Assembly: GCA_034530875.2 (NCBI GenBank)
Contig: JAVRCJ020000003.1
Span: forward strand, 224,001-288,000
Reading direction: 5' to 3'
DNA: 64,000 nucleotides
Source: Nostoc sp. DedSLP01
Lineage (GTDB): Bacteria; Cyanobacteriota; Cyanobacteriia; Cyanobacteriales; Nostocaceae
Positions within the stretch are counted from its first letter, which is position 1; each line of letters starts with the position of its first letter. The notes below the pieces were generated by a model. It was not told where the DNA came from and made no database searches. It saw nothing but the letters and a program-made list of their open reading frames with translations. The translations under genes were made by a program, and so were the position numbers. Positions 1-64,000 of the stretch are shown piece by piece.

Positions 1-1
1 T

Positions 2-595
2 GTAGTACTTTATTCTGGTAACATTGCCTTGACCCAAGGCTTAGAAAGTGTTGTCAAAGCTGCTTCTGTGTTGCGTCACATTAAAGATATTGTTTTTGTC
101 ATCGTTGGAGAGGCAAAAGGTTTACAACGATTGCAACAAGAATGTTTAGACTGCGGCGCCGATAATGTTTTACTATTGCCATTTCAACCCCGCAAAGATT
201 TACCACAAATGTTGGCAGCTGCGGATGTTGGTTTAGTGGTGCAAAAGAAAAATGTTATATCCTTCAATATGCCGTCAAAAATTCAGGTGCTACTTGCTAG
301 TGGACGCGCTTTAGTTGCCTCTGTCCCCGATAATGGTACAGCAGCAAGAGCTATCAGACAAAGTGGCGGCGGAGTTATTGTTCCTCCAGAAGATCCTCAA
401 GCTTTGGCTGCGGCAATTTTAGACTTATATCAAAACCCCGAAAAAGTTAAAACTCTGGGTTATAACAGTCGCCAATATGCCGTTGAGCAGTATTCTTTTG
501 AGCAAGCTTTAACTCAGTATGAGTCTTTGTGTTACTCATTGATTGCAAATCGTGAAGAAATTCACTCAACAATAGTCACCAAACAAGAAGTTTAA
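2..595 (+). CDS. Glycosyltransferase family 4 (WcaI-like), 5' end outside window
   Basis: Frame open from window start (VVLYSGNIALTQG...); GT-B C-terminal motifs MPSKIQVLLASGRALVAS and PPEDPQALAAAI. Confidence 0.85.
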   Translation, partial: VVLYSGNIALTQGLESVVKAASVLRHIKDIVFVIVGEAKGLQRLQQECLDCGADNVLLLPFQPRKDLPQMLAAADVGLVVQKKNVISFNMPSKIQVLLASGRALVASVPDNGTAARAIRQSGGGVIVPPEDPQALAAAILDLYQNPEKVKTLGYNSRQYAVEQYSFEQALTQYESLCYSLIANREEIHSTIVTKQEV

Positions 596-600
596 TCTAT

Positions 601-677
601 AGCATTAGTGTTACATTTAAGACTTCTACTTTCCTTTGAAAAGTCAAAAGCAGTATTTTAATGTAACAATTAATGCT
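601..677. repeat. Long imperfect inverted repeat downstream of the glycosyltransferase
   Basis: agcattagtgttacatt (601-617) pairs with aatgtaacaattaatgct (660-677). Confidence 0.5.
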
Positions 678-721
678 GCAACACAGATAAAACAGTACAT
701 TTCCGAATACTCGCTCTAAAA

Positions 722-758
722 ATCCCACGGCTTGAATAATCAAGTAAAGCCGTGGGAT
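722..758. repeat. Palindromic hairpin (terminator or REP-like)
   Basis: atcccacggctt ... aagccgtgggat, perfect 12-bp stem. Confidence 0.6.
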
Positions 759-1119
759 ACCAATTTTTTAGCCTATACAATTAACAAGAAAGAATAAGTT
801 CTTTTAGCGGGAGAACCCGACTAGCAGACTCACTCAACTTTATAAAAGAGTGGCAAGTCTAAATCCTCCAATGATTATATCTTGTAAAAAACAGCCTCAA
901 GTCTAGTGCTGCAAAGCAAAATTCGTAATTCGTAATACTCACCAAACTCTTAAACCAAGCTAAGTATTTTTAATTAGTCTTGTCAACCTAGCCCGCATAG
1001 ACGCCTGTTTTTTTGTTAGTATTCAAAAAAACCTATTGACACATTTTCCGATCAATTGTTGATTGTTTGTAAGGAAATGTAAACAATTGTTTCAAAAGGA
1101 AGAAAGCACCTGAGGTTTA

Positions 1120-1578
1120 ATGACTGATTATTTCCAAGGAAATTTCCCATTACAATCTGTGCCACTGACAAAGAATGTGGTGAAAAACCCTGCACTAAAA
1201 GATGAAGCAAGCGGAAAATTAGCCGCAACGATCGCTGAGGCGGCATCAGATCGCAAAGCTGGTGATATTTTATTGCTCAGAGTAGCAGACGTATCTTATC
1301 TAGCAGATTACTTTGTGGTGATGACTGGCTATTCTAAGGTACAGGTAAGGGCGATCGCTCAAGCAATTGAAGCAAAAGTCGAAACTGAATTACAACGACT
1401 TCCCTTGAGGACAGAAGGAAAAGCCGAGGGTAATTGGATACTACAAGACTACGGTGAAGTTATCGTTCACATCATGATGCCGAAGGAACGGGAGTTTTAT
1501 AATTTAGAAGCGTTCTGGATTCATGCAGAACGTATTTCCCTTCCAGAATCCGATGAGGGTGGGGGTAAGCCAACATGA
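1120..1578 (+). CDS. rsfS: Ribosome silencing factor (Iojap/RsfS)
   Basis: Motifs [40 protein letters not shown]. Confidence 0.93.
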
Positions 1579-2075
1579 TGAGGTCGTCGGTTTCAAATTG
1601 CCCAGTTCCCGCAGACCAACAACCACTGAACGAGTACGAACAGTTAAAAACTTCCTGGCTGTTTCGTGATAGCACTTTAAATTGGCGCGATTATATCACG
1701 AAAATGGTTTGGATTTGGGGTTTATCTTGGTTAGTAGCTGGCCCTGTGGCAGCAGCAAGTTTTCCGCCACAAAAATATATTGCCCATTTTATTCTCTGTG
1801 GTGCAGCAGGGGCAAGTTTAGGCGTACTGCTGGCGGTGGTAAGGTTATATCTAGGCTGGTTTTACGTGGGCGATCGCCTTGGCAGTCCCACAGTATTCTA
1901 TGAAGAGTCAGGCTGGTACGACGGTCAAACCTGGACAAAGCCACAAGAAGTCCTAGATCGCGATCGCTTAATTGTGGCTTATGAAATCAAACCTATTCTA
2001 CGACGGTTGCAATTTACCTTTGCTGGCTTGGCGGGAATGTTCGTTACTGGTACTATAGTTTGGCATTTGTTGTAA
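1575..2075 (+). CDS. CGLD27/Ycf36 family membrane protein (DUF1230)
   Basis: [13 protein letters not shown] and [12 protein letters not shown] motifs; 4-nt overlap with rsfS. Confidence 0.85.
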
Positions 2076-2093
2076 ACCGTCATTGGCTAAATA

Positions 2094-2225
2094 GGGCATT
2101 GGGCATTGGGCATTGGGCATTAGTTTTTGGCTAATGACTAATGACTAAGCGCAAAGTCTGAGCGGAGGTTTCCTCCGATCAGAACTTTGTAAGAGATGAC
2201 TAATGACTAATGACTAATGACTAAT
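2094..2225. repeat. STRR heptamer arrays (GGGCATT, ATGACTA) with a hairpin element inserted into the ATGACTA array
   Basis: Tandem gggcatt x4, then taatgac array interrupted by caaagtctgagcggagg-ttt-cctccgatcagaactttg. Confidence 0.85.
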
Positions 2226-2251
2226 AATAAAAAAGTGATAAAAATAAACCC

Positions 2252-3205
2252 ATGACAATGGGAAAACGAACTCAAGCCACAGCACTGGAAGTCAGGTTGC
2301 TGCGTGAAGGTATAGTTGAATCCAAGCATATAGTCCAGGCTGTTGTATGCGACGAACGCGGACGGGTTTTAACCGTCGCTGGGAACTCTGAAACTGCTAC
2401 ATTTGTTCGTTCGGCACTCAAACCATTCCAGGCGCTCGCAGTTACCACTACAGGTACGCTGGAACGCTACGATCTTAGCGATCGCGATTTAGCAATCATC
2501 ACCAGTTCCCATAAAGGAAAAATAGAGCAAGTTCGACAGGTTTTTAACATCCTTTGGCGGGCCGATCTTGACCCCACTGTACTCCAGTGTCCGATTCCTG
2601 AAGGCAAACGCAGTCCTCTGGAATACAATTGCTCTGGTAAACACGCGGGAATGTTAGCTGTTTGTCAGCAACGCCATTGGCCTTTAAATAACTATTTGGA
2701 ACGCAAACACCCAATACAGCAGTTGATTTTGGGTAAAGTAGCAGAATTGCTACGAATGCCGGCAGAGGAATTTATTAGCGCCCATGATGACTGTGGGGCG
2801 CCAACTTATTTGATGCAACTCGGTCAAATGGCTTCTTTATACGCCTTGCTAGCATCTAGTAGCAACTTGGATATGGAGCGTATTGTCCGTGCCATGACTC
2901 ATCACCCAGCTATGGTAGCAGGAGATGGAGAATTTGATACGGAATTAATGCGTTTAACTCCAGGGGAACTGGTGAGCAAATCTGGCGCTGAAGGAGTGCA
3001 ATGCATTGGTAGACTCGGTGAAGGTATGGGATTAGCAATTAAAGTTATGGATGGGGCAAAACGCGCAAAATATGCCGTTGCGATTCACTTACTCCAACAA
3101 ATGGGTTGGATTAGTCCCAGCGCCGCCGAAAGCCTCAGTGAAAAGTTTGTCACCTTAGGAAAATACAAGCGTTTAGAAGTGATTGGAGAATTATCGTTTT
3201 TGTAG
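2252..3205 (+). CDS. L-asparaginase II family protein
   Basis: RSALKPFQ, NCSGKHAGML, DDCGAP and SKSGAEG motifs. Confidence 0.9.
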   Translation: MTMGKRTQATALEVRLLREGIVESKHIVQAVVCDERGRVLTVAGNSETATFVRSALKPFQALAVTTTGTLERYDLSDRDLAIITSSHKGKIEQVRQVFNILWRADLDPTVLQCPIPEGKRSPLEYNCSGKHAGMLAVCQQRHWPLNNYLERKHPIQQLILGKVAELLRMPAEEFISAHDDCGAPTYLMQLGQMASLYALLASSSNLDMERIVRAMTHHPAMVAGDGEFDTELMRLTPGELVSKSGAEGVQCIGRLGEGMGLAIKVMDGAKRAKYAVAIHLLQQMGWISPSAAESLSEKFVTLGKYKRLEVIGELSFL

Positions 3206-3252
3206 TTGCCAAACTCTTGGCTTTAAGTTAGACTAGAAAAGTCAAGAAACGA

Positions 3253-3329
<77 letters not shown>

Positions 3330-3343
3330 AATTAAAGATACAG

Positions 3344-3385
3344 CAAAACTCCTACAATCAGTAAAGATTGAGGAGTTTTGTTTTA
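3344..3385 (+). terminator. Rho-independent terminator after tRNA
   Basis: caaaactcct-acaatc...gattg-aggagttttg followed by tttt. Confidence 0.7.
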
Positions 3386-3433
3386 TTTCGATCTATTCTG
3401 GAAGAAATAGCCATCCAAAAAGCGTGGTGAGTC

Positions 3434-4891
3434 ATGGTTGTGAAGTTGCAGCGACCAATTTTAGTAGGAGGATTGGGACTGTCCTTTTCTCTGTGGATGT
3501 TACAAAGTTGGCAGGATTCTATAGTGCAGGTGGGTGAGTTCGGTTTATTGAGTGCCTTGGCTGTTGGTGGTGGTTTGTGGTTATTCCAAAAAAATCGCCC
3601 AAAAGACCGCTTGGAACAGCTAGATATTATGCTTGTAGATCGGACGACTGTGGAAAGTGCGATCGCTAAAGCTGAAGGCGTAATTAACCAACTGGCACAA
3701 GAAGCAGAAAACCATCAAGCATTAGGGACACTCAGAGAACAAGTTGCCCAATTGTGGTTTGAATTAGATAGGCAAGAAATTAAAGTCGCTGTGACTGGTG
3801 GAAAATCCGTCGGTAAAAGCAGTTTAATTGAAGTCTTAGAGCAAAATTTAGAGGCAAAAAATTTCGTGTCTCTACAAGAGACAGCACCTTTGTTTAGAGA
3901 AGCGGGTGAAAATTCAGATGCGGCTGTTTTAGCTGAAGTGGCAAAATCTGATTTTGTACTGTTCTTGACAAATGGTGATTTGACAGACACAGAATTTCAA
4001 ACTTTACAGCAGTTAAAAGCAGCGAATCAGCCGACAATGCTGGTTTTTAACAAACAAGACCAGTATTTAGCCGATGAACGTGCTAGCGTTATGCTGTCAT
4101 TAAAACAGCGGATGCCAGGGAATGTAGTTGCAACTGCGGCCTCTCCCATCCCTGTAAAAGTCCGAAAGCATGAGGCTGACGGTTCTGTGCAAGAGTGGAT
4201 GGAACAGCTAGCACCAGATATTCAGCAGTTAAGCCAGCAGTTTGGTGAAATTTTGGCACAGCAAAAACAACGGCTAGTTTGGCTAACTACCGTCAGAAAA
4301 GCCGGGGTGTTGAAAGCTGAAGCGAAAAACTGGCTCAATGGTATCAGATGCGGTCGCGCTACTCCAATTATCGAACAATATCAGTGGATAGCTGCTGCTG
4401 CCGCCTTTGCTAACCCAGTACCAGCCTTTGATATTCTGGCAACTGCGGCCATTAACGCTCAGATGGTAATGGATTTGGGTAATATTTATCAGCAGAAATT
4501 TTCCCTAGAACAAGCACAAACTGTCGCTGGAACAATGGGAAGTTTGATGTTAAAACTTGGTTTAGTCGAACTTTCTACCAAGGCTGTTAGTACTGTTCTT
4601 AAAAGTAATGCCGTTACCTTTGTTGCTGGTGGCTTGGTGCAGGGAGTAAGCGCAGCTTATTTGACTAGAGTTGCAGGATTGAGTTTAGTTGAATATTTCC
4701 AACAGCAAGAAGTAGCAGTAGATTCTGGAAATAATTTGAATTTGGAGAAGTTGCGGCAAACTTTGCAAAAGGTGTTTGGACAAAATCAACAAATTGCCTT
4801 TTTGCAAGGGTTTGTAAAGCAAGGTATGAAGCGTTTATTGCCAGAAGCGCAGCAGATTGAACTAGGTGGCGTTCAGAAGGCAGTGGGATAG
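3434..4891 (+). CDS. DUF697-containing GTPase-like membrane protein (YcjF-like)
   Basis: N-terminal TM segments, P-loop GGKSVGKS, NKQD G4 motif, C-terminal NPVPAFDILATAAINAQM. Confidence 0.8.
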   Translation: MVVKLQRPILVGGLGLSFSLWMLQSWQDSIVQVGEFGLLSALAVGGGLWLFQKNRPKDRLEQLDIMLVDRTTVESAIAKAEGVINQLAQEAENHQALGTLREQVAQLWFELDRQEIKVAVTGGKSVGKSSLIEVLEQNLEAKNFVSLQETAPLFREAGENSDAAVLAEVAKSDFVLFLTNGDLTDTEFQTLQQLKAANQPTMLVFNKQDQYLADERASVMLSLKQRMPGNVVATAASPIPVKVRKHEADGSVQEWMEQLAPDIQQLSQQFGEILAQQKQRLVWLTTVRKAGVLKAEAKNWLNGIRCGRATPIIEQYQWIAAAAAFANPVPAFDILATAAINAQMVMDLGNIYQQKFSLEQAQTVAGTMGSLMLKLGLVELSTKAVSTVLKSNAVTFVAGGLVQGVSAAYLTRVAGLSLVEYFQQQEVAVDSGNNLNLEKLRQTLQKVFGQNQQIAFLQGFVKQGMKRLLPEAQQIELGGVQKAVG

Positions 4892-4921
4892 TCTCACCCA
4901 TAGAATGGCTGATAAACCTAA

Positions 4922-4958
4922 AAATATACCCAAGCCCATTTTGAGCTTGGGTATATTT
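4922..4958. terminator. Bidirectional terminator between convergent genes
   Basis: aaatatacccaagc ... gcttgggtatattt, 14-bp stem. Confidence 0.75.
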
Positions 4959-5013
4959 AATCGTTATCGTTAGAGTTGCGAGTTAACAAAAAATTGTGAA
5001 TAAGATTAGTTAG

Positions 5014-6063
5014 CTAAACAGCACCACTGTTTTTATGAAACAGGATGGTTATAGTTTTAAAAATTAGCTTTAAATCGTACACCAAACTCCAATTTTTTTG
5101 ATACTGCAAATCTAGGCTAATTACGTCTTCAAAACTACGGACTGTAGACCGACCGTTTACTTGCCATTCGCCAGTCATGCCGGGTTTGACATCTAAACGT
5201 TGCCACTCTGGTACTTCATAGCGTTCCACTTCATCAGGTGTGGGTGGTCTGGTGCCGACTAAACTCATTTCTCCTTTCAGAACGTTCCAAAATTGGGGTA
5301 GTTCGTCGAGACTAGTTCGCCGTAAAAAACGGCCTACCTTGGTAATTCTGGGGTCATTTTCATTTTTGAAAAAAGCGCCTTGAACTTGGTTTTTGACTTC
5401 GGATTTCTTGGCTTCGGCATCCACGCACATAGAACGGAATTTCCAAATTTTAAACCGTTTTCCCATCCAACCACAGCGGGTTTGACTAAAGAAAATCGGC
5501 CCGGGATCGTTAATTTCAATAGCGATCGCAATGGGAATAAACAAAATTCCTGTAATTAATAACCCTACCATTGACCCGATAATATCTAATAACCTTTTCA
5601 TCCAAGATGCTACAGAAGGATGAGTCGTAGGTAACTGCTCTACTTTACGAGAAGTTGTCTTGCGATTATCTATTACCTCTTGTTGTTCTATTTGCGGGCT
5701 GTTATCTAAAGACTCTAGGGGGAAAACTTGATCCAATCCCGTGAGTTTTAGAACTGCCATTACCTGAGGTGTTACATTCCGCAGTATTAATGTAATCCCT
5801 TGAGCCTGGGCATATTTATAATTACTGACCAAAGCACCTAAACCACTACTATCCATAAAAGTAGTTTGGTGAAAGTCAATGATAATTTGCTTAGGATAAA
5901 AATTCGGTTGGATTAAGCCTTGGCAAGCTTGCTTAAAGCCTAAAGCCTCCAGCACGCTCAACCGTGTAGGCACTTGTAATATAACCGTGTCGTTTAGGGA
6001 ATGAACTGGAAAATCGACCTCTGTCGGTTGGCTAGTCATGAAGCTCTGCACTTTCGTTGCCAT
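5014..6063 (-). CDS. STAS (anti-anti-sigma) domain fused to bacterial sugar transferase (priming glycosyl-1-phosphate transferase)
   Basis: N-terminal [15 protein letters not shown] motif; C-terminal [38 protein letters not shown]. Confidence 0.9.
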
Positions 6064-6244
6064 GTATAATGTAATCTGCCAAACGTTATTTTGTCCTAGA
6101 AAATTACTTAACTGTAATCAGGACTAATTGGTATTTGCTGTTTCTGAGACTGGAAATCGCCAGCGACGATTCACAATAGAACAAGAAAGCAAAAAATATT
6201 CTTGTTGTTGTGGCGACGCAGCGCGATCGCGTTGCTGGGATCAA

Positions 6245-7042
6245 ATGATTGCTAAAACTACGGTTACGTCTAGCGCACGCCTGATTGAGGTCTTCTCTGC
6301 CATTCAAGGGGAAGGACTGAATGTAGGGACGCGTCAAATTTTTATTCGCTTTGCTTTGTGTGATTTGCGCTGCCACTTTTGTGATAGCGCCCACACTTGG
6401 AATGCACCTGTTAGTTGCCGGATAGAGCGATCGCCTGGATTGCGCGACTTTGAAATTCACTCTAATCCTGTTCCATTACCCATATTAATCGAATGGGTTC
6501 AAAGGCAAAATTTACCTTCTCTACACGATAGCATTAGCTTAACTGGGGGCGAACCACTTCTTCATGCCCAATTTTTAACGGAGTTTCTACCCCAAGTCCG
6601 AGCCATAACTGGTTTACCTATATACTTAGAAACTGGTGGACACCGGCCAGAACAACTGGCGATGATTCTCCCCTACTTAGATTCCGTAGGCATGGATTTC
6701 AAGCTGCCCAGTGTTAGCGGCGAAAGTCGTTGGGAAGAACATGCTAAATTTCTCCAATTATGTCAGGATTCATATTTAAATGTTTTTGTCAAGATAATTG
6801 TGTCTCAAAACACAGATCCTGCCGAGTTGGAACGTTCAGCTTCGCTGGTGGCACATGTAAGTCCTGGCATACCAGTATTTTTACAACCTGTTACGCCTTT
6901 AATTGAGTCCGAAAAATTGTCTGCAATACCTATACTTGCCCCAACACCCGATCGAGTTTTGCTGTGGCAAGCTTTGATGAAACAGTCTCTCAAGGATGTG
7001 CGGGTAATCCCCCAGACACATAAAATGCTCAACCAACTGTAA
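6245..7042 (+). CDS. queE: 7-carboxy-7-deazaguanine synthase (radical SAM)
   Basis: EVFSAIQGEG, CDLRCHFCD (CxxxCxxC), SLTGGEPL, PQTHK; ATG at 6245 preferred over TTG at 6128. Confidence 0.88.
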   Translation: MIAKTTVTSSARLIEVFSAIQGEGLNVGTRQIFIRFALCDLRCHFCDSAHTWNAPVSCRIERSPGLRDFEIHSNPVPLPILIEWVQRQNLPSLHDSISLTGGEPLLHAQFLTEFLPQVRAITGLPIYLETGGHRPEQLAMILPYLDSVGMDFKLPSVSGESRWEEHAKFLQLCQDSYLNVFVKIIVSQNTDPAELERSASLVAHVSPGIPVFLQPVTPLIESEKLSAIPILAPTPDRVLLWQALMKQSLKDVRVIPQTHKMLNQL

Positions 7043-7363
7043 AATTTGCTGCCAAACTTAAGTACTACTAAAGATATGGTGAAGGAAAAAATAAGTTTAG
7101 ATAAAATTTGGTTCGCAAAACAAATATATTAATTTTTATTAAGTTGTTGAACCTAGCGTTTTCTAGGGAGTTTTATCGTTTGACTGAATGTCGAGGAGTC
7201 AAAATTTTTAGGGAACTGCAAAAAATAAATTATCCCAATTTTTGGGTTTAAGACTGCTCTCCTCCCCTCTGCTCCCCGATCCCCTACTTTTAGCACAATG
7301 GGATTTTTTGAGTTAGAAGTTCTTTAGGGGTGGGTAACGCCCACCCAGCCTACTTTCTGATTG

Positions 7364-8008
7364 CTACAGTGCGCCTTCATCCATAGTTTTGGATTTAGCT
7401 TTTGCTTTATTGGCACTGCGTTTGAGAGCAGACAGTCTTGCTTCGTATTTCGAGCGTTGACGCTTGCTAGGAGTGTTATCAATCAGGGTTTTTAAGGCGC
7501 TACCAAGGCTTTTGTAGGCATTGGGGAGGGTATAGCCAAAACGAGTTGCTAAGGCGATCGCTTTTTCATCAGCATTGAGCAGTTCTTTGAGTTGCTTTTC
7601 CCCATTATTTTTTTGATACAATCGCCAGCCTGACACGCCGCACAGCGCTAAAGCTAACACCAAAAGCAATCCATCTTGTACCCACAATTCACCGACAGCA
7701 CCACCTAAACCGATGGCTAGTGCTGCCATTTCCCAGCCATCTTTGGGAATCGTGTCGTTTTGAATGCGAGCAACTTCATGCCAGAACAGCAGATTACGCT
7801 GATCCATTGCTAGGGTATCCCATTTCACCAAGTCAATTTGAATTTCTACTTGGTCTTTACCAATTTCTTCGCAGCGGATCAGGGGTGGATTAACCTCAGT
7901 GGTGCCTTCTACCGTGACCCAACTCTGCAATTCTGGCGGTAGTAAGCCTTTCAACCGCCGGAGTTCGCTCATTTCCGCTTTAGCAGAGGAGGTTGCATAG
8001 GATGTCAT
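7364..8008 (-). CDS. DUF3318 family conserved cyanobacterial membrane protein
   Basis: ELRRLKGLLPPEL, RNLLFWHEVARIQ, two TM helices. Confidence 0.75.
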   Translation of the reverse strand: MTSYATSSAKAEMSELRRLKGLLPPELQSWVTVEGTTEVNPPLIRCEEIGKDQVEIQIDLVKWDTLAMDQRNLLFWHEVARIQNDTIPKDGWEMAALAIGLGGAVGELWVQDGLLLVLALALCGVSGWRLYQKNNGEKQLKELLNADEKAIALATRFGYTLPNAYKSLGSALKTLIDNTPSKRQRSKYEARLSALKRSANKAKAKSKTMDEGAL

Positions 8009-8085
8009 AATATCCAGCCCCAGAAAATTTCAGTATATAGTGAGGGTATCACTTTGGAGTATAGCTATTTCAGTGCCAATCCGTC

Positions 8086-8643
8086 TCACTCGTTAGGAAA
8101 ACTTCCTCGTTTTTTTCGTGCTTCCATTGCTTTTTCGAGTAAATCGAGCAATCCTGGAGCTTCTTCTTGGATACTGAGTAGTAGTCTTTCTCCCAGTTCT
8201 ATATTTCCCGGATCGATACCTGTTGCCATAACTTCTTTCAGGCGAGGGATCGCTATGCCATCGACAATCTGAATTAATCCACTCAAACAACGGTGAAATT
8301 GCTTTTCTGTAAGAATTGAGTCTTCCAGAGGGAATTCAATAATGGCACGGATTTCGCCATCGGATGGGTCATATTCCCATTGCAACATTTTGGTTTCCCA
8401 GGAAATAGCAAGCATTGTCTGTAGGATAGCTCCCTTGTGAGGATGGTCTTGAATTCCTGTGAGAACTTGAGGGGCAAATACCCGAAAAAATTTTCCGTCT
8501 TCATCCAACTGAACAACTATTAGAAAATCTTCTAAGTTATCAGCTTCTACGCCTGTTATAATGCGGTCTTCTTCATCATCAAAACGGTAGTCCCAACCAA
8601 GATTATCTAAGTAATTGGCAATTTGTTTGAGGTTAGCTCCCAT
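8086..8643 (-). CDS. Conserved hypothetical protein (YbjN/T3SS-chaperone-like fold)
   Basis: 185-aa acidic ORF with ISWETKMLQWEYDPSDGEIRA. Confidence 0.65.
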   Translation of the reverse strand: MGANLKQIANYLDNLGWDYRFDDEEDRIITGVEADNLEDFLIVVQLDEDGKFFRVFAPQVLTGIQDHPHKGAILQTMLAISWETKMLQWEYDPSDGEIRAIIEFPLEDSILTEKQFHRCLSGLIQIVDGIAIPRLKEVMATGIDPGNIELGERLLLSIQEEAPGLLDLLEKAMEARKKRGSFPNE

Positions 8644-8949
8644 AAAAGCCTCATCAGGAATGGTGGAGCAGCTGTTACCAGACCTAGTTTAACCTGCGAG
8701 TGGTAGTTGTTTGAGTTAGTGTGGCTACTTCTGGATGAATTGGGTATGGGGGATAGGGCATGGGGCATTGGAGATAGTAAAAATAGGTTTTCATGCTGAG
8801 ATATGTCTATTATTTTCTGAGGTCTTTTGTTGATTATTAAAGGATGTATTAATTTATTAATTACAAATTTTACACAATAAAAATATAGAATTAGTATCGC
8901 TAAAAATTTAATTTTATCTTACAGGTTTGATAACAGATTACTATTAAGT

Positions 8950-9520
8950 ATGCTGACAAATCGCACTCGTTTGGATACTATTAAAAGTCGCAGTCAGTTA
9001 ATTTGCGGAGTTAGTGGTGAAATTCCAGGGTTCAGCTTTGTGGGAACTGATGGAAATACAGCAGTATTGATGTAGATATTTGTAGGGCGATCGCAGGAAT
9101 TTTTCTTACCACAATTGTCGGTGTTACTGTTGGAATTGCCCGACTTTTAGACAACTGGCTGGTACAAAATATCGCTATGGTTTATGTAGAGATTTTTCGG
9201 AATACTCCGTTGCTGCTGCAATTGTTATTTTGGTACTCTGCTGTTTTTCTCAGCTTGCCAAAAACAGAAAATAAAATATCCCTTTGGGGTTTTATTAGCT
9301 TGAGTCAAAGTGGTTTAGAACTGCCTTGGTTTGCTCTATCATCAGAGTTTTCAGCTTTATCATTGGGATTAACTTTTTACACGGGTGCGTTTATTGCCGA
9401 AATTGTCCGAGGTGCGATTGAGTCAGTACCTCGGGGACAATGGGAAGCGAGGCGATCGCTAGGCTTAAAATCAGGGTTGGTGATGCGCTTGGTGATTTTG
9501 CCTCAAGCTTTGCGTGCCCT
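8950..9520 (+). pseudogene. Decayed polar amino-acid ABC transporter: 5' part of the substrate-binding gene fused to an internal part of the permease gene (NatF/NatG, AapJ/AapQ-like)
   Basis: RLDTIKSRSQLICGVSGEIPGFSF, frameshift near 9055, YSSIDVDICRAIA, then GIFLTTIVG...EIFRNTPLLLQL...AEIVRGAIESVPRGQWEA...LVILPQALR; last TM region missing. Confidence 0.85.
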
Positions 9521-9533
9521 TTGCGTTTCACTT

Positions 9534-10328
9534 CTAACTCTTTTGTCCGACAACTTCACACCAAGCTTGAGCAAAAAATGCATCTGGATGCTGACTCCAT
9601 TCTCGCAAAGCATGGCTCATTGCTGTTAGCGACAGATCATCAGTCCAACCTTTCTCTACAGCTTTATCCACCTTTGCAGAAGCCTCAATTCGCAGCGCCA
9701 AATATTCTGTAATTTCACTCAACGGCTCATAACATTGATAAGAAGCCGAAGCGTTGATATTAGTAAACCCACTTTGGCGCAACAGGGCACGTAACTCTCT
9801 ACCCACTTCAGGATTACCAGAATTTTGCTGCTGGAGCCACTTGTAATAAGAAAATACTTTTTCCAATTGTGGTGTAGACGGCGCAATCAAAAACCCGCCC
9901 CAGTCAGGACTACGAAGCCCAACAATTCCCCCTGGTTTCAAAACTCGCCACAGTTCCCGTAACGCCTGTATCGGTTCTTGAAGATGTTCAAACAGCGCAT
10001 GGGAGAAAATCCCATCAAATGAGTTGCTTGAGAAGGGTAAAGCATAAATATTCCCCTCCAAAAACTTAGCATTACTGACACCTTGAGCGAAAGCACTCTC
10101 AGCAGCTATCTGAATTTGAGAAACTTCGCGATCGATACCGGTAAGCATACCAGGGAAAATTGCTCTTGCTAAACCTAAAGCGATCGCCCCAGGACCGCAA
10201 CCGCAATCTAGTAAATTCATCCCTGGACGTAAATAAGGCTTAAAAAATGCGCCATGAGTATCCAAACTGCGTTTTGCCATGAAATTCGTCGCATTACTCG
10301 AATAGCCTGGAGTATACTTTTCCTGCAT
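9534..10328 (-). CDS. Class I SAM-dependent methyltransferase (UbiE/Methyltransf_31-like)
   Basis: LLDCGCGPG, LPFSSNSFD, RVLKPGG; ATG at 10328 with GGGAG RBS. Confidence 0.88.
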   Translation of the reverse strand: MQEKYTPGYSSNATNFMAKRSLDTHGAFFKPYLRPGMNLLDCGCGPGAIALGLARAIFPGMLTGIDREVSQIQIAAESAFAQGVSNAKFLEGNIYALPFSSNSFDGIFSHALFEHLQEPIQALRELWRVLKPGGIVGLRSPDWGGFLIAPSTPQLEKVFSYYKWLQQQNSGNPEVGRELRALLRQSGFTNINASASYQCYEPLSEITEYLALRIEASAKVDKAVEKGWTDDLSLTAMSHALREWSQHPDAFFAQAWCEVVGQKS

Positions 10329-10432
10329 TGCTCTGACTCCCTGCACTGTTTGTATGAGTATCATACGCAGGTGATTTTCAGATGTCCAATATATATTTAG
10401 ATAAAATTGAGACTTATAAAATATCAAAAAAA

Positions 10433-11320
10433 ATGGAATTGCGACATCTGCGCTACTTTATCGCTGTGGCTGAAGAATTGCACTTCAGTAAAGCCGCCGA
10501 ACGACTGCATATCGCTCAACCGCCATTAAGCCAGCAAATTCAGCAACTAGAGGCGCAATTGGGAGTAGAACTGTTTCACCGCAAAACCAAGCGACAGGTG
10601 CAACTAAGCGAAGCTGGACAAGTATTTTTGCAAGAAGCTTATCAGCTTTTAGCGCAACTCCAAAAAGCAATCGAGCTAACTCAAAAAATAGGCAGAGGCG
10701 AAAAGGGACAATTACGAATTGGGTTTACTGGTTTGGTAACCTATAATTTGCTTCCTGTAATTTTGCGACAATTTCGAGAACAGTTTCCAGAAGTGGAGTT
10801 GATGTTGCAGGAATTAACTACAACCGAGCAAGAAAGAGCGTTACAAGATAGCCGCATTCATGTAGGCTTTGCTCATCCACCTTTGGAAGATAATACACTC
10901 AATCAAAAGTGCATTCAGCAAGAAGCTTTAATAGTGGCTTTAGCCGAAACTCATCCTTTAGCTGAACGAGAAAAAATTTCAGTGCGATCGCTAATTAACG
11001 AAAATTTTATTGTGTTTCCTCGGCATTTAGGCTCTGGACTTTACGACCAAATTGTGAGTCTTTGTCAGCAAGGAAATTTTAGCCCGAAAGTGACTCAAGA
11101 AGCGATTCAAATGCAGACAATTATCGGGTTAGTTTCAGCAGAAATGGGAATTGCGATCGTGCCGTCTTCATTGCAAAATTTTCAGAGAGCTGGTGTAGTT
11201 TATCGTAATTTTGAGGAGAAAACACCATTAGTAGAAACGGCTATAGTTTGGCGGGAAGAAGATATGACGCCTGTACTAAAGGAATTTCTGCAAGTTGTCA
11301 TGAGTCTTTGTGACAAATGA
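10433..11320 (+). CDS. LysR family transcriptional regulator, divergent from the methyltransferase
   Basis: MELRHLRYFIAVAEELHFSKAAERLHIAQPPLSQQI HTH. Confidence 0.95.
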   Translation: MELRHLRYFIAVAEELHFSKAAERLHIAQPPLSQQIQQLEAQLGVELFHRKTKRQVQLSEAGQVFLQEAYQLLAQLQKAIELTQKIGRGEKGQLRIGFTGLVTYNLLPVILRQFREQFPEVELMLQELTTTEQERALQDSRIHVGFAHPPLEDNTLNQKCIQQEALIVALAETHPLAEREKISVRSLINENFIVFPRHLGSGLYDQIVSLCQQGNFSPKVTQEAIQMQTIIGLVSAEMGIAIVPSSLQNFQRAGVVYRNFEEKTPLVETAIVWREEDMTPVLKEFLQVVMSLCDK

Positions 11321-11450
11321 CGGCCATCACGAGTTAGGCTTATTCATGCCAAGCTATTTATTTCGTTAAAAAAAGTTTCACTAGGTTGTCAATATATTAT
11401 TGAAATGGAAATATTTAAATCAAGCACCGCCATAAATTGGAATTAAACCT

Positions 11451-11867
11451 GTGTCTGCTAAAGATGCTTTTCATGCACTTGTCAAAACAGCACTTGAGAA
11501 AGATGGCTGGTTAATCACTCACGATCCTTATGCGTTACAGGCGGGAACCCTTGAACTATATATTGATTTAGGAGCAGAAAAAGTTATTGCAGCCGAAAGA
11601 CAAGGACAAAAAATAGCTGTTGAAATTAAAAGTTTTTTGAGTCCTTCAAAAATCACAGAGCTTTATGCTGCATTAGGACAATTTATTATTTACCGAATTG
11701 CTTTACTAGAGCAAGAAGCCAGTCGCACTTTATATTTAGCAGTTCCTAGTACTGTTTATAATGAGTTTTTTATTCTTCCATTTATCCAATCTGTTATTAA
11801 AAGTAATCAACTCTGTTTACTAATTTATAATATTGAACAGGAGGCAATAGAAGAATGGCAAAGCTAG
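11451..11867 (+). CDS. xisH: XisH family protein
   Basis: AKDAFHALVKTALEKDGWLITHDP, DLGAEKVIAAE, KIAVEIKSF, ALGQF. Confidence 0.93.
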   Translation: MSAKDAFHALVKTALEKDGWLITHDPYALQAGTLELYIDLGAEKVIAAERQGQKIAVEIKSFLSPSKITELYAALGQFIIYRIALLEQEASRTLYLAVPSTVYNEFFILPFIQSVIKSNQLCLLIYNIEQEAIEEWQS

Positions 11868-12187
11868 ACAAATATCGACAATATATTAAAAATTTACTTC
11901 AACAACACGCGAATATTGTTTGGGATAATCGCATTCAAGCCCAGACAATTTTTGATACAGAACACGACCATTATCAACTAGTTTATGTAGGTTGGCGTAA
12001 TCAAAACCGTATCTACGGGCCTGTTCTACATCTAGATATTATTGACGAAAAAATCTGGATTCAGCAGGATGGTACAGAGGTAGGAATTGCTAATGAATTG
12101 GTTGAACTAGGTGTCCCCAAAGAGGATATCGTTTTAGGTTTTCAGTTACCATCTGTACGTAAGTATACAGATTTTGCTGTTAGTTAA
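11855..12187 (+). CDS. xisI: XisI family protein
   Basis: FDTEHDHYQL, LHLDIIDEKIWIQQDGTEVGIANEL, GVPKEDIVLGF. Confidence 0.93.
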   Translation: MAKLDKYRQYIKNLLQQHANIVWDNRIQAQTIFDTEHDHYQLVYVGWRNQNRIYGPVLHLDIIDEKIWIQQDGTEVGIANELVELGVPKEDIVLGFQLPSVRKYTDFAVS

Positions 12188-12221
12188 TAGAGTTTATTGA
12201 AAATAGCGATCGCTGTCTCAT

Positions 12222-12419
12222 TTAAGGTTTATTACAAAGCGGACAAGCTAGCCATAAATTTGATTCATCATTACTACCGCCTTTAGATATAGGAATGATG
12301 TGTTCAATTTCCAAACGCGCCATTACCAAACCTTGAGGACTCAAGCAATAGCCACAGCAGTTTCGAGCAGCAGTGCGGACACGACGTTCTGTTTCCACAG
12401 GAATGTAAAAGCGAGCCAT
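12222..12419 (-). pseudogene. Truncated HNH endonuclease
   Basis: CGYC...EIEHIIPISKGG...NLWLACPLCN; stops two codons after the second CxxC-N. Confidence 0.7.
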
Positions 12420-12496
12420 TGCTTTAATTAAGAGGAGATATTAAGCCACGTTATTTCCAACTTAAAAATCTGTTAAGCATCATAGGTAATTCTTAT

Positions 12497-12892
12497 CTAA
12501 ATCAAAGGCTTTTTAACTTCGCACTGCGTTAACTCCTTGGCTCTTTTGGCAAACTTTTCATCAAATGTATAAAACTCAGAACACTGCTGACTTAAAGCTA
12601 GATGAAAAGCATCAGCAAAATCTAAGCCATTTTCATACCACTGGATGACTTGAAAAATTAAACTAGGATTAGTCAGGTAAATATTAGGTAAACCAAAAAG
12701 GTTTCTCAAAGCTGTACATACGTCATCTAATTTAAATTTGTATGCAAACCTTAACACCCATTCAGTTTCAAGTATTACCGTATCTGCAATAAAAATATCT
12801 TGAGACTGGAAAATTTCTCTACTCTTTTGAAACTGTAATTCATCATCTTGAGTCAAAAATCTAACAATTATATTTGTATCAACTCCAATCAT
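12497..12892 (-). CDS. vapC: VapC-type PIN-domain toxin
   Basis: IGVDTNIIVR, ETEWVL, DFADAFHL, FYTFD. Confidence 0.9.
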   Translation of the reverse strand: MIGVDTNIIVRFLTQDDELQFQKSREIFQSQDIFIADTVILETEWVLRFAYKFKLDDVCTALRNLFGLPNIYLTNPSLIFQVIQWYENGLDFADAFHLALSQQCSEFYTFDEKFAKRAKELTQCEVKKPLI

Positions 12893-13142
12893 TCCATGAT
12901 TCCTCTACACCTTGGCGAATTGCATTATCCATATCCTCAATAGTTTTAGCTTTTCCCTGATATTTTAAACACCCTGCCACATCATCTAATTTAGTTTCTG
13001 GAAAAGGTTTCTTAGGCTTTAAAAGAATTCCATCACCCATATCAATAATAATAAATTCTTGACCTACTTTCCATTGATGAGCTTCCCGCAAAGACTGGGG
13101 AATAATCACTTGTCCTTGAGGAGACAATTTTGTAATTTCCAT
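12879..13142 (-). CDS. AbrB/MazE-family antitoxin
   Basis: TKLSPQGQVIIPQSLRE swapped-hairpin motif; overlaps toxin start. Confidence 0.88.
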   Translation of the reverse strand: MEITKLSPQGQVIIPQSLREAHQWKVGQEFIIIDMGDGILLKPKKPFPETKLDDVAGCLKYQGKAKTIEDMDNAIRQGVEESWNDWS

Positions 13143-13220
13143 AATATTAAAAAGCTAAGACTAATAAATTTTAGCACTTTCAATTATTCTCAATTCTTCC
13201 TCTACGCCTCTGCGTGAAAT

Positions 13221-13248
13221 AAAAAAAGGCGAACTTTTACTTTCGCCT
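13221..13248 (-). terminator. Terminator after chlN
   Basis: aggcgaa/ttcgcct stem followed by a T-run on the minus strand. Confidence 0.6.
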
Positions 13249-13292
13249 CTACTCACATAGTCTTATAGTGTTGCCCAATAAAAACCCAAATC

Positions 13293-14726
<1,434 letters not shown>

Positions 14727-14794
14727 TTAGGAGTAATTGAGTGATAAGTAATGAGTAATGAATTAGGAGTTACGAGTTTTGAATTATGAGCCTT

Positions 14795-14857
14795 GTAGAC
14801 GCGATGAATCGCGTCTCTACTATTAACTCTTGTACAGACGCGATTCATCGCGTCTCT
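14795..14857. repeat. Pair of REP-like palindromes in inverted orientation, embedded in STRR (TAGGAGT-type) arrays
   Basis: agacgcgatgaatcgcgtct (14797-14816) is the exact reverse complement of agacgcgattcatcgcgtct (14836-14855). Confidence 0.85.
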
Positions 14858-14901
14858 CCTAACTTTTTACTCATAACTTTTTTTTACTCCTAACTGAGTA
14901 A

Positions 14902-15681
14902 TTAAGCGTTGGGGAAGAGACGGGCAATTTCGGATTCATCAAAAACGCCAGCAGGCAGTTCTTCCCCTAACAAATCGTTATTTTCTTCAGCTTTTTGCAG
15001 TGATGTTTCATCACCCCAGACATCTGATAGCACGTCACTAAACGCACTCTCGTCTATTGGACTATCTTCAAGTGCCTGGTCGTCCAGCTTTACTTCCATT
15101 GCAGCTGTTGTTGCATCGAAAGTAATTTCCCCAAACTCATCTGCTTCTGCGCTAGAGGTTTGGAGGGACTCATCTTTTGAATCTTCGTCCTTGGATAAGG
15201 AACCAAAGCCATTTTCGCTTTCCTGAGACTCGTTTAACGCCAGATTTTCATCATCAGCATCTACCATTGTGAACTGTTGAGATGCCGCGATCGCTTCAAA
15301 GGCATTATGAGAATGTGTCAATGTTTCATCTTCAAGTCTTTCATCAACGGCAGCTACGGCATTATGCACATAATTCTCTTGTTCTGGTGTGACTTGGAAG
15401 CGATTACCAAGAGCAAAATCTGGATCGAAATGCAAATCCAACACTTCAATCAAGGTATCAGCATCAGGATTCAGCTTGGCAAAGGGCAACATCAGTTGCG
15501 CTAACTTTGGTTCTAGGGCGTTAACTACTCCCAGGATGAGGTAAGAAGGTGGCCGCTTGCCACCATCAGGCGTGTAGACCGATTCAACTTCCATGTGCAG
15601 CGTAATCCAGTCGCGATTTATCTGGAAAAATTGCAACCACTTCTGCTTTAATGAATCTGTAAAGCTGTGAAAGAATGCCAT
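14902..15681 (-). CDS. DUF5331 family protein with long acidic tail (between chlL and chlN)
   Basis: LKQKWLQFFQINRDWI, GGKRPPSYLILG, LNPDADTLIEVLDLHFDPD. Confidence 0.75.
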   Translation of the reverse strand: MAFFHSFTDSLKQKWLQFFQINRDWITLHMEVESVYTPDGGKRPPSYLILGVVNALEPKLAQLMLPFAKLNPDADTLIEVLDLHFDPDFALGNRFQVTPEQENYVHNAVAAVDERLEDETLTHSHNAFEAIAASQQFTMVDADDENLALNESQESENGFGSLSKDEDSKDESLQTSSAEADEFGEITFDATTAAMEVKLDDQALEDSPIDESAFSDVLSDVWGDETSLQKAEENNDLLGEELPAGVFDESEIARLFPNA

Positions 15682-15713
15682 GTTATTGTCCCCCATCCTG
15701 AGAACTTGGTGAT

Positions 15714-16580
15714 TTATACAATCATCAAGTCTAGTTCCTCTTCCGAATTAGGAACCTGGGGTTTACCCGGATTTAGATAAAAATCGGACAACAAAGAGAA
15801 CAACTCCCGATCTGGTGAGTCGTTAGGTACGACTCCTTCGGGACGCGCCAGGATTTGGTCGGCAATATTGAGATAGTAATCGCAAACGTAATCCAGAGAA
15901 GGATCTTGTTCTGCCATTTCAAACAAAGTTTTGCCTTTTACGCGAGAAACGCGGATATCTTCAATCAAAGGTAAAACCTCTAGAACTGGCATTGGCACAG
16001 CTTCTACATATTTTTCAATTAAGTCGCGCTTCGAGGTGCGGTTGCCAATTAACCCAGCTAAACGCAATGGGTGAGTTCGTGCTTTTTCCCGGACTGAAGC
16101 AGCAATGCGATTAGCAGCAAATAAGGCATCAAAGCCGTTGTCTGTAACAATCAGGCAGTAATCTGCATAGTTGAGTGGTGCTGCAAATCCACCACAAACT
16201 ACGTCGCCGAGAACGTCAAACAAAATTACATCGTACTCATCAAAAGCGTTGAGTTCTTTCAGTAATTTTACGGTTTCGCCAACGACATAACCGCCACATC
16301 CAGCTCCCGCAGGTGGCCCGCCAGCCTCTACGCAATCAACACCGCCATAGCCTTTGTAAATCACATCTTCCGGCCAGACATCTTCGTAGTGATAATCCTT
16401 TTCTTGGAGGGTGTCGATAATTGTGGGAATCAAAAACCCTGTCAGGGTGAAGGTGCTGTCATGTTTTGGGTCGCAGCCAATTTGCAGCACTTTCTTGCCA
16501 CGTTTAGCTAGGGCGACGGATATATTACAGCTAGTTGTGGATTTGCCAATACCACCTTTTCCGTAGACTGCTAGTTTCAC
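15714..16580 (-). CDS. chlL: Light-independent protochlorophyllide reductase iron-sulfur ATP-binding subunit
   Basis: GTG start; [42 protein letters not shown]. Confidence 0.97.
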
Positions 16581-17353
16581 TTTTGTTTGCCTCTTATAGC
16601 TTCTTGTCAAACTTGTGGCTCAAACATTTGCCTTCACCTAGCCTGAGACGGCGATGCGTGAGGTCTTGTGGTTGTCATTATTGTGCAAATCACATGGAAA
16701 AGAAAGTGGGTCTTAATCTGTAAAACGTTGATATTTATAGATATATGTTTTAAATATCATTTTTTAGGCTTTTATGAATTTAAAAGGTTTATATAGACAA
16801 AAAAAAATATAAATAAAACTTTTTATTTACTAATTTTATAAAAATAGTTACAAAATACAAAAAGCTGAAATTCCCTTTTTTAAATGGTTTTCATAGAATT
16901 AACTGATTCTCATACGACGCGTTTTCAGGGGATTAGGGCTTATGCTCAGTGGTAAACAGAGGTATGTGCAGTTGTATGTTGCAAATACGACAGAAATTAG
17001 CACTCTGCTGGAAATTGCCAAATTTCACAGGGTAGCCAACACTATTAAATTGCTGCTTTAGAGAAAGTTAGTGGGATTTTGTAAAATATTATTAATTTAT
17101 TAAGTATTCTCTAAAATTCTTAAAAACTTTAGGTTGCATAAAAATAAAAAAATATCCATTAAGAAATATTAAGATATCCAGACTAAAAGCCATAGTGTTA
17201 ACTTGAGAAAGTACAGAGTTGTTTAGTGAAAAAAATGTTAATTTGCTTTGCTGGATAGGGAATTATATCTATAAAGTAACTCCTAGCTTGACGTTCAAAT
17301 TCGTCAAAAATTGTTACTAAATAAATTTATTTACAACAAGCCTCACTAAAAAT

Positions 17354-18064
17354 ATGCAAGTTAAATTAGGATTCGGAGCTATTCCAAAACCTCAATATGT
17401 CTTTGTTAGCAAAGAATTCGATCATTGCTGGTATATGCTATCTGACGATAAAAAACAAATTCCGATTCATGACAGAGCTTTGACTGGAGTGATAACAGGC
17501 ATAGAAGTTAACAAAAAGGTGGAAACTTCACACGGAGAAGCAGAAAAAACTGATTTGCATATTTTGGCAGATAAGCCTTATGTCATACGCTCAGGAAGTG
17601 AATTTTACTTCTCTAAAAGTTTATTGCTTTCACTTGAAGCCTTGACTTCTGAACAATTGGTTCATCCTCTAACTATAGCAGTCAGCCCTGGAGAGAAAAC
17701 AATTGTATTTTGTGCAATTTATAATCCAGTCACTTATCGTTCTGTCGGTGTTAGTTGGGATGGACACAGAGAAAATAACTGGCAAGCTTTAGGACAAAAG
17801 GTAAGTTTAAAAATTAACTCTCTGCAAAATTTCAACCAAGAATCAATACAAACTTCTGCTAATACAACACCATCAGAAGTTCATGCAGTTTTGATAGCTC
17901 AAACTGACAGATATTTAGCACAATTAAAGTGGACTCCAGAACAAGGTAGAGAATATTTGCAGCAAAAATATGGCAAGCGATCGCGTTTACAACTCTCTGA
18001 TACAGAAATTCTCGAATTTATTGATTATCTGGAAGGAAAACTAACTCAAAACTGCCAAATTTAG
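17354..18064 (+). CDS. Hypothetical protein with a cyanobacterial C-terminal helical motif
   Basis: 236-aa ORF; C-terminal WTPEQGREYLQQKYGKRSRLQLSDTEILEFIDYLE. Confidence 0.7.
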   Translation: MQVKLGFGAIPKPQYVFVSKEFDHCWYMLSDDKKQIPIHDRALTGVITGIEVNKKVETSHGEAEKTDLHILADKPYVIRSGSEFYFSKSLLLSLEALTSEQLVHPLTIAVSPGEKTIVFCAIYNPVTYRSVGVSWDGHRENNWQALGQKVSLKINSLQNFNQESIQTSANTTPSEVHAVLIAQTDRYLAQLKWTPEQGREYLQQKYGKRSRLQLSDTEILEFIDYLEGKLTQNCQI

Positions 18065-18145
18065 CTACTGTTGTGTAAGGTTTGAATAATGGCGATCGCA
18101 CACGTACTGTAGTTGCAAAAAATACAAAATGTGCTATGACGCAGA

Positions 18146-18505
18146 TTATATATCTGATGATGCTTCAGAATCATCTAACTCAGCTAGAGCTATTTTGACA
18201 CACGCACAAACACCCTTCCAATCAAATTCTGACAAGTGACCAATCAAAACCAAATTGGCAGAGGGTGGTAGAGTGACAATGAAACTTCTGAAAATAGACG
18301 CAACTCGTAATCCTGCTGCTGCCCAATCCTGAAGTACATAGTCAGTAATTCCAAGGCTAGTTGTCTGAGTAGTCAGAAGTCCAACAATTACATCTGTACG
18401 AGTCGCATGATAAGTGGTGGATGACAGAACTACAGCTGGACGACGCTTAATACCAGTAACGCCAGGAAAATCAACTGTAACTACATCACCAGGATTAAAT
18501 GTCAC
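18146..18505 (-). CDS. PemK/MazF family toxin
   Basis: GDVVTVDFP...KRRPAVVLS, DWAAAGLRVAS. Confidence 0.88.
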   Translation of the reverse strand: MTFNPGDVVTVDFPGVTGIKRRPAVVLSSTTYHATRTDVIVGLLTTQTTSLGITDYVLQDWAAAGLRVASIFRSFIVTLPPSANLVLIGHLSEFDWKGVCACVKIALAELDDSEASSDI

Positions 18506-18729
18506 TCAACTGTCTCCTCACTTTCAGGAAAAATTGAAGCTGCGTAATGTAAAGAGAAGGATGCTAAATCAACCCGATCTTGCTCAGTCCAAGTATCACT
18601 TTGGTCGATGATAGACAAGTTTTGCTGAACTAGCTCATTTAGAATCAGGGTTGCCAAGCGTAAACGCTCAGTTGGTGACAAGTTACAAACAACTTGGCTG
18701 TATATCTCTTGGGCAGTATTGGACATCAT
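18502..18729 (-). CDS. Putative cognate antitoxin
   Basis: Small acidic ORF with GTGA overlap onto the toxin start; GGAGG RBS. Confidence 0.75.
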   Translation of the reverse strand: MMSNTAQEIYSQVVCNLSPTERLRLATLILNELVQQNLSIIDQSDTWTEQDRVDLASFSLHYAASIFPESEETVE

Positions 18730-18901
18730 AAACCCTCCTGTCCCTAATCCTAACAGGTGCGATCGCTTGTCTACTGTATTGAAATGTTAGGCTGCGGTAA
18801 TTGCGTTTGTAGAAATATTGAGTTTACTGAAGATACAAAAAATTTAGGATTTTTTACATTAATCCAATCATTGATGACAATAGCAAATTATAATTATCGA
18901 A

Positions 18902-19663
18902 TTACTTTAAGCGATCAACAATACCAAAAATATCATTAATAAGACCTAAAATAAGACCTAATCCAGTTATCAGTGTAAGTGTAACCGCTGCGTACTGAGC
19001 TAAGACACTTTGCTGTTGCTGAATTAAAACAAAAACCATAAACCCAAGAAATATAGAAACCACAAGTAGAAGTTTTATAACCTGTCCTTGCGAGCGCATA
19101 CGATTAAAACTTTCTATCGTTGTGCCAGATTCAGAGAAGTCAATATACTCATAGCAAATTATATCTTGACGTATATCATGGTACATTCTACTTAAGCCCT
19201 TTGTACGCCACTCCTTTGAGTAAACTCTATCATCAAGTTCAAAACAACAAACATGTTTTATCGCACTTGATATATAAGATGATATAATATCACTAGAAAC
19301 TTTCTTATTACATCCTGAAATATCGATAATTAAGTTATTTAAATCAGGAAAATTTCTCTTTATATTTTTGATTGAAACTTCTGGATTTACAAATAAAATT
19401 TTTATAATCCTCTCTTCTATTGGATTTAAAGATAGTAAAGATTGATATGCGATTTGATACTCATTATGAGTAATTAAAAGTTCTTCAAACTTATCTTTTA
19501 TTTTCTTAATTTGATCTTTAACTTCTGAAAGCTTACCTACAGCTCCTTCGTTGACTCCAAAGTAAACATCTCGAACACCTTTGACTTGAATACAATGTGT
19601 TAGGATATTGACGTAAAGTCCCGGATTATCGCTTTGAATGACAAGAAGTAACTGTTTCGCCAT
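18902..19663 (-). CDS. CARF-like nucleotide-sensing domain plus two C-terminal TM helices (putative Panoptes-type effector)
   Basis: N-terminal strand LLLVIQSDNPG, CARF motif-II-like LIIDISGCNKK, hydrophobic segments LLLVVSIFLGFMVFVLI and YAAVTLTLITGLGLILGLI. Confidence 0.65.
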   Translation of the reverse strand: MAKQLLLVIQSDNPGLYVNILTHCIQVKGVRDVYFGVNEGAVGKLSEVKDQIKKIKDKFEELLITHNEYQIAYQSLLSLNPIEERIIKILFVNPEVSIKNIKRNFPDLNNLIIDISGCNKKVSSDIISSYISSAIKHVCCFELDDRVYSKEWRTKGLSRMYHDIRQDIICYEYIDFSESGTTIESFNRMRSQGQVIKLLLVVSIFLGFMVFVLIQQQQSVLAQYAAVTLTLITGLGLILGLINDIFGIVDRLK

Positions 19664-20039
19664 TTGAATATTCCTGAAATATTTCAATTCGATCTTTTCC
19701 AGTAGCTTTAGCTAATTTCAATGCAAAATAAGCTTGACGTGAATTATCACCAATGCCAAAGGATAATGTCGCCTTTGAGAAGGTGGCAAACTTTATTCTT
19801 AAACTTTCTAATTGGCTTAATGATATGTCATCAGATTGCAATCTTGCAAGTAAGCTATCTCCAGCATTAAATATTATTTTTGCATTAAATTCACCTGATA
19901 GAGTTTCTGCCAACCATAACATAGCTGATTGAAAACTATGAGAAAAATTTGATAAAGACTCAATTTGATCTGTGGCAATCAAAAACTCAATTTTTCTACC
20001 AACATCGTCACCGTCTACTGCAAGATATAGATATCCCAT
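19626..20039 (-). CDS. Minimal CRISPR polymerase (mCpol) domain protein, putative cyclic oligonucleotide synthase
   Basis: 137 aa; YLAVDGDDVGRKIE, IIFNAGDSLL, TLSFGIG, AYFALKLAKATGKD: stand-alone Cas10/GGDEF-like palm. Confidence 0.85.
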   Translation of the reverse strand: MGYLYLAVDGDDVGRKIEFLIATDQIESLSNFSHSFQSAMLWLAETLSGEFNAKIIFNAGDSLLARLQSDDISLSQLESLRIKFATFSKATLSFGIGDNSRQAYFALKLAKATGKDRIEIFQEYSNGETVTSCHSKR

Positions 20040-20156
20040 AGACAATAAATATCCAACAATAATGTGGCTGTCAACAACTTCAGTAGTAACTTAATAATGT
20101 TTGAATTGATTAGAACGTTAAAAATTTTAATAATACTAGATGGCGAATTTGCTTTA

Positions 20157-20600
20157 TCAAATATCGCTTGCTTCCGGTAGCCAGTCTTCATCTAACACTA
20201 ATTCCAAAGAATATGGGCATTCTTCTGGAAACGTAGAAATTAGCATCTCTGTTTGCTTGGCTGCTTGCCTACGTGCCCTTTGATAACTTTCTTGAAGTTG
20301 CTCTTTAGGATAGTTCTTAAGACTAGGACTATCGATTATCGCTAACTCAATTTGGGTGCGAGAATCAGTGATGGAATCCAGCCAACTATCTGAACGACGC
20401 TGGGGTTGATATTGCCACTTGAGCAGATGCAATAATAAGCGAGTTAGTTGACTGGCGATAGCACGCCGTTCGCTTTTGCCCAAGCCTTCAACCTCTTCAA
20501 TCAGATGTTCTAAATCGATTTCATCCCAGCGATGCGATCGCAATAGTTGAGCTGTCTGCTCAATCCACAAATTAAAATCTGTTGTATGAGTTTCGCTCAT
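20157..20600 (-). CDS. DUF29 family protein
   Basis: DFNLWIEQTA, DLEHLIEEVEGLGKSE, LLHLLKWQYQP, FPEECPY. Confidence 0.92.
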   Translation of the reverse strand: MSETHTTDFNLWIEQTAQLLRSHRWDEIDLEHLIEEVEGLGKSERRAIASQLTRLLLHLLKWQYQPQRRSDSWLDSITDSRTQIELAIIDSPSLKNYPKEQLQESYQRARRQAAKQTEMLISTFPEECPYSLELVLDEDWLPEASDI

Positions 20601-20611
20601 AGCCCGTTACT

Positions 20612-20869
20612 TCATTTTCCAATTCGCTCAAGTTCCTCTCGTAATACTCGCCGTAATGTCTCTTCTAAAGGTTCACGGCGCTGCTGAATATACTCACGCA
20701 AAGCATCGTTAATCAAAGTTTGGTAATTTCCTCCACCTGCTGCGTGAACTTGGTCGCGAAACCATGCTAGTACTTCATCATCTAGGCGAATTGTAATTCT
20801 AGTTTTGCCTGTTGGCGTTGGTTCAATCGCTCCCCGCTTCCCCTGACTAAAATCATACTCAGCTTCCAT
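20612..20869 (-). CDS. brnA: BrnA family antitoxin
   Basis: EYDFSQGKRG, KTRITIRLDDEVLAWF, NYQTLINDALREY. Confidence 0.9.
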   Translation of the reverse strand: MEAEYDFSQGKRGAIEPTPTGKTRITIRLDDEVLAWFRDQVHAAGGGNYQTLINDALREYIQQRREPLEETLRRVLREELERIGK

Positions 20870-20872
20870 GAC

Positions 20873-21139
20873 TTATCCTTCCCCATACTGCCTTTGTTCA
20901 TAGCGTGTAGCTTGGCTAGCAGAAATTAATCGAATCTCATCATTGCGCAATGTATACACAACTACTAGGATTCGACCGAAAGCATCCATACTAATAGTAA
21001 TAAACCTCTCTTCATTAAAACGTTCATCTGTGATGGTAATTGCTAAATCATCAGAAAATATAGTTACTGCATCAGCAAAGTCAACGTTATGCTTGCGAAG
21101 ATTGGCTGCTGCTTTATCTCTATCCCACTGATACGCCAT
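20873..21139 (-). CDS. brnT: BrnT family toxin
   Basis: WDRDKAAANLRKHNVDFADA, EERF, VVVYT, IRLISA. Confidence 0.9.
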   Translation of the reverse strand: MAYQWDRDKAAANLRKHNVDFADAVTIFSDDLAITITDERFNEERFITISMDAFGRILVVVYTLRNDEIRLISASQATRYEQRQYGEG

Positions 21140-21221
21140 CTAAATCTATTGTATGCACATTTGTGCATACTAGCAGATGATGAGTACTTAACTAGTGTAT
21201 TTGTGTATGTTTTTTCTAGCT

Positions 21222-21500
21222 TCAAAAATCTTCATCATCAACAAAAAATTCGGCATCGTCTTCTAACCGAGAATTACCCTGTCTATAACCACCAAGATTC
21301 CAGAGTGGTTGCAGCAGTGCTGTGCCAATTAACCCTATAACCGCACTAAAAGCTAAAACTAAACCTGCTGGTATTTGTATTGATTGAAATGTTAAGAATT
21401 TTAACGATACTGGTGTGGCATTTTGAACTGAAATAATTGCGATCGCCATTACCCAAACAGCTACAACTACGATTGTCAATAAAGGAGCTAAAGTTTTCAT
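21222..21500 (-). CDS. LapA/DUF1049 family membrane protein
   Basis: TM-SVQNATPVSLKFL-TM architecture. Confidence 0.75.
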   Translation of the reverse strand: MKTLAPLLTIVVVAVWVMAIAIISVQNATPVSLKFLTFQSIQIPAGLVLAFSAVIGLIGTALLQPLWNLGGYRQGNSRLEDDAEFFVDDEDF

Positions 21501-21512
21501 ATCTTAATAAAA

Positions 21513-21627
21513 GTTAGGAGTTAGGAGTGAGGAGTTAGGAGTTCAGATTTTCATCAAAGTTATAAATTAAGAGTTAAGAGTTGTAAATTAACAATTCTTA
21601 ACTCTTAACTCCTAACTATTAACTCCC
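21513..21627. repeat. Inverted STRR arrays (TAGGAGT / ACTCCTA)
   Basis: gttaggagttaggag...taactcttaactcctaactattaactcc. Confidence 0.8.
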
Positions 21628-21640
21628 GATTTTGAATAAA

Positions 21641-23080
21641 TTAAACTGCTACAGTTTCTAGCTTAGCAATGGCACTTTTCATCTGTTGAGAGATTTGGGT
21701 GAGTTTTTCGGGAGAGTTGGTTTCTAGGTAAACGCGCACCAAAGGTTCTGTACCAGAAGCGCGCAGTAACACCCAGCTACCTTCTTCTAAATAGAGTTTA
21801 ATGCCGTCTTTACGCCCGACTTCTTTGACTTTAATTCTTGCTACCTCTGTGGGTGGATTTTTGGTAAAGGAGTCCATGACAGCGGTTTTGTGAGACTCAG
21901 TGAGGTGTAAGTCTAGACGGGTATTGTAAAGCGGGCCGTCGGCTTCCGCGATCGCTTCGTTAACTAACTGACTTAGGGGTTTACCTTCGTAGGCAATAGC
22001 TTCCGCCACCAGCATATCCGCTAAAACACCGTCTTTTTCCGGAATATGCCCAATTACACTTAATCCGCCTGATTCTTCACCACCAATCAGTACGGCAGTT
22101 TCCCGCATTTTTTCACCAATGTATTTAAAGCCTACTGGTGTTTCATAAATTTGCAGCCCATATTTAGCCGCGAAATTATCCAGTAGGTGCGTTGTAGCCA
22201 CAGTGCGGACTATAGCGCCGCTTTTACCTTTATTTTTGATTAAATGTCGTGCTAAAACTAACAGCACAGTATTGGGAGTGAGGACGTTTCCTTGTTCGTC
22301 AACAATACCAAAGCGATCGCTATCTCCATCTGTCGCCAAACCCAAATCTGCGCGATCCTTGACTACTGCTTCTACTAACTCAACTAATTGTTCTCCCTTG
22401 GGTTCGGGCATCCCGCCGCCAAATAATACATCTCTCCAAGTGTGGAAAGTTTCTAATTGAGCGCCGCTTTGTTGCAAAACTTCATCTAAATAACCGCGAG
22501 AAGTAGAATAGAGAGCATCGTATTTTACTTTTAAATTAGCGTTCTTAATTTTTTGTATGTCAAGCAGTGTATAGATAAATTGCAGGTAATCCGGCTTGGG
22601 ATCGAAAGTAGAAATTGAACCAGATGGATTGTTGCTAGGCAGTTCATCTGATGCACTTTTTATATTTGCCACAATAGTATCAGTAATCTCTGGAGTGGCA
22701 GGTCCAGCATAATCAGGGATATATTTAATTCCACAGTATGGTGCTGGATTATGGCTAGCAGTAAACATTAACGCCCCAGCGGAATTTAGGTGACGGGCGT
22801 TGTAGGCAATTACTGGTGTGGGACAATCCCGATCGGTAATTTTGACAGTCCAACCCAAATCTGCCAGAACTTGGGCTGCTGTACGGGCAAACTGGTCGGC
22901 TAAAAATCGAGTATCGTAAGCTATAAGTACTGGTCTATCTTTTGTATAGGCTGTTTCGAGGTAACTGGCGATCGCTCTTGTTACTTTTCGCACATTGGGG
23001 AAAGTAAAGTCATCGGCAATAATCCCTCGCCATCCATCAGTACCAAATTTTATCTTACTGGAATTGCCACTAGCGCTCAT
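21641..23080 (-). CDS. Phosphoglucomutase/phosphomannomutase family protein
   Basis: KFGTDGWRG, TASHNP, DGDSDR, GGEESGG, RASGTEP. Confidence 0.95.
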   Translation of the reverse strand: MSASGNSSKIKFGTDGWRGIIADDFTFPNVRKVTRAIASYLETAYTKDRPVLIAYDTRFLADQFARTAAQVLADLGWTVKITDRDCPTPVIAYNARHLNSAGALMFTASHNPAPYCGIKYIPDYAGPATPEITDTIVANIKSASDELPSNNPSGSISTFDPKPDYLQFIYTLLDIQKIKNANLKVKYDALYSTSRGYLDEVLQQSGAQLETFHTWRDVLFGGGMPEPKGEQLVELVEAVVKDRADLGLATDGDSDRFGIVDEQGNVLTPNTVLLVLARHLIKNKGKSGAIVRTVATTHLLDNFAAKYGLQIYETPVGFKYIGEKMRETAVLIGGEESGGLSVIGHIPEKDGVLADMLVAEAIAYEGKPLSQLVNEAIAEADGPLYNTRLDLHLTESHKTAVMDSFTKNPPTEVARIKVKEVGRKDGIKLYLEEGSWVLLRASGTEPLVRVYLETNSPEKLTQISQQMKSAIAKLETVAV

Positions 23081-23228
23081 TTTTGCCACTTGCTCCCGTA
23101 CATCATCAGTACTATTACAAGCTTCCCGCAAAGCGCGTGTAGCAGCAAGTATCCTCCGAGGTTTATGTTCGGCGGAAACTAGCGAACATATTTCTTCCCA
23201 GCGTACTTTCTCTCACTGTTTCCGAGCA

Positions 23229-24083
23229 ATGTCAACCCCCGATCGACCTTTTGCCAGTTATCACCTTTGGTCTTTAGTTGCCCCAGCGTCAGGGCAAGAA
23301 CGCTGGCATTGCCAGATGAGACGGGGGTTTATCAAAGCGCGGCAAAACGAACCACAAGTCAAAGCACTGTTAACGCAAGCTACCGCACCCCAGCGGATTG
23401 GGATACTTGCCCAAAAAGGCGTTTATGAGTTTCATAATCACAGACATCTTTTACAGCAACCGGATGGCGTAGAAAAAGTTGCACAGCTACTACAATTAGG
23501 CAACTCCAGCGATCGAGTCCGGGAACGGGTGCTGCAAATTTTGAAAAAATATCATGATGCACCGTTGCTGTTGAATAAAAATATTATTCAATTAACTCCA
23601 GGCGATGAAGGTTTTCCTAAACCGATTGTTGTCGAACAGCAAGATTCTTGCTTTCGATTATACGCGGCTATGGACTGTGTTTTTATTGAAAGCGATCGCA
23701 CTTTACATATTTTAGATTTCAAGACTGGAAAATCAGCTTTTGACAGACGACAAGCTTTAGTTTATTTATTAGCTGCTCGTTATCTCTACCCTGGTAGACA
23801 AGCTGTCGCCTCATTTTATAATCTAGAAATATCTAAAAAATCAGAGCTAATTACGATTAGCAATAGCGAATTAGAATCTTTAAAATTTGAGTTAGCTAAT
23901 ATAGCTCACAAACACCAGCACGATTTACAAAAATATCAAGAAGAAACGACTAATTTTAGTAAAATTTTCCCGCCAAATCCAGGCTCTCACTGCCGCTTTT
24001 GTCCATTTAATTCTATCTGCGAGTTTGCTGATTTTAAGCAACATCAATCGTATCCATTACCCAGTTTAAGAGTTAATACTTAA
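23229..24083 (+). CDS. PD-(D/E)XK nuclease, RecB/Cas4-like with iron-staple cysteines
   Basis: AAMD...ILDFKTG, QALVY motif, N-terminal Cys plus C-terminal CRFCPFNSIC. Confidence 0.85.
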   Translation: MSTPDRPFASYHLWSLVAPASGQERWHCQMRRGFIKARQNEPQVKALLTQATAPQRIGILAQKGVYEFHNHRHLLQQPDGVEKVAQLLQLGNSSDRVRERVLQILKKYHDAPLLLNKNIIQLTPGDEGFPKPIVVEQQDSCFRLYAAMDCVFIESDRTLHILDFKTGKSAFDRRQALVYLLAARYLYPGRQAVASFYNLEISKKSELITISNSELESLKFELANIAHKHQHDLQKYQEETTNFSKIFPPNPGSHCRFCPFNSICEFADFKQHQSYPLPSLRVNT

Positions 24084-24088
24084 TATTT

Positions 24089-24235
24089 TGGGCATTGGGT
24101 ATGGGGAGATGGGGAAGTGTGGGAAGTGTGGGAGGAGAGGGAGGTGTGGGAGGTGTGGAAAGCATAAATTCTCTTTCTTCCCTCACTTCGCCCGCTTCCC
24201 CCACTCCTTACACTCCCTGCTTGCCCCATTCCTAA
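24089..24235. repeat. Nonamer-based inverted repeat element (GGGAAGTGT family)
   Basis: gggaagtgt/gggaggtgt tandem arm, central AT spacer, complementary C-rich arm. Confidence 0.75.
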
Positions 24236-24237
24236 AT

Positions 24238-25911
24238 TTAAAAAGGTGGCAGTTCTTTAAGAATCGTGAACCTAATATGATTGATTGCCAAATCTCCAAT
24301 GGGGACATCTTCTTTGGTTAACCTGGCACCTTGACTGGTTACAGTTTCAAAGGTGATACCTTTACCAATTTCAATGTGATACCAGCACAAGCCCATAAAA
24401 AAGCGGGTGGGATAAGGGCCGCCATGACCGACATCATCAGGATTCGATTCCATTGGCAACCAGCCAAAATTCGGTACGTAGAATTCCAGCCAAACGTGAT
24501 TAAAATCAGGTTGTAGCGGTACGCCTTGATGTTCGCCATTCGGTGGACATTTATACCTGCCAACGGTGCGGCAGGGGATGCCATTTAAACGGCATAGGGC
24601 AAGTAAAACGCCTACATATTCGCCACATGAGCCAACACCGCGTTCTAAAACTACATCTGGCGTATCAATGTAAGGCTTGATACCATAAGATAATTCGTCA
24701 TAAACATAATTACGGATACTATACATTTTCCGCAACAGATTGGTTTCCGAACCAACAGCATCTCTGGCGGCGCGGCGGACAATGGTAGTATCCATTGCTA
24801 AGTCGTCGTCGTCCACTAAGTAGCGGGTTTGCAATTCTGGTGACAGTTCGGGTACATTTTCTACGTCTCTTGGTGTGATGCGATACTTAATTCCCCGAAC
24901 TTCCAAAAGTGCTTTCCAGCCAAATATGTGTCGTTCGCCTGGGGTGAGGGCATCAAATTTAAATACTGCTACGCGTTGCCCATCTATAATTTCTTCAGTG
25001 AAGGGTAAACCAATGGGTTCAACCTGCTTCACCTTTTGACGGGGAGTTTCTGAAGGTAGAGCAATGCGCCATTCTACCTCAGGTAAATAAACTTCATCTA
25101 ACGGTGCAATTTCTTCCGCATAAGACATTTCTATGAGATAGCCGTTAGAGAGGGCATAACATTTATCTGGCTCGTAATGATAATGAAGCGGGTGAATAAA
25201 AGTAAGATCGCGGTAGGTTAACTCGTGATTGGGGTCAGCATTTGGGTTATCCCGAATATAAGGCTCCTCAGAGGCATAGGCGACATACAAACTTTCTTTA
25301 CCCGTCTCGCTATCTTGATGTATTGCTATGCCTGTAGGCGATTCAAAGGGCGTCAAAACGCTAAATTGAAGTTCTCCAGTTGCTCTGTCCATCGCGTAAA
25401 CTGTTTGTTCTGTGCGATCGCAAATCCACAACATGTCCTGGCTAACTGCCAAATTTTCTACCCCAACTCCAGGAGCATAAAATCTTGTAATTTCTTTTCG
25501 CGTTTCCCGGTCAAAAATTAGAATGTAGCCTAACCTTTCACAAGTAATGTATACTGTTGTATCCCAAACAGCAACGCCGTTGGCAGGATAAGGCAAAGTG
25601 ACGAAATGTTCCAGACCCAAAGCATTCAGGTTGCACAAATAAACGCTATGGTCGCGGGTTACCCATAGCGTATCTTCCCATATCGCTATACCAGTCACAT
25701 CGGTAAATTCCTTAACTTGATGCGGATTAAGGATTTTACTGTTGTCAGAGGTGGGATCGATTTCTAGTAAATGCCCTTTGAGAGTGTCAATCGCAATCAG
25801 TTTATCTTTAATGAAAGCAATACCGCATAGAGTAGCAGCAGTAAGCGGTCGAATTGTTTTTTGCCCAAACATCATCTGGCTAGCAGTCAAAGTCGGAAGT
25901 GCAAAACTCAT
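24238..25911 (-). CDS. Transglutaminase-like domain protein with N-terminal beta-propeller
   Basis: GSCGEY catalytic Cys, FNHVWLEF His; repeated G[IV]A[IV]W blades at the N-terminus. Confidence 0.85.
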   Translation of the reverse strand: MSFALPTLTASQMMFGQKTIRPLTAATLCGIAFIKDKLIAIDTLKGHLLEIDPTSDNSKILNPHQVKEFTDVTGIAIWEDTLWVTRDHSVYLCNLNALGLEHFVTLPYPANGVAVWDTTVYITCERLGYILIFDRETRKEITRFYAPGVGVENLAVSQDMLWICDRTEQTVYAMDRATGELQFSVLTPFESPTGIAIHQDSETGKESLYVAYASEEPYIRDNPNADPNHELTYRDLTFIHPLHYHYEPDKCYALSNGYLIEMSYAEEIAPLDEVYLPEVEWRIALPSETPRQKVKQVEPIGLPFTEEIIDGQRVAVFKFDALTPGERHIFGWKALLEVRGIKYRITPRDVENVPELSPELQTRYLVDDDDLAMDTTIVRRAARDAVGSETNLLRKMYSIRNYVYDELSYGIKPYIDTPDVVLERGVGSCGEYVGVLLALCRLNGIPCRTVGRYKCPPNGEHQGVPLQPDFNHVWLEFYVPNFGWLPMESNPDDVGHGGPYPTRFFMGLCWYHIEIGKGITFETVTSQGARLTKEDVPIGDLAINHIRFTILKELPPF

Positions 25912-26352
25912 ATTTAAGTATATTTTTTAAATGGTTTAGCACGTTTAAGCTATTCCAAATTTGGAATTCCTTTGCAAAAGTCTGCGACAAAGGTAAACCC
26001 CCCTGGCAACTTGACACAAAATTCCCAATTAAGAAATGCGATCGTGCCATGCATCCTAGTGAATTACTGGATGCAAATTGAAGCAATGGCAGCCTAAAAT
26101 TAATTGTGGCATATCCTCATGTCAGCGAACTTAAGACTTCTATTAATCTCAATTATCAGTACAATGTGTTATCAAAAACTCTTTCGTAAGAAATAACACA
26201 TATATGTCAACAGAAGAGAAATTTGCCAATCAAAAGAATCGCTTCTACACTCATAAGATTTAGTATTGCCTTAATGTAACTTTAGGAGATGGTTTTCCAG
26301 CCATCACTAAATTATGATCGAATTTTGTAACCATTTCCTGTGACTTAACACG

Positions 26353-29211
26353 ATGTCTGCTAATTCTCTGCCTGAAGCTGCTGCCGTTTGGCATAGTTTA
26401 GAAGCTGATAAAGCGCTAGACCTGCTTGATAGTAACGCAGACAGTGGCTTAAAACCCGAAGATATTCAACAAAGGTTGCAAAAATACGGCCCCAATGAAT
26501 TAGAAGAAACGGCTGGCCGTAGTGCTTGGGAAATTTTGCTAGATCAGTTCAAGAACATTATGTTGTTGATGCTGATTGGCGTAGCTCTGATTTCTGGATT
26601 TTTAGACTTATGGGCTTGGCGAACGGGCGGCTTGAAGCCTGGTGAAGTGCCATTTAAAGATACCATCGCTATCCTGGCAATTGTCATCCTCAATGGCATA
26701 CTCGGTTATGTCCAAGAAAGCCGTGCAGAAAAAGCCCTGGCAGCACTGAAGAAACTCACATCACCCTTAGTAAGAGTCATCCGCGACGCGAGATTGGTGG
26801 AGGTAGCAGCTAAGGAACTAGTCCCAGGAGATGTGATGCTGCTAGAAGCTGGAATGCAGGTAGCCGCAGATGGGCGCTTAATCGAACAGTCTAATTTACA
26901 GGTGCGAGAATCAGCATTGACTGGCGAAGCCGAAGCTGTCAACAAAAACGCAACAATAAATTTACCCGAAGAAACAGATTTAGGCGATCGCATCAATCTG
27001 GTTTTCCAAGGAACCGAAATCGTCCAAGGACGAGGTAAAGTTCTGGTAACCAACACCGGTATGACAACAGAACTAGGCAAAATTGCTGCCATGTTGCAGT
27101 CGGTGGATAGCGAACCCACACCTTTACAACAGCGGATGACTCAACTGGGGAATGTCCTGGTTACGGGTTCTTTAGTTCTCGTGGCGATTGTTGTTGTCGG
27201 CGGTGTCATTCAGGCTCGAGGTTTTAGCAATATCCAAGAACTTTTGGAAGTTTCCTTGAGTATGGCGGTTGCTGTCGTCCCAGAAGGTTTACCTGCTGTA
27301 ATTACCGTTACCTTGGCACTGGGAACTCAGCGCATGGTGCGCCAGAATGCCTTGATTCGCAAACTGCCAGCAGTGGAAACACTCGGTTCTGTAACTACCA
27401 TCTGTTCTGATAAAACTGGCACCCTGACTCAAAATAAAATGGTGGTGCAGTCGCTTTTCACCAATGACAAAACTTTTCGCGTCACTGGAGAAGGTTATGC
27501 GCCTACAGGAGATTTTCTCGTAGATAGTCAAAAAGTTTTTGTAGAAGATTCGCCAGAAATCTCAGCTTTGTCTGTAGCTTGCGCCGTTTGTAATGATTCA
27601 GTCCTGCAAAAAGAAAAAGGCGAATGGGCGATTTTGGGAGATCCTACAGAAGGAGCATTAGTAACCCTGGCGGGGAAAGCGGGAATCGAAAAAGAACAAT
27701 GGAATAGTAAGTTACCCCGCGTTGGAGAATTTCCCTTCTCCTCCGAACGCAAGCGGATGAGTGTAATTGCTCAAGTACAAGAAGTCGCCACAGGTGAAGG
27801 GTCTTTAAATGCCGTCGATCCTGCGATCGCTAACTTCTTACAATCCGAACCTTACTTAATGTTTACCAAAGGTTCGCCAGAGTTAATCTTGGCACGTTGT
27901 ACTCAGCTTTATTTGGGCGATCGCTCAACGCCTTTAACCGAAGAACAACGCCAGAGAATTCTGGCACAAAATGACAACATGGCGGGTAAAGGTTTGCGGG
28001 TACTAGGTTTTGCCTACAAACCCTTATCTGAGATTCCACCAGAAGGTTCAGACGAGGCATCAGAGCAAGACTTAGTTTGGCTGGGATTAGTGGGAATGCT
28101 GGATGCGCCACGCCCAGAAGTGAGAGCATCCGTGCAAGAGTGTCGCGATGCCGGAATTCGCCCGGTGATGATTACTGGCGACCATCAGTTAACAGCACGA
28201 GCGATCGCCACCGATTTGGGAATTGCTAAAGAAGATGACCGATTGCTCACAGGTCAAGAGTTGCAACGAATGAGCGACCAAGAACTAGAGCAAAACGTTG
28301 ATTTGGTCAGCATCTATGCCAGGGTTGCCCCAGAACACAAACTGCGAATTGTCCAAGCCCTACAACGCCGGGGTAGATTCGTAGCCATGACAGGTGATGG
28401 CGTCAACGATGCCCCAGCCCTTAAACAAGCTGATATCGGCATTGCAATGGGCATTACTGGCACGGATGTGAGTAAAGAAGCCAGCGATATGGTGTTACTC
28501 GACGATAACTTCGCTACCATTGTCACCGCTACTAAAGAAGGTAGAGTAGTTTACACCAATATCCGCCGTTTTATTAAATACATCCTGGGCAGTAACATTG
28601 GCGAAGTTTTGACAATAGCTGCCGCACCCTTAATTGGATTGGGAGGCGTTCCCTTGACGCCATTGCAAATTCTGTGGATGAACTTGGTAACGGATGGTTT
28701 GCCAGCCCTAGCCTTAGCAGTGGAACCCCCCGAACCAGACGTGATGAAACGTCCGCCTTTTAGTCCCCGCGAAAGTATTTTTGCCAGGGGATTAGGTTCT
28801 TACATGATTCGCATTGGTATAATCTTTGCCATTATCACCATTGCCTTGATGTGGTGGGCTTATCAACATACCCATGCCCAAGGCTATCAGGGAAATCCTG
28901 ATTCTTGGAAAACGATGGTATTTACTACCTTGTGTATCGCTCAAATGGGCCACGCGATCGCCATTCGCTCCAACAACCGACTGACCATCGAAATGAATCC
29001 TTTCTCTAATATATTTGTACTAGCGGCTGTTATTGTGACCACGATTTTACAGTTGATGCTAGTTTACGTTCCACCCCTGCGAGACTTCTTTGGCACTCAC
29101 TTCCTAACTTTGCAAGAATTGGGAGTTTGTATTGGCTTCAGTGCCTTAATGTTTGTGTGGATTGAATTAGAGAAGATATTCTTACGCATTGTGGGCAAGA
29201 AGGCTGTTTGA
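26353..29211 (+). CDS. Cation-transporting P-type ATPase (type IIA, PacL/Ca2+-like)
   Basis: PEGLP, DKTGTLT, KGSPE, TGD and [11 protein letters not shown] motifs. Confidence 0.95.
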
Positions 29212-29214
29212 TGG

Positions 29215-29370
29215 CGATGGGGCATGGGGCATAGGGTATGGGAGCAGGGAGCAGGGAGCAGAGGGGAAAGAAGTAATTTTTCATTTTCCCCCTTGCCCCC
29301 TCCCCCTGCTTCCCTACCTTTTCCCAATCCCTAGTACCTAATCCCCAGTCGCCAGTCCCCAATCCCCACT
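29215..29370. repeat. Inverted STRR arrays
   Basis: ggggcat, gggagca and ccccagt/cccaat heptamer tracts. Confidence 0.8.
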
Positions 29371-30489
29371 ATGTACCTGAAAACTTTACACCTGAGACAA
29401 TTTCGTAATTATCAAGACCAGAAGGTTGAGTTTACTGCTGCCAAAACAATTTTGGTGGGTAATAACGCTCAGGGAAAGTCGAATTTGTTAGAGGCAGTGG
29501 AGTTGTTGGCAACATTGCGATCGCACCGCATAGCACGCGATCGCGATCTAGTCAAAGATGGGGAAGCTATAGCCCAAATTAATGCTGTTCTTGAGCGACA
29601 AACAGGTGTCAGCGATTTAACTTTAACCCTGCGCCGCAATGGTCGGCGTAGCGTTGCTCTCAATGGCGAGTCTGTACGCCGTCAAATGGATTTTCTTGGC
29701 GTTCTCAATGCAGTCGAATTTTCCAGCCTAGATTTAGAACTAGTACGCGGCGGCCCCGAAGGTCGCCGCAACTGGTTAGATACCCTTTTAATTCAACTCG
29801 AACCGGTTTACGCTCACATTTTGCAGCAGTATAACCATGTGTTACGCCAGCGCAATGCCTTTTTAAAAAACCATCAAGATTCAGCACTCAGTACTGGACA
29901 ATCAGAACTTGCTTTGTGGGATGCACAATTAGCTACTACAGGCACGCGGGTAATTAGACGCCGCGATCGCGCCATACAGCGGCTAGCTCCCATTGCTACT
30001 GCTTGGCACGCCAGTATCAGTGGTAGTACGGAAAATCTCCAAATTAAATACGCCCCTAATATTCCTCTAGAAGACAACCAGCCAGAACAAGTCCAACAAG
30101 CTTTTTTAACTAAAATTCAACAGCGAACCGTAGCCGAACTTCATCAATGCACTACTTTAGTCGGACCCCATCGTGACGAAGTTGAATTAACCATTAACCA
30201 GACACCCGCACGTCAATACGGTTCTCAAGGTCAACAACGAACCCTGGTTCTGGCTTTAAAATTAGCAGAATTACAATTAATTGAAGAAGTCGTCAAAGAG
30301 CCACCATTGCTATTGCTTGATGATGTGCTGGCCGAACTAGATTTATCGCGCCAAAATCAACTACTTGATGCTATTCAAGACCGCTTTCAAACCTTAATTA
30401 CTACTACTCATTTGGGTTCATTCGATTCCCAATGGTTAAAATCCTCACAAATTCTTTTTGTCAAGGCAGGAGAAATAATGCAACATTAA
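29371..30489 (+). CDS. recF: DNA replication/repair protein RecF
   Basis: FRNY, GNNAQGKSN, GPHRDE, GSQGQQR, LLLLDDVLAELD. Confidence 0.97.
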   Translation: MYLKTLHLRQFRNYQDQKVEFTAAKTILVGNNAQGKSNLLEAVELLATLRSHRIARDRDLVKDGEAIAQINAVLERQTGVSDLTLTLRRNGRRSVALNGESVRRQMDFLGVLNAVEFSSLDLELVRGGPEGRRNWLDTLLIQLEPVYAHILQQYNHVLRQRNAFLKNHQDSALSTGQSELALWDAQLATTGTRVIRRRDRAIQRLAPIATAWHASISGSTENLQIKYAPNIPLEDNQPEQVQQAFLTKIQQRTVAELHQCTTLVGPHRDEVELTINQTPARQYGSQGQQRTLVLALKLAELQLIEEVVKEPPLLLLDDVLAELDLSRQNQLLDAIQDRFQTLITTTHLGSFDSQWLKSSQILFVKAGEIMQH

Positions 30490-30617
30490 TCGTTGACTGT
30501 TGACTGGGCATGGGGTCAGGGGAGCAGGGGAAAAGGTTAAAGGGAAAAGGGAAAAGGAATAAATATAATCTTTCCCTTTTCCCCCTTACCCCTTTCCCCA
30601 TACCCAATGCCCAATGC

Positions 30618-31142
30618 CTAAAAATCAAAACAACTATCATTAATAGATTTTTTCTTCGTTGACACTGCTGGTAATGTCGTTTTTTCTACCGCTTCAACTA
30701 AAGAACGTGCAACGCGGTCTACATAAGGACGAGATAAAGACCAGATTAGGGGCGACAACCAACCGCGCAGTGTTACGGAATAAGATAAACATGTACCACA
30801 AAGCGTTGATTCTACTTTGTAAGTTACCCGTTCTTCTATTCCAGGAATTGCCAGAACTCGGATACTCAGCATCTCTCTAGGATTGACGCGTTCCACAAAA
30901 ATCCGGATCGGAATTGGCGAAAAGCGCGTTACTGCCTGAAAGATTAATCCTGGTTTGGGTACTAAACCGTAAGGTACATTAGTACTTTTAAGTAGTGGAT
31001 GCCAGGAAACATCTGTTAAGTCAACCACTTTTTGCCACAGTTCATCTACAGAAGCAGAACTAATCTCTCGATACGTCCGCACCAGAGAAGCGCAAAACCG
31101 ACGACGTTTGCGGTGGATGAATTTGGATAACCAACCTTGCAT
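30618..31142 (-). CDS. SRPBCC / polyketide cyclase-like protein
   Basis: SASVDELWQKVVDLTDVSWHP START-like N-terminus. Confidence 0.7.
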   Translation of the reverse strand: MQGWLSKFIHRKRRRFCASLVRTYREISSASVDELWQKVVDLTDVSWHPLLKSTNVPYGLVPKPGLIFQAVTRFSPIPIRIFVERVNPREMLSIRVLAIPGIEERVTYKVESTLCGTCLSYSVTLRGWLSPLIWSLSRPYVDRVARSLVEAVEKTTLPAVSTKKKSINDSCFDF

Positions 31143-31606
31143 TTTCCTAATCCTCCTCCTCGCTAGACACTTTCTGGTAATTCTGGTACTTTAGGCAACT
31201 ACGTTTAGTCCCGAGAGCGAAACTTTCTGAAAATTGCTTTTAGCATAGTAAGGGTATATTGGGTAGCCATACCAACCGCCAAGATCGTAAATAAATATGA
31301 ATATGGCGCAAAGTTTGGAGCTTAGCAGTAAAACCCTTGATAGTTAAAGGTTAAGACTAAATTTTAGTGTTTCTACGAGAATATTCCAATTAAAAATTTC
31401 AAAAAAAACTTAGTCAATATACAAGCCTATACGCATTTGAGGGAAAATAACTCTAATGATGCCCATCAATCCTATAAATGCTTGACCAGTCAGAAAAAAA
31501 AGTAGGTTGGGCAAATAGAGCTTGATTGCTGGTGCGTATTTCCCTCAAATTTTTAAGATGAGAAATTTGTGGCTTTCTGGAAATTGTAATTTAGGTTCGG
31601 GAATCT

Positions 31607-32644
31607 ATGTCGATTAACTCGCAAACACCCACTCTAGCAGCAGAATCACCCAAGTCTTTGCCAGCAACTGACGCCCAGACTAGAGTCAGCCAGTTTATGA
31701 AACAGCTGCAAGATGAAATTACGCAAGCTTTAACAGAACTGGATGGTGTAGGTCAGTTTAATGAAGATAGTTGGGAACGCCCAGAAGGGGGTGGAGGGCG
31801 ATCGCGCGTACTGCGTGATGGTGCAATATTTGAACAAGGTGGTGTAAATTTCTCTGAAGTTTGGGGTTCCCACTTGCCACCCTCGATTTTAGCTCAACGT
31901 CCGGAAGCCGCAGGTCATGGGTTTTATGCCACGGGTACTTCAATGGTCTTACACCCACGTAACCCTTACGTACCAACAGTGCATTTAAATTATCGCTACT
32001 TTGAAGCTGGCCCAGTGTGGTGGTTTGGCGGTGGTCTAGACTTAACTCCTTATTACCCTTTTGCCGAAGATGCAACACATTTACATAAAACTTTAAAACA
32101 AGCTTGCGACCAACACCACCCAGAGTATTACCCAGTATTTAAGCGCTGGTGTGATGAATATTTCTACCTCAAGCATCGTGGTGAAACAAGAGGCGTCGGC
32201 GGTCTGTTTTTTGATTACCAAGATGGCCGGGCTGCTGGTTTATATCGCGGCCCAGATGCCAATGGGCCAACGGCTATTTATAGCAACAAAGTGGGAGAAA
32301 TAGCGCCACGTAGTTGGGAAGATTTATTTGCCTTTGTGCAAGATTGTGGCAGAGCATTTTTACCAGCCTACGTGCCAATTGTAGAACGGCGACATGGCAT
32401 TGAGTATAGCGATCGCGAACGCAATTTTCAACTCTATCGCCGGGGACGATATGTAGAATTTAACTTAGTTTACGACCGAGGCACTATTTTTGGTCTGCAA
32501 ACCAACGGCCGCACCGAATCAATTCTCATGTCCCTACCACCCTTAGTACGCTGGGAATACGGCTATCAGCCAGAACCCAATACCCCCGAAGCCGAGTTAT
32601 ATGAAACCTTCTTGAAGCCTCAAGATTGGATTAATTGGAAGTAG
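31607..32644 (+). CDS. hemF: Oxygen-dependent coproporphyrinogen III oxidase
   Basis: [37 protein letters not shown]. Confidence 0.97.
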
Positions 32645-32651
32645 TGAAGAG

Positions 32652-32793
32652 ATTGGGAGTAGGGAGTGGGGAGATGGGGAGATAGGGAAGTGTGGGGAGT
32701 GTGGGGACTAGGGAAAGAAATCTTTCCCCTAGTCCCACACCTCCCACACTCCTCACTTGCCCCATTCCCCATTCCCCATTCCCCATTCCCCAT
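32652..32793. repeat. Nonamer-based inverted repeat element plus STRR (CCCCATT)
   Basis: gtgtggggactagggaaagaaatctttcccctagtcccacac core, followed by ccccatt x5. Confidence 0.8.
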
Positions 32794-32959
32794 TTAACAA
32801 TTGCTACTCAGCACAATTTTGGTGAGTTAAACTACTAAAGATAAGCACTTAGGATAAAAAAAGTGACAATTTTAGCTGTAGCTTGTTAATCTCAAGTGGC
32901 AGCACTATAAGGGTTCTGTAGCTAGTTAATTTAAAAGGAATGCCACGGGGAGGGCTTGA

Positions 32960-33328
32960 GTGATTCATATAGAACAAAAAACTTATACAACCCAAGACGG
33001 AAATACCGTTATTGTCTTGACACCAGCAGGTCGCCTAGACATCACCACTGCTTGGCAATTTCGCCTAAAGTTACAAGAGTGTATTTCTAAACTCAGTCGC
33101 CATGTAGTTGTAAATTTGGGTCAGGTTAATTTTATTGATAGTTCTGGTCTGACATCTTTAGTAGCTGGAATGCGTGATGCAGATAAAGTTAAGGGTAGTT
33201 TCCGGATTTGTAACGTACACCCAGAAGCCAAACTCGTGTTTGAAGTGACAATGATGGATACTGTCTTTGAAATCTTTGAAACTGAAGAGGAAGCTTTAGA
33301 AGGGGTACCTCGTAGCATTGCTAGCTAA
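32960..33328 (+). CDS. STAS-domain anti-sigma factor antagonist
   Basis: GRLDITTA, VNFIDSSGLTSLV. Confidence 0.9.
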   Translation: MIHIEQKTYTTQDGNTVIVLTPAGRLDITTAWQFRLKLQECISKLSRHVVVNLGQVNFIDSSGLTSLVAGMRDADKVKGSFRICNVHPEAKLVFEVTMMDTVFEIFETEEEALEGVPRSIAS

Positions 33329-33334
33329 AAGGAA

Positions 33335-33460
33335 TTGGGGACTGGGGACTAGGGACTGGGAGATAGGGGATAAGGGAGATGGGGAGATAGGGGGAGCGGA
33401 GCAGAGGGGAGAATAATAACTCCTAAATCCCCAGTCACCAGTCCCCAGTCCCCAGTCACC
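33335..33460. repeat. Inverted STRR1-type arrays between convergent genes
   Basis: actgggg tandem arm and ccccagt tandem arm. Confidence 0.85.
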
Positions 33461-33462
33461 AC

Positions 33463-34059
33463 TCAATACTGGTTTCGCTTGGTGTAGCGATAAGGCCCCA
33501 TAATTGCTCCCCAAGTTGCTTTGCCAGTTGCAGGGTCAATTCCTTTGTCGTAGCTGTGAAATTCTGTTGCTGTGGCTGCAAAACCCAAGGAGACTTGGAT
33601 GGTATTGCCAAGATAAGTAAAAGTGCAACGAGTTTCTGGTAATGGAGTAGCGGTAAACTTATAGCGATCGCCAGCTAGTGTTTCGGAATTAACTGCGAGG
33701 ATACAACCTGGCAGTAAATCTAATTCATTGGCGCTTAGTGTATTTAGTAGGGCAGAATTATTGCCTGCGCCTGCGAATGCTTCTGGATTTTTAAACATAT
33801 AATATTGCACTTCCAGAGGCGCACCAGAATCGCTTCCCTGACGCAAGCGCATAATTCGCTGGCGGTAAGGTCGATCTAGGTTAAGGATATTGGCCTGTTC
33901 GGCAAACAGGGTGATGCTATCTTCAGCGAACAGACTCACTGGCCTTTGCCACATACGCAGATGGACATACCAAACTGGTTCTTCTATGGCTTGTTCCCGA
34001 TTATCAAATTCACCAGCTAGGTACTCACCCAAAGCAATTAACTGTGGCGAGAAGTTCAT
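33463..34059 (-). CDS. cpcT: CpcT/CpeT family phycobiliprotein lyase
   Basis: LAGEFDNREQA, RPYRQR, YDKGIDPATGKATWGAIMGPY. Confidence 0.85.
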   Translation of the reverse strand: MNFSPQLIALGEYLAGEFDNREQAIEEPVWYVHLRMWQRPVSLFAEDSITLFAEQANILNLDRPYRQRIMRLRQGSDSGAPLEVQYYMFKNPEAFAGAGNNSALLNTLSANELDLLPGCILAVNSETLAGDRYKFTATPLPETRCTFTYLGNTIQVSLGFAATATEFHSYDKGIDPATGKATWGAIMGPYRYTKRNQY

Positions 34060-34252
34060 AAATGCAATCGATGAATGATTAAAAATGATAGTTTTTGAGG
34101 AAAAAAAGTTCTTAGCCCGTGTAACTACCAACTTACAAAGTGTTTTTGATTTACCTTTATTGTAAATTAAACCGTCACCAGCCAAAACCTCAACTTGGCA
34201 AAGTCGCCTTTAAGCGGGAAAATAAAAATACGTCGCCCTTAATATTTTCTTT

Positions 34253-34960
34253 GTGAATAACGTCCGTACTGTCTCTGATACAAAGCGAACTTTCTACAAT
34301 CTCCATACCCGTCCGATCAATACTATTTATCGTCGGGTAGTAGAAGAATTGATGGTGGAAATGCATCTGCTGTCTGTAAATATTGATTTTAGCTACAATC
34401 CAATTTATGCCTTGGGCGTCGTCACTACTTTTGACCGCTTCATGGAAGGCTATCAACCAGAACGGGATAAAGAATCAATTTTTAATGCCTTATGTCAGGC
34501 TATAGAACAAGACGCGCAACGCTATAGGCAAGATGCCGAAAGATTGCGATCTGTAGCTAAAAGTTTGCCTGTTAAAGATTTAATAGCGTGGTTAAGCCAA
34601 ACGACTAATTTAGATCGAGATGGCGATTTGCAAGCACAATTGCAAGCGATCGCCAACAATTCTAACTTTAAATACAACCGTTTGTTTGCAATCGGTATAT
34701 ATACATTATTGGAATTGTCAGATTCTGAATTAGTTAAAGATGAAAAGCAACTCACTGAAGCATTAAAAGCGATCGCTGCTGGCTTACACTTGTCTGATGA
34801 CAAATTTAATAAAGATTTGGAACTATACCGTTCTAACTTAGACAAGATGGCACAAGCGCTAGTAGTGATGGCAGATATGCTCTCAGCCGATCGCAAAAAA
34901 CGCGAACAACGCAAACAACAATCAACTACTCAAGTTGCTCCTCCAACTACTAATGAATAG
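34253..34960 (+). CDS. psb29: Photosystem II biogenesis protein Psb29/Thf1
   Basis: RTVSDTKRTFY...IYRRVVEELMVEMHLL. Confidence 0.95.
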   Translation: MNNVRTVSDTKRTFYNLHTRPINTIYRRVVEELMVEMHLLSVNIDFSYNPIYALGVVTTFDRFMEGYQPERDKESIFNALCQAIEQDAQRYRQDAERLRSVAKSLPVKDLIAWLSQTTNLDRDGDLQAQLQAIANNSNFKYNRLFAIGIYTLLELSDSELVKDEKQLTEALKAIAAGLHLSDDKFNKDLELYRSNLDKMAQALVVMADMLSADRKKREQRKQQSTTQVAPPTTNE

Positions 34961-35043
34961 TTAGAAGTTAAGAGTTAGGAATTAAAAGTTGTCAATAACT
35001 CCTAACTCCTAAGTCTTAACTCTTAACTCTTAACTCTATAACT

Positions 35044-35406
35044 TTATACACCCAATAATTTGTAGATTAAGCTGTTAATTAAAGTCAGGGCAAACGCTCC
35101 CAAAACAGCACTCCACACACCGTAACGCAAACGAAACCCTTCAACTAACCAAGCAGCAATACTAAAACAAACTACAGCAATCATAAATGTGAAAATGCTG
35201 GACAATAAGTCGAAAGTAAGTAAATTTGGTACTGCGAAGACGAGGCTTAAAATCGGTCTGACTATTGCTGTCACGATACCAAGCACTGCTGCTGAAAAGA
35301 TGGCTTTACCCGGAGTGTCAATTTCAACTCCCAAAGGTAATTTGCTAATTATAAACAAGCTGATAGCTGTTACTATCCAAACAATTAAAAGCGTCACAAT
35401 ATTCAT
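35044..35406 (-). CDS. 4-TM 'phage holin family' (YvlD/DUF360) membrane protein
   Basis: Hydrophobic 120-aa protein with GVEI, VRPIL and GF motifs. Confidence 0.8.
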   Translation of the reverse strand: MNIVTLLIVWIVTAISLFIISKLPLGVEIDTPGKAIFSAAVLGIVTAIVRPILSLVFAVPNLLTFDLLSSIFTFMIAVVCFSIAAWLVEGFRLRYGVWSAVLGAFALTLINSLIYKLLGV

Positions 35407-35564
35407 GCCACAACCCCTGAAACGTGATTGGCAATTGGCGATCGACTACTGAGCCTAGCTATAGAAAATCTTTCAAACTCAACCAATTATTTGTAAATTA
35501 ACAGAAAAATTTTCTCTAATCGAAATTTATTCTGGATATCTTTAGGTTTGTGAAAAACGTTCAG

Positions 35565-35682
35565 GGGAGTGGGGAAATGAGAAGTGTGGGGAGTGTGGGG
35601 AGTGTGGGGACTAGGGGGGAAAGATTTCTTCCCCATCTTCCCACACCTCCAACACTCCCCGCTTGCCCAATGCCCAATGCCT
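35565..35682. repeat. Nonamer-based inverted repeat element
   Basis: ggggagtgt tandem, gactagggggg-aaagatttc-ttcccc core, complementary arm. Confidence 0.75.
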
Positions 35683-35686
35683 TATT

Positions 35687-36310
35687 TCACCTTTTTGAAG
35701 GTGCTACAGGTGCTGTGGATGCTGGTGGCTTGGAAATACCAGGTTCGATGGGACTGATGTTTTGGCCGGGTGCGGAGGGAAATCTGGGCGCAAGATTGCC
35801 TTCGGGGTTGATACCTGGGGCTGGCACTTCGCCGGGATTGATTGGGAAAGAAGGCGCCAGAGGCTGGTTGAGTGAGTTTGTTGGTGCTTGAGAAGGCCCT
35901 GGAATAATTCCTAAAGAAACGCGTTCTCCACCTACTTGCCGCAGCAAATCTAATGTCTCAATCACATCATTGTAAGTTGCTGTACGTGAAGCATTCAGTA
36001 TCACAACACCATTGGGATTTGCTTGCAGATACAGTTTTAACCTTTGTGCTAAATCCTCACGTTTTACGGGCTGTTTTTCTATGTAAGTATTGCCTACGGC
36101 ATCGATAGTTACAATCTGACTATTACCTTGTGACGTTATCCCAGATACAGTTTGAGCGCTGGCTTTAGGCAAATCAACATTAATTGCCTGTTGACGCGTA
36201 AATTGCAGTGCTGCTAACAAAAAAAACGTCAGAATACAAAAAACAACATCAATTAAAGGAATGATTTGAACTTGGATTTCTTCAATTGGAGTATGTAGAT
36301 TAACTTTCAT
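35687..36310 (-). CDS. exbD: ExbD/TolR biopolymer transport protein
   Basis: IIPLIDVVFCILTFFL, INVDLPKAS; Pro-rich tail. Confidence 0.9.
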   Translation of the reverse strand: MKVNLHTPIEEIQVQIIPLIDVVFCILTFFLLAALQFTRQQAINVDLPKASAQTVSGITSQGNSQIVTIDAVGNTYIEKQPVKREDLAQRLKLYLQANPNGVVILNASRTATYNDVIETLDLLRQVGGERVSLGIIPGPSQAPTNSLNQPLAPSFPINPGEVPAPGINPEGNLAPRFPSAPGQNISPIEPGISKPPASTAPVAPSKR

Positions 36311-36352
36311 ATCTCACTCTCAAACCTAGTTTGGGGCTGAAATTTTTATCGG

Positions 36353-37075
36353 TCAGGTATTCGGGGGTTGGGGAGGTTCAGAAAACCTATTTTTCCCTTG
36401 CTTGCGAGGTGGAGTAAAACTTTCTGGCGCAATTGGTGATGCCGTATTACTAAAATCAGGGGGGAACTGGCGGTAAAGTAATTCCAACTCATTCCCTGCT
36501 TTGCGAAAAACTTTGACTTGGTTGACTATAAAACCTTGAAATAAGCGGTAAAACGCCAAACTAATAATGGCAACTATTAGCCCCGTTGCGGTACTAATTA
36601 AAGATTCGCCAATACCAGTAGTTACCCCGGCGGTAGATTCGGTTCCTAAATCGCCAATGCGAATTGAGCGCAGAGAATGAATTAAACCCAAAACCGTACC
36701 TAATAATCCCAGCAGCGGTGCTAGGGCTATTACAGCTTCTAAAAGTTTCTCGCCACGTCGCATTCCAGCCAATTCATCTTCCGCTGTGGACTCCAGTGCT
36801 AGGCGAAAGGTTTCCGTATCACTTTTACCTAAGTGTAAGGGCGAATACAGAAAACGTCCCACAGGCTGATGGTTTGCTTGTCTTGCAATATCCGCAGCGG
36901 CTTGCCAATCCTCATGGGCAGCATCTAGGACGCGATCGACTATTTGCTTTTCTTGAGTTAAAATTCGCAACCAGAACCACAAACGCTCGAAAATTACACT
37001 CAAAGACAAAATTGACAGAACCAGCAGAGGCCACATTGCCGGCCCGCCTTTGTAAAACAAATCTAGAATATCCAC
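36353..37075 (-). CDS. exbB: MotA/TolQ/ExbB proton channel protein
   Basis: [27 protein letters not shown]. Confidence 0.9.
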
Positions 37076-37141
37076 TGTTTAAGTTTCCTCCCTCCGTAAC
37101 TAAAGCAACTATCCCCAAGCATTATTAATTTTAGAGATTAA

Positions 37142-37270
37142 TGGGCATAGGGCATAGGGCATCGGAAGATGAGGAGATGGGGAAGTGTGGGAGGTGTGGA
37201 AAGGATAAATTCTCTTTCTTCCCTCACTCACTGCTTGCCCCATGCCCAATGCGCAATGCCCCATACCCCT
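37142..37270. repeat. Nonamer-based inverted repeat element with STRR flanks
   Basis: gaggtgtgga-aggataaattctctttcttccctcact nearly identical to the copy near 24150-24188. Confidence 0.75.
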
Positions 37271-37404
37271 GTCTGTGTTCCTCTGTTTCTTGTCACCAGT
37301 CCCCTTTACATTGGTAGCGTCTCCCAGACTAACTAGGACGGTTATTCCCACCGGGAGTTTAAAAAATAATTTGCCAGAATTAAAAATAACTGGAGGTTCC
37401 AAAT

Positions 37405-37719
37405 ATGAAATTTTCAATTCAATCAGTTTATACGTGGTATCGCGATTTGCTTCGTAACCCTAAATACCGCTGGTGGGTGATTTTAGGAACATTGGTATAT
37501 TTAGCCAGCCCAATAGATTTTCTCCCGGATGTTTTCCCCATTGTGGGGCAAATTGATGATGTTTTCCTTTTAACACTGCTAGTGAGCGAGGTGTCTGGGT
37601 TAGTGATTGAAGGCTGGAAAGCTCGTAAAGGTGATGTAAACACCGAAGCATCAAATACCACTGAGGGTACTACCTCCACTGCAAGTACTATTGATGTTGA
37701 TGCTGTTTCTGTCAAGTAG
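37405..37719 (+). CDS. YkvA/DUF1232 family protein
   Basis: YLASPIDFLPDVFPIVGQIDD. Confidence 0.9.
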   Translation: MKFSIQSVYTWYRDLLRNPKYRWWVILGTLVYLASPIDFLPDVFPIVGQIDDVFLLTLLVSEVSGLVIEGWKARKGDVNTEASNTTEGTTSTASTIDVDAVSVK

Positions 37720-37747
37720 TTTTAACAATAAAATAAAATTCTACAAA

Positions 37748-37776
37748 CCCCTACTTTTGCCGTCTGAAAGTAGGGG
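37748..37776 (+). terminator. Terminator after DUF1232 gene
   Basis: cccctacttt ... aaagtagggg stem, then atattttt. Confidence 0.7.
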
Positions 37777-37784
37777 ATATTTTT

Positions 37785-38060
37785 TAAACGCATAGGCGTT
37801 TCGCCTTGCCGTAGGGTAGGAACGCAGAGGAAAACGCAGAGGTTCGCAAAGTTAAGAGTTAGAGATTGTTGGCTATGTCACTCTCATTCCCCTCAACTTA
37901 TTCTGTGCGATCCTTTGCGCTTAACTCTGCGCGACGGCAGTCGCTACAACGGGGAGCCACTGCGTTGGACGGGTTTCCCGGCTTGTTCGCCCTTGGCGTT
38001 CCCGAAGGGTAGCAAGTGGCGTGGGAACCCCCGCAACGCGCTACTTCCCCTTTGCGTTTA
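37785..38060. mobile_element. Cluster of nested small dispersed repeat (SDR-like) elements
   Basis: aacgcagagg/ctctgcg inverted arms enclosing three nested GC-rich palindromic units (see findings). Confidence 0.7.
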
Positions 38061-41000
38061 AAAATCTTTCACAAATTCCGTTAAGAATCTGAATGCTTTC
38101 AAAATATAACTGGCACAATCTTTAGGTGAGGTGTTGTAAAACGATCGCCACGCACTAGCTTTATCTTCATCATAGCGATCGCCTTTTTCTGGATGGTGTT
38201 CTAACCATGCCAATCGCACTGCATGACCGATTAATACATCTAATACTATATATTCTTCGATTTGCAGTTGGGGATTATTAGCAGCGATCGCTCCTAATTC
38301 GGTTAATGCTTCAATATTAACTTGGCGGTATTCTGGAGCTTCGATTTTATTTAATAAATGCTCGATTAACAAAGCAAAATTTCTTTCTCCCGCTGTCATT
38401 TCTGACAACATTAATTCACTATCTAAGCGATTGCGACGTTCTAATTTATCGCCAATTACTAAGCCTTTACAATGTTGCATTAATAGCCAAACTCGCTGAA
38501 AAAAGTCTTTTGGTATCCGCCCGGTTGCACCTTCAGCTTGGCGAAACCGCCGCCAGTCACCCGGAGGAACTTGGATTTCTTCGGAAATTGCTGGCGACAC
38601 CACCCAATCAATATCACTTTCTTTTTGCTTGACGTGTAATGATTCTTGCTGGCGTAACAGGTTACTCATACCAGCATAGCCAGTTAATACTTGACGCAAG
38701 CGCATTTTCACTTCAAAGGGTGGAAGTTGCATTAAGTAATCGTAAGCTTCATCTTGAGTCACATGTAATTCTTGCGTTAGTTCGCTGGTAATCAATAAGA
38801 TGAGATACCCTACTCTCAGCGTTAGTAGTCCCTTAAATAGTTCTGGTTCGGATTTGATTAAGATTCCTAAATAAATTAAAATTTCTTGGGTAAGGACGCG
38901 ATCGCTTATATCCTCACGACAAAAATGATTAATTTTATCGGCAATTTCATCGTGGGACATCGGTACGGTAATTAAGGACGCCTCACTGTAAGCTTTACCC
39001 ACAGCAATTTGCTTACCTTGCACCAAAATACTCGTCACTGCATCTGATAAGCTGATATCAACCATCTGGCGCAAACCCGCAGCCCGACGTACTACCGCCC
39101 AGATGCCTAAGTCTCCAGCTTTGGTGTAAACTTCATCTAGTAAATCGGCTACTCTAACGGGATATCCCGGCCCGCCATACCCCGTATCAAATTCCATTCC
39201 TTTTAAGCGAGTCAAAGTTTGTAATAACTCAATTTGCTCGTAAAGATTTTCTGATGAGCGCAAATAAGAAAGCAATAATCCTAAGTTGGTTTCACACTCC
39301 ATTTGAAATTCTTGGGTATGCCCTAAGCGCCAGTTTTTCTCAGGATGATAAGCAAGATAATAGCAATGTGGTTTGGTATTTTTGACTGGTGAAAGAGAAA
39401 ATTCTACATCTTCGAGAAAATCAATTCTTTGGATTCCAGCCGTTAACATTAACTGATTTAGCCGCCCTAATTTCACCCGCACGCCGTTACAAATACCATC
39501 TTTAAGTTCTTGCATTAGTTCTAGTAATACTTCAGAACCAATTTCTAACATGGTATGAGTTAACATTAAAGTCAAAGTAGGACGCCCTAAATCGCTCCAA
39601 TATTTTTGAATGTAAGCTAATTCGCTTCTGATTTGATCGAGTAGAAAATGGTAATCTAGGGTTAAGTAAAATTGCTGCGAATCTAGAAATGAAGGTAAAA
39701 ATACAACTGTTTGATTGCGAATGCGAAAAACCCTAGATGTTGTCAAACTTCGCAACCGCCGCACTGGACGACCAGTTAAGCCCAGTTTTTTATTATGTCC
39801 GATGCGAGTATAAATATCTGAAAGTTCGCCAGCTTTTCTGACTTGAATTGGTTCTAATTGTGTAGGTGTTTGGGCTTGAATTCCATGAACTTCTAGTTTT
39901 GCTTGTAAATCTTCATCTTCCGCAAGCAAAGCAATTTGTACCAATGATTCGCGCTGTTTACCAACACACAAATGTCTGCCTAAAGGGTCGAGATCGCCGA
40001 CTGCTATTAAGCCTTCGCTCAACATTTGACCAAGGTAATATAAACTCTGTGCCCACACCAAAGGAATATTTTCATTGGGTAAACGCGGTTGAGTTTGGGG
40101 TGCTAATTTTTCTGCTTCTACGTTTTCGGCTGGAACATAATAAAGTTCTGGCAACAAATTTAAACCATTTTGTTCTATAACTAATTTTTCTAAAAGCTGT
40201 TGGTATTTTTGAACTTGTTCTTGGTTGCCATGAAATAACCCATCTAACACTAAATAAGTGAAAAATAACGGCCATTCGCATTCAATATGCTCAAATTGCT
40301 TGAGTTCCCAAGGTTCGTAGTGCAAGCGTTGATTGTCTTCTAAAACGGTTTGATGTCCGTCGCGTAGGAAGCGTTTGCAACCGTATTTACCTGCGAGTTT
40401 GTTGATAATATCGTTGAAAGTGCGATCGCGCAGTTGTAAATCTTCCACTGCAAAGGCAGGATAACTAATAATACTCAACAGCGCTGCATCGATTTCTTTA
40501 GAACCAGATTCTCTCGGTAATAGCGATTCTAGAGTAATTCGAGCGCGGGCAATTTCATCTGGTAGCACATGAATTACTGATGCTTGACTGCCACCCACGC
40601 CAAATAAATCCAGTCCGTTCATCGCTTCTAAAGCTGCTTTTGCCATACCTACAGAACTGGCATTTAACTCAGCATTACCGCGATTAATTTTATTACCGCG
40701 TTCCCAAATACCATAATCTGGCGTGCGGTAAGCTCGTCCAATGTAGTAAACCAAATTTTGCACGAAATTAACTTCATCAATGGTATAAATTATTTGCAAT
40801 CCTGTAGCAGTCATTTGTGCCAATATCAATAAAAATAAAGATGTGGCATCGAGTTGCAAATGTCCCCATTCGTCATCACCAACAACGATGTCACCAGTGG
40901 AAGTATTGTATTTGGCGTGCAGCCCATCTAATAGCGATTGAGTATGTTTAAATGTCTCTACTTTATGAGCCTGTCGCATCATCGCAAACAGTAACCCCCG

Positions 41001-41264
41001 CATGAGCTTGATGACACTATGTTCTAATTCATAAGTGTGTCCTTTGTGGTCATCAATCTTGCGATATGCCAGCCCCAAACCCCAAACTGCTAAAATGCTG
41101 TAAACATTGTCTCGCACCCAAGCATCAGTATAATCACCGTGGGCTGTAATTGCCGTACTCGCAGGTAACAAACCTGTAATTGGATTTTGACGAGTGAGGA
41201 TGACTGTTTTGATTTGCTGGTAGTAATGCTCTAAGCGAGCTAGCAATTCGGTAGATGTTTTCAT
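38058..41264 (-). CDS. Glycoside hydrolase family 15 / phosphorylase kinase alpha-beta-like protein
   Basis: QNPITGLLPAST, DAWVRDNVYS, WGHLQLDA, PDYGIWERG, GCKRFLRDGHQ. Confidence 0.9.
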   Translation of the reverse strand: MKTSTELLARLEHYYQQIKTVILTRQNPITGLLPASTAITAHGDYTDAWVRDNVYSILAVWGLGLAYRKIDDHKGHTYELEHSVIKLMRGLLFAMMRQAHKVETFKHTQSLLDGLHAKYNTSTGDIVVGDDEWGHLQLDATSLFLLILAQMTATGLQIIYTIDEVNFVQNLVYYIGRAYRTPDYGIWERGNKINRGNAELNASSVGMAKAALEAMNGLDLFGVGGSQASVIHVLPDEIARARITLESLLPRESGSKEIDAALLSIISYPAFAVEDLQLRDRTFNDIINKLAGKYGCKRFLRDGHQTVLEDNQRLHYEPWELKQFEHIECEWPLFFTYLVLDGLFHGNQEQVQKYQQLLEKLVIEQNGLNLLPELYYVPAENVEAEKLAPQTQPRLPNENIPLVWAQSLYYLGQMLSEGLIAVGDLDPLGRHLCVGKQRESLVQIALLAEDEDLQAKLEVHGIQAQTPTQLEPIQVRKAGELSDIYTRIGHNKKLGLTGRPVRRLRSLTTSRVFRIRNQTVVFLPSFLDSQQFYLTLDYHFLLDQIRSELAYIQKYWSDLGRPTLTLMLTHTMLEIGSEVLLELMQELKDGICNGVRVKLGRLNQLMLTAGIQRIDFLEDVEFSLSPVKNTKPHCYYLAYHPEKNWRLGHTQEFQMECETNLGLLLSYLRSSENLYEQIELLQTLTRLKGMEFDTGYGGPGYPVRVADLLDEVYTKAGDLGIWAVVRRAAGLRQMVDISLSDAVTSILVQGKQIAVGKAYSEASLITVPMSHDEIADKINHFCREDISDRVLTQEILIYLGILIKSEPELFKGLLTLRVGYLILLITSELTQELHVTQDEAYDYLMQLPPFEVKMRLRQVLTGYAGMSNLLRQQESLHVKQKESDIDWVVSPAISEEIQVPPGDWRRFRQAEGATGRIPKDFFQRVWLLMQHCKGLVIGDKLERRNRLDSELMLSEMTAGERNFALLIEHLLNKIEAPEYRQVNIEALTELGAIAANNPQLQIEEYIVLDVLIGHAVRLAWLEHHPEKGDRYDEDKASAWRSFYNTSPKDCASYILKAFRFLTEFVKDF

Positions 41265-41633
41265 GATTTGGTTGAGAGCAGCTTGTAAAGTTCGACCCTG
41301 TGACTGTGAGGCGAAAGATCTAAACCTAACCAGAATAAGTTCTGTAATGGCTGATGGGACTACAGCTCAGGGTGGTGTGAGTTTCTTATTATCTCGTGTT
41401 AATAGACCTTTAATTACTGAATTTTAATGAAGTCGAACTCAAAGACAAAATTTGTTCAAATCTTCATCAATACATAGATATATTTATACTTATTCTTTAA
41501 AGTATTTTTGATAACTTCTAAGGAAGGAGTAACAATCCTTCAAAAGAAGCAATACTACCTCACAACACATTCGGTAAATTATAGGTATAAAAACCTTTTA
41601 ACACAAAAAAAGCCTGTATAAAGGAGATAAATT

Positions 41634-41768
41634 ATGTCTCTGCGTTATAACCAAAATCATGCTCAGTTAGTTAAAGTGGTTTATTCTCAAGTAAAAGTTA
41701 ATGGCAAGATTGAGTTAGTACCACTAGAGCTATACGCTGATGGTTCGCTGAAGCGGTCTATTGGCTAA
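41634..41768 (+). CDS. Small unannotated protein (44 aa)
   Basis: AAGGAGA RBS before ATG; MSLRYNQNHAQLVKVVYSQVKVNGKIELVPLELYADGSLKRSIG; downstream terminator. Confidence 0.65.
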   Translation: MSLRYNQNHAQLVKVVYSQVKVNGKIELVPLELYADGSLKRSIG

Positions 41769-41854
41769 GTGAAAGTTAGAAATTAAGCACTAGCAACTGT
41801 CTGTTATCAACTAAAGCAAAATCTACTTTTTTACTTTGTAGGAAATATTTGTAC

Positions 41855-41883
41855 AAGCCTCTCCTAGAAAATGGAGAGGCTTT
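41855..41883 (+). terminator. Terminator after small ORF
   Basis: aagcctctcc ... ggagaggctt stem, then T-rich tail. Confidence 0.7.
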
Positions 41884-42254
41884 GAATTTTCTGGTACAGA
41901 ACTTTTTGCAATACACCATCGCTCGTCTAAACGTACAGTTGTTATACGCCTCTATTTATTTATCTAAAATTTATGTGAATTCAACAATTCAAAATATTTT
42001 AAATAATGAAGTTTCTCAGTAAATACGCAGTAAATAGATTGATTAACTTGACACAAATAGTAAGAGTAGTAAAATCTACTTTAAGTTACGCGAAAATTAC
42101 CTGAGAATCAAGGCTTTTAAGTCAATCGGTAGTGAAGAATGTCACAAATTCTCGATACTATTACGCAGTATCTACCCTAATATGGCAATTCCGGGTTAGG
42201 ATGATCGCTAGCGATGCCCTGATTGGATATCGATATTGAATTTTTGAGATTTTA

Positions 42255-42346
42255 TGGACAAAAGTCCACAAGATGGCAGTATTAACCTCCTCTAAGCTGG
42301 TGAGGCAGTCTCCCAGCGCGGGGGAGATATTAGGAGGTATAGTATC
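42255..42346 (+). promoter_or_regulatory. Structured 5' leader of mgtE with anti-Shine-Dalgarno
   Basis: acctcct (42285-42291) complementary to aggaggt (42332-42338), with alternative hairpins between them. Confidence 0.4.
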
Positions 42347-43699
42347 ATGCTCACACAGGATATTCGGAATGCACTGATTGATACTACTGATTTAAATCAG
42401 CTGAAATGGGATTTAAATCAGTTACAACCCGTAGATGTAGGAGAATTTATTACACAATTGCCTGAAAAACAACGAGCGATCGCATTTCGTTTACTCAACA
42501 AAAATCAGGCAATTGATGTATTTGAATATCTGCCAACAGAAGTACAAGAAGAACTCATTAATTCTCTACACGATCTACAAGTAGTGCAACTTGTAGAAGC
42601 CATGAGTCCTGATGAACGAGCAGAATTGTTTGATGAATTACCTGCTGGAGTTATCAAACGGTTGTTAAAGGAATTGAGTTCAGAACAAAGGCAAGCCACA
42701 GCAACAATTCTCGGTTATCCAGAAGGCACCGCTGGGCGAGTCATGACTACCGAATATGTCCGATTGCGAGAAGGATTGACTGTCGGTGAAGCCCTCAGTA
42801 AAATCCGGCGTCAAGACGAAGACAAGGAGACAATTTACTACGCCTACGTTACAGACGACAACCGGACACTGGTAAGAGTGGTTTCACTGCGGCAGTTGTT
42901 GTTTACCTTTCCTGATGTTTATATCAGAGATATTGCCAGCGATCGCGTTATTAAGGTGCGAACCGAAACTTCTCAAGAAGAAGTCGCCCAAATCATGAAG
43001 CGCTATGACTTAATCGCCATTCCTGTAGTCGATCGGGAAGACCGATTGGTTGGGATTGTCACCATCGATGACGTAATCGATATTTTGGAAGAGGAAGCCA
43101 CAGAAGATATTCAAAAACTCGCTGGTGTGGGTGGAGATGAAGCTGCTTTGTCGTCTCCCCTTCTCACCATCCGCAACCGCTTGCCGTGGCTATTGGGCAT
43201 CATGGCCTTGTATATTGGTGCAGCTAGTGCGATCGCTCCTTTTCAATCTGTAATTTCCGCAGTGCCAGTTCTAGCAGTCATTATGCCGATTTTTTCTAAT
43301 ACCGGCGGGACTGTGGGAATTCAAGCTTTAACGGTGACAATCCGCGGCTTAGGAGTCGGGGAGGTAACACCCAAAGACACTATAAAAATTCTTCGCAAGG
43401 AAATCTTTGCTGGTTTAGGTACAGCTCTTGCTTTATCCACAACCATGATCCTGCTTTCGTTAATTTGGGCGCGTCCCCAAGAACGATGGGTGGCTTTAAT
43501 TGCTGGCACAGTCATGGCAACTAATACAATAGTGGCGGTGACTCTTGGTACTTTACTGCCAATGGCTTTGAAACGGTTGAAGCTCGACCCTGCCTTGGTT
43601 AGCGGCCCGTTAGTGACTACAATGCTAGATACAATTGGGTTTTTAACATTCCTCAGCCTAATTTCTCTAGCTTTAAACATTTTTCACTTACCAACTTGA
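42347..43699 (+). CDS. mgtE: Magnesium transporter MgtE
   Basis: YPEGTAGRVMTTE, CBS pair, RLPWL, DPALVSGPLVTTMLD. Confidence 0.95.
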   Translation: MLTQDIRNALIDTTDLNQLKWDLNQLQPVDVGEFITQLPEKQRAIAFRLLNKNQAIDVFEYLPTEVQEELINSLHDLQVVQLVEAMSPDERAELFDELPAGVIKRLLKELSSEQRQATATILGYPEGTAGRVMTTEYVRLREGLTVGEALSKIRRQDEDKETIYYAYVTDDNRTLVRVVSLRQLLFTFPDVYIRDIASDRVIKVRTETSQEEVAQIMKRYDLIAIPVVDREDRLVGIVTIDDVIDILEEEATEDIQKLAGVGGDEAALSSPLLTIRNRLPWLLGIMALYIGAASAIAPFQSVISAVPVLAVIMPIFSNTGGTVGIQALTVTIRGLGVGEVTPKDTIKILRKEIFAGLGTALALSTTMILLSLIWARPQERWVALIAGTVMATNTIVAVTLGTLLPMALKRLKLDPALVSGPLVTTMLDTIGFLTFLSLISLALNIFHLPT

Positions 43700-43891
43700 A
43701 GGGATTGGGGACTGGGGACTAGCGATTGGGAAGGAGAATTTAAGATAAACAGAGAATTCACTAGCTAAGGCTTACTGAGATTAAATACTTTCGAGAAAAT
43801 ACTTATTCCAAGTTGTCTTCCTTCCTAGCCTCTTGTCTCTATCATCTTTCCCAGTCACCAGTCCCCAGTTCCCAGTCCCTAACCCCCAAAT

Positions 43892-44944
43892 ATGCCTACA
43901 ACAACTTGGAATCGCCATCACGTCCTCTCCCTATCTGACTTCAGGCCGGCTGAATACGATACAGTTTTGCAAACTGCTGCTTCTTTTCAAGAGGTGCTAT
44001 CGCGGCGGACGAAGAAAGTACCAACGTTGCAGGGACAGGTGGTGGCGAATTTATTTTTTGAACCTTCTACCCGCACCCGTAGCAGTTTTGAACTTGCTGC
44101 TAAACGCTTGAGTGCGGATACATTGAACTTCGCCGCAGCTACCTCTTCGATGACTAAAGGAGAAACAATTCTCGACACGGCGAAAACTTATTTGGCTATG
44201 GGTACTGATATCATGGTAGTCCGGCATAAGGAGGCGGGAGTACCAAATGCGATCGCCGAAGAAATGGATCGTTTAGGTGTAAAAGTTAGCGTCCTCAATG
44301 CTGGCGACGGCCAGCACGAACATCCTTCCCAAGCATTGCTAGACTTATTTACCATTTGTAGTTTAATCGACCCCAATCATCCGCGACTGGAATTGTTAAA
44401 GGGTAAAAAGATTGCCATTGTTGGGGATATTTTGCATTCTCGTGTGGCGCGATCGAATATTTGGAGTTTCATCGCCAGTGGCGCCCAACTACACCTCGCC
44501 GCACCACCCACACTTTTACCCAAGTTATTCGCCGAGTACATCTTCGAGGAATCAGGAGACACCAATCAGCAGTTTATTACCTCCTCATCCCCCACTCCCC
44601 ACTCCCTACTCCCCACTCCCCAGCTATTCCTCCATTGGCAGCTAGAACCAGCTTTGGAGGATGCCGATTTTGTGATGACTTTGCGCTTGCAAAAGGAACG
44701 GATGACGGCTCATTTACTGCCAAGTTTGCGGGAATATCATCAGTTATTTGGTATTACAAGCGCAAAGTTGCAACTTTGTAAACCTAACGTCAAAGTTTTA
44801 CATCCAGGTCCGGTAAACCGTGGTGTTGAAATTAGTTCTGAGTTGATGGATGACCCAGAATTTAGTTTGATTCAATCGCAAGTTACTAGCGGTGTCGCCG
44901 TGCGGATGGCGTTGCTGTATCTATTAGGTAGTGGCAAGTCTTAA
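43892..44944 (+). CDS. pyrB: Aspartate carbamoyltransferase catalytic subunit
   Basis: [43 protein letters not shown]. Confidence 0.97.
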
Positions 44945-45513
44945 TAAGAGGGTAAACTCAAGCTAAATCCTGGCAATACATTTTCACCAGATAAATTTAT
45001 CGGCATTCGCACTTCTACATTCTGTTCTTGGCGGTAAATTTCTACTTGCTGCTGTTGCGGACTAATTAACCATGCCAATTTCACACTTGCATCCAGATAT
45101 TCTTGCATTTTCTGGCGCAGTATTGCTAAATCATCTGTTACTGACCTTAATTCAATGACAAAATCCGGTGCAATGGGCGGAAATTTACGTCTTTGTTCCG
45201 GGGTGAGTGCTTCCCAACGTTCTCGTTGAACCCAAGCAGCATCAGGGGAACGGTCTGCTCCATTTGGTAATTTAAATACAGTAGAGGAACTAAAAGTATA
45301 GCCGAGGCCGGTTTGCCGATTCCAAATGCCTAAATCAATAATTAAGTCGGCTTCACGGTTACCACTTTCGCCTCCAACTGGTGGCATAATTATCAATTCT
45401 CCCTTAGGAGTTCGTTCAAATTGAAACTCGCGGTTATTTTGACATAACTGGTAGAACTGTTCGTCTGTGAGGTGAACTGTGTCTAGCTTTAATGTCAAAG
45501 GACTTATAACCAT
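44941..45513 (-). CDS. Uma2 family (DUF820) endonuclease-like protein
   Basis: [35 protein letters not shown]. Confidence 0.93.
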
Positions 45514-45800
45514 AAAGTTAATTTCTTCAAAAGCCGATGATAATACTATATTGTCAAAATCCCCACTGTTGAGTTCGCTAATTTTTTACAGATAATTGGA
45601 TTGCTAGATATGCCTAAAGTAGTTAGTAGCAATCTTTGAATTTTAATCCCATAGGACTATTTTAAGGAAAAATACATACTCTCAGAGAAATTATCTATTC
45701 TTTCGTTCGCATGAAGACCCAACTCTAGAATTTTGGGAAACTTAAACTCATAGAAGTCAAGAAAATCATGACTTTTAGAAGTGTCGGAGGGAAATCAATA

Positions 45801-46241
45801 ATGAAACCAATATTTTTGACGGCAGCAGCTTTACTCACTACGCTATCTTTTGCTGCTCCTATTCCCGTCAAAGCTGAAAACTCCGCCCCTGTCCGGCGTT
45901 TGCTGGAAACTAGAGAATGTTTTGGATGCGATTTAACAGGAGCAAATCTCAAAGGCGCTCATTTAATTGGTGTTGATTTGAGAAATGCTAATTTAAAAGG
46001 TGCGAATTTAGAAGGTGCGAACTTAGAAGGTGCCGATTTAACTGGTGCTAATTTAAAGTCTGCTAATTTAAAAGAAGCATTCGTCAGCGATACTATATTA
46101 AGTAATGCTAATCTCACCAACGTGAATTTTAGTAATGCTCGTTTGTATAACAGTGATGTCAATGGTGCAGTTTTAGCGAATATCGATTTAAGCGGTGCTG
46201 ATGTATTTAATACTGCTATTAGTATTGGTGGTGAATATTAA
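45801..46241 (+). CDS. Exported pentapeptide repeat protein
   Basis: Signal peptide, RLLETRECFGCDL, A(N/D)LxG repeats; GGAGG RBS. Confidence 0.9.
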   Translation: MKPIFLTAAALLTTLSFAAPIPVKAENSAPVRRLLETRECFGCDLTGANLKGAHLIGVDLRNANLKGANLEGANLEGADLTGANLKSANLKEAFVSDTILSNANLTNVNFSNARLYNSDVNGAVLANIDLSGADVFNTAISIGGEY

Positions 46242-46398
46242 TCAATTTTGGATTTTAGATTTTAGATTTTGGATTGAATTCGTCGATAAATTCAGGGGCT
46301 TCTAAAACAATTTGGAATTTTAGATTATAAGAAAGAGACATTTTTAAATTTTGGATTTTGAATCTTTAATCCAAAATCCAAAATTTAAAATCTAAAAT

Positions 46399-47739
46399 TT
46401 ATTCACCAGTAATCGACAATTCATTAACCCAGATTCTCGGACAAATTCCTCCTGGGGTTAACTCCACTTCTTTTTCTACATAAATAATTGACTGCAAGAG
46501 TTCCAAGAAATCGCCGGCTACGGTTGCTGATTCAATACTCGTCTTCACACCTTTGTTAACCAGCCAACCATCAAACGGTAAAGAAAAGGAACCTTGCAAG
46601 GATTTAACTCCTGCATGGAGGGCGCGTACATCATCAATAAGAATCACATTTTCCGCAGTTTCTAAGTTAAATTCTTGCTCAGTAGTTGCTGTTGTAAAAA
46701 CGTGATAAAAATTGGGACTGACGCTAACTTTTGCTCCAATACTGGCATTACCTGTAGGTTGAGCATTTAACCTTTTGGCAGTACCAGCACTATGGAGAAA
46801 GCTTTTTAAAACACCATTTTCAATTAAGGAAACCTGACGAGTCGGAGTTCCTTCACCATCAAAAGTTTCTGCGCCTACATTAGCTGGATGTAGTGCATCA
46901 TCGTAAACTGAAAGCAGAGGAGAGGCAATTTGTTTACCTAAATCATCAGCTTTAGATAAACTTTGATTATCCAAAATACTTTGGGCATTGAATAAGTTAG
47001 AAAAAGCGCCCAATAAACTTAAGAAAGCTTCCGGCGAGAAAACAACTCGATATTTACCAGTTTGAATTTTTTCATAATTCAAGTGGCTAATAGTTTTTTC
47101 GGCGGTTTCTTTGATGCAACCGTTAATGTCTAGATCGTCTAAACTGTAGTTGATTCTAAAAGCGCCTGCACTGCGAGGTTTTTTTCCTTCTTCTTCAGTT
47201 TTGCTGTAAAGATAAACTGATGCTAAGGAATGAGATTCAGTTCTCAGGGCGCCATCGCTATTGAGATAAAACCGATCGATATCTCTTTGGGCAAGGCTGT
47301 TATAGGGTACACCTTTAATTGCTGGATGTGCTGCCAATAATTCTTTTTCAGCTACTAATAGTTTTTCTATTAGTTCGCTAACAGGTGCTTGGGGTGTTTT
47401 TTGTTCGGGTTTACTGGGAACAGGAATAGTAGCTTCGGGACTAAAATCAGGGACGTTTTCTTTAACGCCAAAAAAACTAGCTTCGTAGGCAGTTTTTAAA
47501 GCTAATTCTAATCCTTTGGGATCTACATCTGTGGTGCTGGTAACACCAATTGTATTATCTTCATTCCAGACGCGAACGGTAACGCCAGAGCGATTGGAGG
47601 CTTTGACTTGTTTTGGCTCTCCTCGGTCTACTTGGACGCTAGTATCATCTATTGTTGAGCCATAGATGTCAAATTTTTTGATGCCAAGCTTGTGAGCATT
47701 ATCCTTGGCATGATTTGCAATTTCATTGATATTCGCCAT
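46399..47739 (-). CDS. pmbA: TldE/PmbA family protein
   Basis: FDGEGTPT motif, no HExxH; downstream of tldD. Confidence 0.88.
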   Translation of the reverse strand: MANINEIANHAKDNAHKLGIKKFDIYGSTIDDTSVQVDRGEPKQVKASNRSGVTVRVWNEDNTIGVTSTTDVDPKGLELALKTAYEASFFGVKENVPDFSPEATIPVPSKPEQKTPQAPVSELIEKLLVAEKELLAAHPAIKGVPYNSLAQRDIDRFYLNSDGALRTESHSLASVYLYSKTEEEGKKPRSAGAFRINYSLDDLDINGCIKETAEKTISHLNYEKIQTGKYRVVFSPEAFLSLLGAFSNLFNAQSILDNQSLSKADDLGKQIASPLLSVYDDALHPANVGAETFDGEGTPTRQVSLIENGVLKSFLHSAGTAKRLNAQPTGNASIGAKVSVSPNFYHVFTTATTEQEFNLETAENVILIDDVRALHAGVKSLQGSFSLPFDGWLVNKGVKTSIESATVAGDFLELLQSIIYVEKEVELTPGGICPRIWVNELSITGE

Positions 47740-47930
47740 AGTCAATCGGAGATTTTGAATTAGCAGCTATTTTATTTTGGAGATTAGGTTGAGGATTTTG
47801 GATGTTAAGTTATTCCACATAAAACTTTCATATCTTGGGCGGGCAAGACGCCTACCCCACAATAAATGTATAGTTTAATATGCAGATTAAATGTGGTTTA
47901 GGCTGGTTGAAAATCCAAAATCCAAAGTTT

Positions 47931-49403
47931 TTATCTTCCGCCTACGGTAATAGAATCAACTTTGATGTGTGGTTGTCCAACTGTGGTGTAAATACTACCG
48001 CTGACAGAACCACAAAAACCCGGGGCAATTTCTAAATCTTTAGAACACATGGAAATTTTATTCATAATTTCCGTAGCTTCACCAATCAGAATTGCTCCCT
48101 TTAATGGCTTAGTAATTTTGCCATTTTCAATCAAATAAGCTTCATCAACACCAAAGTTAAATTGACCTGTAGCGCCAACGCTACCGCCACCCATTTTTTT
48201 ACAGTAAATGCCTTTATCAATAGAGGCAAATAAATCGTCAATGTTGTATTCGCCAGAATCAATATAAGTATTACGCATCCGGCTAGCGGCGGCAAAGGTG
48301 TAGTTTTGGCGGCGTCCGCTTCCAGTTCTGGGATGTCCGGTGAGTATGGAACCTGTTCTATCTGCTAGGAAGTTTTTGAGTACGCCTTTTTCAATTAATA
48401 GGGTTCTTTGAGCTGGCATACCTTCGTCGTCCATGTCAATTGTTCCGAAGGCATTGTCAGAACGTCCTTCATCCCAAGCTGTTAAACTTTCATGGGCAAT
48501 TTTTTGGCCTTTTTTGTCAGCAAAGGGGGAAGTATTGCGTTCAATTTGGGTGGTTTCTAGGAGGTGTCCGCAGGCTTCGTGGAAGATTACGCCGCCAAAG
48601 TGATTGGCCATAATGATGGGGTAAGTACCTGATTCTACGTAATCTGCATAGAGCATTTTGCCAGCGGATTCTGCTATTTTTTCAGCAGCTTGTTGATAAT
48701 CCCAGGTTCTTAAGAAGTCGGCATCGCTAGTGTTACCAGCGCGATCGCCTATTGAGGTACGATTAGCACCATCGGCACACAACAGGTTAAATCCTACTGA
48801 TTGGGTGAGGCGAATGTCACGGGCAAAAGTACCGTCACTGGCGGCGACTAAGACTTCTTGCCAATCTCGAAAATAACTAGCGCGCCGCGATTGCACGTGG
48901 CTGGCTTTTTGTTTCAGGTAACCTGTACCATCTAAAAGGACTTCTCCCATTTCGCGGATGGAACTACAAGCTGGTAGCCATACATCTTTACCTCTTTTGG
49001 TGGCGTAATCTCTCAGTAGTTCGAGGTAGATTTCGGGGATGAAAGAACTAGGTGCGGGTAAGTGCAATCCCATAATTGACAGACCTTTTTCTAAGGCTGC
49101 TTTCAAACCCGCAAACGAAAGGTCATTGGTGCTGACATAGCAATCAGCTTTCCCGCGAAAGACTCTGACTCCGGCACCTGTAGACAAACTTGGTGAAATA
49201 CTTGTAATGGCGTCGTCTTCTGCAAGACAACTAATATAGTTGCGACGTTCTAAGAAGAATTCGATGAAGTCAGCGCCAGCGGCGCGTCCTAGTCCCAAGA
49301 GGGTAGCTAGAGGGGCTTCCCAGGTTTCATCGAAACGCTCTGGGGTGGAGGAATATTGTAAGCTGGGAAGTTGATTCGAGAGAAGTAGCGTACTTGTAAG
49401 CAT
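47931..49403 (-). CDS. tldD: TldD metalloprotease
   Basis: HEACGH zinc motif, DDEG, RMRNTY, GFCG. Confidence 0.92.
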
Positions 49404-49729
49404 GGGTAGCCTCGTCTGCTGGCGTTATTCAGAGATTTGACTGAGAAATCCTGGTGAGTTCAGTCTAACAAATGAGTGAAAGCCACAGCTGGCAGCAAAG
49501 TAGTGTGGATTTCCCTCCTATTACAAAAATAGACTTCTTGTAGGAGTGGGGAAGGGAGAAAGGGGAAAGGGGTATACCAATTCACGAAATTACTGCTACA
49601 AATCACTTTCTCTGCTCCCTCTGCTCTCTTTGCGTATCATTTTTAAAGTGAAATGGTATCAGTTCCCAGTTCGCAATCACCAGTATCTATTTTCAAAGCA
49701 GGTCTAATTTTGAGCTAATTAAATCATAA

Positions 49730-49754
49730 AGGGGCGCACGGTGTACGCCCCTAC
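49730..49754 (-). repeat. GTAG-type REP-like palindrome
   Basis: Minus strand GTAGGGGCGTACACCGTGCGCCCCT. Confidence 0.65.
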
Positions 49755-49944
49755 AGGAGATTATGGTTCAAATAAAAGAGATGCACTTATATGTATTTAG
49801 GCTGCACTTTTATGAATGAAAAGTGCGACAAAATGCTAACAGGTATGGGTTGATAATTGCGAGTTAGGAATTAATATAACTCCTACAAAATATGTAATTT
49901 TGTTTGCTGATGAGGTTAATTTGACCAGACTCTCCTGTTTAGGT

Positions 49945-50769
49945 TTATTTGCGATTTGCTATTTTCAAGGGAATTCTTACTGTTTGTTGGCCGTCGAAAG
50001 CTTCATCTAAATTGGGATTTGGTCTTGTGGATAATAGATTTTTTAACAAAACCTTTAGTGTCCGAACAATAGTTTTGAGAACTTTCATTTTGCTAGCAGT
50101 CGGCTTTTGGTCGTATCTCAAAACCATTGGAACTTCTACGATCCTGGGTTTGAAGACTTTAGCTTTCAGCAGTAAATCGATCATGCAAGCAAATCCACTT
50201 TCTGTAAAGAGATTGTCGCCATAATACGCATCAAGTTTGCTAAGCAAAGTACGGTTATACAATCTATAACCGCAAGTGTAATCTCTTACACCTGGTACGC
50301 GGGCTGCAATTCTAAATAGCCAGCTTGCTCCGTAGCTCATAAACTCTCTAAATTTGGATAAGCCGACGACTTTGGAGCCTTTGCGATATCTAGATGCGAT
50401 CGCAATATCATAACCACCACCGATCATCGTCTCATACATTTTGATTAAAAGTTCTGGCGGTTGGGTATCATCGCAATCCATCGCGCCTAAAAAATCACCT
50501 TCTTGAGAAATTTCTAAGAAAGTTGTAAAGCCTGTTTTAATTGCTTGGCCTAAACCAGCATTTTTGGCATGTCGAACTAATTTCAGTGCTATACCCAGTG
50601 CTTGAGATTGTTCGAGGGCAGTCTCAGATGTGCGATCGGCACTGCCATCATCAACTAAAATTAATTGCATATCCATTTTAGAGATTTGCTGCAATTGTTG
50701 AAATCTCTGAAACAATGGGGGAATTGATTCTTGTTCGTTATATGCAGGTAAAAGGACGTAAAGAGTCAT
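49945..50769 (-). CDS. GT2 polyprenyl-phosphate glycosyltransferase (ArnC/DPM1-like)
   Basis: LPAYNE, VDDGSAD, NAGLGQA, MDCD, IASRY, RDYTCGYR. Confidence 0.9.
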   Translation of the reverse strand: MTLYVLLPAYNEQESIPPLFQRFQQLQQISKMDMQLILVDDGSADRTSETALEQSQALGIALKLVRHAKNAGLGQAIKTGFTTFLEISQEGDFLGAMDCDDTQPPELLIKMYETMIGGGYDIAIASRYRKGSKVVGLSKFREFMSYGASWLFRIAARVPGVRDYTCGYRLYNRTLLSKLDAYYGDNLFTESGFACMIDLLLKAKVFKPRIVEVPMVLRYDQKPTASKMKVLKTIVRTLKVLLKNLLSTRPNPNLDEAFDGQQTVRIPLKIANRK

Positions 50770-50810
50770 AATTGCCTCGTAAAATATTGAAATTATTCAA
50801 TAATAAAATT

Positions 50811-52115
50811 TCAAGAATTTAGTAATGTTGATTTTTTCAGAAATTCATCAACATGTCTGACAACGGCATTGTTATTGACGCTATCATTCACGAACTGTGA
50901 AGTATTGACAACATAAAAATCAGCATTTTCAGTACTCACTTTGGGAACAAGACTTGAATAGTTCAAAACTTGTAGTGGTTGTACTTTCATGGCTCGATTA
51001 ATATGTGCGGCCACAATGTCATCTTGTTTGAGTTCTGGGAACATCAAACGTATACCCTGGAAAAATAGTTGCCGCAATTCTTCATCTGGTAGTTTTAATA
51101 ATGGGTCGGTAGAAAGTATATATTTTGGTAGAAATGTCATGTGATATCCCGCCGTTTCTTGCAAAGAAACGAGGTTGCTCATACCGATAACTCCGGTAAA
51201 TGGAATATTTCTATCGGCAATATTTACTACGTAATAAGGAATTAAAGCCTTACGAGTAATAAGTGTCATACAAACTACACCCAGGTACTCTACTGTTTCC
51301 CGAGTCTGGGAAACTTTCACCAGTTCATTAGCAGCAACCTGTTGCAGGACATTAACCGGACCGGTAAATATGACTTTATCAAAATGTTCTTTTTTACCTT
51401 GAGATTCGACCCAAATTCCACCCTCTTGAGCAGGCCCGATATACTCTACAGCAGTACTTGTACGAACCTGACCTCCAGCCGCATTAATTAATTCTTCTAA
51501 ACGGTCTATTACAGTTTTGTAACCGCCAGAAACGTAACCAAGTTGTTCTTTACTTAATGAAGAATCCCGCGCTGAAAATAGTCTTCTGATATAAGCCCAG
51601 ATAAAAACAGCTGAGATTCGCTTATAGTTCTCTCCTAATTTAGAAAGAAGTAAGGGTTTCCAAAGCTTTTCGTATGTGCTTCTTCCACCTAATTTTAATA
51701 GCCAATCTTCAACTAAAATCTTTTCTAAGCGTTGCCAATTATTTATCCGCGAACCATATAAAAGAGTAAAAGCTAATCTAATTTTTCCGAGCAATCCAAA
51801 TAAAGGAAAGCGCAGAAACTCTATAGCGTTACTAATGGAATAAAACTTTTTCTTGTCATAAAAACCTGTTAAACTACGATTCCAGCGTAGTTTATCTCCA
51901 AGACCGATATCTCTAATGAAATTTATTAAATGAGTATCAGAAGGTAGAATAACGTGATAAAAACGATCCCAGGTAAATAACCCGTAATCATGATAGGTGG
52001 TAAGTCCACCAAGTTGGCTGTTGTTATCAAAAACAGTTACTGTATGTCCTTGATGTGAAAGACGTTGAGCTAATACCAGCCCAGTTATTCCTCCGCCAAT
52101 GATGCCAATTTTCAT
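50811..52115 (-). CDS. FAD-dependent oxidoreductase (amine oxidase / HemY-like superfamily)
   Basis: IGIIGGGITGL Rossmann motif, LGGL, DRFYH. Confidence 0.85.
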   Translation of the reverse strand: MKIGIIGGGITGLVLAQRLSHQGHTVTVFDNNSQLGGLTTYHDYGLFTWDRFYHVILPSDTHLINFIRDIGLGDKLRWNRSLTGFYDKKKFYSISNAIEFLRFPLFGLLGKIRLAFTLLYGSRINNWQRLEKILVEDWLLKLGGRSTYEKLWKPLLLSKLGENYKRISAVFIWAYIRRLFSARDSSLSKEQLGYVSGGYKTVIDRLEELINAAGGQVRTSTAVEYIGPAQEGGIWVESQGKKEHFDKVIFTGPVNVLQQVAANELVKVSQTRETVEYLGVVCMTLITRKALIPYYVVNIADRNIPFTGVIGMSNLVSLQETAGYHMTFLPKYILSTDPLLKLPDEELRQLFFQGIRLMFPELKQDDIVAAHINRAMKVQPLQVLNYSSLVPKVSTENADFYVVNTSQFVNDSVNNNAVVRHVDEFLKKSTLLNS

Positions 52116-52186
52116 AAACCTTAGATTTTTCTAGATATTTGGTTCAAATTTATATTTTTAGTAAAAATTTATAGCCTATGGAGCTA

Positions 52187-52543
52187 TTAATGTACGACAA
52201 GGATTACTCCAGTAATAATAATTCCTATTCCTAACCACTGGCTCAATACAACTTTCTCTTTTAGCAGATAGTGAGAAGCGATCGGTATAAGCGCATACAT
52301 TAAACCTAAAACAGGAAATGCTTGGCTCAAAGGAACTGTCCGTAACACATACAGCCACAACAAAGTCATGAATACATAACAAATAAACCAGATTGCAAAA
52401 TAACGAGAGAATACTAAATTGCGGATAGATGCGCCTGCTTCTTTGTCGTCAGTAGAAATGTAAAGTCCATACTTTAGCGATAAGTTAGCTACTGTTCCAA
52501 ACAAAACTACAAGCATTAAATTTAAACCGTTAATAATGTTCAT
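52187..52543 (-). CDS. SMR/EamA-type 4-TM protein (ArnE/ArnF-like flippase subunit)
   Basis: WLYVLRTVPLSQAFP, LKEKV, GIGIIITGV. Confidence 0.8.
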   Translation of the reverse strand: MNIINGLNLMLVVLFGTVANLSLKYGLYISTDDKEAGASIRNLVFSRYFAIWFICYVFMTLLWLYVLRTVPLSQAFPVLGLMYALIPIASHYLLKEKVVLSQWLGIGIIITGVILVVH

Positions 52544-52577
52544 TTTATTTATTTGGTGTTAAGTAACTATAAATTTT

Positions 52578-52964
52578 TTATTTAGACTCTTTTCCAGTAA
52601 TGACTACTAAAAGAACGCCTACAAAAATAGTAATTACTCCTAATATTCTATTGAAAGTAATTACTTCATTAAAAAAATAAGATGACCCAAAAAGTATACC
52701 AACGTAGTTTAAACTAGTTACTGGATAAGCAATACTCAATTTGACGCTTCGCAAAGCTAATATCCAAGTGACGATCGCCAAACAATAAACGCTTACAGCT
52801 AATACCAATTGTTGAAGAAATTCCCAACTAAAGAATCCTTGCTGGCTATTGCTCATGGTATGTTTCATCAGCAATTGCCCTGAAATACTAAATAAAATAC
52901 TGACAAATAAGATGATATATGAAGTTATGGGTAAGCGTAATATTTGTAGTACGGATTTAATCAT
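52578..52964 (-). CDS. SMR/EamA-type 4-TM protein (ArnE/ArnF-like flippase subunit)
   Basis: SGQLLMK, WILALRSVKLSIAYP, FFNE. Confidence 0.8.
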   Translation of the reverse strand: MIKSVLQILRLPITSYIILFVSILFSISGQLLMKHTMSNSQQGFFSWEFLQQLVLAVSVYCLAIVTWILALRSVKLSIAYPVTSLNYVGILFGSSYFFNEVITFNRILGVITIFVGVLLVVITGKESK

Positions 52965-53640
52965 AGATTTGCCCCAATGGAAATAGTAGGTATAAACCAG
53001 ACAGTAACAGCCTGTCAGTTTGAACGCTTTGGATTTCGGTCACACCTTCTCAAAAATTTGACCTCCCACTTCAGTAAAAAAAACAACAAATATTAAGAAG
53101 GTTAGTTTGAAGGGACTGAGATCAAAATCACCATCGAAGCTTGTGCCCTAGAGTTAACAACTAAAGACTATGCAGTTTGTAGGTAGGTAGTTGCTGTATA
53201 GCAGTAGCGTCCCGTATTTTCGCAGCCTCCCAGTTAGAATTTAGGACTAATATCTGGGCAAAAGTGGCTTAGTATATGGATAGAGCAAAGTTTGAGAGCT
53301 TTAACTATAAGTCGATCTTAGATACTGTTTGTCAGTAGGCGATCGCTAAATTTTTAGAGAATACTCGTTCTTAACATTTAAGCGAGTCAAAATGGATTGA
53401 GGAACTTTTGTATGAATCCATTCATCAGGTTTCATCAGTTGCTTGCATTTATCCTGCTCTAGAAATCTTGGTGAACGCACACTGAACTTGTTAAGTGATT
53501 AACTTGTTTATTGACTACATGTAGTTTTCACTAGAGTTATTTCTCAAAATTTCTTTCTACATGTAATTACTTACTAGAATACCACGAGAAAAGCGTGTTG
53601 CAAATTTATCGCCGCACTTCATCAAAAATTTACTTACCGA

Positions 53641-53810
53641 AAATCTACTTAAACCAAAACTTCATACAATAGACATTCTGTTGTATCTCAATTTTTATTT
53701 GTAGAAATTTTGAAATTTTTTAAGTGCTTGATAGGGAAATTGTAAAAACGGCAATTCAACATTAAAAATTTATTTGAATAAAATCTATCTAAACCAAAAC
53801 TTCATACAAT
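53641..53810. repeat. 30-bp direct repeat with 140-bp period
   Basis: aaatctacttaaaccaaaacttcatacaat (53641-53670) vs aaatctatctaaaccaaaacttcatacaat (53781-53810), 28/30 identical. Confidence 0.9.
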
Positions 53811-54277
53811 TGAACTGCTTTAAAAATTCTTAATAGTATTTTATCAGTCAATAAGAAAACTTTTTTCATACTTAATTGTGGTTTTTTATCGAAATTAGTT
53901 TTTTCAAAACCACATTTATTATGAAGCATTGCAAACTAGGGAATTATTAATTTTTGTTTATAATAACAATTGAATTTGTCTTATAGATCTGAATATTTTC
54001 AGATTTTAATATTATAGATATAACTTATTTCCACAGTTATTTGTAGATAAAAAACCTACAAAAACTCTCAACATTGGCTTAATTTCTCAATATGAATGAA
54101 TACAAGAGTTAGCTATAAATTAAATCGAAAAAATTGTAGTGATTTATCGATGTAAAAGCTGCACAATATTTGCCATCAAGTTAATTTCCTAAAGAATAAA
54201 GTCAAACAATCTTCTTGAAAGGGATTTAACTATTAAAAAAGTCAGATCGAAGCAATCAAAAGCATACTTACAAGCAC

Positions 54278-54330
54278 AAAAGCTCCTGGGGACAGCACTT
54301 TTGGGTTAGCTGTCTCATTGTTTCCAGGAG
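54278..54330 (-). terminator. Hairpin downstream of small membrane protein gene
   Basis: ctcctgg...gacagc / gctgtc...ccaggag stem, with T-run on the minus strand. Confidence 0.5.
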
Positions 54331-54367
54331 TTTAAAGCTGAGAAAATTTTATTGTTAGTGGTTGAGT

Positions 54368-54622
54368 TCATTTAGCTGCTTTGGGTGGTTTTCCTGTGAC
54401 TTGAGTTTGTTTAGAGTCATTGTCTTGCAAGAGTTTGTTAGTAATAATCAAGACAATAATTAACAATGCGCACTGAATTTGCCAAGGTGCTAATACTAAA
54501 CTCAAAATCAAGCTAATAGCTGCAAAAACACCTGCAAGATATGCAATCTCATCAGTACTCTTTTTAAACAAGTAGCCAGTAGCTAAAGCAGTACAAAGTG
54601 GTATTAAGAAAAACAGAGCCAT
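54368..54622 (-). CDS. Small hypothetical membrane protein
   Basis: 84 aa hydrophobic, SLILSLVLAPWQIQ motif; AGGT RBS-like upstream. Confidence 0.7.
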   Translation of the reverse strand: MALFFLIPLCTALATGYLFKKSTDEIAYLAGVFAAISLILSLVLAPWQIQCALLIIVLIITNKLLQDNDSKQTQVTGKPPKAAK

Positions 54623-55060
54623 GTCAATTACCTACGGATGGAAATTATGGTATTTATAAAAAATTGAAGTGGTTTTTGGAATTGTGGTTCATTCTACATC
54701 TAAGGACGTTTGAGCCACAACAGTCCATCGATATAAATCTTATAAAAATTCAAGATTACGCAATCTCGTATTTTCGAGCTTCGTTAGGAAGGCAAAAATA
54801 CGGACGTCAGTTCTATGCTACTTGGGGGGATGAGGGGGATTGTAAATTTTTAGAATTGGCACTTCCAAAGTCTCGGATACCAGTGAGATTCTACTGAAGC
54901 CAGCAATTAACTAGCTACATTAGGATAAATTCTTTTCCTGTGCTGTCAGCATAGGTAGCTGCCTTTTACTTATCTGCTAAATTAGCTTAAAACTTTGGGC
55001 TGTCCAAAAAACGATTTAGCATATTACCTTTAAGAGTAGGATTTTCATCTCAAAGACTCG

Positions 55061-57220
55061 ATGCTGAACATTCCTCAATTACTGGCAACTGAATTAGACC
55101 TTAAACCCCATCAGGTGCAAAACGCGCTAGAACTTTTGGCGGAGGGTGCAACGATTCCGTTTATTGCACGCTACCGTAAAGAGCGCACTAACGAGATGAA
55201 TGAAGTGCAACTTCGCGATCTGGCTGATAGATATACTTATTTAACAGAACTGGAAGAGCGTAAGTCTGTGATTTTAAATGCGATCGCCGAACAAGGTAAA
55301 CTTACAGACGAACTCAAAGCAAAAATCGCATCTTGCTTACAAAAGACAGAACTTGAAGACCTATACTTACCGTATCGACCAAAGCGACGTACCCGCGCCA
55401 CCATCGCCAGGGAAAAAGGACTCGAACCCCTAGCGGAGTTCATTAAGTCACTAAATGTCAAAAATGCAACAACACCTTCCTTGGACTCAGAAGCAGTTAA
55501 GTATATTTCTGAAGCTAAGGGAGTAAAAACAGCAGACGAAGCCCTTAAAGGTGCTGCCGATATTTTAGCGGAAGAGGTAGCTGAAAAAGCCGATCTCCGG
55601 GCATATATCCGCGATTATTTCCTAGAAGAAGGCGTATTTGTCTCCCGCATCAAAGACGATTATCCTGAAGGTACAACCAAATTTGAGATGTACCGTAACT
55701 ATCAAATCAAGGTAAAAAATATTGCACCGCACAATATGCTGGCATTGTGTCGGGGTGAAGCTGAGAAAGTATTAACCTTTGAAATTGCTTTCGATGAAGA
55801 TACGGTACTTTATTATCTGGAGTCCCAAGAAATTAAAACCAAAGTCAGGACAATTCGGGATTTTTATCAAGCAATGTTGAAAGATGCATTCAATCGTTTA
55901 ATGAAAGCATCTTTAATGGGTGAAGTGATTGCTGAGAAAAAAGCTTACGCAGACATGGAATCAATCAAGACATTTGAGGCAAATCTTCGAGAGTTGCTGT
56001 TGTCTGCACCAGCCGGAATGAAACCAACCTTAGCCATAGATCCTGGATTTAGAACTGGGTGTAAAGTTGTAGTACTCGACCAAACAGGGAAATTTTTGGA
56101 ATACCAAGCAATATTTCCCCATCAAGCGGCGGAACAAAGACTCAAAGCCGCACAAACCATCAAAAATCTGATTGAAAAGTACAAAATTGAGTTAATCGCC
56201 ATTGGTAACGGTACAGCGTCCCGGGAGACAGACGAATTTGTTTTGGAAGTCTTACAAACTATAGAACGCAAACCAATTAAAGTCATAGTCAATGAGTCTG
56301 GTGCATCTATATATTCTGCGAGTAAAGTGGCGCTGGAAGAATTTCCCGATTTAGATGTTACGGTGCGCGGTGCAATTAGTATCGGCCGGCGTTTGCAAGA
56401 TCCCTTGGCGGAACTGGTGAAAATCGATCCCCAATCCATCGGCGTGGGACAATACCAGCACGATGTCGATCGAAAGTTATTGAAAAAGAAATTGGATGAA
56501 ACCGTAGAAAGCTGCGTTAACTATGTAGGTGTAGACTTAAACACCGCTTCCAAAGAACTGCTAACTTCTGTCTCCGGAATTACGCCAACAGTGGCCAATA
56601 ATATTGTCGCCCATCGCAACCAGCACGGAGCCTTTAAAAATCGCCGCCAACTTTTGAAAGTTCCCAAATTAGGGCCAAAAGCCTTTGAACAAGCAGCGGG
56701 TTTTCTGCGAATTCGCGGTGGTGAAAATCCATTAGATAATACAGCAGTGCATCCAGAGAGTTATTCTGTAGTAGAGGCGATCGCGTCCGATCTAAATGTG
56801 CCATTAAATCAGGTGACGCAAATTGCCGAAAAACTCAAAAAAACCAACCTGAAAAAATACGTCACCGATACTATCGGCGAACCCACACTGCGCGACATCC
56901 TCAGCGAACTAGAAAAACCTGGTAGAGATCCCCGCGCTGAGTTTAAGTATGCCACCTTCAAAGAAGGAATTAAAGAAATTACCGACTTAAAAGAAGGAAT
57001 GGAACTAGAGGGAATCATTACCAATGTCGCTAACTTCGGTGCATTCATTGATATCGGCGTACATCAAGATGGTTTGGTGCATATTTCCCAACTTGCCGAT
57101 CGATTCGTAGACGATCCGAAAAAGATTGTGAAGGTGGGACAAGTTGTGAAAGTTCGGGTACTAGAAGTCAACGAGAAATTAAAGCGAATTAGTTTGTCGA
57201 TGAAAGCAGTTAAGCAGTAA
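55061..57220 (+). CDS. tex: Tex family RNA-binding transcription accessory protein
   Basis: EGATIPFIARYRKE, IDPGFRTGCK, GVGQYQHDV, C-terminal S1 domain. Confidence 0.96.
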   Translation: MLNIPQLLATELDLKPHQVQNALELLAEGATIPFIARYRKERTNEMNEVQLRDLADRYTYLTELEERKSVILNAIAEQGKLTDELKAKIASCLQKTELEDLYLPYRPKRRTRATIAREKGLEPLAEFIKSLNVKNATTPSLDSEAVKYISEAKGVKTADEALKGAADILAEEVAEKADLRAYIRDYFLEEGVFVSRIKDDYPEGTTKFEMYRNYQIKVKNIAPHNMLALCRGEAEKVLTFEIAFDEDTVLYYLESQEIKTKVRTIRDFYQAMLKDAFNRLMKASLMGEVIAEKKAYADMESIKTFEANLRELLLSAPAGMKPTLAIDPGFRTGCKVVVLDQTGKFLEYQAIFPHQAAEQRLKAAQTIKNLIEKYKIELIAIGNGTASRETDEFVLEVLQTIERKPIKVIVNESGASIYSASKVALEEFPDLDVTVRGAISIGRRLQDPLAELVKIDPQSIGVGQYQHDVDRKLLKKKLDETVESCVNYVGVDLNTASKELLTSVSGITPTVANNIVAHRNQHGAFKNRRQLLKVPKLGPKAFEQAAGFLRIRGGENPLDNTAVHPESYSVVEAIASDLNVPLNQVTQIAEKLKKTNLKKYVTDTIGEPTLRDILSELEKPGRDPRAEFKYATFKEGIKEITDLKEGMELEGIITNVANFGAFIDIGVHQDGLVHISQLADRFVDDPKKIVKVGQVVKVRVLEVNEKLKRISLSMKAVKQ

Positions 57221-57233
57221 TTACAAATAGCAG

Positions 57234-57599
57234 ATGGCAATTTATCAAGTCCGACTTATCAATGCTAGTCTGGGATTAGATAGCAATATTGAAGTACCAG
57301 ACGATGAATATATTCTGGATATGGCAGAAGACGCTCATATCCGCCTACCATCTGGGTGCAGACAAGGTGAATGTTCTGCCTGTATCGCTAAACTCGTCAG
57401 CGGTGAAATCGATCAAAGCGAGCAAAAATTTCTGCGCCCTAGTGAAATAGAGGCTGGTTATGTTGTTACTTGTGTAACTTATCCTTTATCTGATTGCACT
57501 TTAGAAACCCATCAAGAACAAGTTTTATATAAATCAGCTCTTTACTATAAACCTGAGTCGTCAAAATCTGAGCGATCGCTACCTGAAAACATTAAATAA
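57234..57599 (+). CDS. Plant-type 2Fe-2S ferredoxin
   Basis: CRQGECSAC...VTCVTYP. Confidence 0.92.
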   Translation: MAIYQVRLINASLGLDSNIEVPDDEYILDMAEDAHIRLPSGCRQGECSACIAKLVSGEIDQSEQKFLRPSEIEAGYVVTCVTYPLSDCTLETHQEQVLYKSALYYKPESSKSERSLPENIK

Positions 57600-57614
57600 A
57601 TCTTAAGTTATTCG

Positions 57615-57641
57615 GGAGCATTAGATATAATGTAATGCTCC
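57615..57641 (+). terminator. Hairpin after ferredoxin
   Basis: ggagcatta ... taatgctcc. Confidence 0.55.
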
Positions 57642-57819
57642 TTGAAATCTTAATAACAAAAGACTTTCAACCCTATTGCCTGTTCCCTACTATATATAGT
57701 AATAATGTTCGACCTAAGGATAGAAGGGAATTCTATCTTTCAAGAGAGGTTAAGAACTAGCGCCTAGTTAAAGATGAAAGTAAGAAGTCCAAAGAAAAAA
57801 TCTTTATTAGGTAAAAACA

Positions 57820-58218
57820 ATGTTGACACCATTTTTAACTGCCTTAGCTACAGCTTTAAGCTTGTTAATAGTTGATTTAATTGTTCCAGACGTTGATATT
57901 GCTAATTTTCCCGCAGCTTTAATTGCCGCTTTTGTTATTGGTTTAATTAACGGTTCGCTCAAGCCGCTTCTTTCTACTCTTTCTTTACCACTCAACTTTT
58001 TAACATTTGGAGGATTTTCCCTCATCGTCAACGGTTTTTGCTTCTGGTTAGCAGCAGCTTTAGTTCCTGGATTCTCAGTTCACGGACTTCTCGGTTTTAT
58101 TCTTGGGCCTGTGATTCTATCTTTTGCTAACACCTTGGTTAACAACTACTTTGTTGAAAGAAACCTTTTAACTGGCAGTGGCAATATTAAAAATCAAGGT
58201 GAACTACCTTCTAGATAG
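57820..58218 (+). CDS. 4-TM 'phage holin family' (YvlD/DUF360) membrane protein
   Basis: GLINGSLKPLL, LPLNFLTFGGFSLIVN, VPGF. Confidence 0.85.
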   Translation: MLTPFLTALATALSLLIVDLIVPDVDIANFPAALIAAFVIGLINGSLKPLLSTLSLPLNFLTFGGFSLIVNGFCFWLAAALVPGFSVHGLLGFILGPVILSFANTLVNNYFVERNLLTGSGNIKNQGELPSR

Positions 58219-58364
58219 GTTTCAGTGGGGATAGAAATAGTAATGTATTCGCGCTTCTATTCCCAATTAAATCTCCGAATTAAGATAAATCATTAGATGG
58301 ATTTTCTAATTCGGTATTTTCCAGAGAATGTAATTAAACAAATTCACGCAGTTGTAAAAACATC

Positions 58365-58556
58365 ATGAAAATAGTTCGTTATCTTCTAGGTTTGTTAGTG
58401 CCTCCCTTAGGCGTTTTCTTGACAGTTGGAGTTGGGCCAACATTGATTATTAACATTCTGCTCACACTTCTCGGTTGGCTTCCTGGTAGTATTCATGCAG
58501 TTTGGGCGATTGCTAAACATGACGAACAACTGAGTCGAGAAGGGCGCGTTTACTAA
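58365..58556 (+). CDS. YqaE/Pmp3 family proteolipid
   Basis: LVPPLGVFL...INILLTLLGWLPGSIHAVW. Confidence 0.92.
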   Translation: MKIVRYLLGLLVPPLGVFLTVGVGPTLIINILLTLLGWLPGSIHAVWAIAKHDEQLSREGRVY

Positions 58557-58574
58557 TACGTAAGATGAATTAAG

Positions 58575-58608
58575 AAATGGGTGATTGTTGCAGACAATCG
58601 CCCATTTT
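58575..58608. terminator. Terminator after pmp3-like gene
   Basis: aaatgggtgattgt ... acaatcgcccattt stem. Confidence 0.7.
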
Positions 58609-58624
58609 GATTTGAGAATATAAA

Positions 58625-58770
58625 TCTCACGCAGAGGCGCAGAGAGGAAAAAGAGAAGTAATTTGGATAAAATTAAAAAATTGAGTAATTTATATTAAGC
58701 TACGCCTGTAAAAGCATCTGCATCTCACCGATATGATATCTCTGCAACTCTGCGTCTGGAGCGTGAGAAA
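58625..58770. repeat. Inverted repeat element of the ACGCAGAG family
   Basis: tctcacgcagaggcgcagag ... ctctgcgtctggagcgtgaga; same arm motif occurs at 37821-37842. Confidence 0.6.
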
Positions 58771-58842
58771 ACCTAATTATTTTTATAAAAAAAAAGTGGT
58801 AATTAACCACCTTTTTTTAGCTAATTTTCTGCAAAAGTACCT

Positions 58843-59643
58843 TTACTTATGGATAGTTTCGCGTTCTTTATCGGCAGGTTCTTTATCTTTAAACAAATCA
58901 GCCGCAGTTAACAGTAATTCTCTCAAGGTTTGCTTGATTTTATATTCTTTTCTAGCTAAAGATGTTCCTGCTTCGCCTAGTTTGCTTTCTAGTTGCGATC
59001 GCTTTTGTTCTACCTGTGTAGCAAGAGTTTCCGCTTGGGGACGAGCTTGATTATACCAGTGTTTGGCCTCGTTTAGATAATCTTGAACCTCCATAGAACG
59101 TCCGCCATAGCGTGCAGCCATATTAGCTCGAACAATGGCTAGCTGCGCTTGCAGTTGCGCGTAACGTTTCTTTAATAATGCCATTTCATCGCTATCTTTA
59201 ATGGCATTAATAGCAGAATCAATGGCAGTTTTTGTAGTAGCGGGTTGTTCCTTGCTTGTCTCTTGAATTTCTGCCAAAATTACATCAACTTCTTGCTGGA
59301 GTTGTTCTTCTTCACCATCTAATTGAGCTTGTAAGCGCTTGATATCAGCCTGGGTTTGAACAATATTTTCGTGTCTTTTACTATTAATTCCTTCTAAAGC
59401 TCCTTCAATAGAAGCTGTAACTTCATCTTTAAGTTCGCTACCTTTTTCTTGAAAGTTTTCAACTACAGCAGAAACCGCATCTCTAACCAGACTACGAATT
59501 TCACTAGAACCTTGTTTGAACTCAGAAGCTACTTGAGAAACTGCGGATTTAACAATTTCTCGAATCCTTTCAGTTCTTAATTGTCCGGTTTCTTTAGCTT
59601 GTTGCAAGTCTGTTTGAATTTGTTGTTTGATATTGTTAGGCAT
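58843..59643 (-). CDS. Hypothetical coiled-coil protein
   Basis: 266-aa Q/E/K-rich helical ORF. Confidence 0.7.
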   Translation of the reverse strand: MPNNIKQQIQTDLQQAKETGQLRTERIREIVKSAVSQVASEFKQGSSEIRSLVRDAVSAVVENFQEKGSELKDEVTASIEGALEGINSKRHENIVQTQADIKRLQAQLDGEEEQLQQEVDVILAEIQETSKEQPATTKTAIDSAINAIKDSDEMALLKKRYAQLQAQLAIVRANMAARYGGRSMEVQDYLNEAKHWYNQARPQAETLATQVEQKRSQLESKLGEAGTSLARKEYKIKQTLRELLLTAADLFKDKEPADKERETIHK

Positions 59644-59824
59644 TTTCAACTCTGTAGATTTAACTAATTGGGATAAAAATTTATAGACATCGTTCTATAT
59701 ACTGATTATGGCGCGGGCATATTTGGCCAGGCACTTCCTTTAGATAGATAACCCCAAACCCTAAAGAAGTGTTACCTATTTGTGAGATGATGAATATTCG
59801 CTGGTATTAATTGAGGATTGAAAT

Positions 59825-60049
59825 ATGTGGCGAGTAAATATTAGTTGTTCTGGAGACGCTTGGAAGATATATAGTACTGAATTTAAGGCGATCGCTGAAA
59901 AATACCAAGGTGAATTAATCGGTTCCAAAAAAATGCCAGATGGCACGCGCATCATGTCATATAAGATTGAGGATGTGAGCGATGCTGAAGCTTTTCAAGA
60001 AGAGTGTACGCAATTTGTTGGATTTATATCTGACTTTGAATCTCTGTAA
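59825..60049 (+). CDS. Small hypothetical protein
   Basis: 74 aa with GAGG RBS. Confidence 0.65.
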   Translation: MWRVNISCSGDAWKIYSTEFKAIAEKYQGELIGSKKMPDGTRIMSYKIEDVSDAEAFQEECTQFVGFISDFESL

Positions 60050-60103
60050 TATTTGTTTTGTAAATTATTTTTATAACAGTATTTCCCAATTTGGAGAAGC
60101 TAA

Positions 60104-60439
60104 GTGAAAAAAATCGTAACTTTGGTATTAGTAACTTTTTTATTATTAATAAGTAACTTTACGTTACCAGCTATTGCAGCAGACACAATTAATGGCGAAC
60201 AAATATTCAGCGTTCATTGTGCTGGTTGTCATATTAATGGTAGTAACATAATCAGGCGAGGTAAAAATCTCAAAAAACAAGCGCTGAAGAAATATGGTAT
60301 GGATTCAATAGAGGCAGTAATATCTATAGTTACCAATGGTAAAAGTAATATGTCAGCCTACAAAGACCGCCTGAGCGAACAGCAAATTCAAGATGTTGCT
60401 GCTTATGTTCTTGAGCAAGCTGAAAAAGGCTGGCGTTAA
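60104..60439 (+). CDS. petJ: Cytochrome c6 family protein
   Basis: Signal peptide, CAGCH heme motif, NGKSNMSAY, DVAAYVLEQAEKGW. Confidence 0.88.
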   Translation: MKKIVTLVLVTFLLLISNFTLPAIAADTINGEQIFSVHCAGCHINGSNIIRRGKNLKKQALKKYGMDSIEAVISIVTNGKSNMSAYKDRLSEQQIQDVAAYVLEQAEKGWR

Positions 60440-60614
60440 AAAAAGTTAGGAGTTAAGAATTAGGAGTTAGGACTTAAGACTTTACCGCTTATTAACTCTA
60501 AGAATCCAAAATCATTCATAATTAAAGTATAAAACTTAAAAAACTGTAAAAGCCCTTGTCTACTCACTAATTATTAACTATTCTAACTCCTAACTTCTCA
60601 CTTCTAACTTGAAA

Positions 60615-61634
60615 ATGAACTTACCCGCAGCTAGTCGTCTCCAATTTACTCCTGATTTAAACATTTGCCGCATATTAAATGGTATGTGGCAAGTCTCTGG
60701 CGCGCACGGACGTATTAATCCCCAAGCTGCCATTGATAGTATGTTTAAATATTTAGATGCAGGCTTTACCACTTGGGATTTAGCAGACCATTACGGTCCC
60801 GCAGAAGATTTTATTGGTGAGTTTCGCTGTCAATTAGTTGATACCCGTGGCAAAGATGCTTTATCGCAAATCCAAGCTTTTACAAAATGGGTACCTCGTC
60901 CGGGGAAAATGACCAAGAAATTCGTCGAGGAAAATATTGATATTTCCTTGAGAAGAATGAATGTGCAATCATTAGATTTGATGCAATTCCATTGGTGGGA
61001 ATATCGAGATAAAAATTATCTAGATGCCCTCAAATATATGGCAGAACTGCAAATTGAGGGCAAAATTAAGCATTTAGCGTTGACAAATTTTGACACCGAA
61101 CACTTAAAAATCATCACAGAAGCAGGGATTAAAATTGTTTCTAACCAAGTACAATTTTCATTGGTCGATCGCCGTCCGGAAGTGAAGATGATTGAATTTT
61201 GTCAACAGCATGATATCAAACTTTTTACTTACGGTACAGTTTGCGGTGGTTTGTTGTCAGAAAACTACTTGGGGAAATCAGAACCGCGAGGGTTTGATTT
61301 AGCTACCGCGAGCCTGAAAAAATACAAAAATACGATCGATGCTTGGGGTGGCTGGCAATTATTTCAAGAGTTGCTTGCTATTCTCAAAGAAATCGCAAAT
61401 AAGTATGGTGTAAGCATTGCTAATGTGGCAGTGCGTTACATTTTAGATCGACCAACTGTGGGAGGTGTGATAGTTGGTGCCAGACTTGGGGTATCCGAAC
61501 ATATAGAAGATAACGCCAAAGTCTTTAGTTTTAGTTTAGATGCTGAGGATTGCGATCGTATTAATGCTGTCTCTCGCCAATCACGCGATTTGTATCAGCT
61601 AATCGGCGATTGTGGAGATGAATATCGGCGATAA
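60615..61634 (+). CDS. Aldo/keto reductase
   Basis: GMWQ, DLADHYG, LDLMQFHWW, SNQVQFS. Confidence 0.9.
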   Translation: MNLPAASRLQFTPDLNICRILNGMWQVSGAHGRINPQAAIDSMFKYLDAGFTTWDLADHYGPAEDFIGEFRCQLVDTRGKDALSQIQAFTKWVPRPGKMTKKFVEENIDISLRRMNVQSLDLMQFHWWEYRDKNYLDALKYMAELQIEGKIKHLALTNFDTEHLKIITEAGIKIVSNQVQFSLVDRRPEVKMIEFCQQHDIKLFTYGTVCGGLLSENYLGKSEPRGFDLATASLKKYKNTIDAWGGWQLFQELLAILKEIANKYGVSIANVAVRYILDRPTVGGVIVGARLGVSEHIEDNAKVFSFSLDAEDCDRINAVSRQSRDLYQLIGDCGDEYRR

Positions 61635-61802
61635 TACAGCAATTATATTTTAGATTTTGGATTTTGGATTGAAGATTCAAAATCCAAAATTCAAACAGCT
61701 TTGAAGCCTCTGAATTCATTCTATGACAGCTATTTTCCCGCATGTAGAAAAATTCAAATATATGCGTTTTTTATTGGGAATCGCGCTACATCTATTGCTA
61801 CA

Positions 61803-63182
61803 TTAATTTAGTCTATCTAGCGGTTGTTGAATCAATGCTTGAAAGCGTTTATCTTCCCGAATATTATCAAAATCCGAGTTGCTTTTTACCCATTCACGGC
61901 ATTCCTCAGGATTTATGTTGATAGCTTGCTGTAGATTTTCAACTGCTAATTCGACATTGTTCTGTAAAGCATAACAGTAAGCCTTGTTGTACCAAGCTTC
62001 GTGGTAATCAGGTTTAAATTGCAGTGCTTGGTCGTAGGATGCCATCGCTTCTTGATAGCGTCCTAATTCATCTAGCACATTGCCCCGATTGTACCAAGCT
62101 TGGTGGTCATCAGGTTTAAATTTCAGTGCTTGGTCGTAGGATACGATCGCTTCTTGGTAGCGTGCTAATTTACCTAGCGCATTGCCCCGATTGTACCAAG
62201 CTTCGTGGTAATCAGGTTTAAAATTTAGTGCTTGGTCGTAGGATGCGATCGCTTCTTGGTAGCGTCCTAATTCATCTAGCGCATTACCTTTACCATTCCA
62301 AGCATAGTGATAATCTGATTGAATTTTTAGTGCTTGTTTATAGGATGCGACTGCTTCTTCATACCGTCCTAAATTCATTAGCGCGTTACCTTTACCATTC
62401 CAAGCATAGTGATAATCTGGTTGAATTTTTAGTGCTTGGTTGTAGTATGTAATAGATCCTTCAAATTCGTTAGCAGCAATTAATAAATTCCCCATTTTAA
62501 ATAATAAATTTGATTTCCGAATTAATTTTTGATGTGTTTCAGCAAGAAGTTCTTGAATTTCCAAAATTTTCTCTATTTTTTGTTGATGACTGAGTTGCAA
62601 ATATTGCTCATAATCTCGTTCTAACAACAGGCGATTTGATTCTTGTTCTAATAATTTTGGCGTTGTAACTAATTCAAATACACCTGAGCGCCAATCAAAA
62701 AAATCTGGAGCGCGATGAATAAAATAGTTTATAGAAAATGAACGCAACAGAAAAACAAAGCTAATTGGAAAATCATCTCTAAAGCGTTCTCGCTGTTGAT
62801 TTAAATTATTTAAAATATGCGGAACACTCGTTAAATTGCTAAATTGTCCTTCACTAATTTCTCCAAAAGTTCTTTGCTCATACTTATACAAAGAATATTC
62901 CAGACCTTTTATCAATAAAATATCAATTTGCTTATCTTTAATAAACTCTGCCACTCGCTCATATAAATTATCAATTGCCTCAACCAAGCGTAAAACTGCA
63001 ATCTTCTTATGCGGAATTTCCTGGGGAAGTTTGGCAATAAATTTGTCTGCTTCCACAGGTGTACATTGGACAAAAAACAAACCAAATCCTGATTTTCGCT
63101 TCAGTGCGCGAAGCAAATCTTGATAAGCTTCTTCTGGTTCTGGGGGTAAATCATCATCCCAATCACTTAAATCTGGGTTCAT
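61803..63182 (-). CDS. TPR protein with N-terminal degenerate P-loop/STAND-like domain
   Basis: 34-aa repeats (AW.N.GNAL..LGRYQEA..SYDQAL); N-terminal LNQQRERF...APDFFDWRSGVF. Confidence 0.9.
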   Translation of the reverse strand: MNPDLSDWDDDLPPEPEEAYQDLLRALKRKSGFGLFFVQCTPVEADKFIAKLPQEIPHKKIAVLRLVEAIDNLYERVAEFIKDKQIDILLIKGLEYSLYKYEQRTFGEISEGQFSNLTSVPHILNNLNQQRERFRDDFPISFVFLLRSFSINYFIHRAPDFFDWRSGVFELVTTPKLLEQESNRLLLERDYEQYLQLSHQQKIEKILEIQELLAETHQKLIRKSNLLFKMGNLLIAANEFEGSITYYNQALKIQPDYHYAWNGKGNALMNLGRYEEAVASYKQALKIQSDYHYAWNGKGNALDELGRYQEAIASYDQALNFKPDYHEAWYNRGNALGKLARYQEAIVSYDQALKFKPDDHQAWYNRGNVLDELGRYQEAMASYDQALQFKPDYHEAWYNKAYCYALQNNVELAVENLQQAININPEECREWVKSNSDFDNIREDKRFQALIQQPLDRLN

Positions 63183-64000
63183 GAAAGTTTCGCTACGGCT
63201 TCTTTAAATTCTGGAATTCCTTGAATCAATGGATGAATATCATACCAACGCTGCATCTCTCCATCATCATCCAAATAACGGTATTCTAAAAGACATCGGT
63301 TATACATCAAACTCTTATACAAATCATCATTAATAATCCGTTTAGAACAAGACACTTCAGCTAACAAAGTCCATTGATGGTTTTCGACAGCGCGGCGAAA
63401 AGTATCTCTAGCCTGAGTAATCGCTCGTCGCACCGCCTTTTCTGAAACAGGTAATTCTTCAGTGCGTCCAATGGCATCTTGAGTTAACAATAGCAAATTT
63501 CTCACATGACCTCCACTCATTAAACAAAGTCTGTCTAAAGTTTGGGGACTGTCAAAAATTTCCATTTCTAGTGATAGTTCCGGTGCAATTTGCCGGACTC
63601 TCCTATTAATTACTTCCTTAACTTTCTTGAGTCCTGGCTGATAAACTTCTCCTTTGAAAGTCTTTACCATAATCATCGGCAAAATTTGGGGGTCACCGTA
63701 AATATCCCTGAGGTCTGTTGCCCTTGTAGAATAGACCATTGAAATGGGAACAGTGTAAATCAAATGGCAATCTAAAGCTTGGAGTTGTTCGCTGCGGTCT
63801 AAAAAAACTTCTTCATGGTTAGTGCGTTCTTTGTCTTTAACTAATACCATCCGGTCTAAGTTATCGACAATTACTGCCAGTTTATTGTAGCCATTAGGTA
63901 AGTGCTGTTTTGCATCCGCTAAGAACTCATTTAAAACTTGAATTAAAGTTACAGTATAAGGATCGATTTTTTGGCGAATCTTCTGGCGTAATTCCGGAAC
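63179..64000 (-). CDS. P-loop ATPase (AAA/KAP-like), 5' end outside window
   Basis: Frame open to window edge; Walker B LAVIVDNLDR, SGGHVRNLL, WYDIHPLI; ATGA overlap with the TPR gene. Confidence 0.85.
   Translation of the reverse strand, partial: VPELRQKIRQKIDPYTVTLIQVLNEFLADAKQHLPNGYNKLAVIVDNLDRMVLVKDKERTNHEEVFLDRSEQLQALDCHLIYTVPISMVYSTRATDLRDIYGDPQILPMIMVKTFKGEVYQPGLKKVKEVINRRVRQIAPELSLEMEIFDSPQTLDRLCLMSGGHVRNLLLLTQDAIGRTEELPVSEKAVRRAITQARDTFRRAVENHQWTLLAEVSCSKRIINDDLYKSLMYNRCLLEYRYLDDDGEMQRWYDIHPLIQGIPEFKEAVAKLS

Follow-up and report, generated by a model that had tools for sequence, protein, structure and literature searches.

The closest described relatives of the locus are the type II Panoptes systems, operons that combine an mCpol cyclase with a CARF-TM effector and were named and characterised in 2026 with a cyanobacterial example included (PMC13577387). 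According to that report, 3'3'3'-cA3 was made, at about 1 per hour, by 3/3 mCpols encoded beside a CARF-TM partner, those of Cylindrospermum stagnale, Sphingomonas and Ahniella. The effector was described there as toxic without the cyclase or with a dead cyclase, its membrane part being required, and it was triggered by Acb2 and Crn4; phages with acb1 were restricted, escapers were mutated in acb1, and the tested system restricted phage by itself. The authors of PMC13577387 state that the guard role lacks direct demonstration and call for work in the cognate host; C. stagnale itself has both CBASS and type III CRISPR. Type I Panoptes pairs the mCpol OptS (PDB 9mnr, 9pd0, 9nwn) with OptE, a 2TM-beta (Cap15) effector, and OptS is reported to make 2',3'-c-di-AMP and related dinucleotides (PMC12657218). 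Repression was reported for both tested Panoptes types (PMC13577387, PMC12657218, PMC12657230). Operons of mCpol and CARF-TM were given as about 40% of mCpol loci, and about half of the mCpol genomes as being without SMODS enzymes (PMC12657218 section 12).

The gene pair described here, which lies in a 64-kb stretch of Nostoc DNA (the window), is a real, intact member of type II Panoptes and belongs to a branch already catalogued in print. The branch is listed as mCpol->dCARF+TM+TM, for example under WP_322687812.1, RCJ39701.1, OUL23447.1, WP_287453013.1 and NJN88239.1 (PMC12657218 Supplementary Table 3). Branch members in the part of that table consulted, matched by locus tags or names, had 61-78% identity to the mCpol and 59-78% to the effector of the window, and WP_322687813.1, the accession adjacent to WP_322687812.1, fell in the 90% cluster of the effector. 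The table entries were catalogued computationally, and the three experimentally studied systems of PMC13577387 do not include any of them. No experimental test of the branch was found in the literature, including PMC13577387, PMC12657218, PMC12657230, PMC13712596 and the preprint 10.64898/2026.03.13.711614, some supplementary data of which may bear on it. A first reading of the DNA by sequence only had presented the pair as a cyanobacterial CARF-TM variant whose ligand and polarity needed testing. The variant is not an unexplored one: such systems have been published with a cyanobacterial member in which the ligand, cA3, and the polarity, repression, were measured (PMC13577387), and close orthologues of the pair are catalogued.

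Gene pair and protein families

Two overlapping genes on the minus strand, with a 38-nt overlap, were confirmed as the sequence-only reading had given them (Table 1). All of the motifs that it had named, YLAVDGDDVG, IIFNAGDS, TLSFGIG, ALKLAKATGKD and LIIDISGCNKK, were present, as were the two C-terminal membrane helices of the 253-aa protein. An in-frame TTG at 20045 would be an alternative mCpol start giving 139 aa, and accounts for the end point of 20045 in that reading. The pair was also, as noted before, more AT-rich than the flanking core genes, with a G+C of 0.331 for the mCpol gene and 0.312 for the effector gene against 0.44-0.47 for pgm, chlL, chlN and the ATPase genes; the genome value was 0.409. 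Among 3728 genome frames of at least 250 aa, 3.1% had a G+C below 0.335, and the effector gene lay below the 1st percentile (0.314). A promoter scan at the locus was uninformative, with 14 sites compared with 10.1 +/- 3.7 in shuffles.

Table 1. Positions of the genes, motifs and surrounding slot in the window
Feature	Position	Strand	Remarks
mCpol cyclase gene	19626..20039	-	137 aa, ATG 20039 to TAA 19626; residues 128-137 form a read-through tail inside the effector gene
CARF-2TM effector gene	18902..19663	-	253 aa, ATG 19663 to TAA 18902; two membrane helices follow the CARF domain (about residues 1-180)
mCpol/effector overlap	19626..19663	-	38 nt
D9-G10-D11 motif, predicted metal-binding	20007..20015	-	invariant in 67/67 rows; D9 aligns with OptS D6 and Cylindrospermum D11
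A59-G60-D61-S62 hairpin	19854..19865	-	D61 corresponds to D57 of OptS and D63 of the Cylindrospermum enzyme, S62 to D64 of the latter
CARF motif D114-ISGCN-K120	19304..19324	-	D114 invariant and K120 nearly so in 16 family members of several branches
Membrane helix 1	19022..19078	-	residues 196-214, hydropathy 2.87; helix 183-215 in the model
Membrane helix 2	18938..18994	-	residues 224-242, hydropathy 2.08
12-bp in-frame tandem duplication in helix 2	18938..18961	-	LGLI twice; DNA compared with locus L001
Variable cassette slot (context)	18146..21139	-	between LapA-domain gene 21222-21500 and gene 17354-18064

The small protein proved to be an mCpol, as had been proposed. The stand-alone 137-aa protein matched Pfam PF18182 with 90.5 bits (E 1e-25, cut-off 26.4) and NCBIfam NF033576 with 77 bits (E 2e-21, cut-off 40), and its best solved relative by sequence (phmmer) was OptS 9mnr, at E 1e-14. 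The AlphaFold model (pLDDT 91.5, residues 129-137 below 50) showed a single palm fold like that of OptS, with 9mnr as the best Foldseek match (E 2e-10, TMt 0.89, rmsd 1.6); against the type I structures as a group, TMt was 0.86-0.89 and identity 32-34%. GGDEF and Cas10 palms ranked well behind the OptS structures, and no sensor domain was found in the protein with the Pfam profiles or in the structure model. The possibility of a canonical diguanylate cyclase, which had been named as a point to check, was rejected: the protein reads AGDSL, not GG[DE][DE]F, and no GGDEF family was matched in Pfam or NCBIfam at E up to 1.

The length of the mCpol varied among its relatives. In six of the 10 sequences compared, the window copy included, it was 136-137 aa, and in the remaining four it was 126-127 aa with an overlap of 4 or 8 nt. 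The extension of about 10 codons exists because a stop that other relatives have where the effector gene begins is missing. A functional role of the 38-nt overlap was rejected, as the loss of that stop in a single Nostoc lineage accounts for it and model confidence is low for the tail.

Both genes were under purifying selection. In comparisons with the window copy, dN/dS was 0.10-0.33 for the mCpol gene in nine of nine pairs and 0.10-0.17 for the effector gene in eight of eight. An inactive relic, or a housekeeping signal of the diguanylate-cyclase kind, is hardly credible. GGDEF domains did occur among the fold matches of the mCpol (E 2e-6 and weaker, 13-17% identity), and two changes of recent date were seen, the mCpol read-through tail and the helix 2 duplication. 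Against this, mCpol structures came first in the fold search, no GGDEF match was obtained in Pfam, both frames were whole, dN/dS against the nearest relative was still 0.12 and 0.15 for the two genes, and the pair was carried by six of the 127 genus genomes.

The partner protein is a CARF protein, in agreement with the first proposal. It matched the PADLOC model PDLC01992 (CARF_m9--CARF_TM) over residues 3-250 with 168 bits (E 6e-50), the family name CARF_m9 being taken from PADLOC alone, and no Pfam or NCBIfam family above the cut-off in profile searches. The model (pLDDT 84.9) combined a Rossmann-type domain with a helical hairpin. Foldseek ranked Cad1, Csm6, Can2 and Csa3 highest; the best 12 rows were all CARF proteins, the best E being 5e-4. 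A wide fold search (VIA) had Cdn1-cA3 as its top entry (Z 10.3, rmsd 3.5, 132 aligned); generic hairpin matches to the membrane part followed closely, and the cA3 in that best-ranked structure says nothing about the ligand of the effector. A 2TM-beta (Cap15) effector was rejected, as the partner matched CARF_m9 only, whereas true 2TM-beta partners at other loci matched CBASS 2TM models; in this the pair differs from type I Panoptes, with which it shares the mCpol fold and, by analogy, presumably the repression logic. Taken together, the families and folds of both proteins bear out the identification as a Panoptes-type system. A lengthening of helix 2 by four residues, comparable with the duplication in the window copy, was seen in some more distant relatives. 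No matches to the effector were found in plasmids or in the viral contigs searched.

The D114-ISGCN-K120 motif of the effector, a putative ligand-binding motif of the CARF domain, had been regarded as a special divergence, together with the AGDS of the cyclase. The comparison with relatives removes this impression for both. The D-x-[ST]-x-x-x-K frame runs through the CARF_m9 family and reads DVTSVSK, not TGGxK, in the Cylindrospermum branch, so that SGCNK is normal family variation. In the cyclase alignment of 67 rows, made of close relatives of the window's mCpol, GGDD occurred in no row, and the alanine before G-D is common to the window mCpol and the cA3-making Cylindrospermum enzyme (YVAGDD), the solved OptS having QAADG.

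The effector shares the CARF fold with Cam1, Csm6, Can2/Card1, Cad1 and Cdn1 of type III CRISPR. Such CARF effectors are switched on by oligoadenylates made by Cas10, and no Cas10 was found in the source genome; Cam1 acts at the membrane, and its helix is N-terminal. In Nostocaceae, CARF-HEPN-mCpol and fused mCpol-CARF-TM proteins likewise combine an mCpol domain with a CARF partner but are single polypeptides of 440-510 aa and belong to other clades.

Comparison with the Cylindrospermum branch

The pair shares with the tested type II Panoptes systems a two-gene operon with the cyclase first, a stand-alone mCpol with both metal aspartates, a cyanobacterial host, and a CARF_m9 effector with two C-terminal helices. 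The distance is nevertheless large. Between the window mCpol and the tested Cylindrospermum enzyme (WP_015209627.1), identity was 31% over 117 residues (pairwise E 2e-19). The tested effector, WP_015209626.1, was represented in the comparisons by the effectors of the Cylindrospermum branch, which were about 18-23% (about 21%) identical to the window effector over near-full-length alignments; all of these distances refer to Cylindrospermum and its branch. The same CARF_m9 model gave 205-216 bits for the effectors of the Cylindrospermum branch, and the effector profiles of the two branches could be aligned with each other (hhalign 97%, E 5e-11). The 10-residue mCpol tail was also unlike the Cylindrospermum system. 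In a quick tree with weak deep forks, the mCpols of the Cylindrospermum branch formed their own clade (SH-aLRT 98), apart from that of the window (90-93), and the effectors of the two branches were also placed in separate clades (FastTree). The Cylindrospermum branch was the commoner one in Nostocaceae, with 19 of the 30 fetched loci.

The aspartate motif has a catalytic role in the tested mCpols, as reported in PMC12657218 and PMC13577387. The two metal-binding aspartates (D6 and D57 of OptS, D11 and D63 of the Cylindrospermum enzyme) were both conserved in the window mCpol as D9 and D61. G60 and D61 were invariant in 67/67 rows of the alignment, and position 62 was Ser in 37, Asn in 29 and Gly in one. 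The second motif was accordingly GGDS in 33 rows, GGDN in 29, AGDS in four and GGDG in one. The Cylindrospermum enzyme has AGDD, with D64, where the window mCpol has AGDS and its branch has Ser or Asn. S33 of the window mCpol aligned with OptS S30, a residue linked to adenine preference, single changes of which shift the products (PMC12657218 section 8). Among the 67 rows this position was occupied by 37 Ser, 29 Phe and one Pro, and the position of OptS N34 was mostly Gln. The motif evidence on a cA3 product is mixed.

By analogy with the tested members, the pair is probably a type II Panoptes guard with repression logic and cA3 as its signal. The mCpol would be untriggered and would slowly turn ATP into cA3. 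The effector would form a dimer in the cytoplasmic membrane and be kept off by cA3 bound between its CARF domains. A phage sponge or phosphodiesterase of the Acb2, Acb1 or Crn4 type, aimed at CBASS or type III CRISPR, would drain the cA3; with the fall in cA3 the effector would rearrange, and envelope damage and a growth stop would abort the infection. This scheme is supported by the family and fold of both proteins, by the cA3 product of all three tested mCpols, by the shared CARF_m9 model, by S33 at the position of OptS S30 and by the linkage of the two genes. The choice of cA3 is one that we infer from the Cylindrospermum branch across 31% mCpol and about 21% effector identity, with the second loop aspartate missing. 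Several observations count against it: the window mCpol is as distant from the Cylindrospermum enzyme as from the dinucleotide-making type I OptS (31% and 32-34% identity), the clades are separate, D64 is replaced by Ser or Asn, Ser or Phe and mostly Gln stand at the positions of OptS S30 and N34, and one related locus, L174, described below, speaks against the guard.

The same guard logic with another decoy (another oligoadenylate, an isomer or a mixed-base ring), by which different phage sinks would be sensed, is unlikely. It would fit the separate clades of both proteins, the G-D-[SN] in place of G-D-D, and the base-reading residues, S/F33 and Q37; in OptS, single changes at S30 were reported to shift the products (PMC12657218 section 8). 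Another decoy would also fit C118 of the effector, which was invariant in 38/38 sequences and is Val in the Cylindrospermum branch, and one genome (G064) that carries both the window's branch and a fused mCpol-CARF-TM. However, cA3 was reported from all three tested enzymes, of one cyanobacterium and two proteobacteria (PMC13577387), one CARF_m9 model covers both branches, and S33 is kept in the window mCpol. As a second, distant cyanobacterial branch, the pair offers a test of how generally CARF-TM Panoptes relies on cA3 and of the residues that set ring size.

Linkage, natural breaks and polarity

The two genes were tightly linked, which answers the earlier question of whether they co-occur in other genomes. 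The cyclase was found directly upstream of the effector in 12 of 14 distinct related loci, one of these 12 being cut by the contig start; the two others were L174, with a disrupted cyclase, and L133, where no upstream DNA was available. For this count, L134 (a 43-residue match, E 2e-4) and L057 (35 positions) were dropped as spurious, L043-L047, with proteins identical to those of five of the loci L001-L007, were counted once, and L008, L039 and L048, which are the window itself, were left out.

Repression logic, whatever the signal, is very likely for the pair, as both tested Panoptes types show it (PMC13577387, PMC12657218, PMC12657230). Three related loci carried natural breaks. In L007 a frameshift interrupted the effector before the helices and the cyclase was intact, and in L133 the effector had an internal stop and the upstream DNA was missing; repression allows both of these broken effectors. 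L174 has a whole effector frame, but other sequence has taken the place of its upstream DNA and of the first 14 codons of the cyclase, D9 and D11 included. This locus counts against repression, under which it should be harmful, unless the operon is silent or has also lost its promoter. The natural breaks thus point both ways on polarity.

The opposite polarity, in which infection switches the cyclase on and the product turns the effector on, as for Cam1 or the CBASS effectors, is very unlikely. Cad1, Csm6, Can2 and Cam1, the solved CARF proteins nearest in fold, are ligand-activated, and the whole effector frame of L174 stands beside a cyclase without D9 and D11. On the other hand, the cyclase has no sensor domain, L174 is one of 14 loci and has lost its upstream region too, and repression is the polarity reported for the tested systems of both Panoptes types (PMC13577387, PMC12657218, PMC12657230).

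Defence systems and genomic slot

The source genome, 99.78% complete in 113 contigs, contained one mCpol. The claim that the system stands without CRISPR was correct for the window, in which no CRISPR array was found and no cas family was matched among the 66 other frames except an Argonaute-associated Cas4-like nuclease model at 22995-24083, and wrong for the genome, where CRISPR arrays and a type I-B locus are present. No Cas10 or RAMP genes were found in the source genome in searches that detected their positive controls, and nothing in it matched Cas10 or RAMP proteins taken from five relatives. A role of the pair as a CRISPR accessory gene or type III ancillary effector was rejected, as no cas10 or RAMP gene was found in the locus or the genome. 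Similarly, the source genome yielded neither a SMODS nor a CBASS cyclase (positive controls detected, no match to 30 SMODS-bearing frames), nor a PycTM (positive control detected); searches for SAVED, DUF6602 and Cap15 gave no matches but are given no weight, their positive controls likewise being without a match. Two ThsB_TIR matches were the N-terminal TIR domains of proteins of 587 and about 890 aa, and a stand-alone ThsB was rejected.

The window's branch was present in seven of the 389 family genomes, the window's own included, after nine weak matches had been left out (eight of other branches, one spurious). Cas10 was present in five of the six other carriers (genus baseline 70/126) and a SMODS enzyme in two of the six (family baseline 54/389). 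Type II Panoptes tends to share a genome with CBASS or type III CRISPR, though not invariably; one or the other accompanied the pair in five of the six other carriers and was not found in the source genome, whereas C. stagnale has both. An enrichment of the pair with type III CRISPR was rejected, as five of five other genus carriers against 70/126 are too few and the kin are not independent; the SMODS counts show no enrichment for the same reasons.

The failure to find Cas10, RAMP, SMODS or a CBASS cyclase in the source genome counts against the guard reading. Because no guarded system was found there, the pair would act in this genome as a stand-alone trap; since Cas10 or a SMODS enzyme occurs in other carriers, the source genome may simply have lost its guarded partner, and in an assembly of 113 contigs a guarded system may also have been left unassembled. 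That the branch, with its G-D-[S/N] cyclase and D-I-S-G-C-N-K CARF, forms a distinct subtype with a non-cA3 decoy or a reversed reading of the signal, working as a stand-alone trap without CBASS or type III CRISPR, we regard as doubtful. For the cA3 guard, a native chromosomal site in a host without a guarded system found bears on the guard role itself, and the pair could be used to report on cyanophage sinks for cyclic nucleotides.

The pair occupies a slot for variable cassettes, which here holds, besides the pair, BrnT/BrnA, DUF29, and PemK with an antitoxin-like gene (Pfam). Its neighbours in this site of exchangeable cassettes, BrnT/BrnA on one side and PemK on the other, its patchy occurrence in the family genomes and the failure to find a guarded system in the source genome would be compatible with a module that has the biochemistry of Panoptes and is kept mainly for addiction or stress, with a small-molecule antitoxin and little anti-phage use. 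Such a role is nonetheless highly improbable. The tested type II system restricts phage alone (PMC13577387), about half of the mCpol genomes were reported to be without SMODS enzymes (PMC12657218), Cas10 or SMODS is present in other carriers so that the source genome may have lost a partner, and the fragmented assembly may hide one. Both flanks of the slot were kept in 16 of the 18 fetched genus relatives, with different cassettes, often of toxin-antitoxin genes, and the pair in none of the 18. In five of the seven carrier genomes, the pair was located just behind a LapA-domain gene.

The slot that holds the pair

The mCpol cyclase and its CARF-2TM effector lay in a slot bounded by the LapA-domain gene on one side and a gene at window 17354-18064 on the other, where the small cassettes differed in nearly every relative (loci L139-L153 and L155). 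One cassette that recurred among these relatives consisted of two opposite-strand genes, for proteins of about 323 and 130 aa. The slot was flanked by a 21-nt inverted repeat (90%), one arm of which was located inside the LapA-domain gene. Both arms contained GCGATCGC, the HIP1 word of cyanobacteria. Short LapA-like remnants were also found in three other loci (L148, L151, and L157), and these remnants and the inverted repeat are possibly the trace of recombination.

Locations of the features described in this part
Feature	Location	Remark
Cassette slot	window 18064-21222	
Arms of the inverted repeat	window 18080-18100 and 21438-21458	
Heptamer repeats	window 21508-21626	between pgm and the LapA-domain gene
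PD-(D/E)XK protein	window 22995-24083	PADLOC Aga_Cas4-like_Nuc, E 3e-126
Small genes beyond chlN	window 12222-13142 and 11451-12187	
Damaged cyclase	L174:1480-2150	genome G662
Effector frameshift	L007:1716-2463	
Effector internal stop	L133:142-600	
GGDN-type mCpol	L162:1971-3084	genome G156
Protein with mCpol-like domain	L135:2685-8663	viral contig, 110 kb
Protein with mCpol-like domain	L136:1081-2430	viral contig, 12 kb
Protein with mCpol-like domain	L138:4746-8111	viral contig, 79 kb
Type I-B cas locus with array	G000:C26:14906-24900	genome of the window
Six-repeat array	G000:C64:5501-5884	repeat differs from that of the C26 array

Layouts and broken copies of mCpol systems

At least five mCpol layouts were present in the Nostocaceae (loci L009-L058 and L159-L164): two CARF-TM branches, a fused mCpol-CARF-TM, a CARF-HEPN-mCpol, and a 2TM-beta type I form adjoining CBASS. 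In L163, the mCpol was close to a membrane gene with two helices, and L161 was a broken mCpol copy. The mCpol of L162, a GGDN type, belonged to the group sister to the window's cyclase, and its CARF-TM partner to a different effector clade. Partners may thus have been exchanged.

In L174, a locus of the same branch as the window, the first 14 codons of the cyclase and the DNA upstream were replaced by foreign sequence containing a short direct repeat, although the effector frame was intact. The effector of L007 was frameshifted immediately ahead of its membrane helices, with the neighbouring cyclase whole, and that of L133 contained an internal stop; either of these two lesions may be an assembly error.

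mCpol-like domains in viral contigs

Three viral contigs encoded mCpol-like domains, and a fourth match in the virus collection (L137) was cut. The viral domains were embedded in large proteins of about 450-2000 aa and shared 26-28% identity with the window's cyclase. They clustered with one another in a quick mCpol tree, whose deep forks were weak. Both DGDD and GGDE were retained in the L136 domain. Table S3 of PMC12657218 contains one entry from a phage, at 468 aa (Myxococcus phage Mx1). One guess is that phages make a decoy that would hold Panoptes effectors off.

CRISPR arrays and other genes

The repeat of the type I-B array was also found in four further arrays of the same genome, on contigs C1, C4, and C5. 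The gene for the PD-(D/E)XK protein adjoined pgm in relatives as well. By eye, the small genes beyond chlN look like toxin-antitoxin or HNH-type genes. The short heptamer repeats formed imperfect inverted repeats and resemble the STRR elements of heterocystous cyanobacteria.
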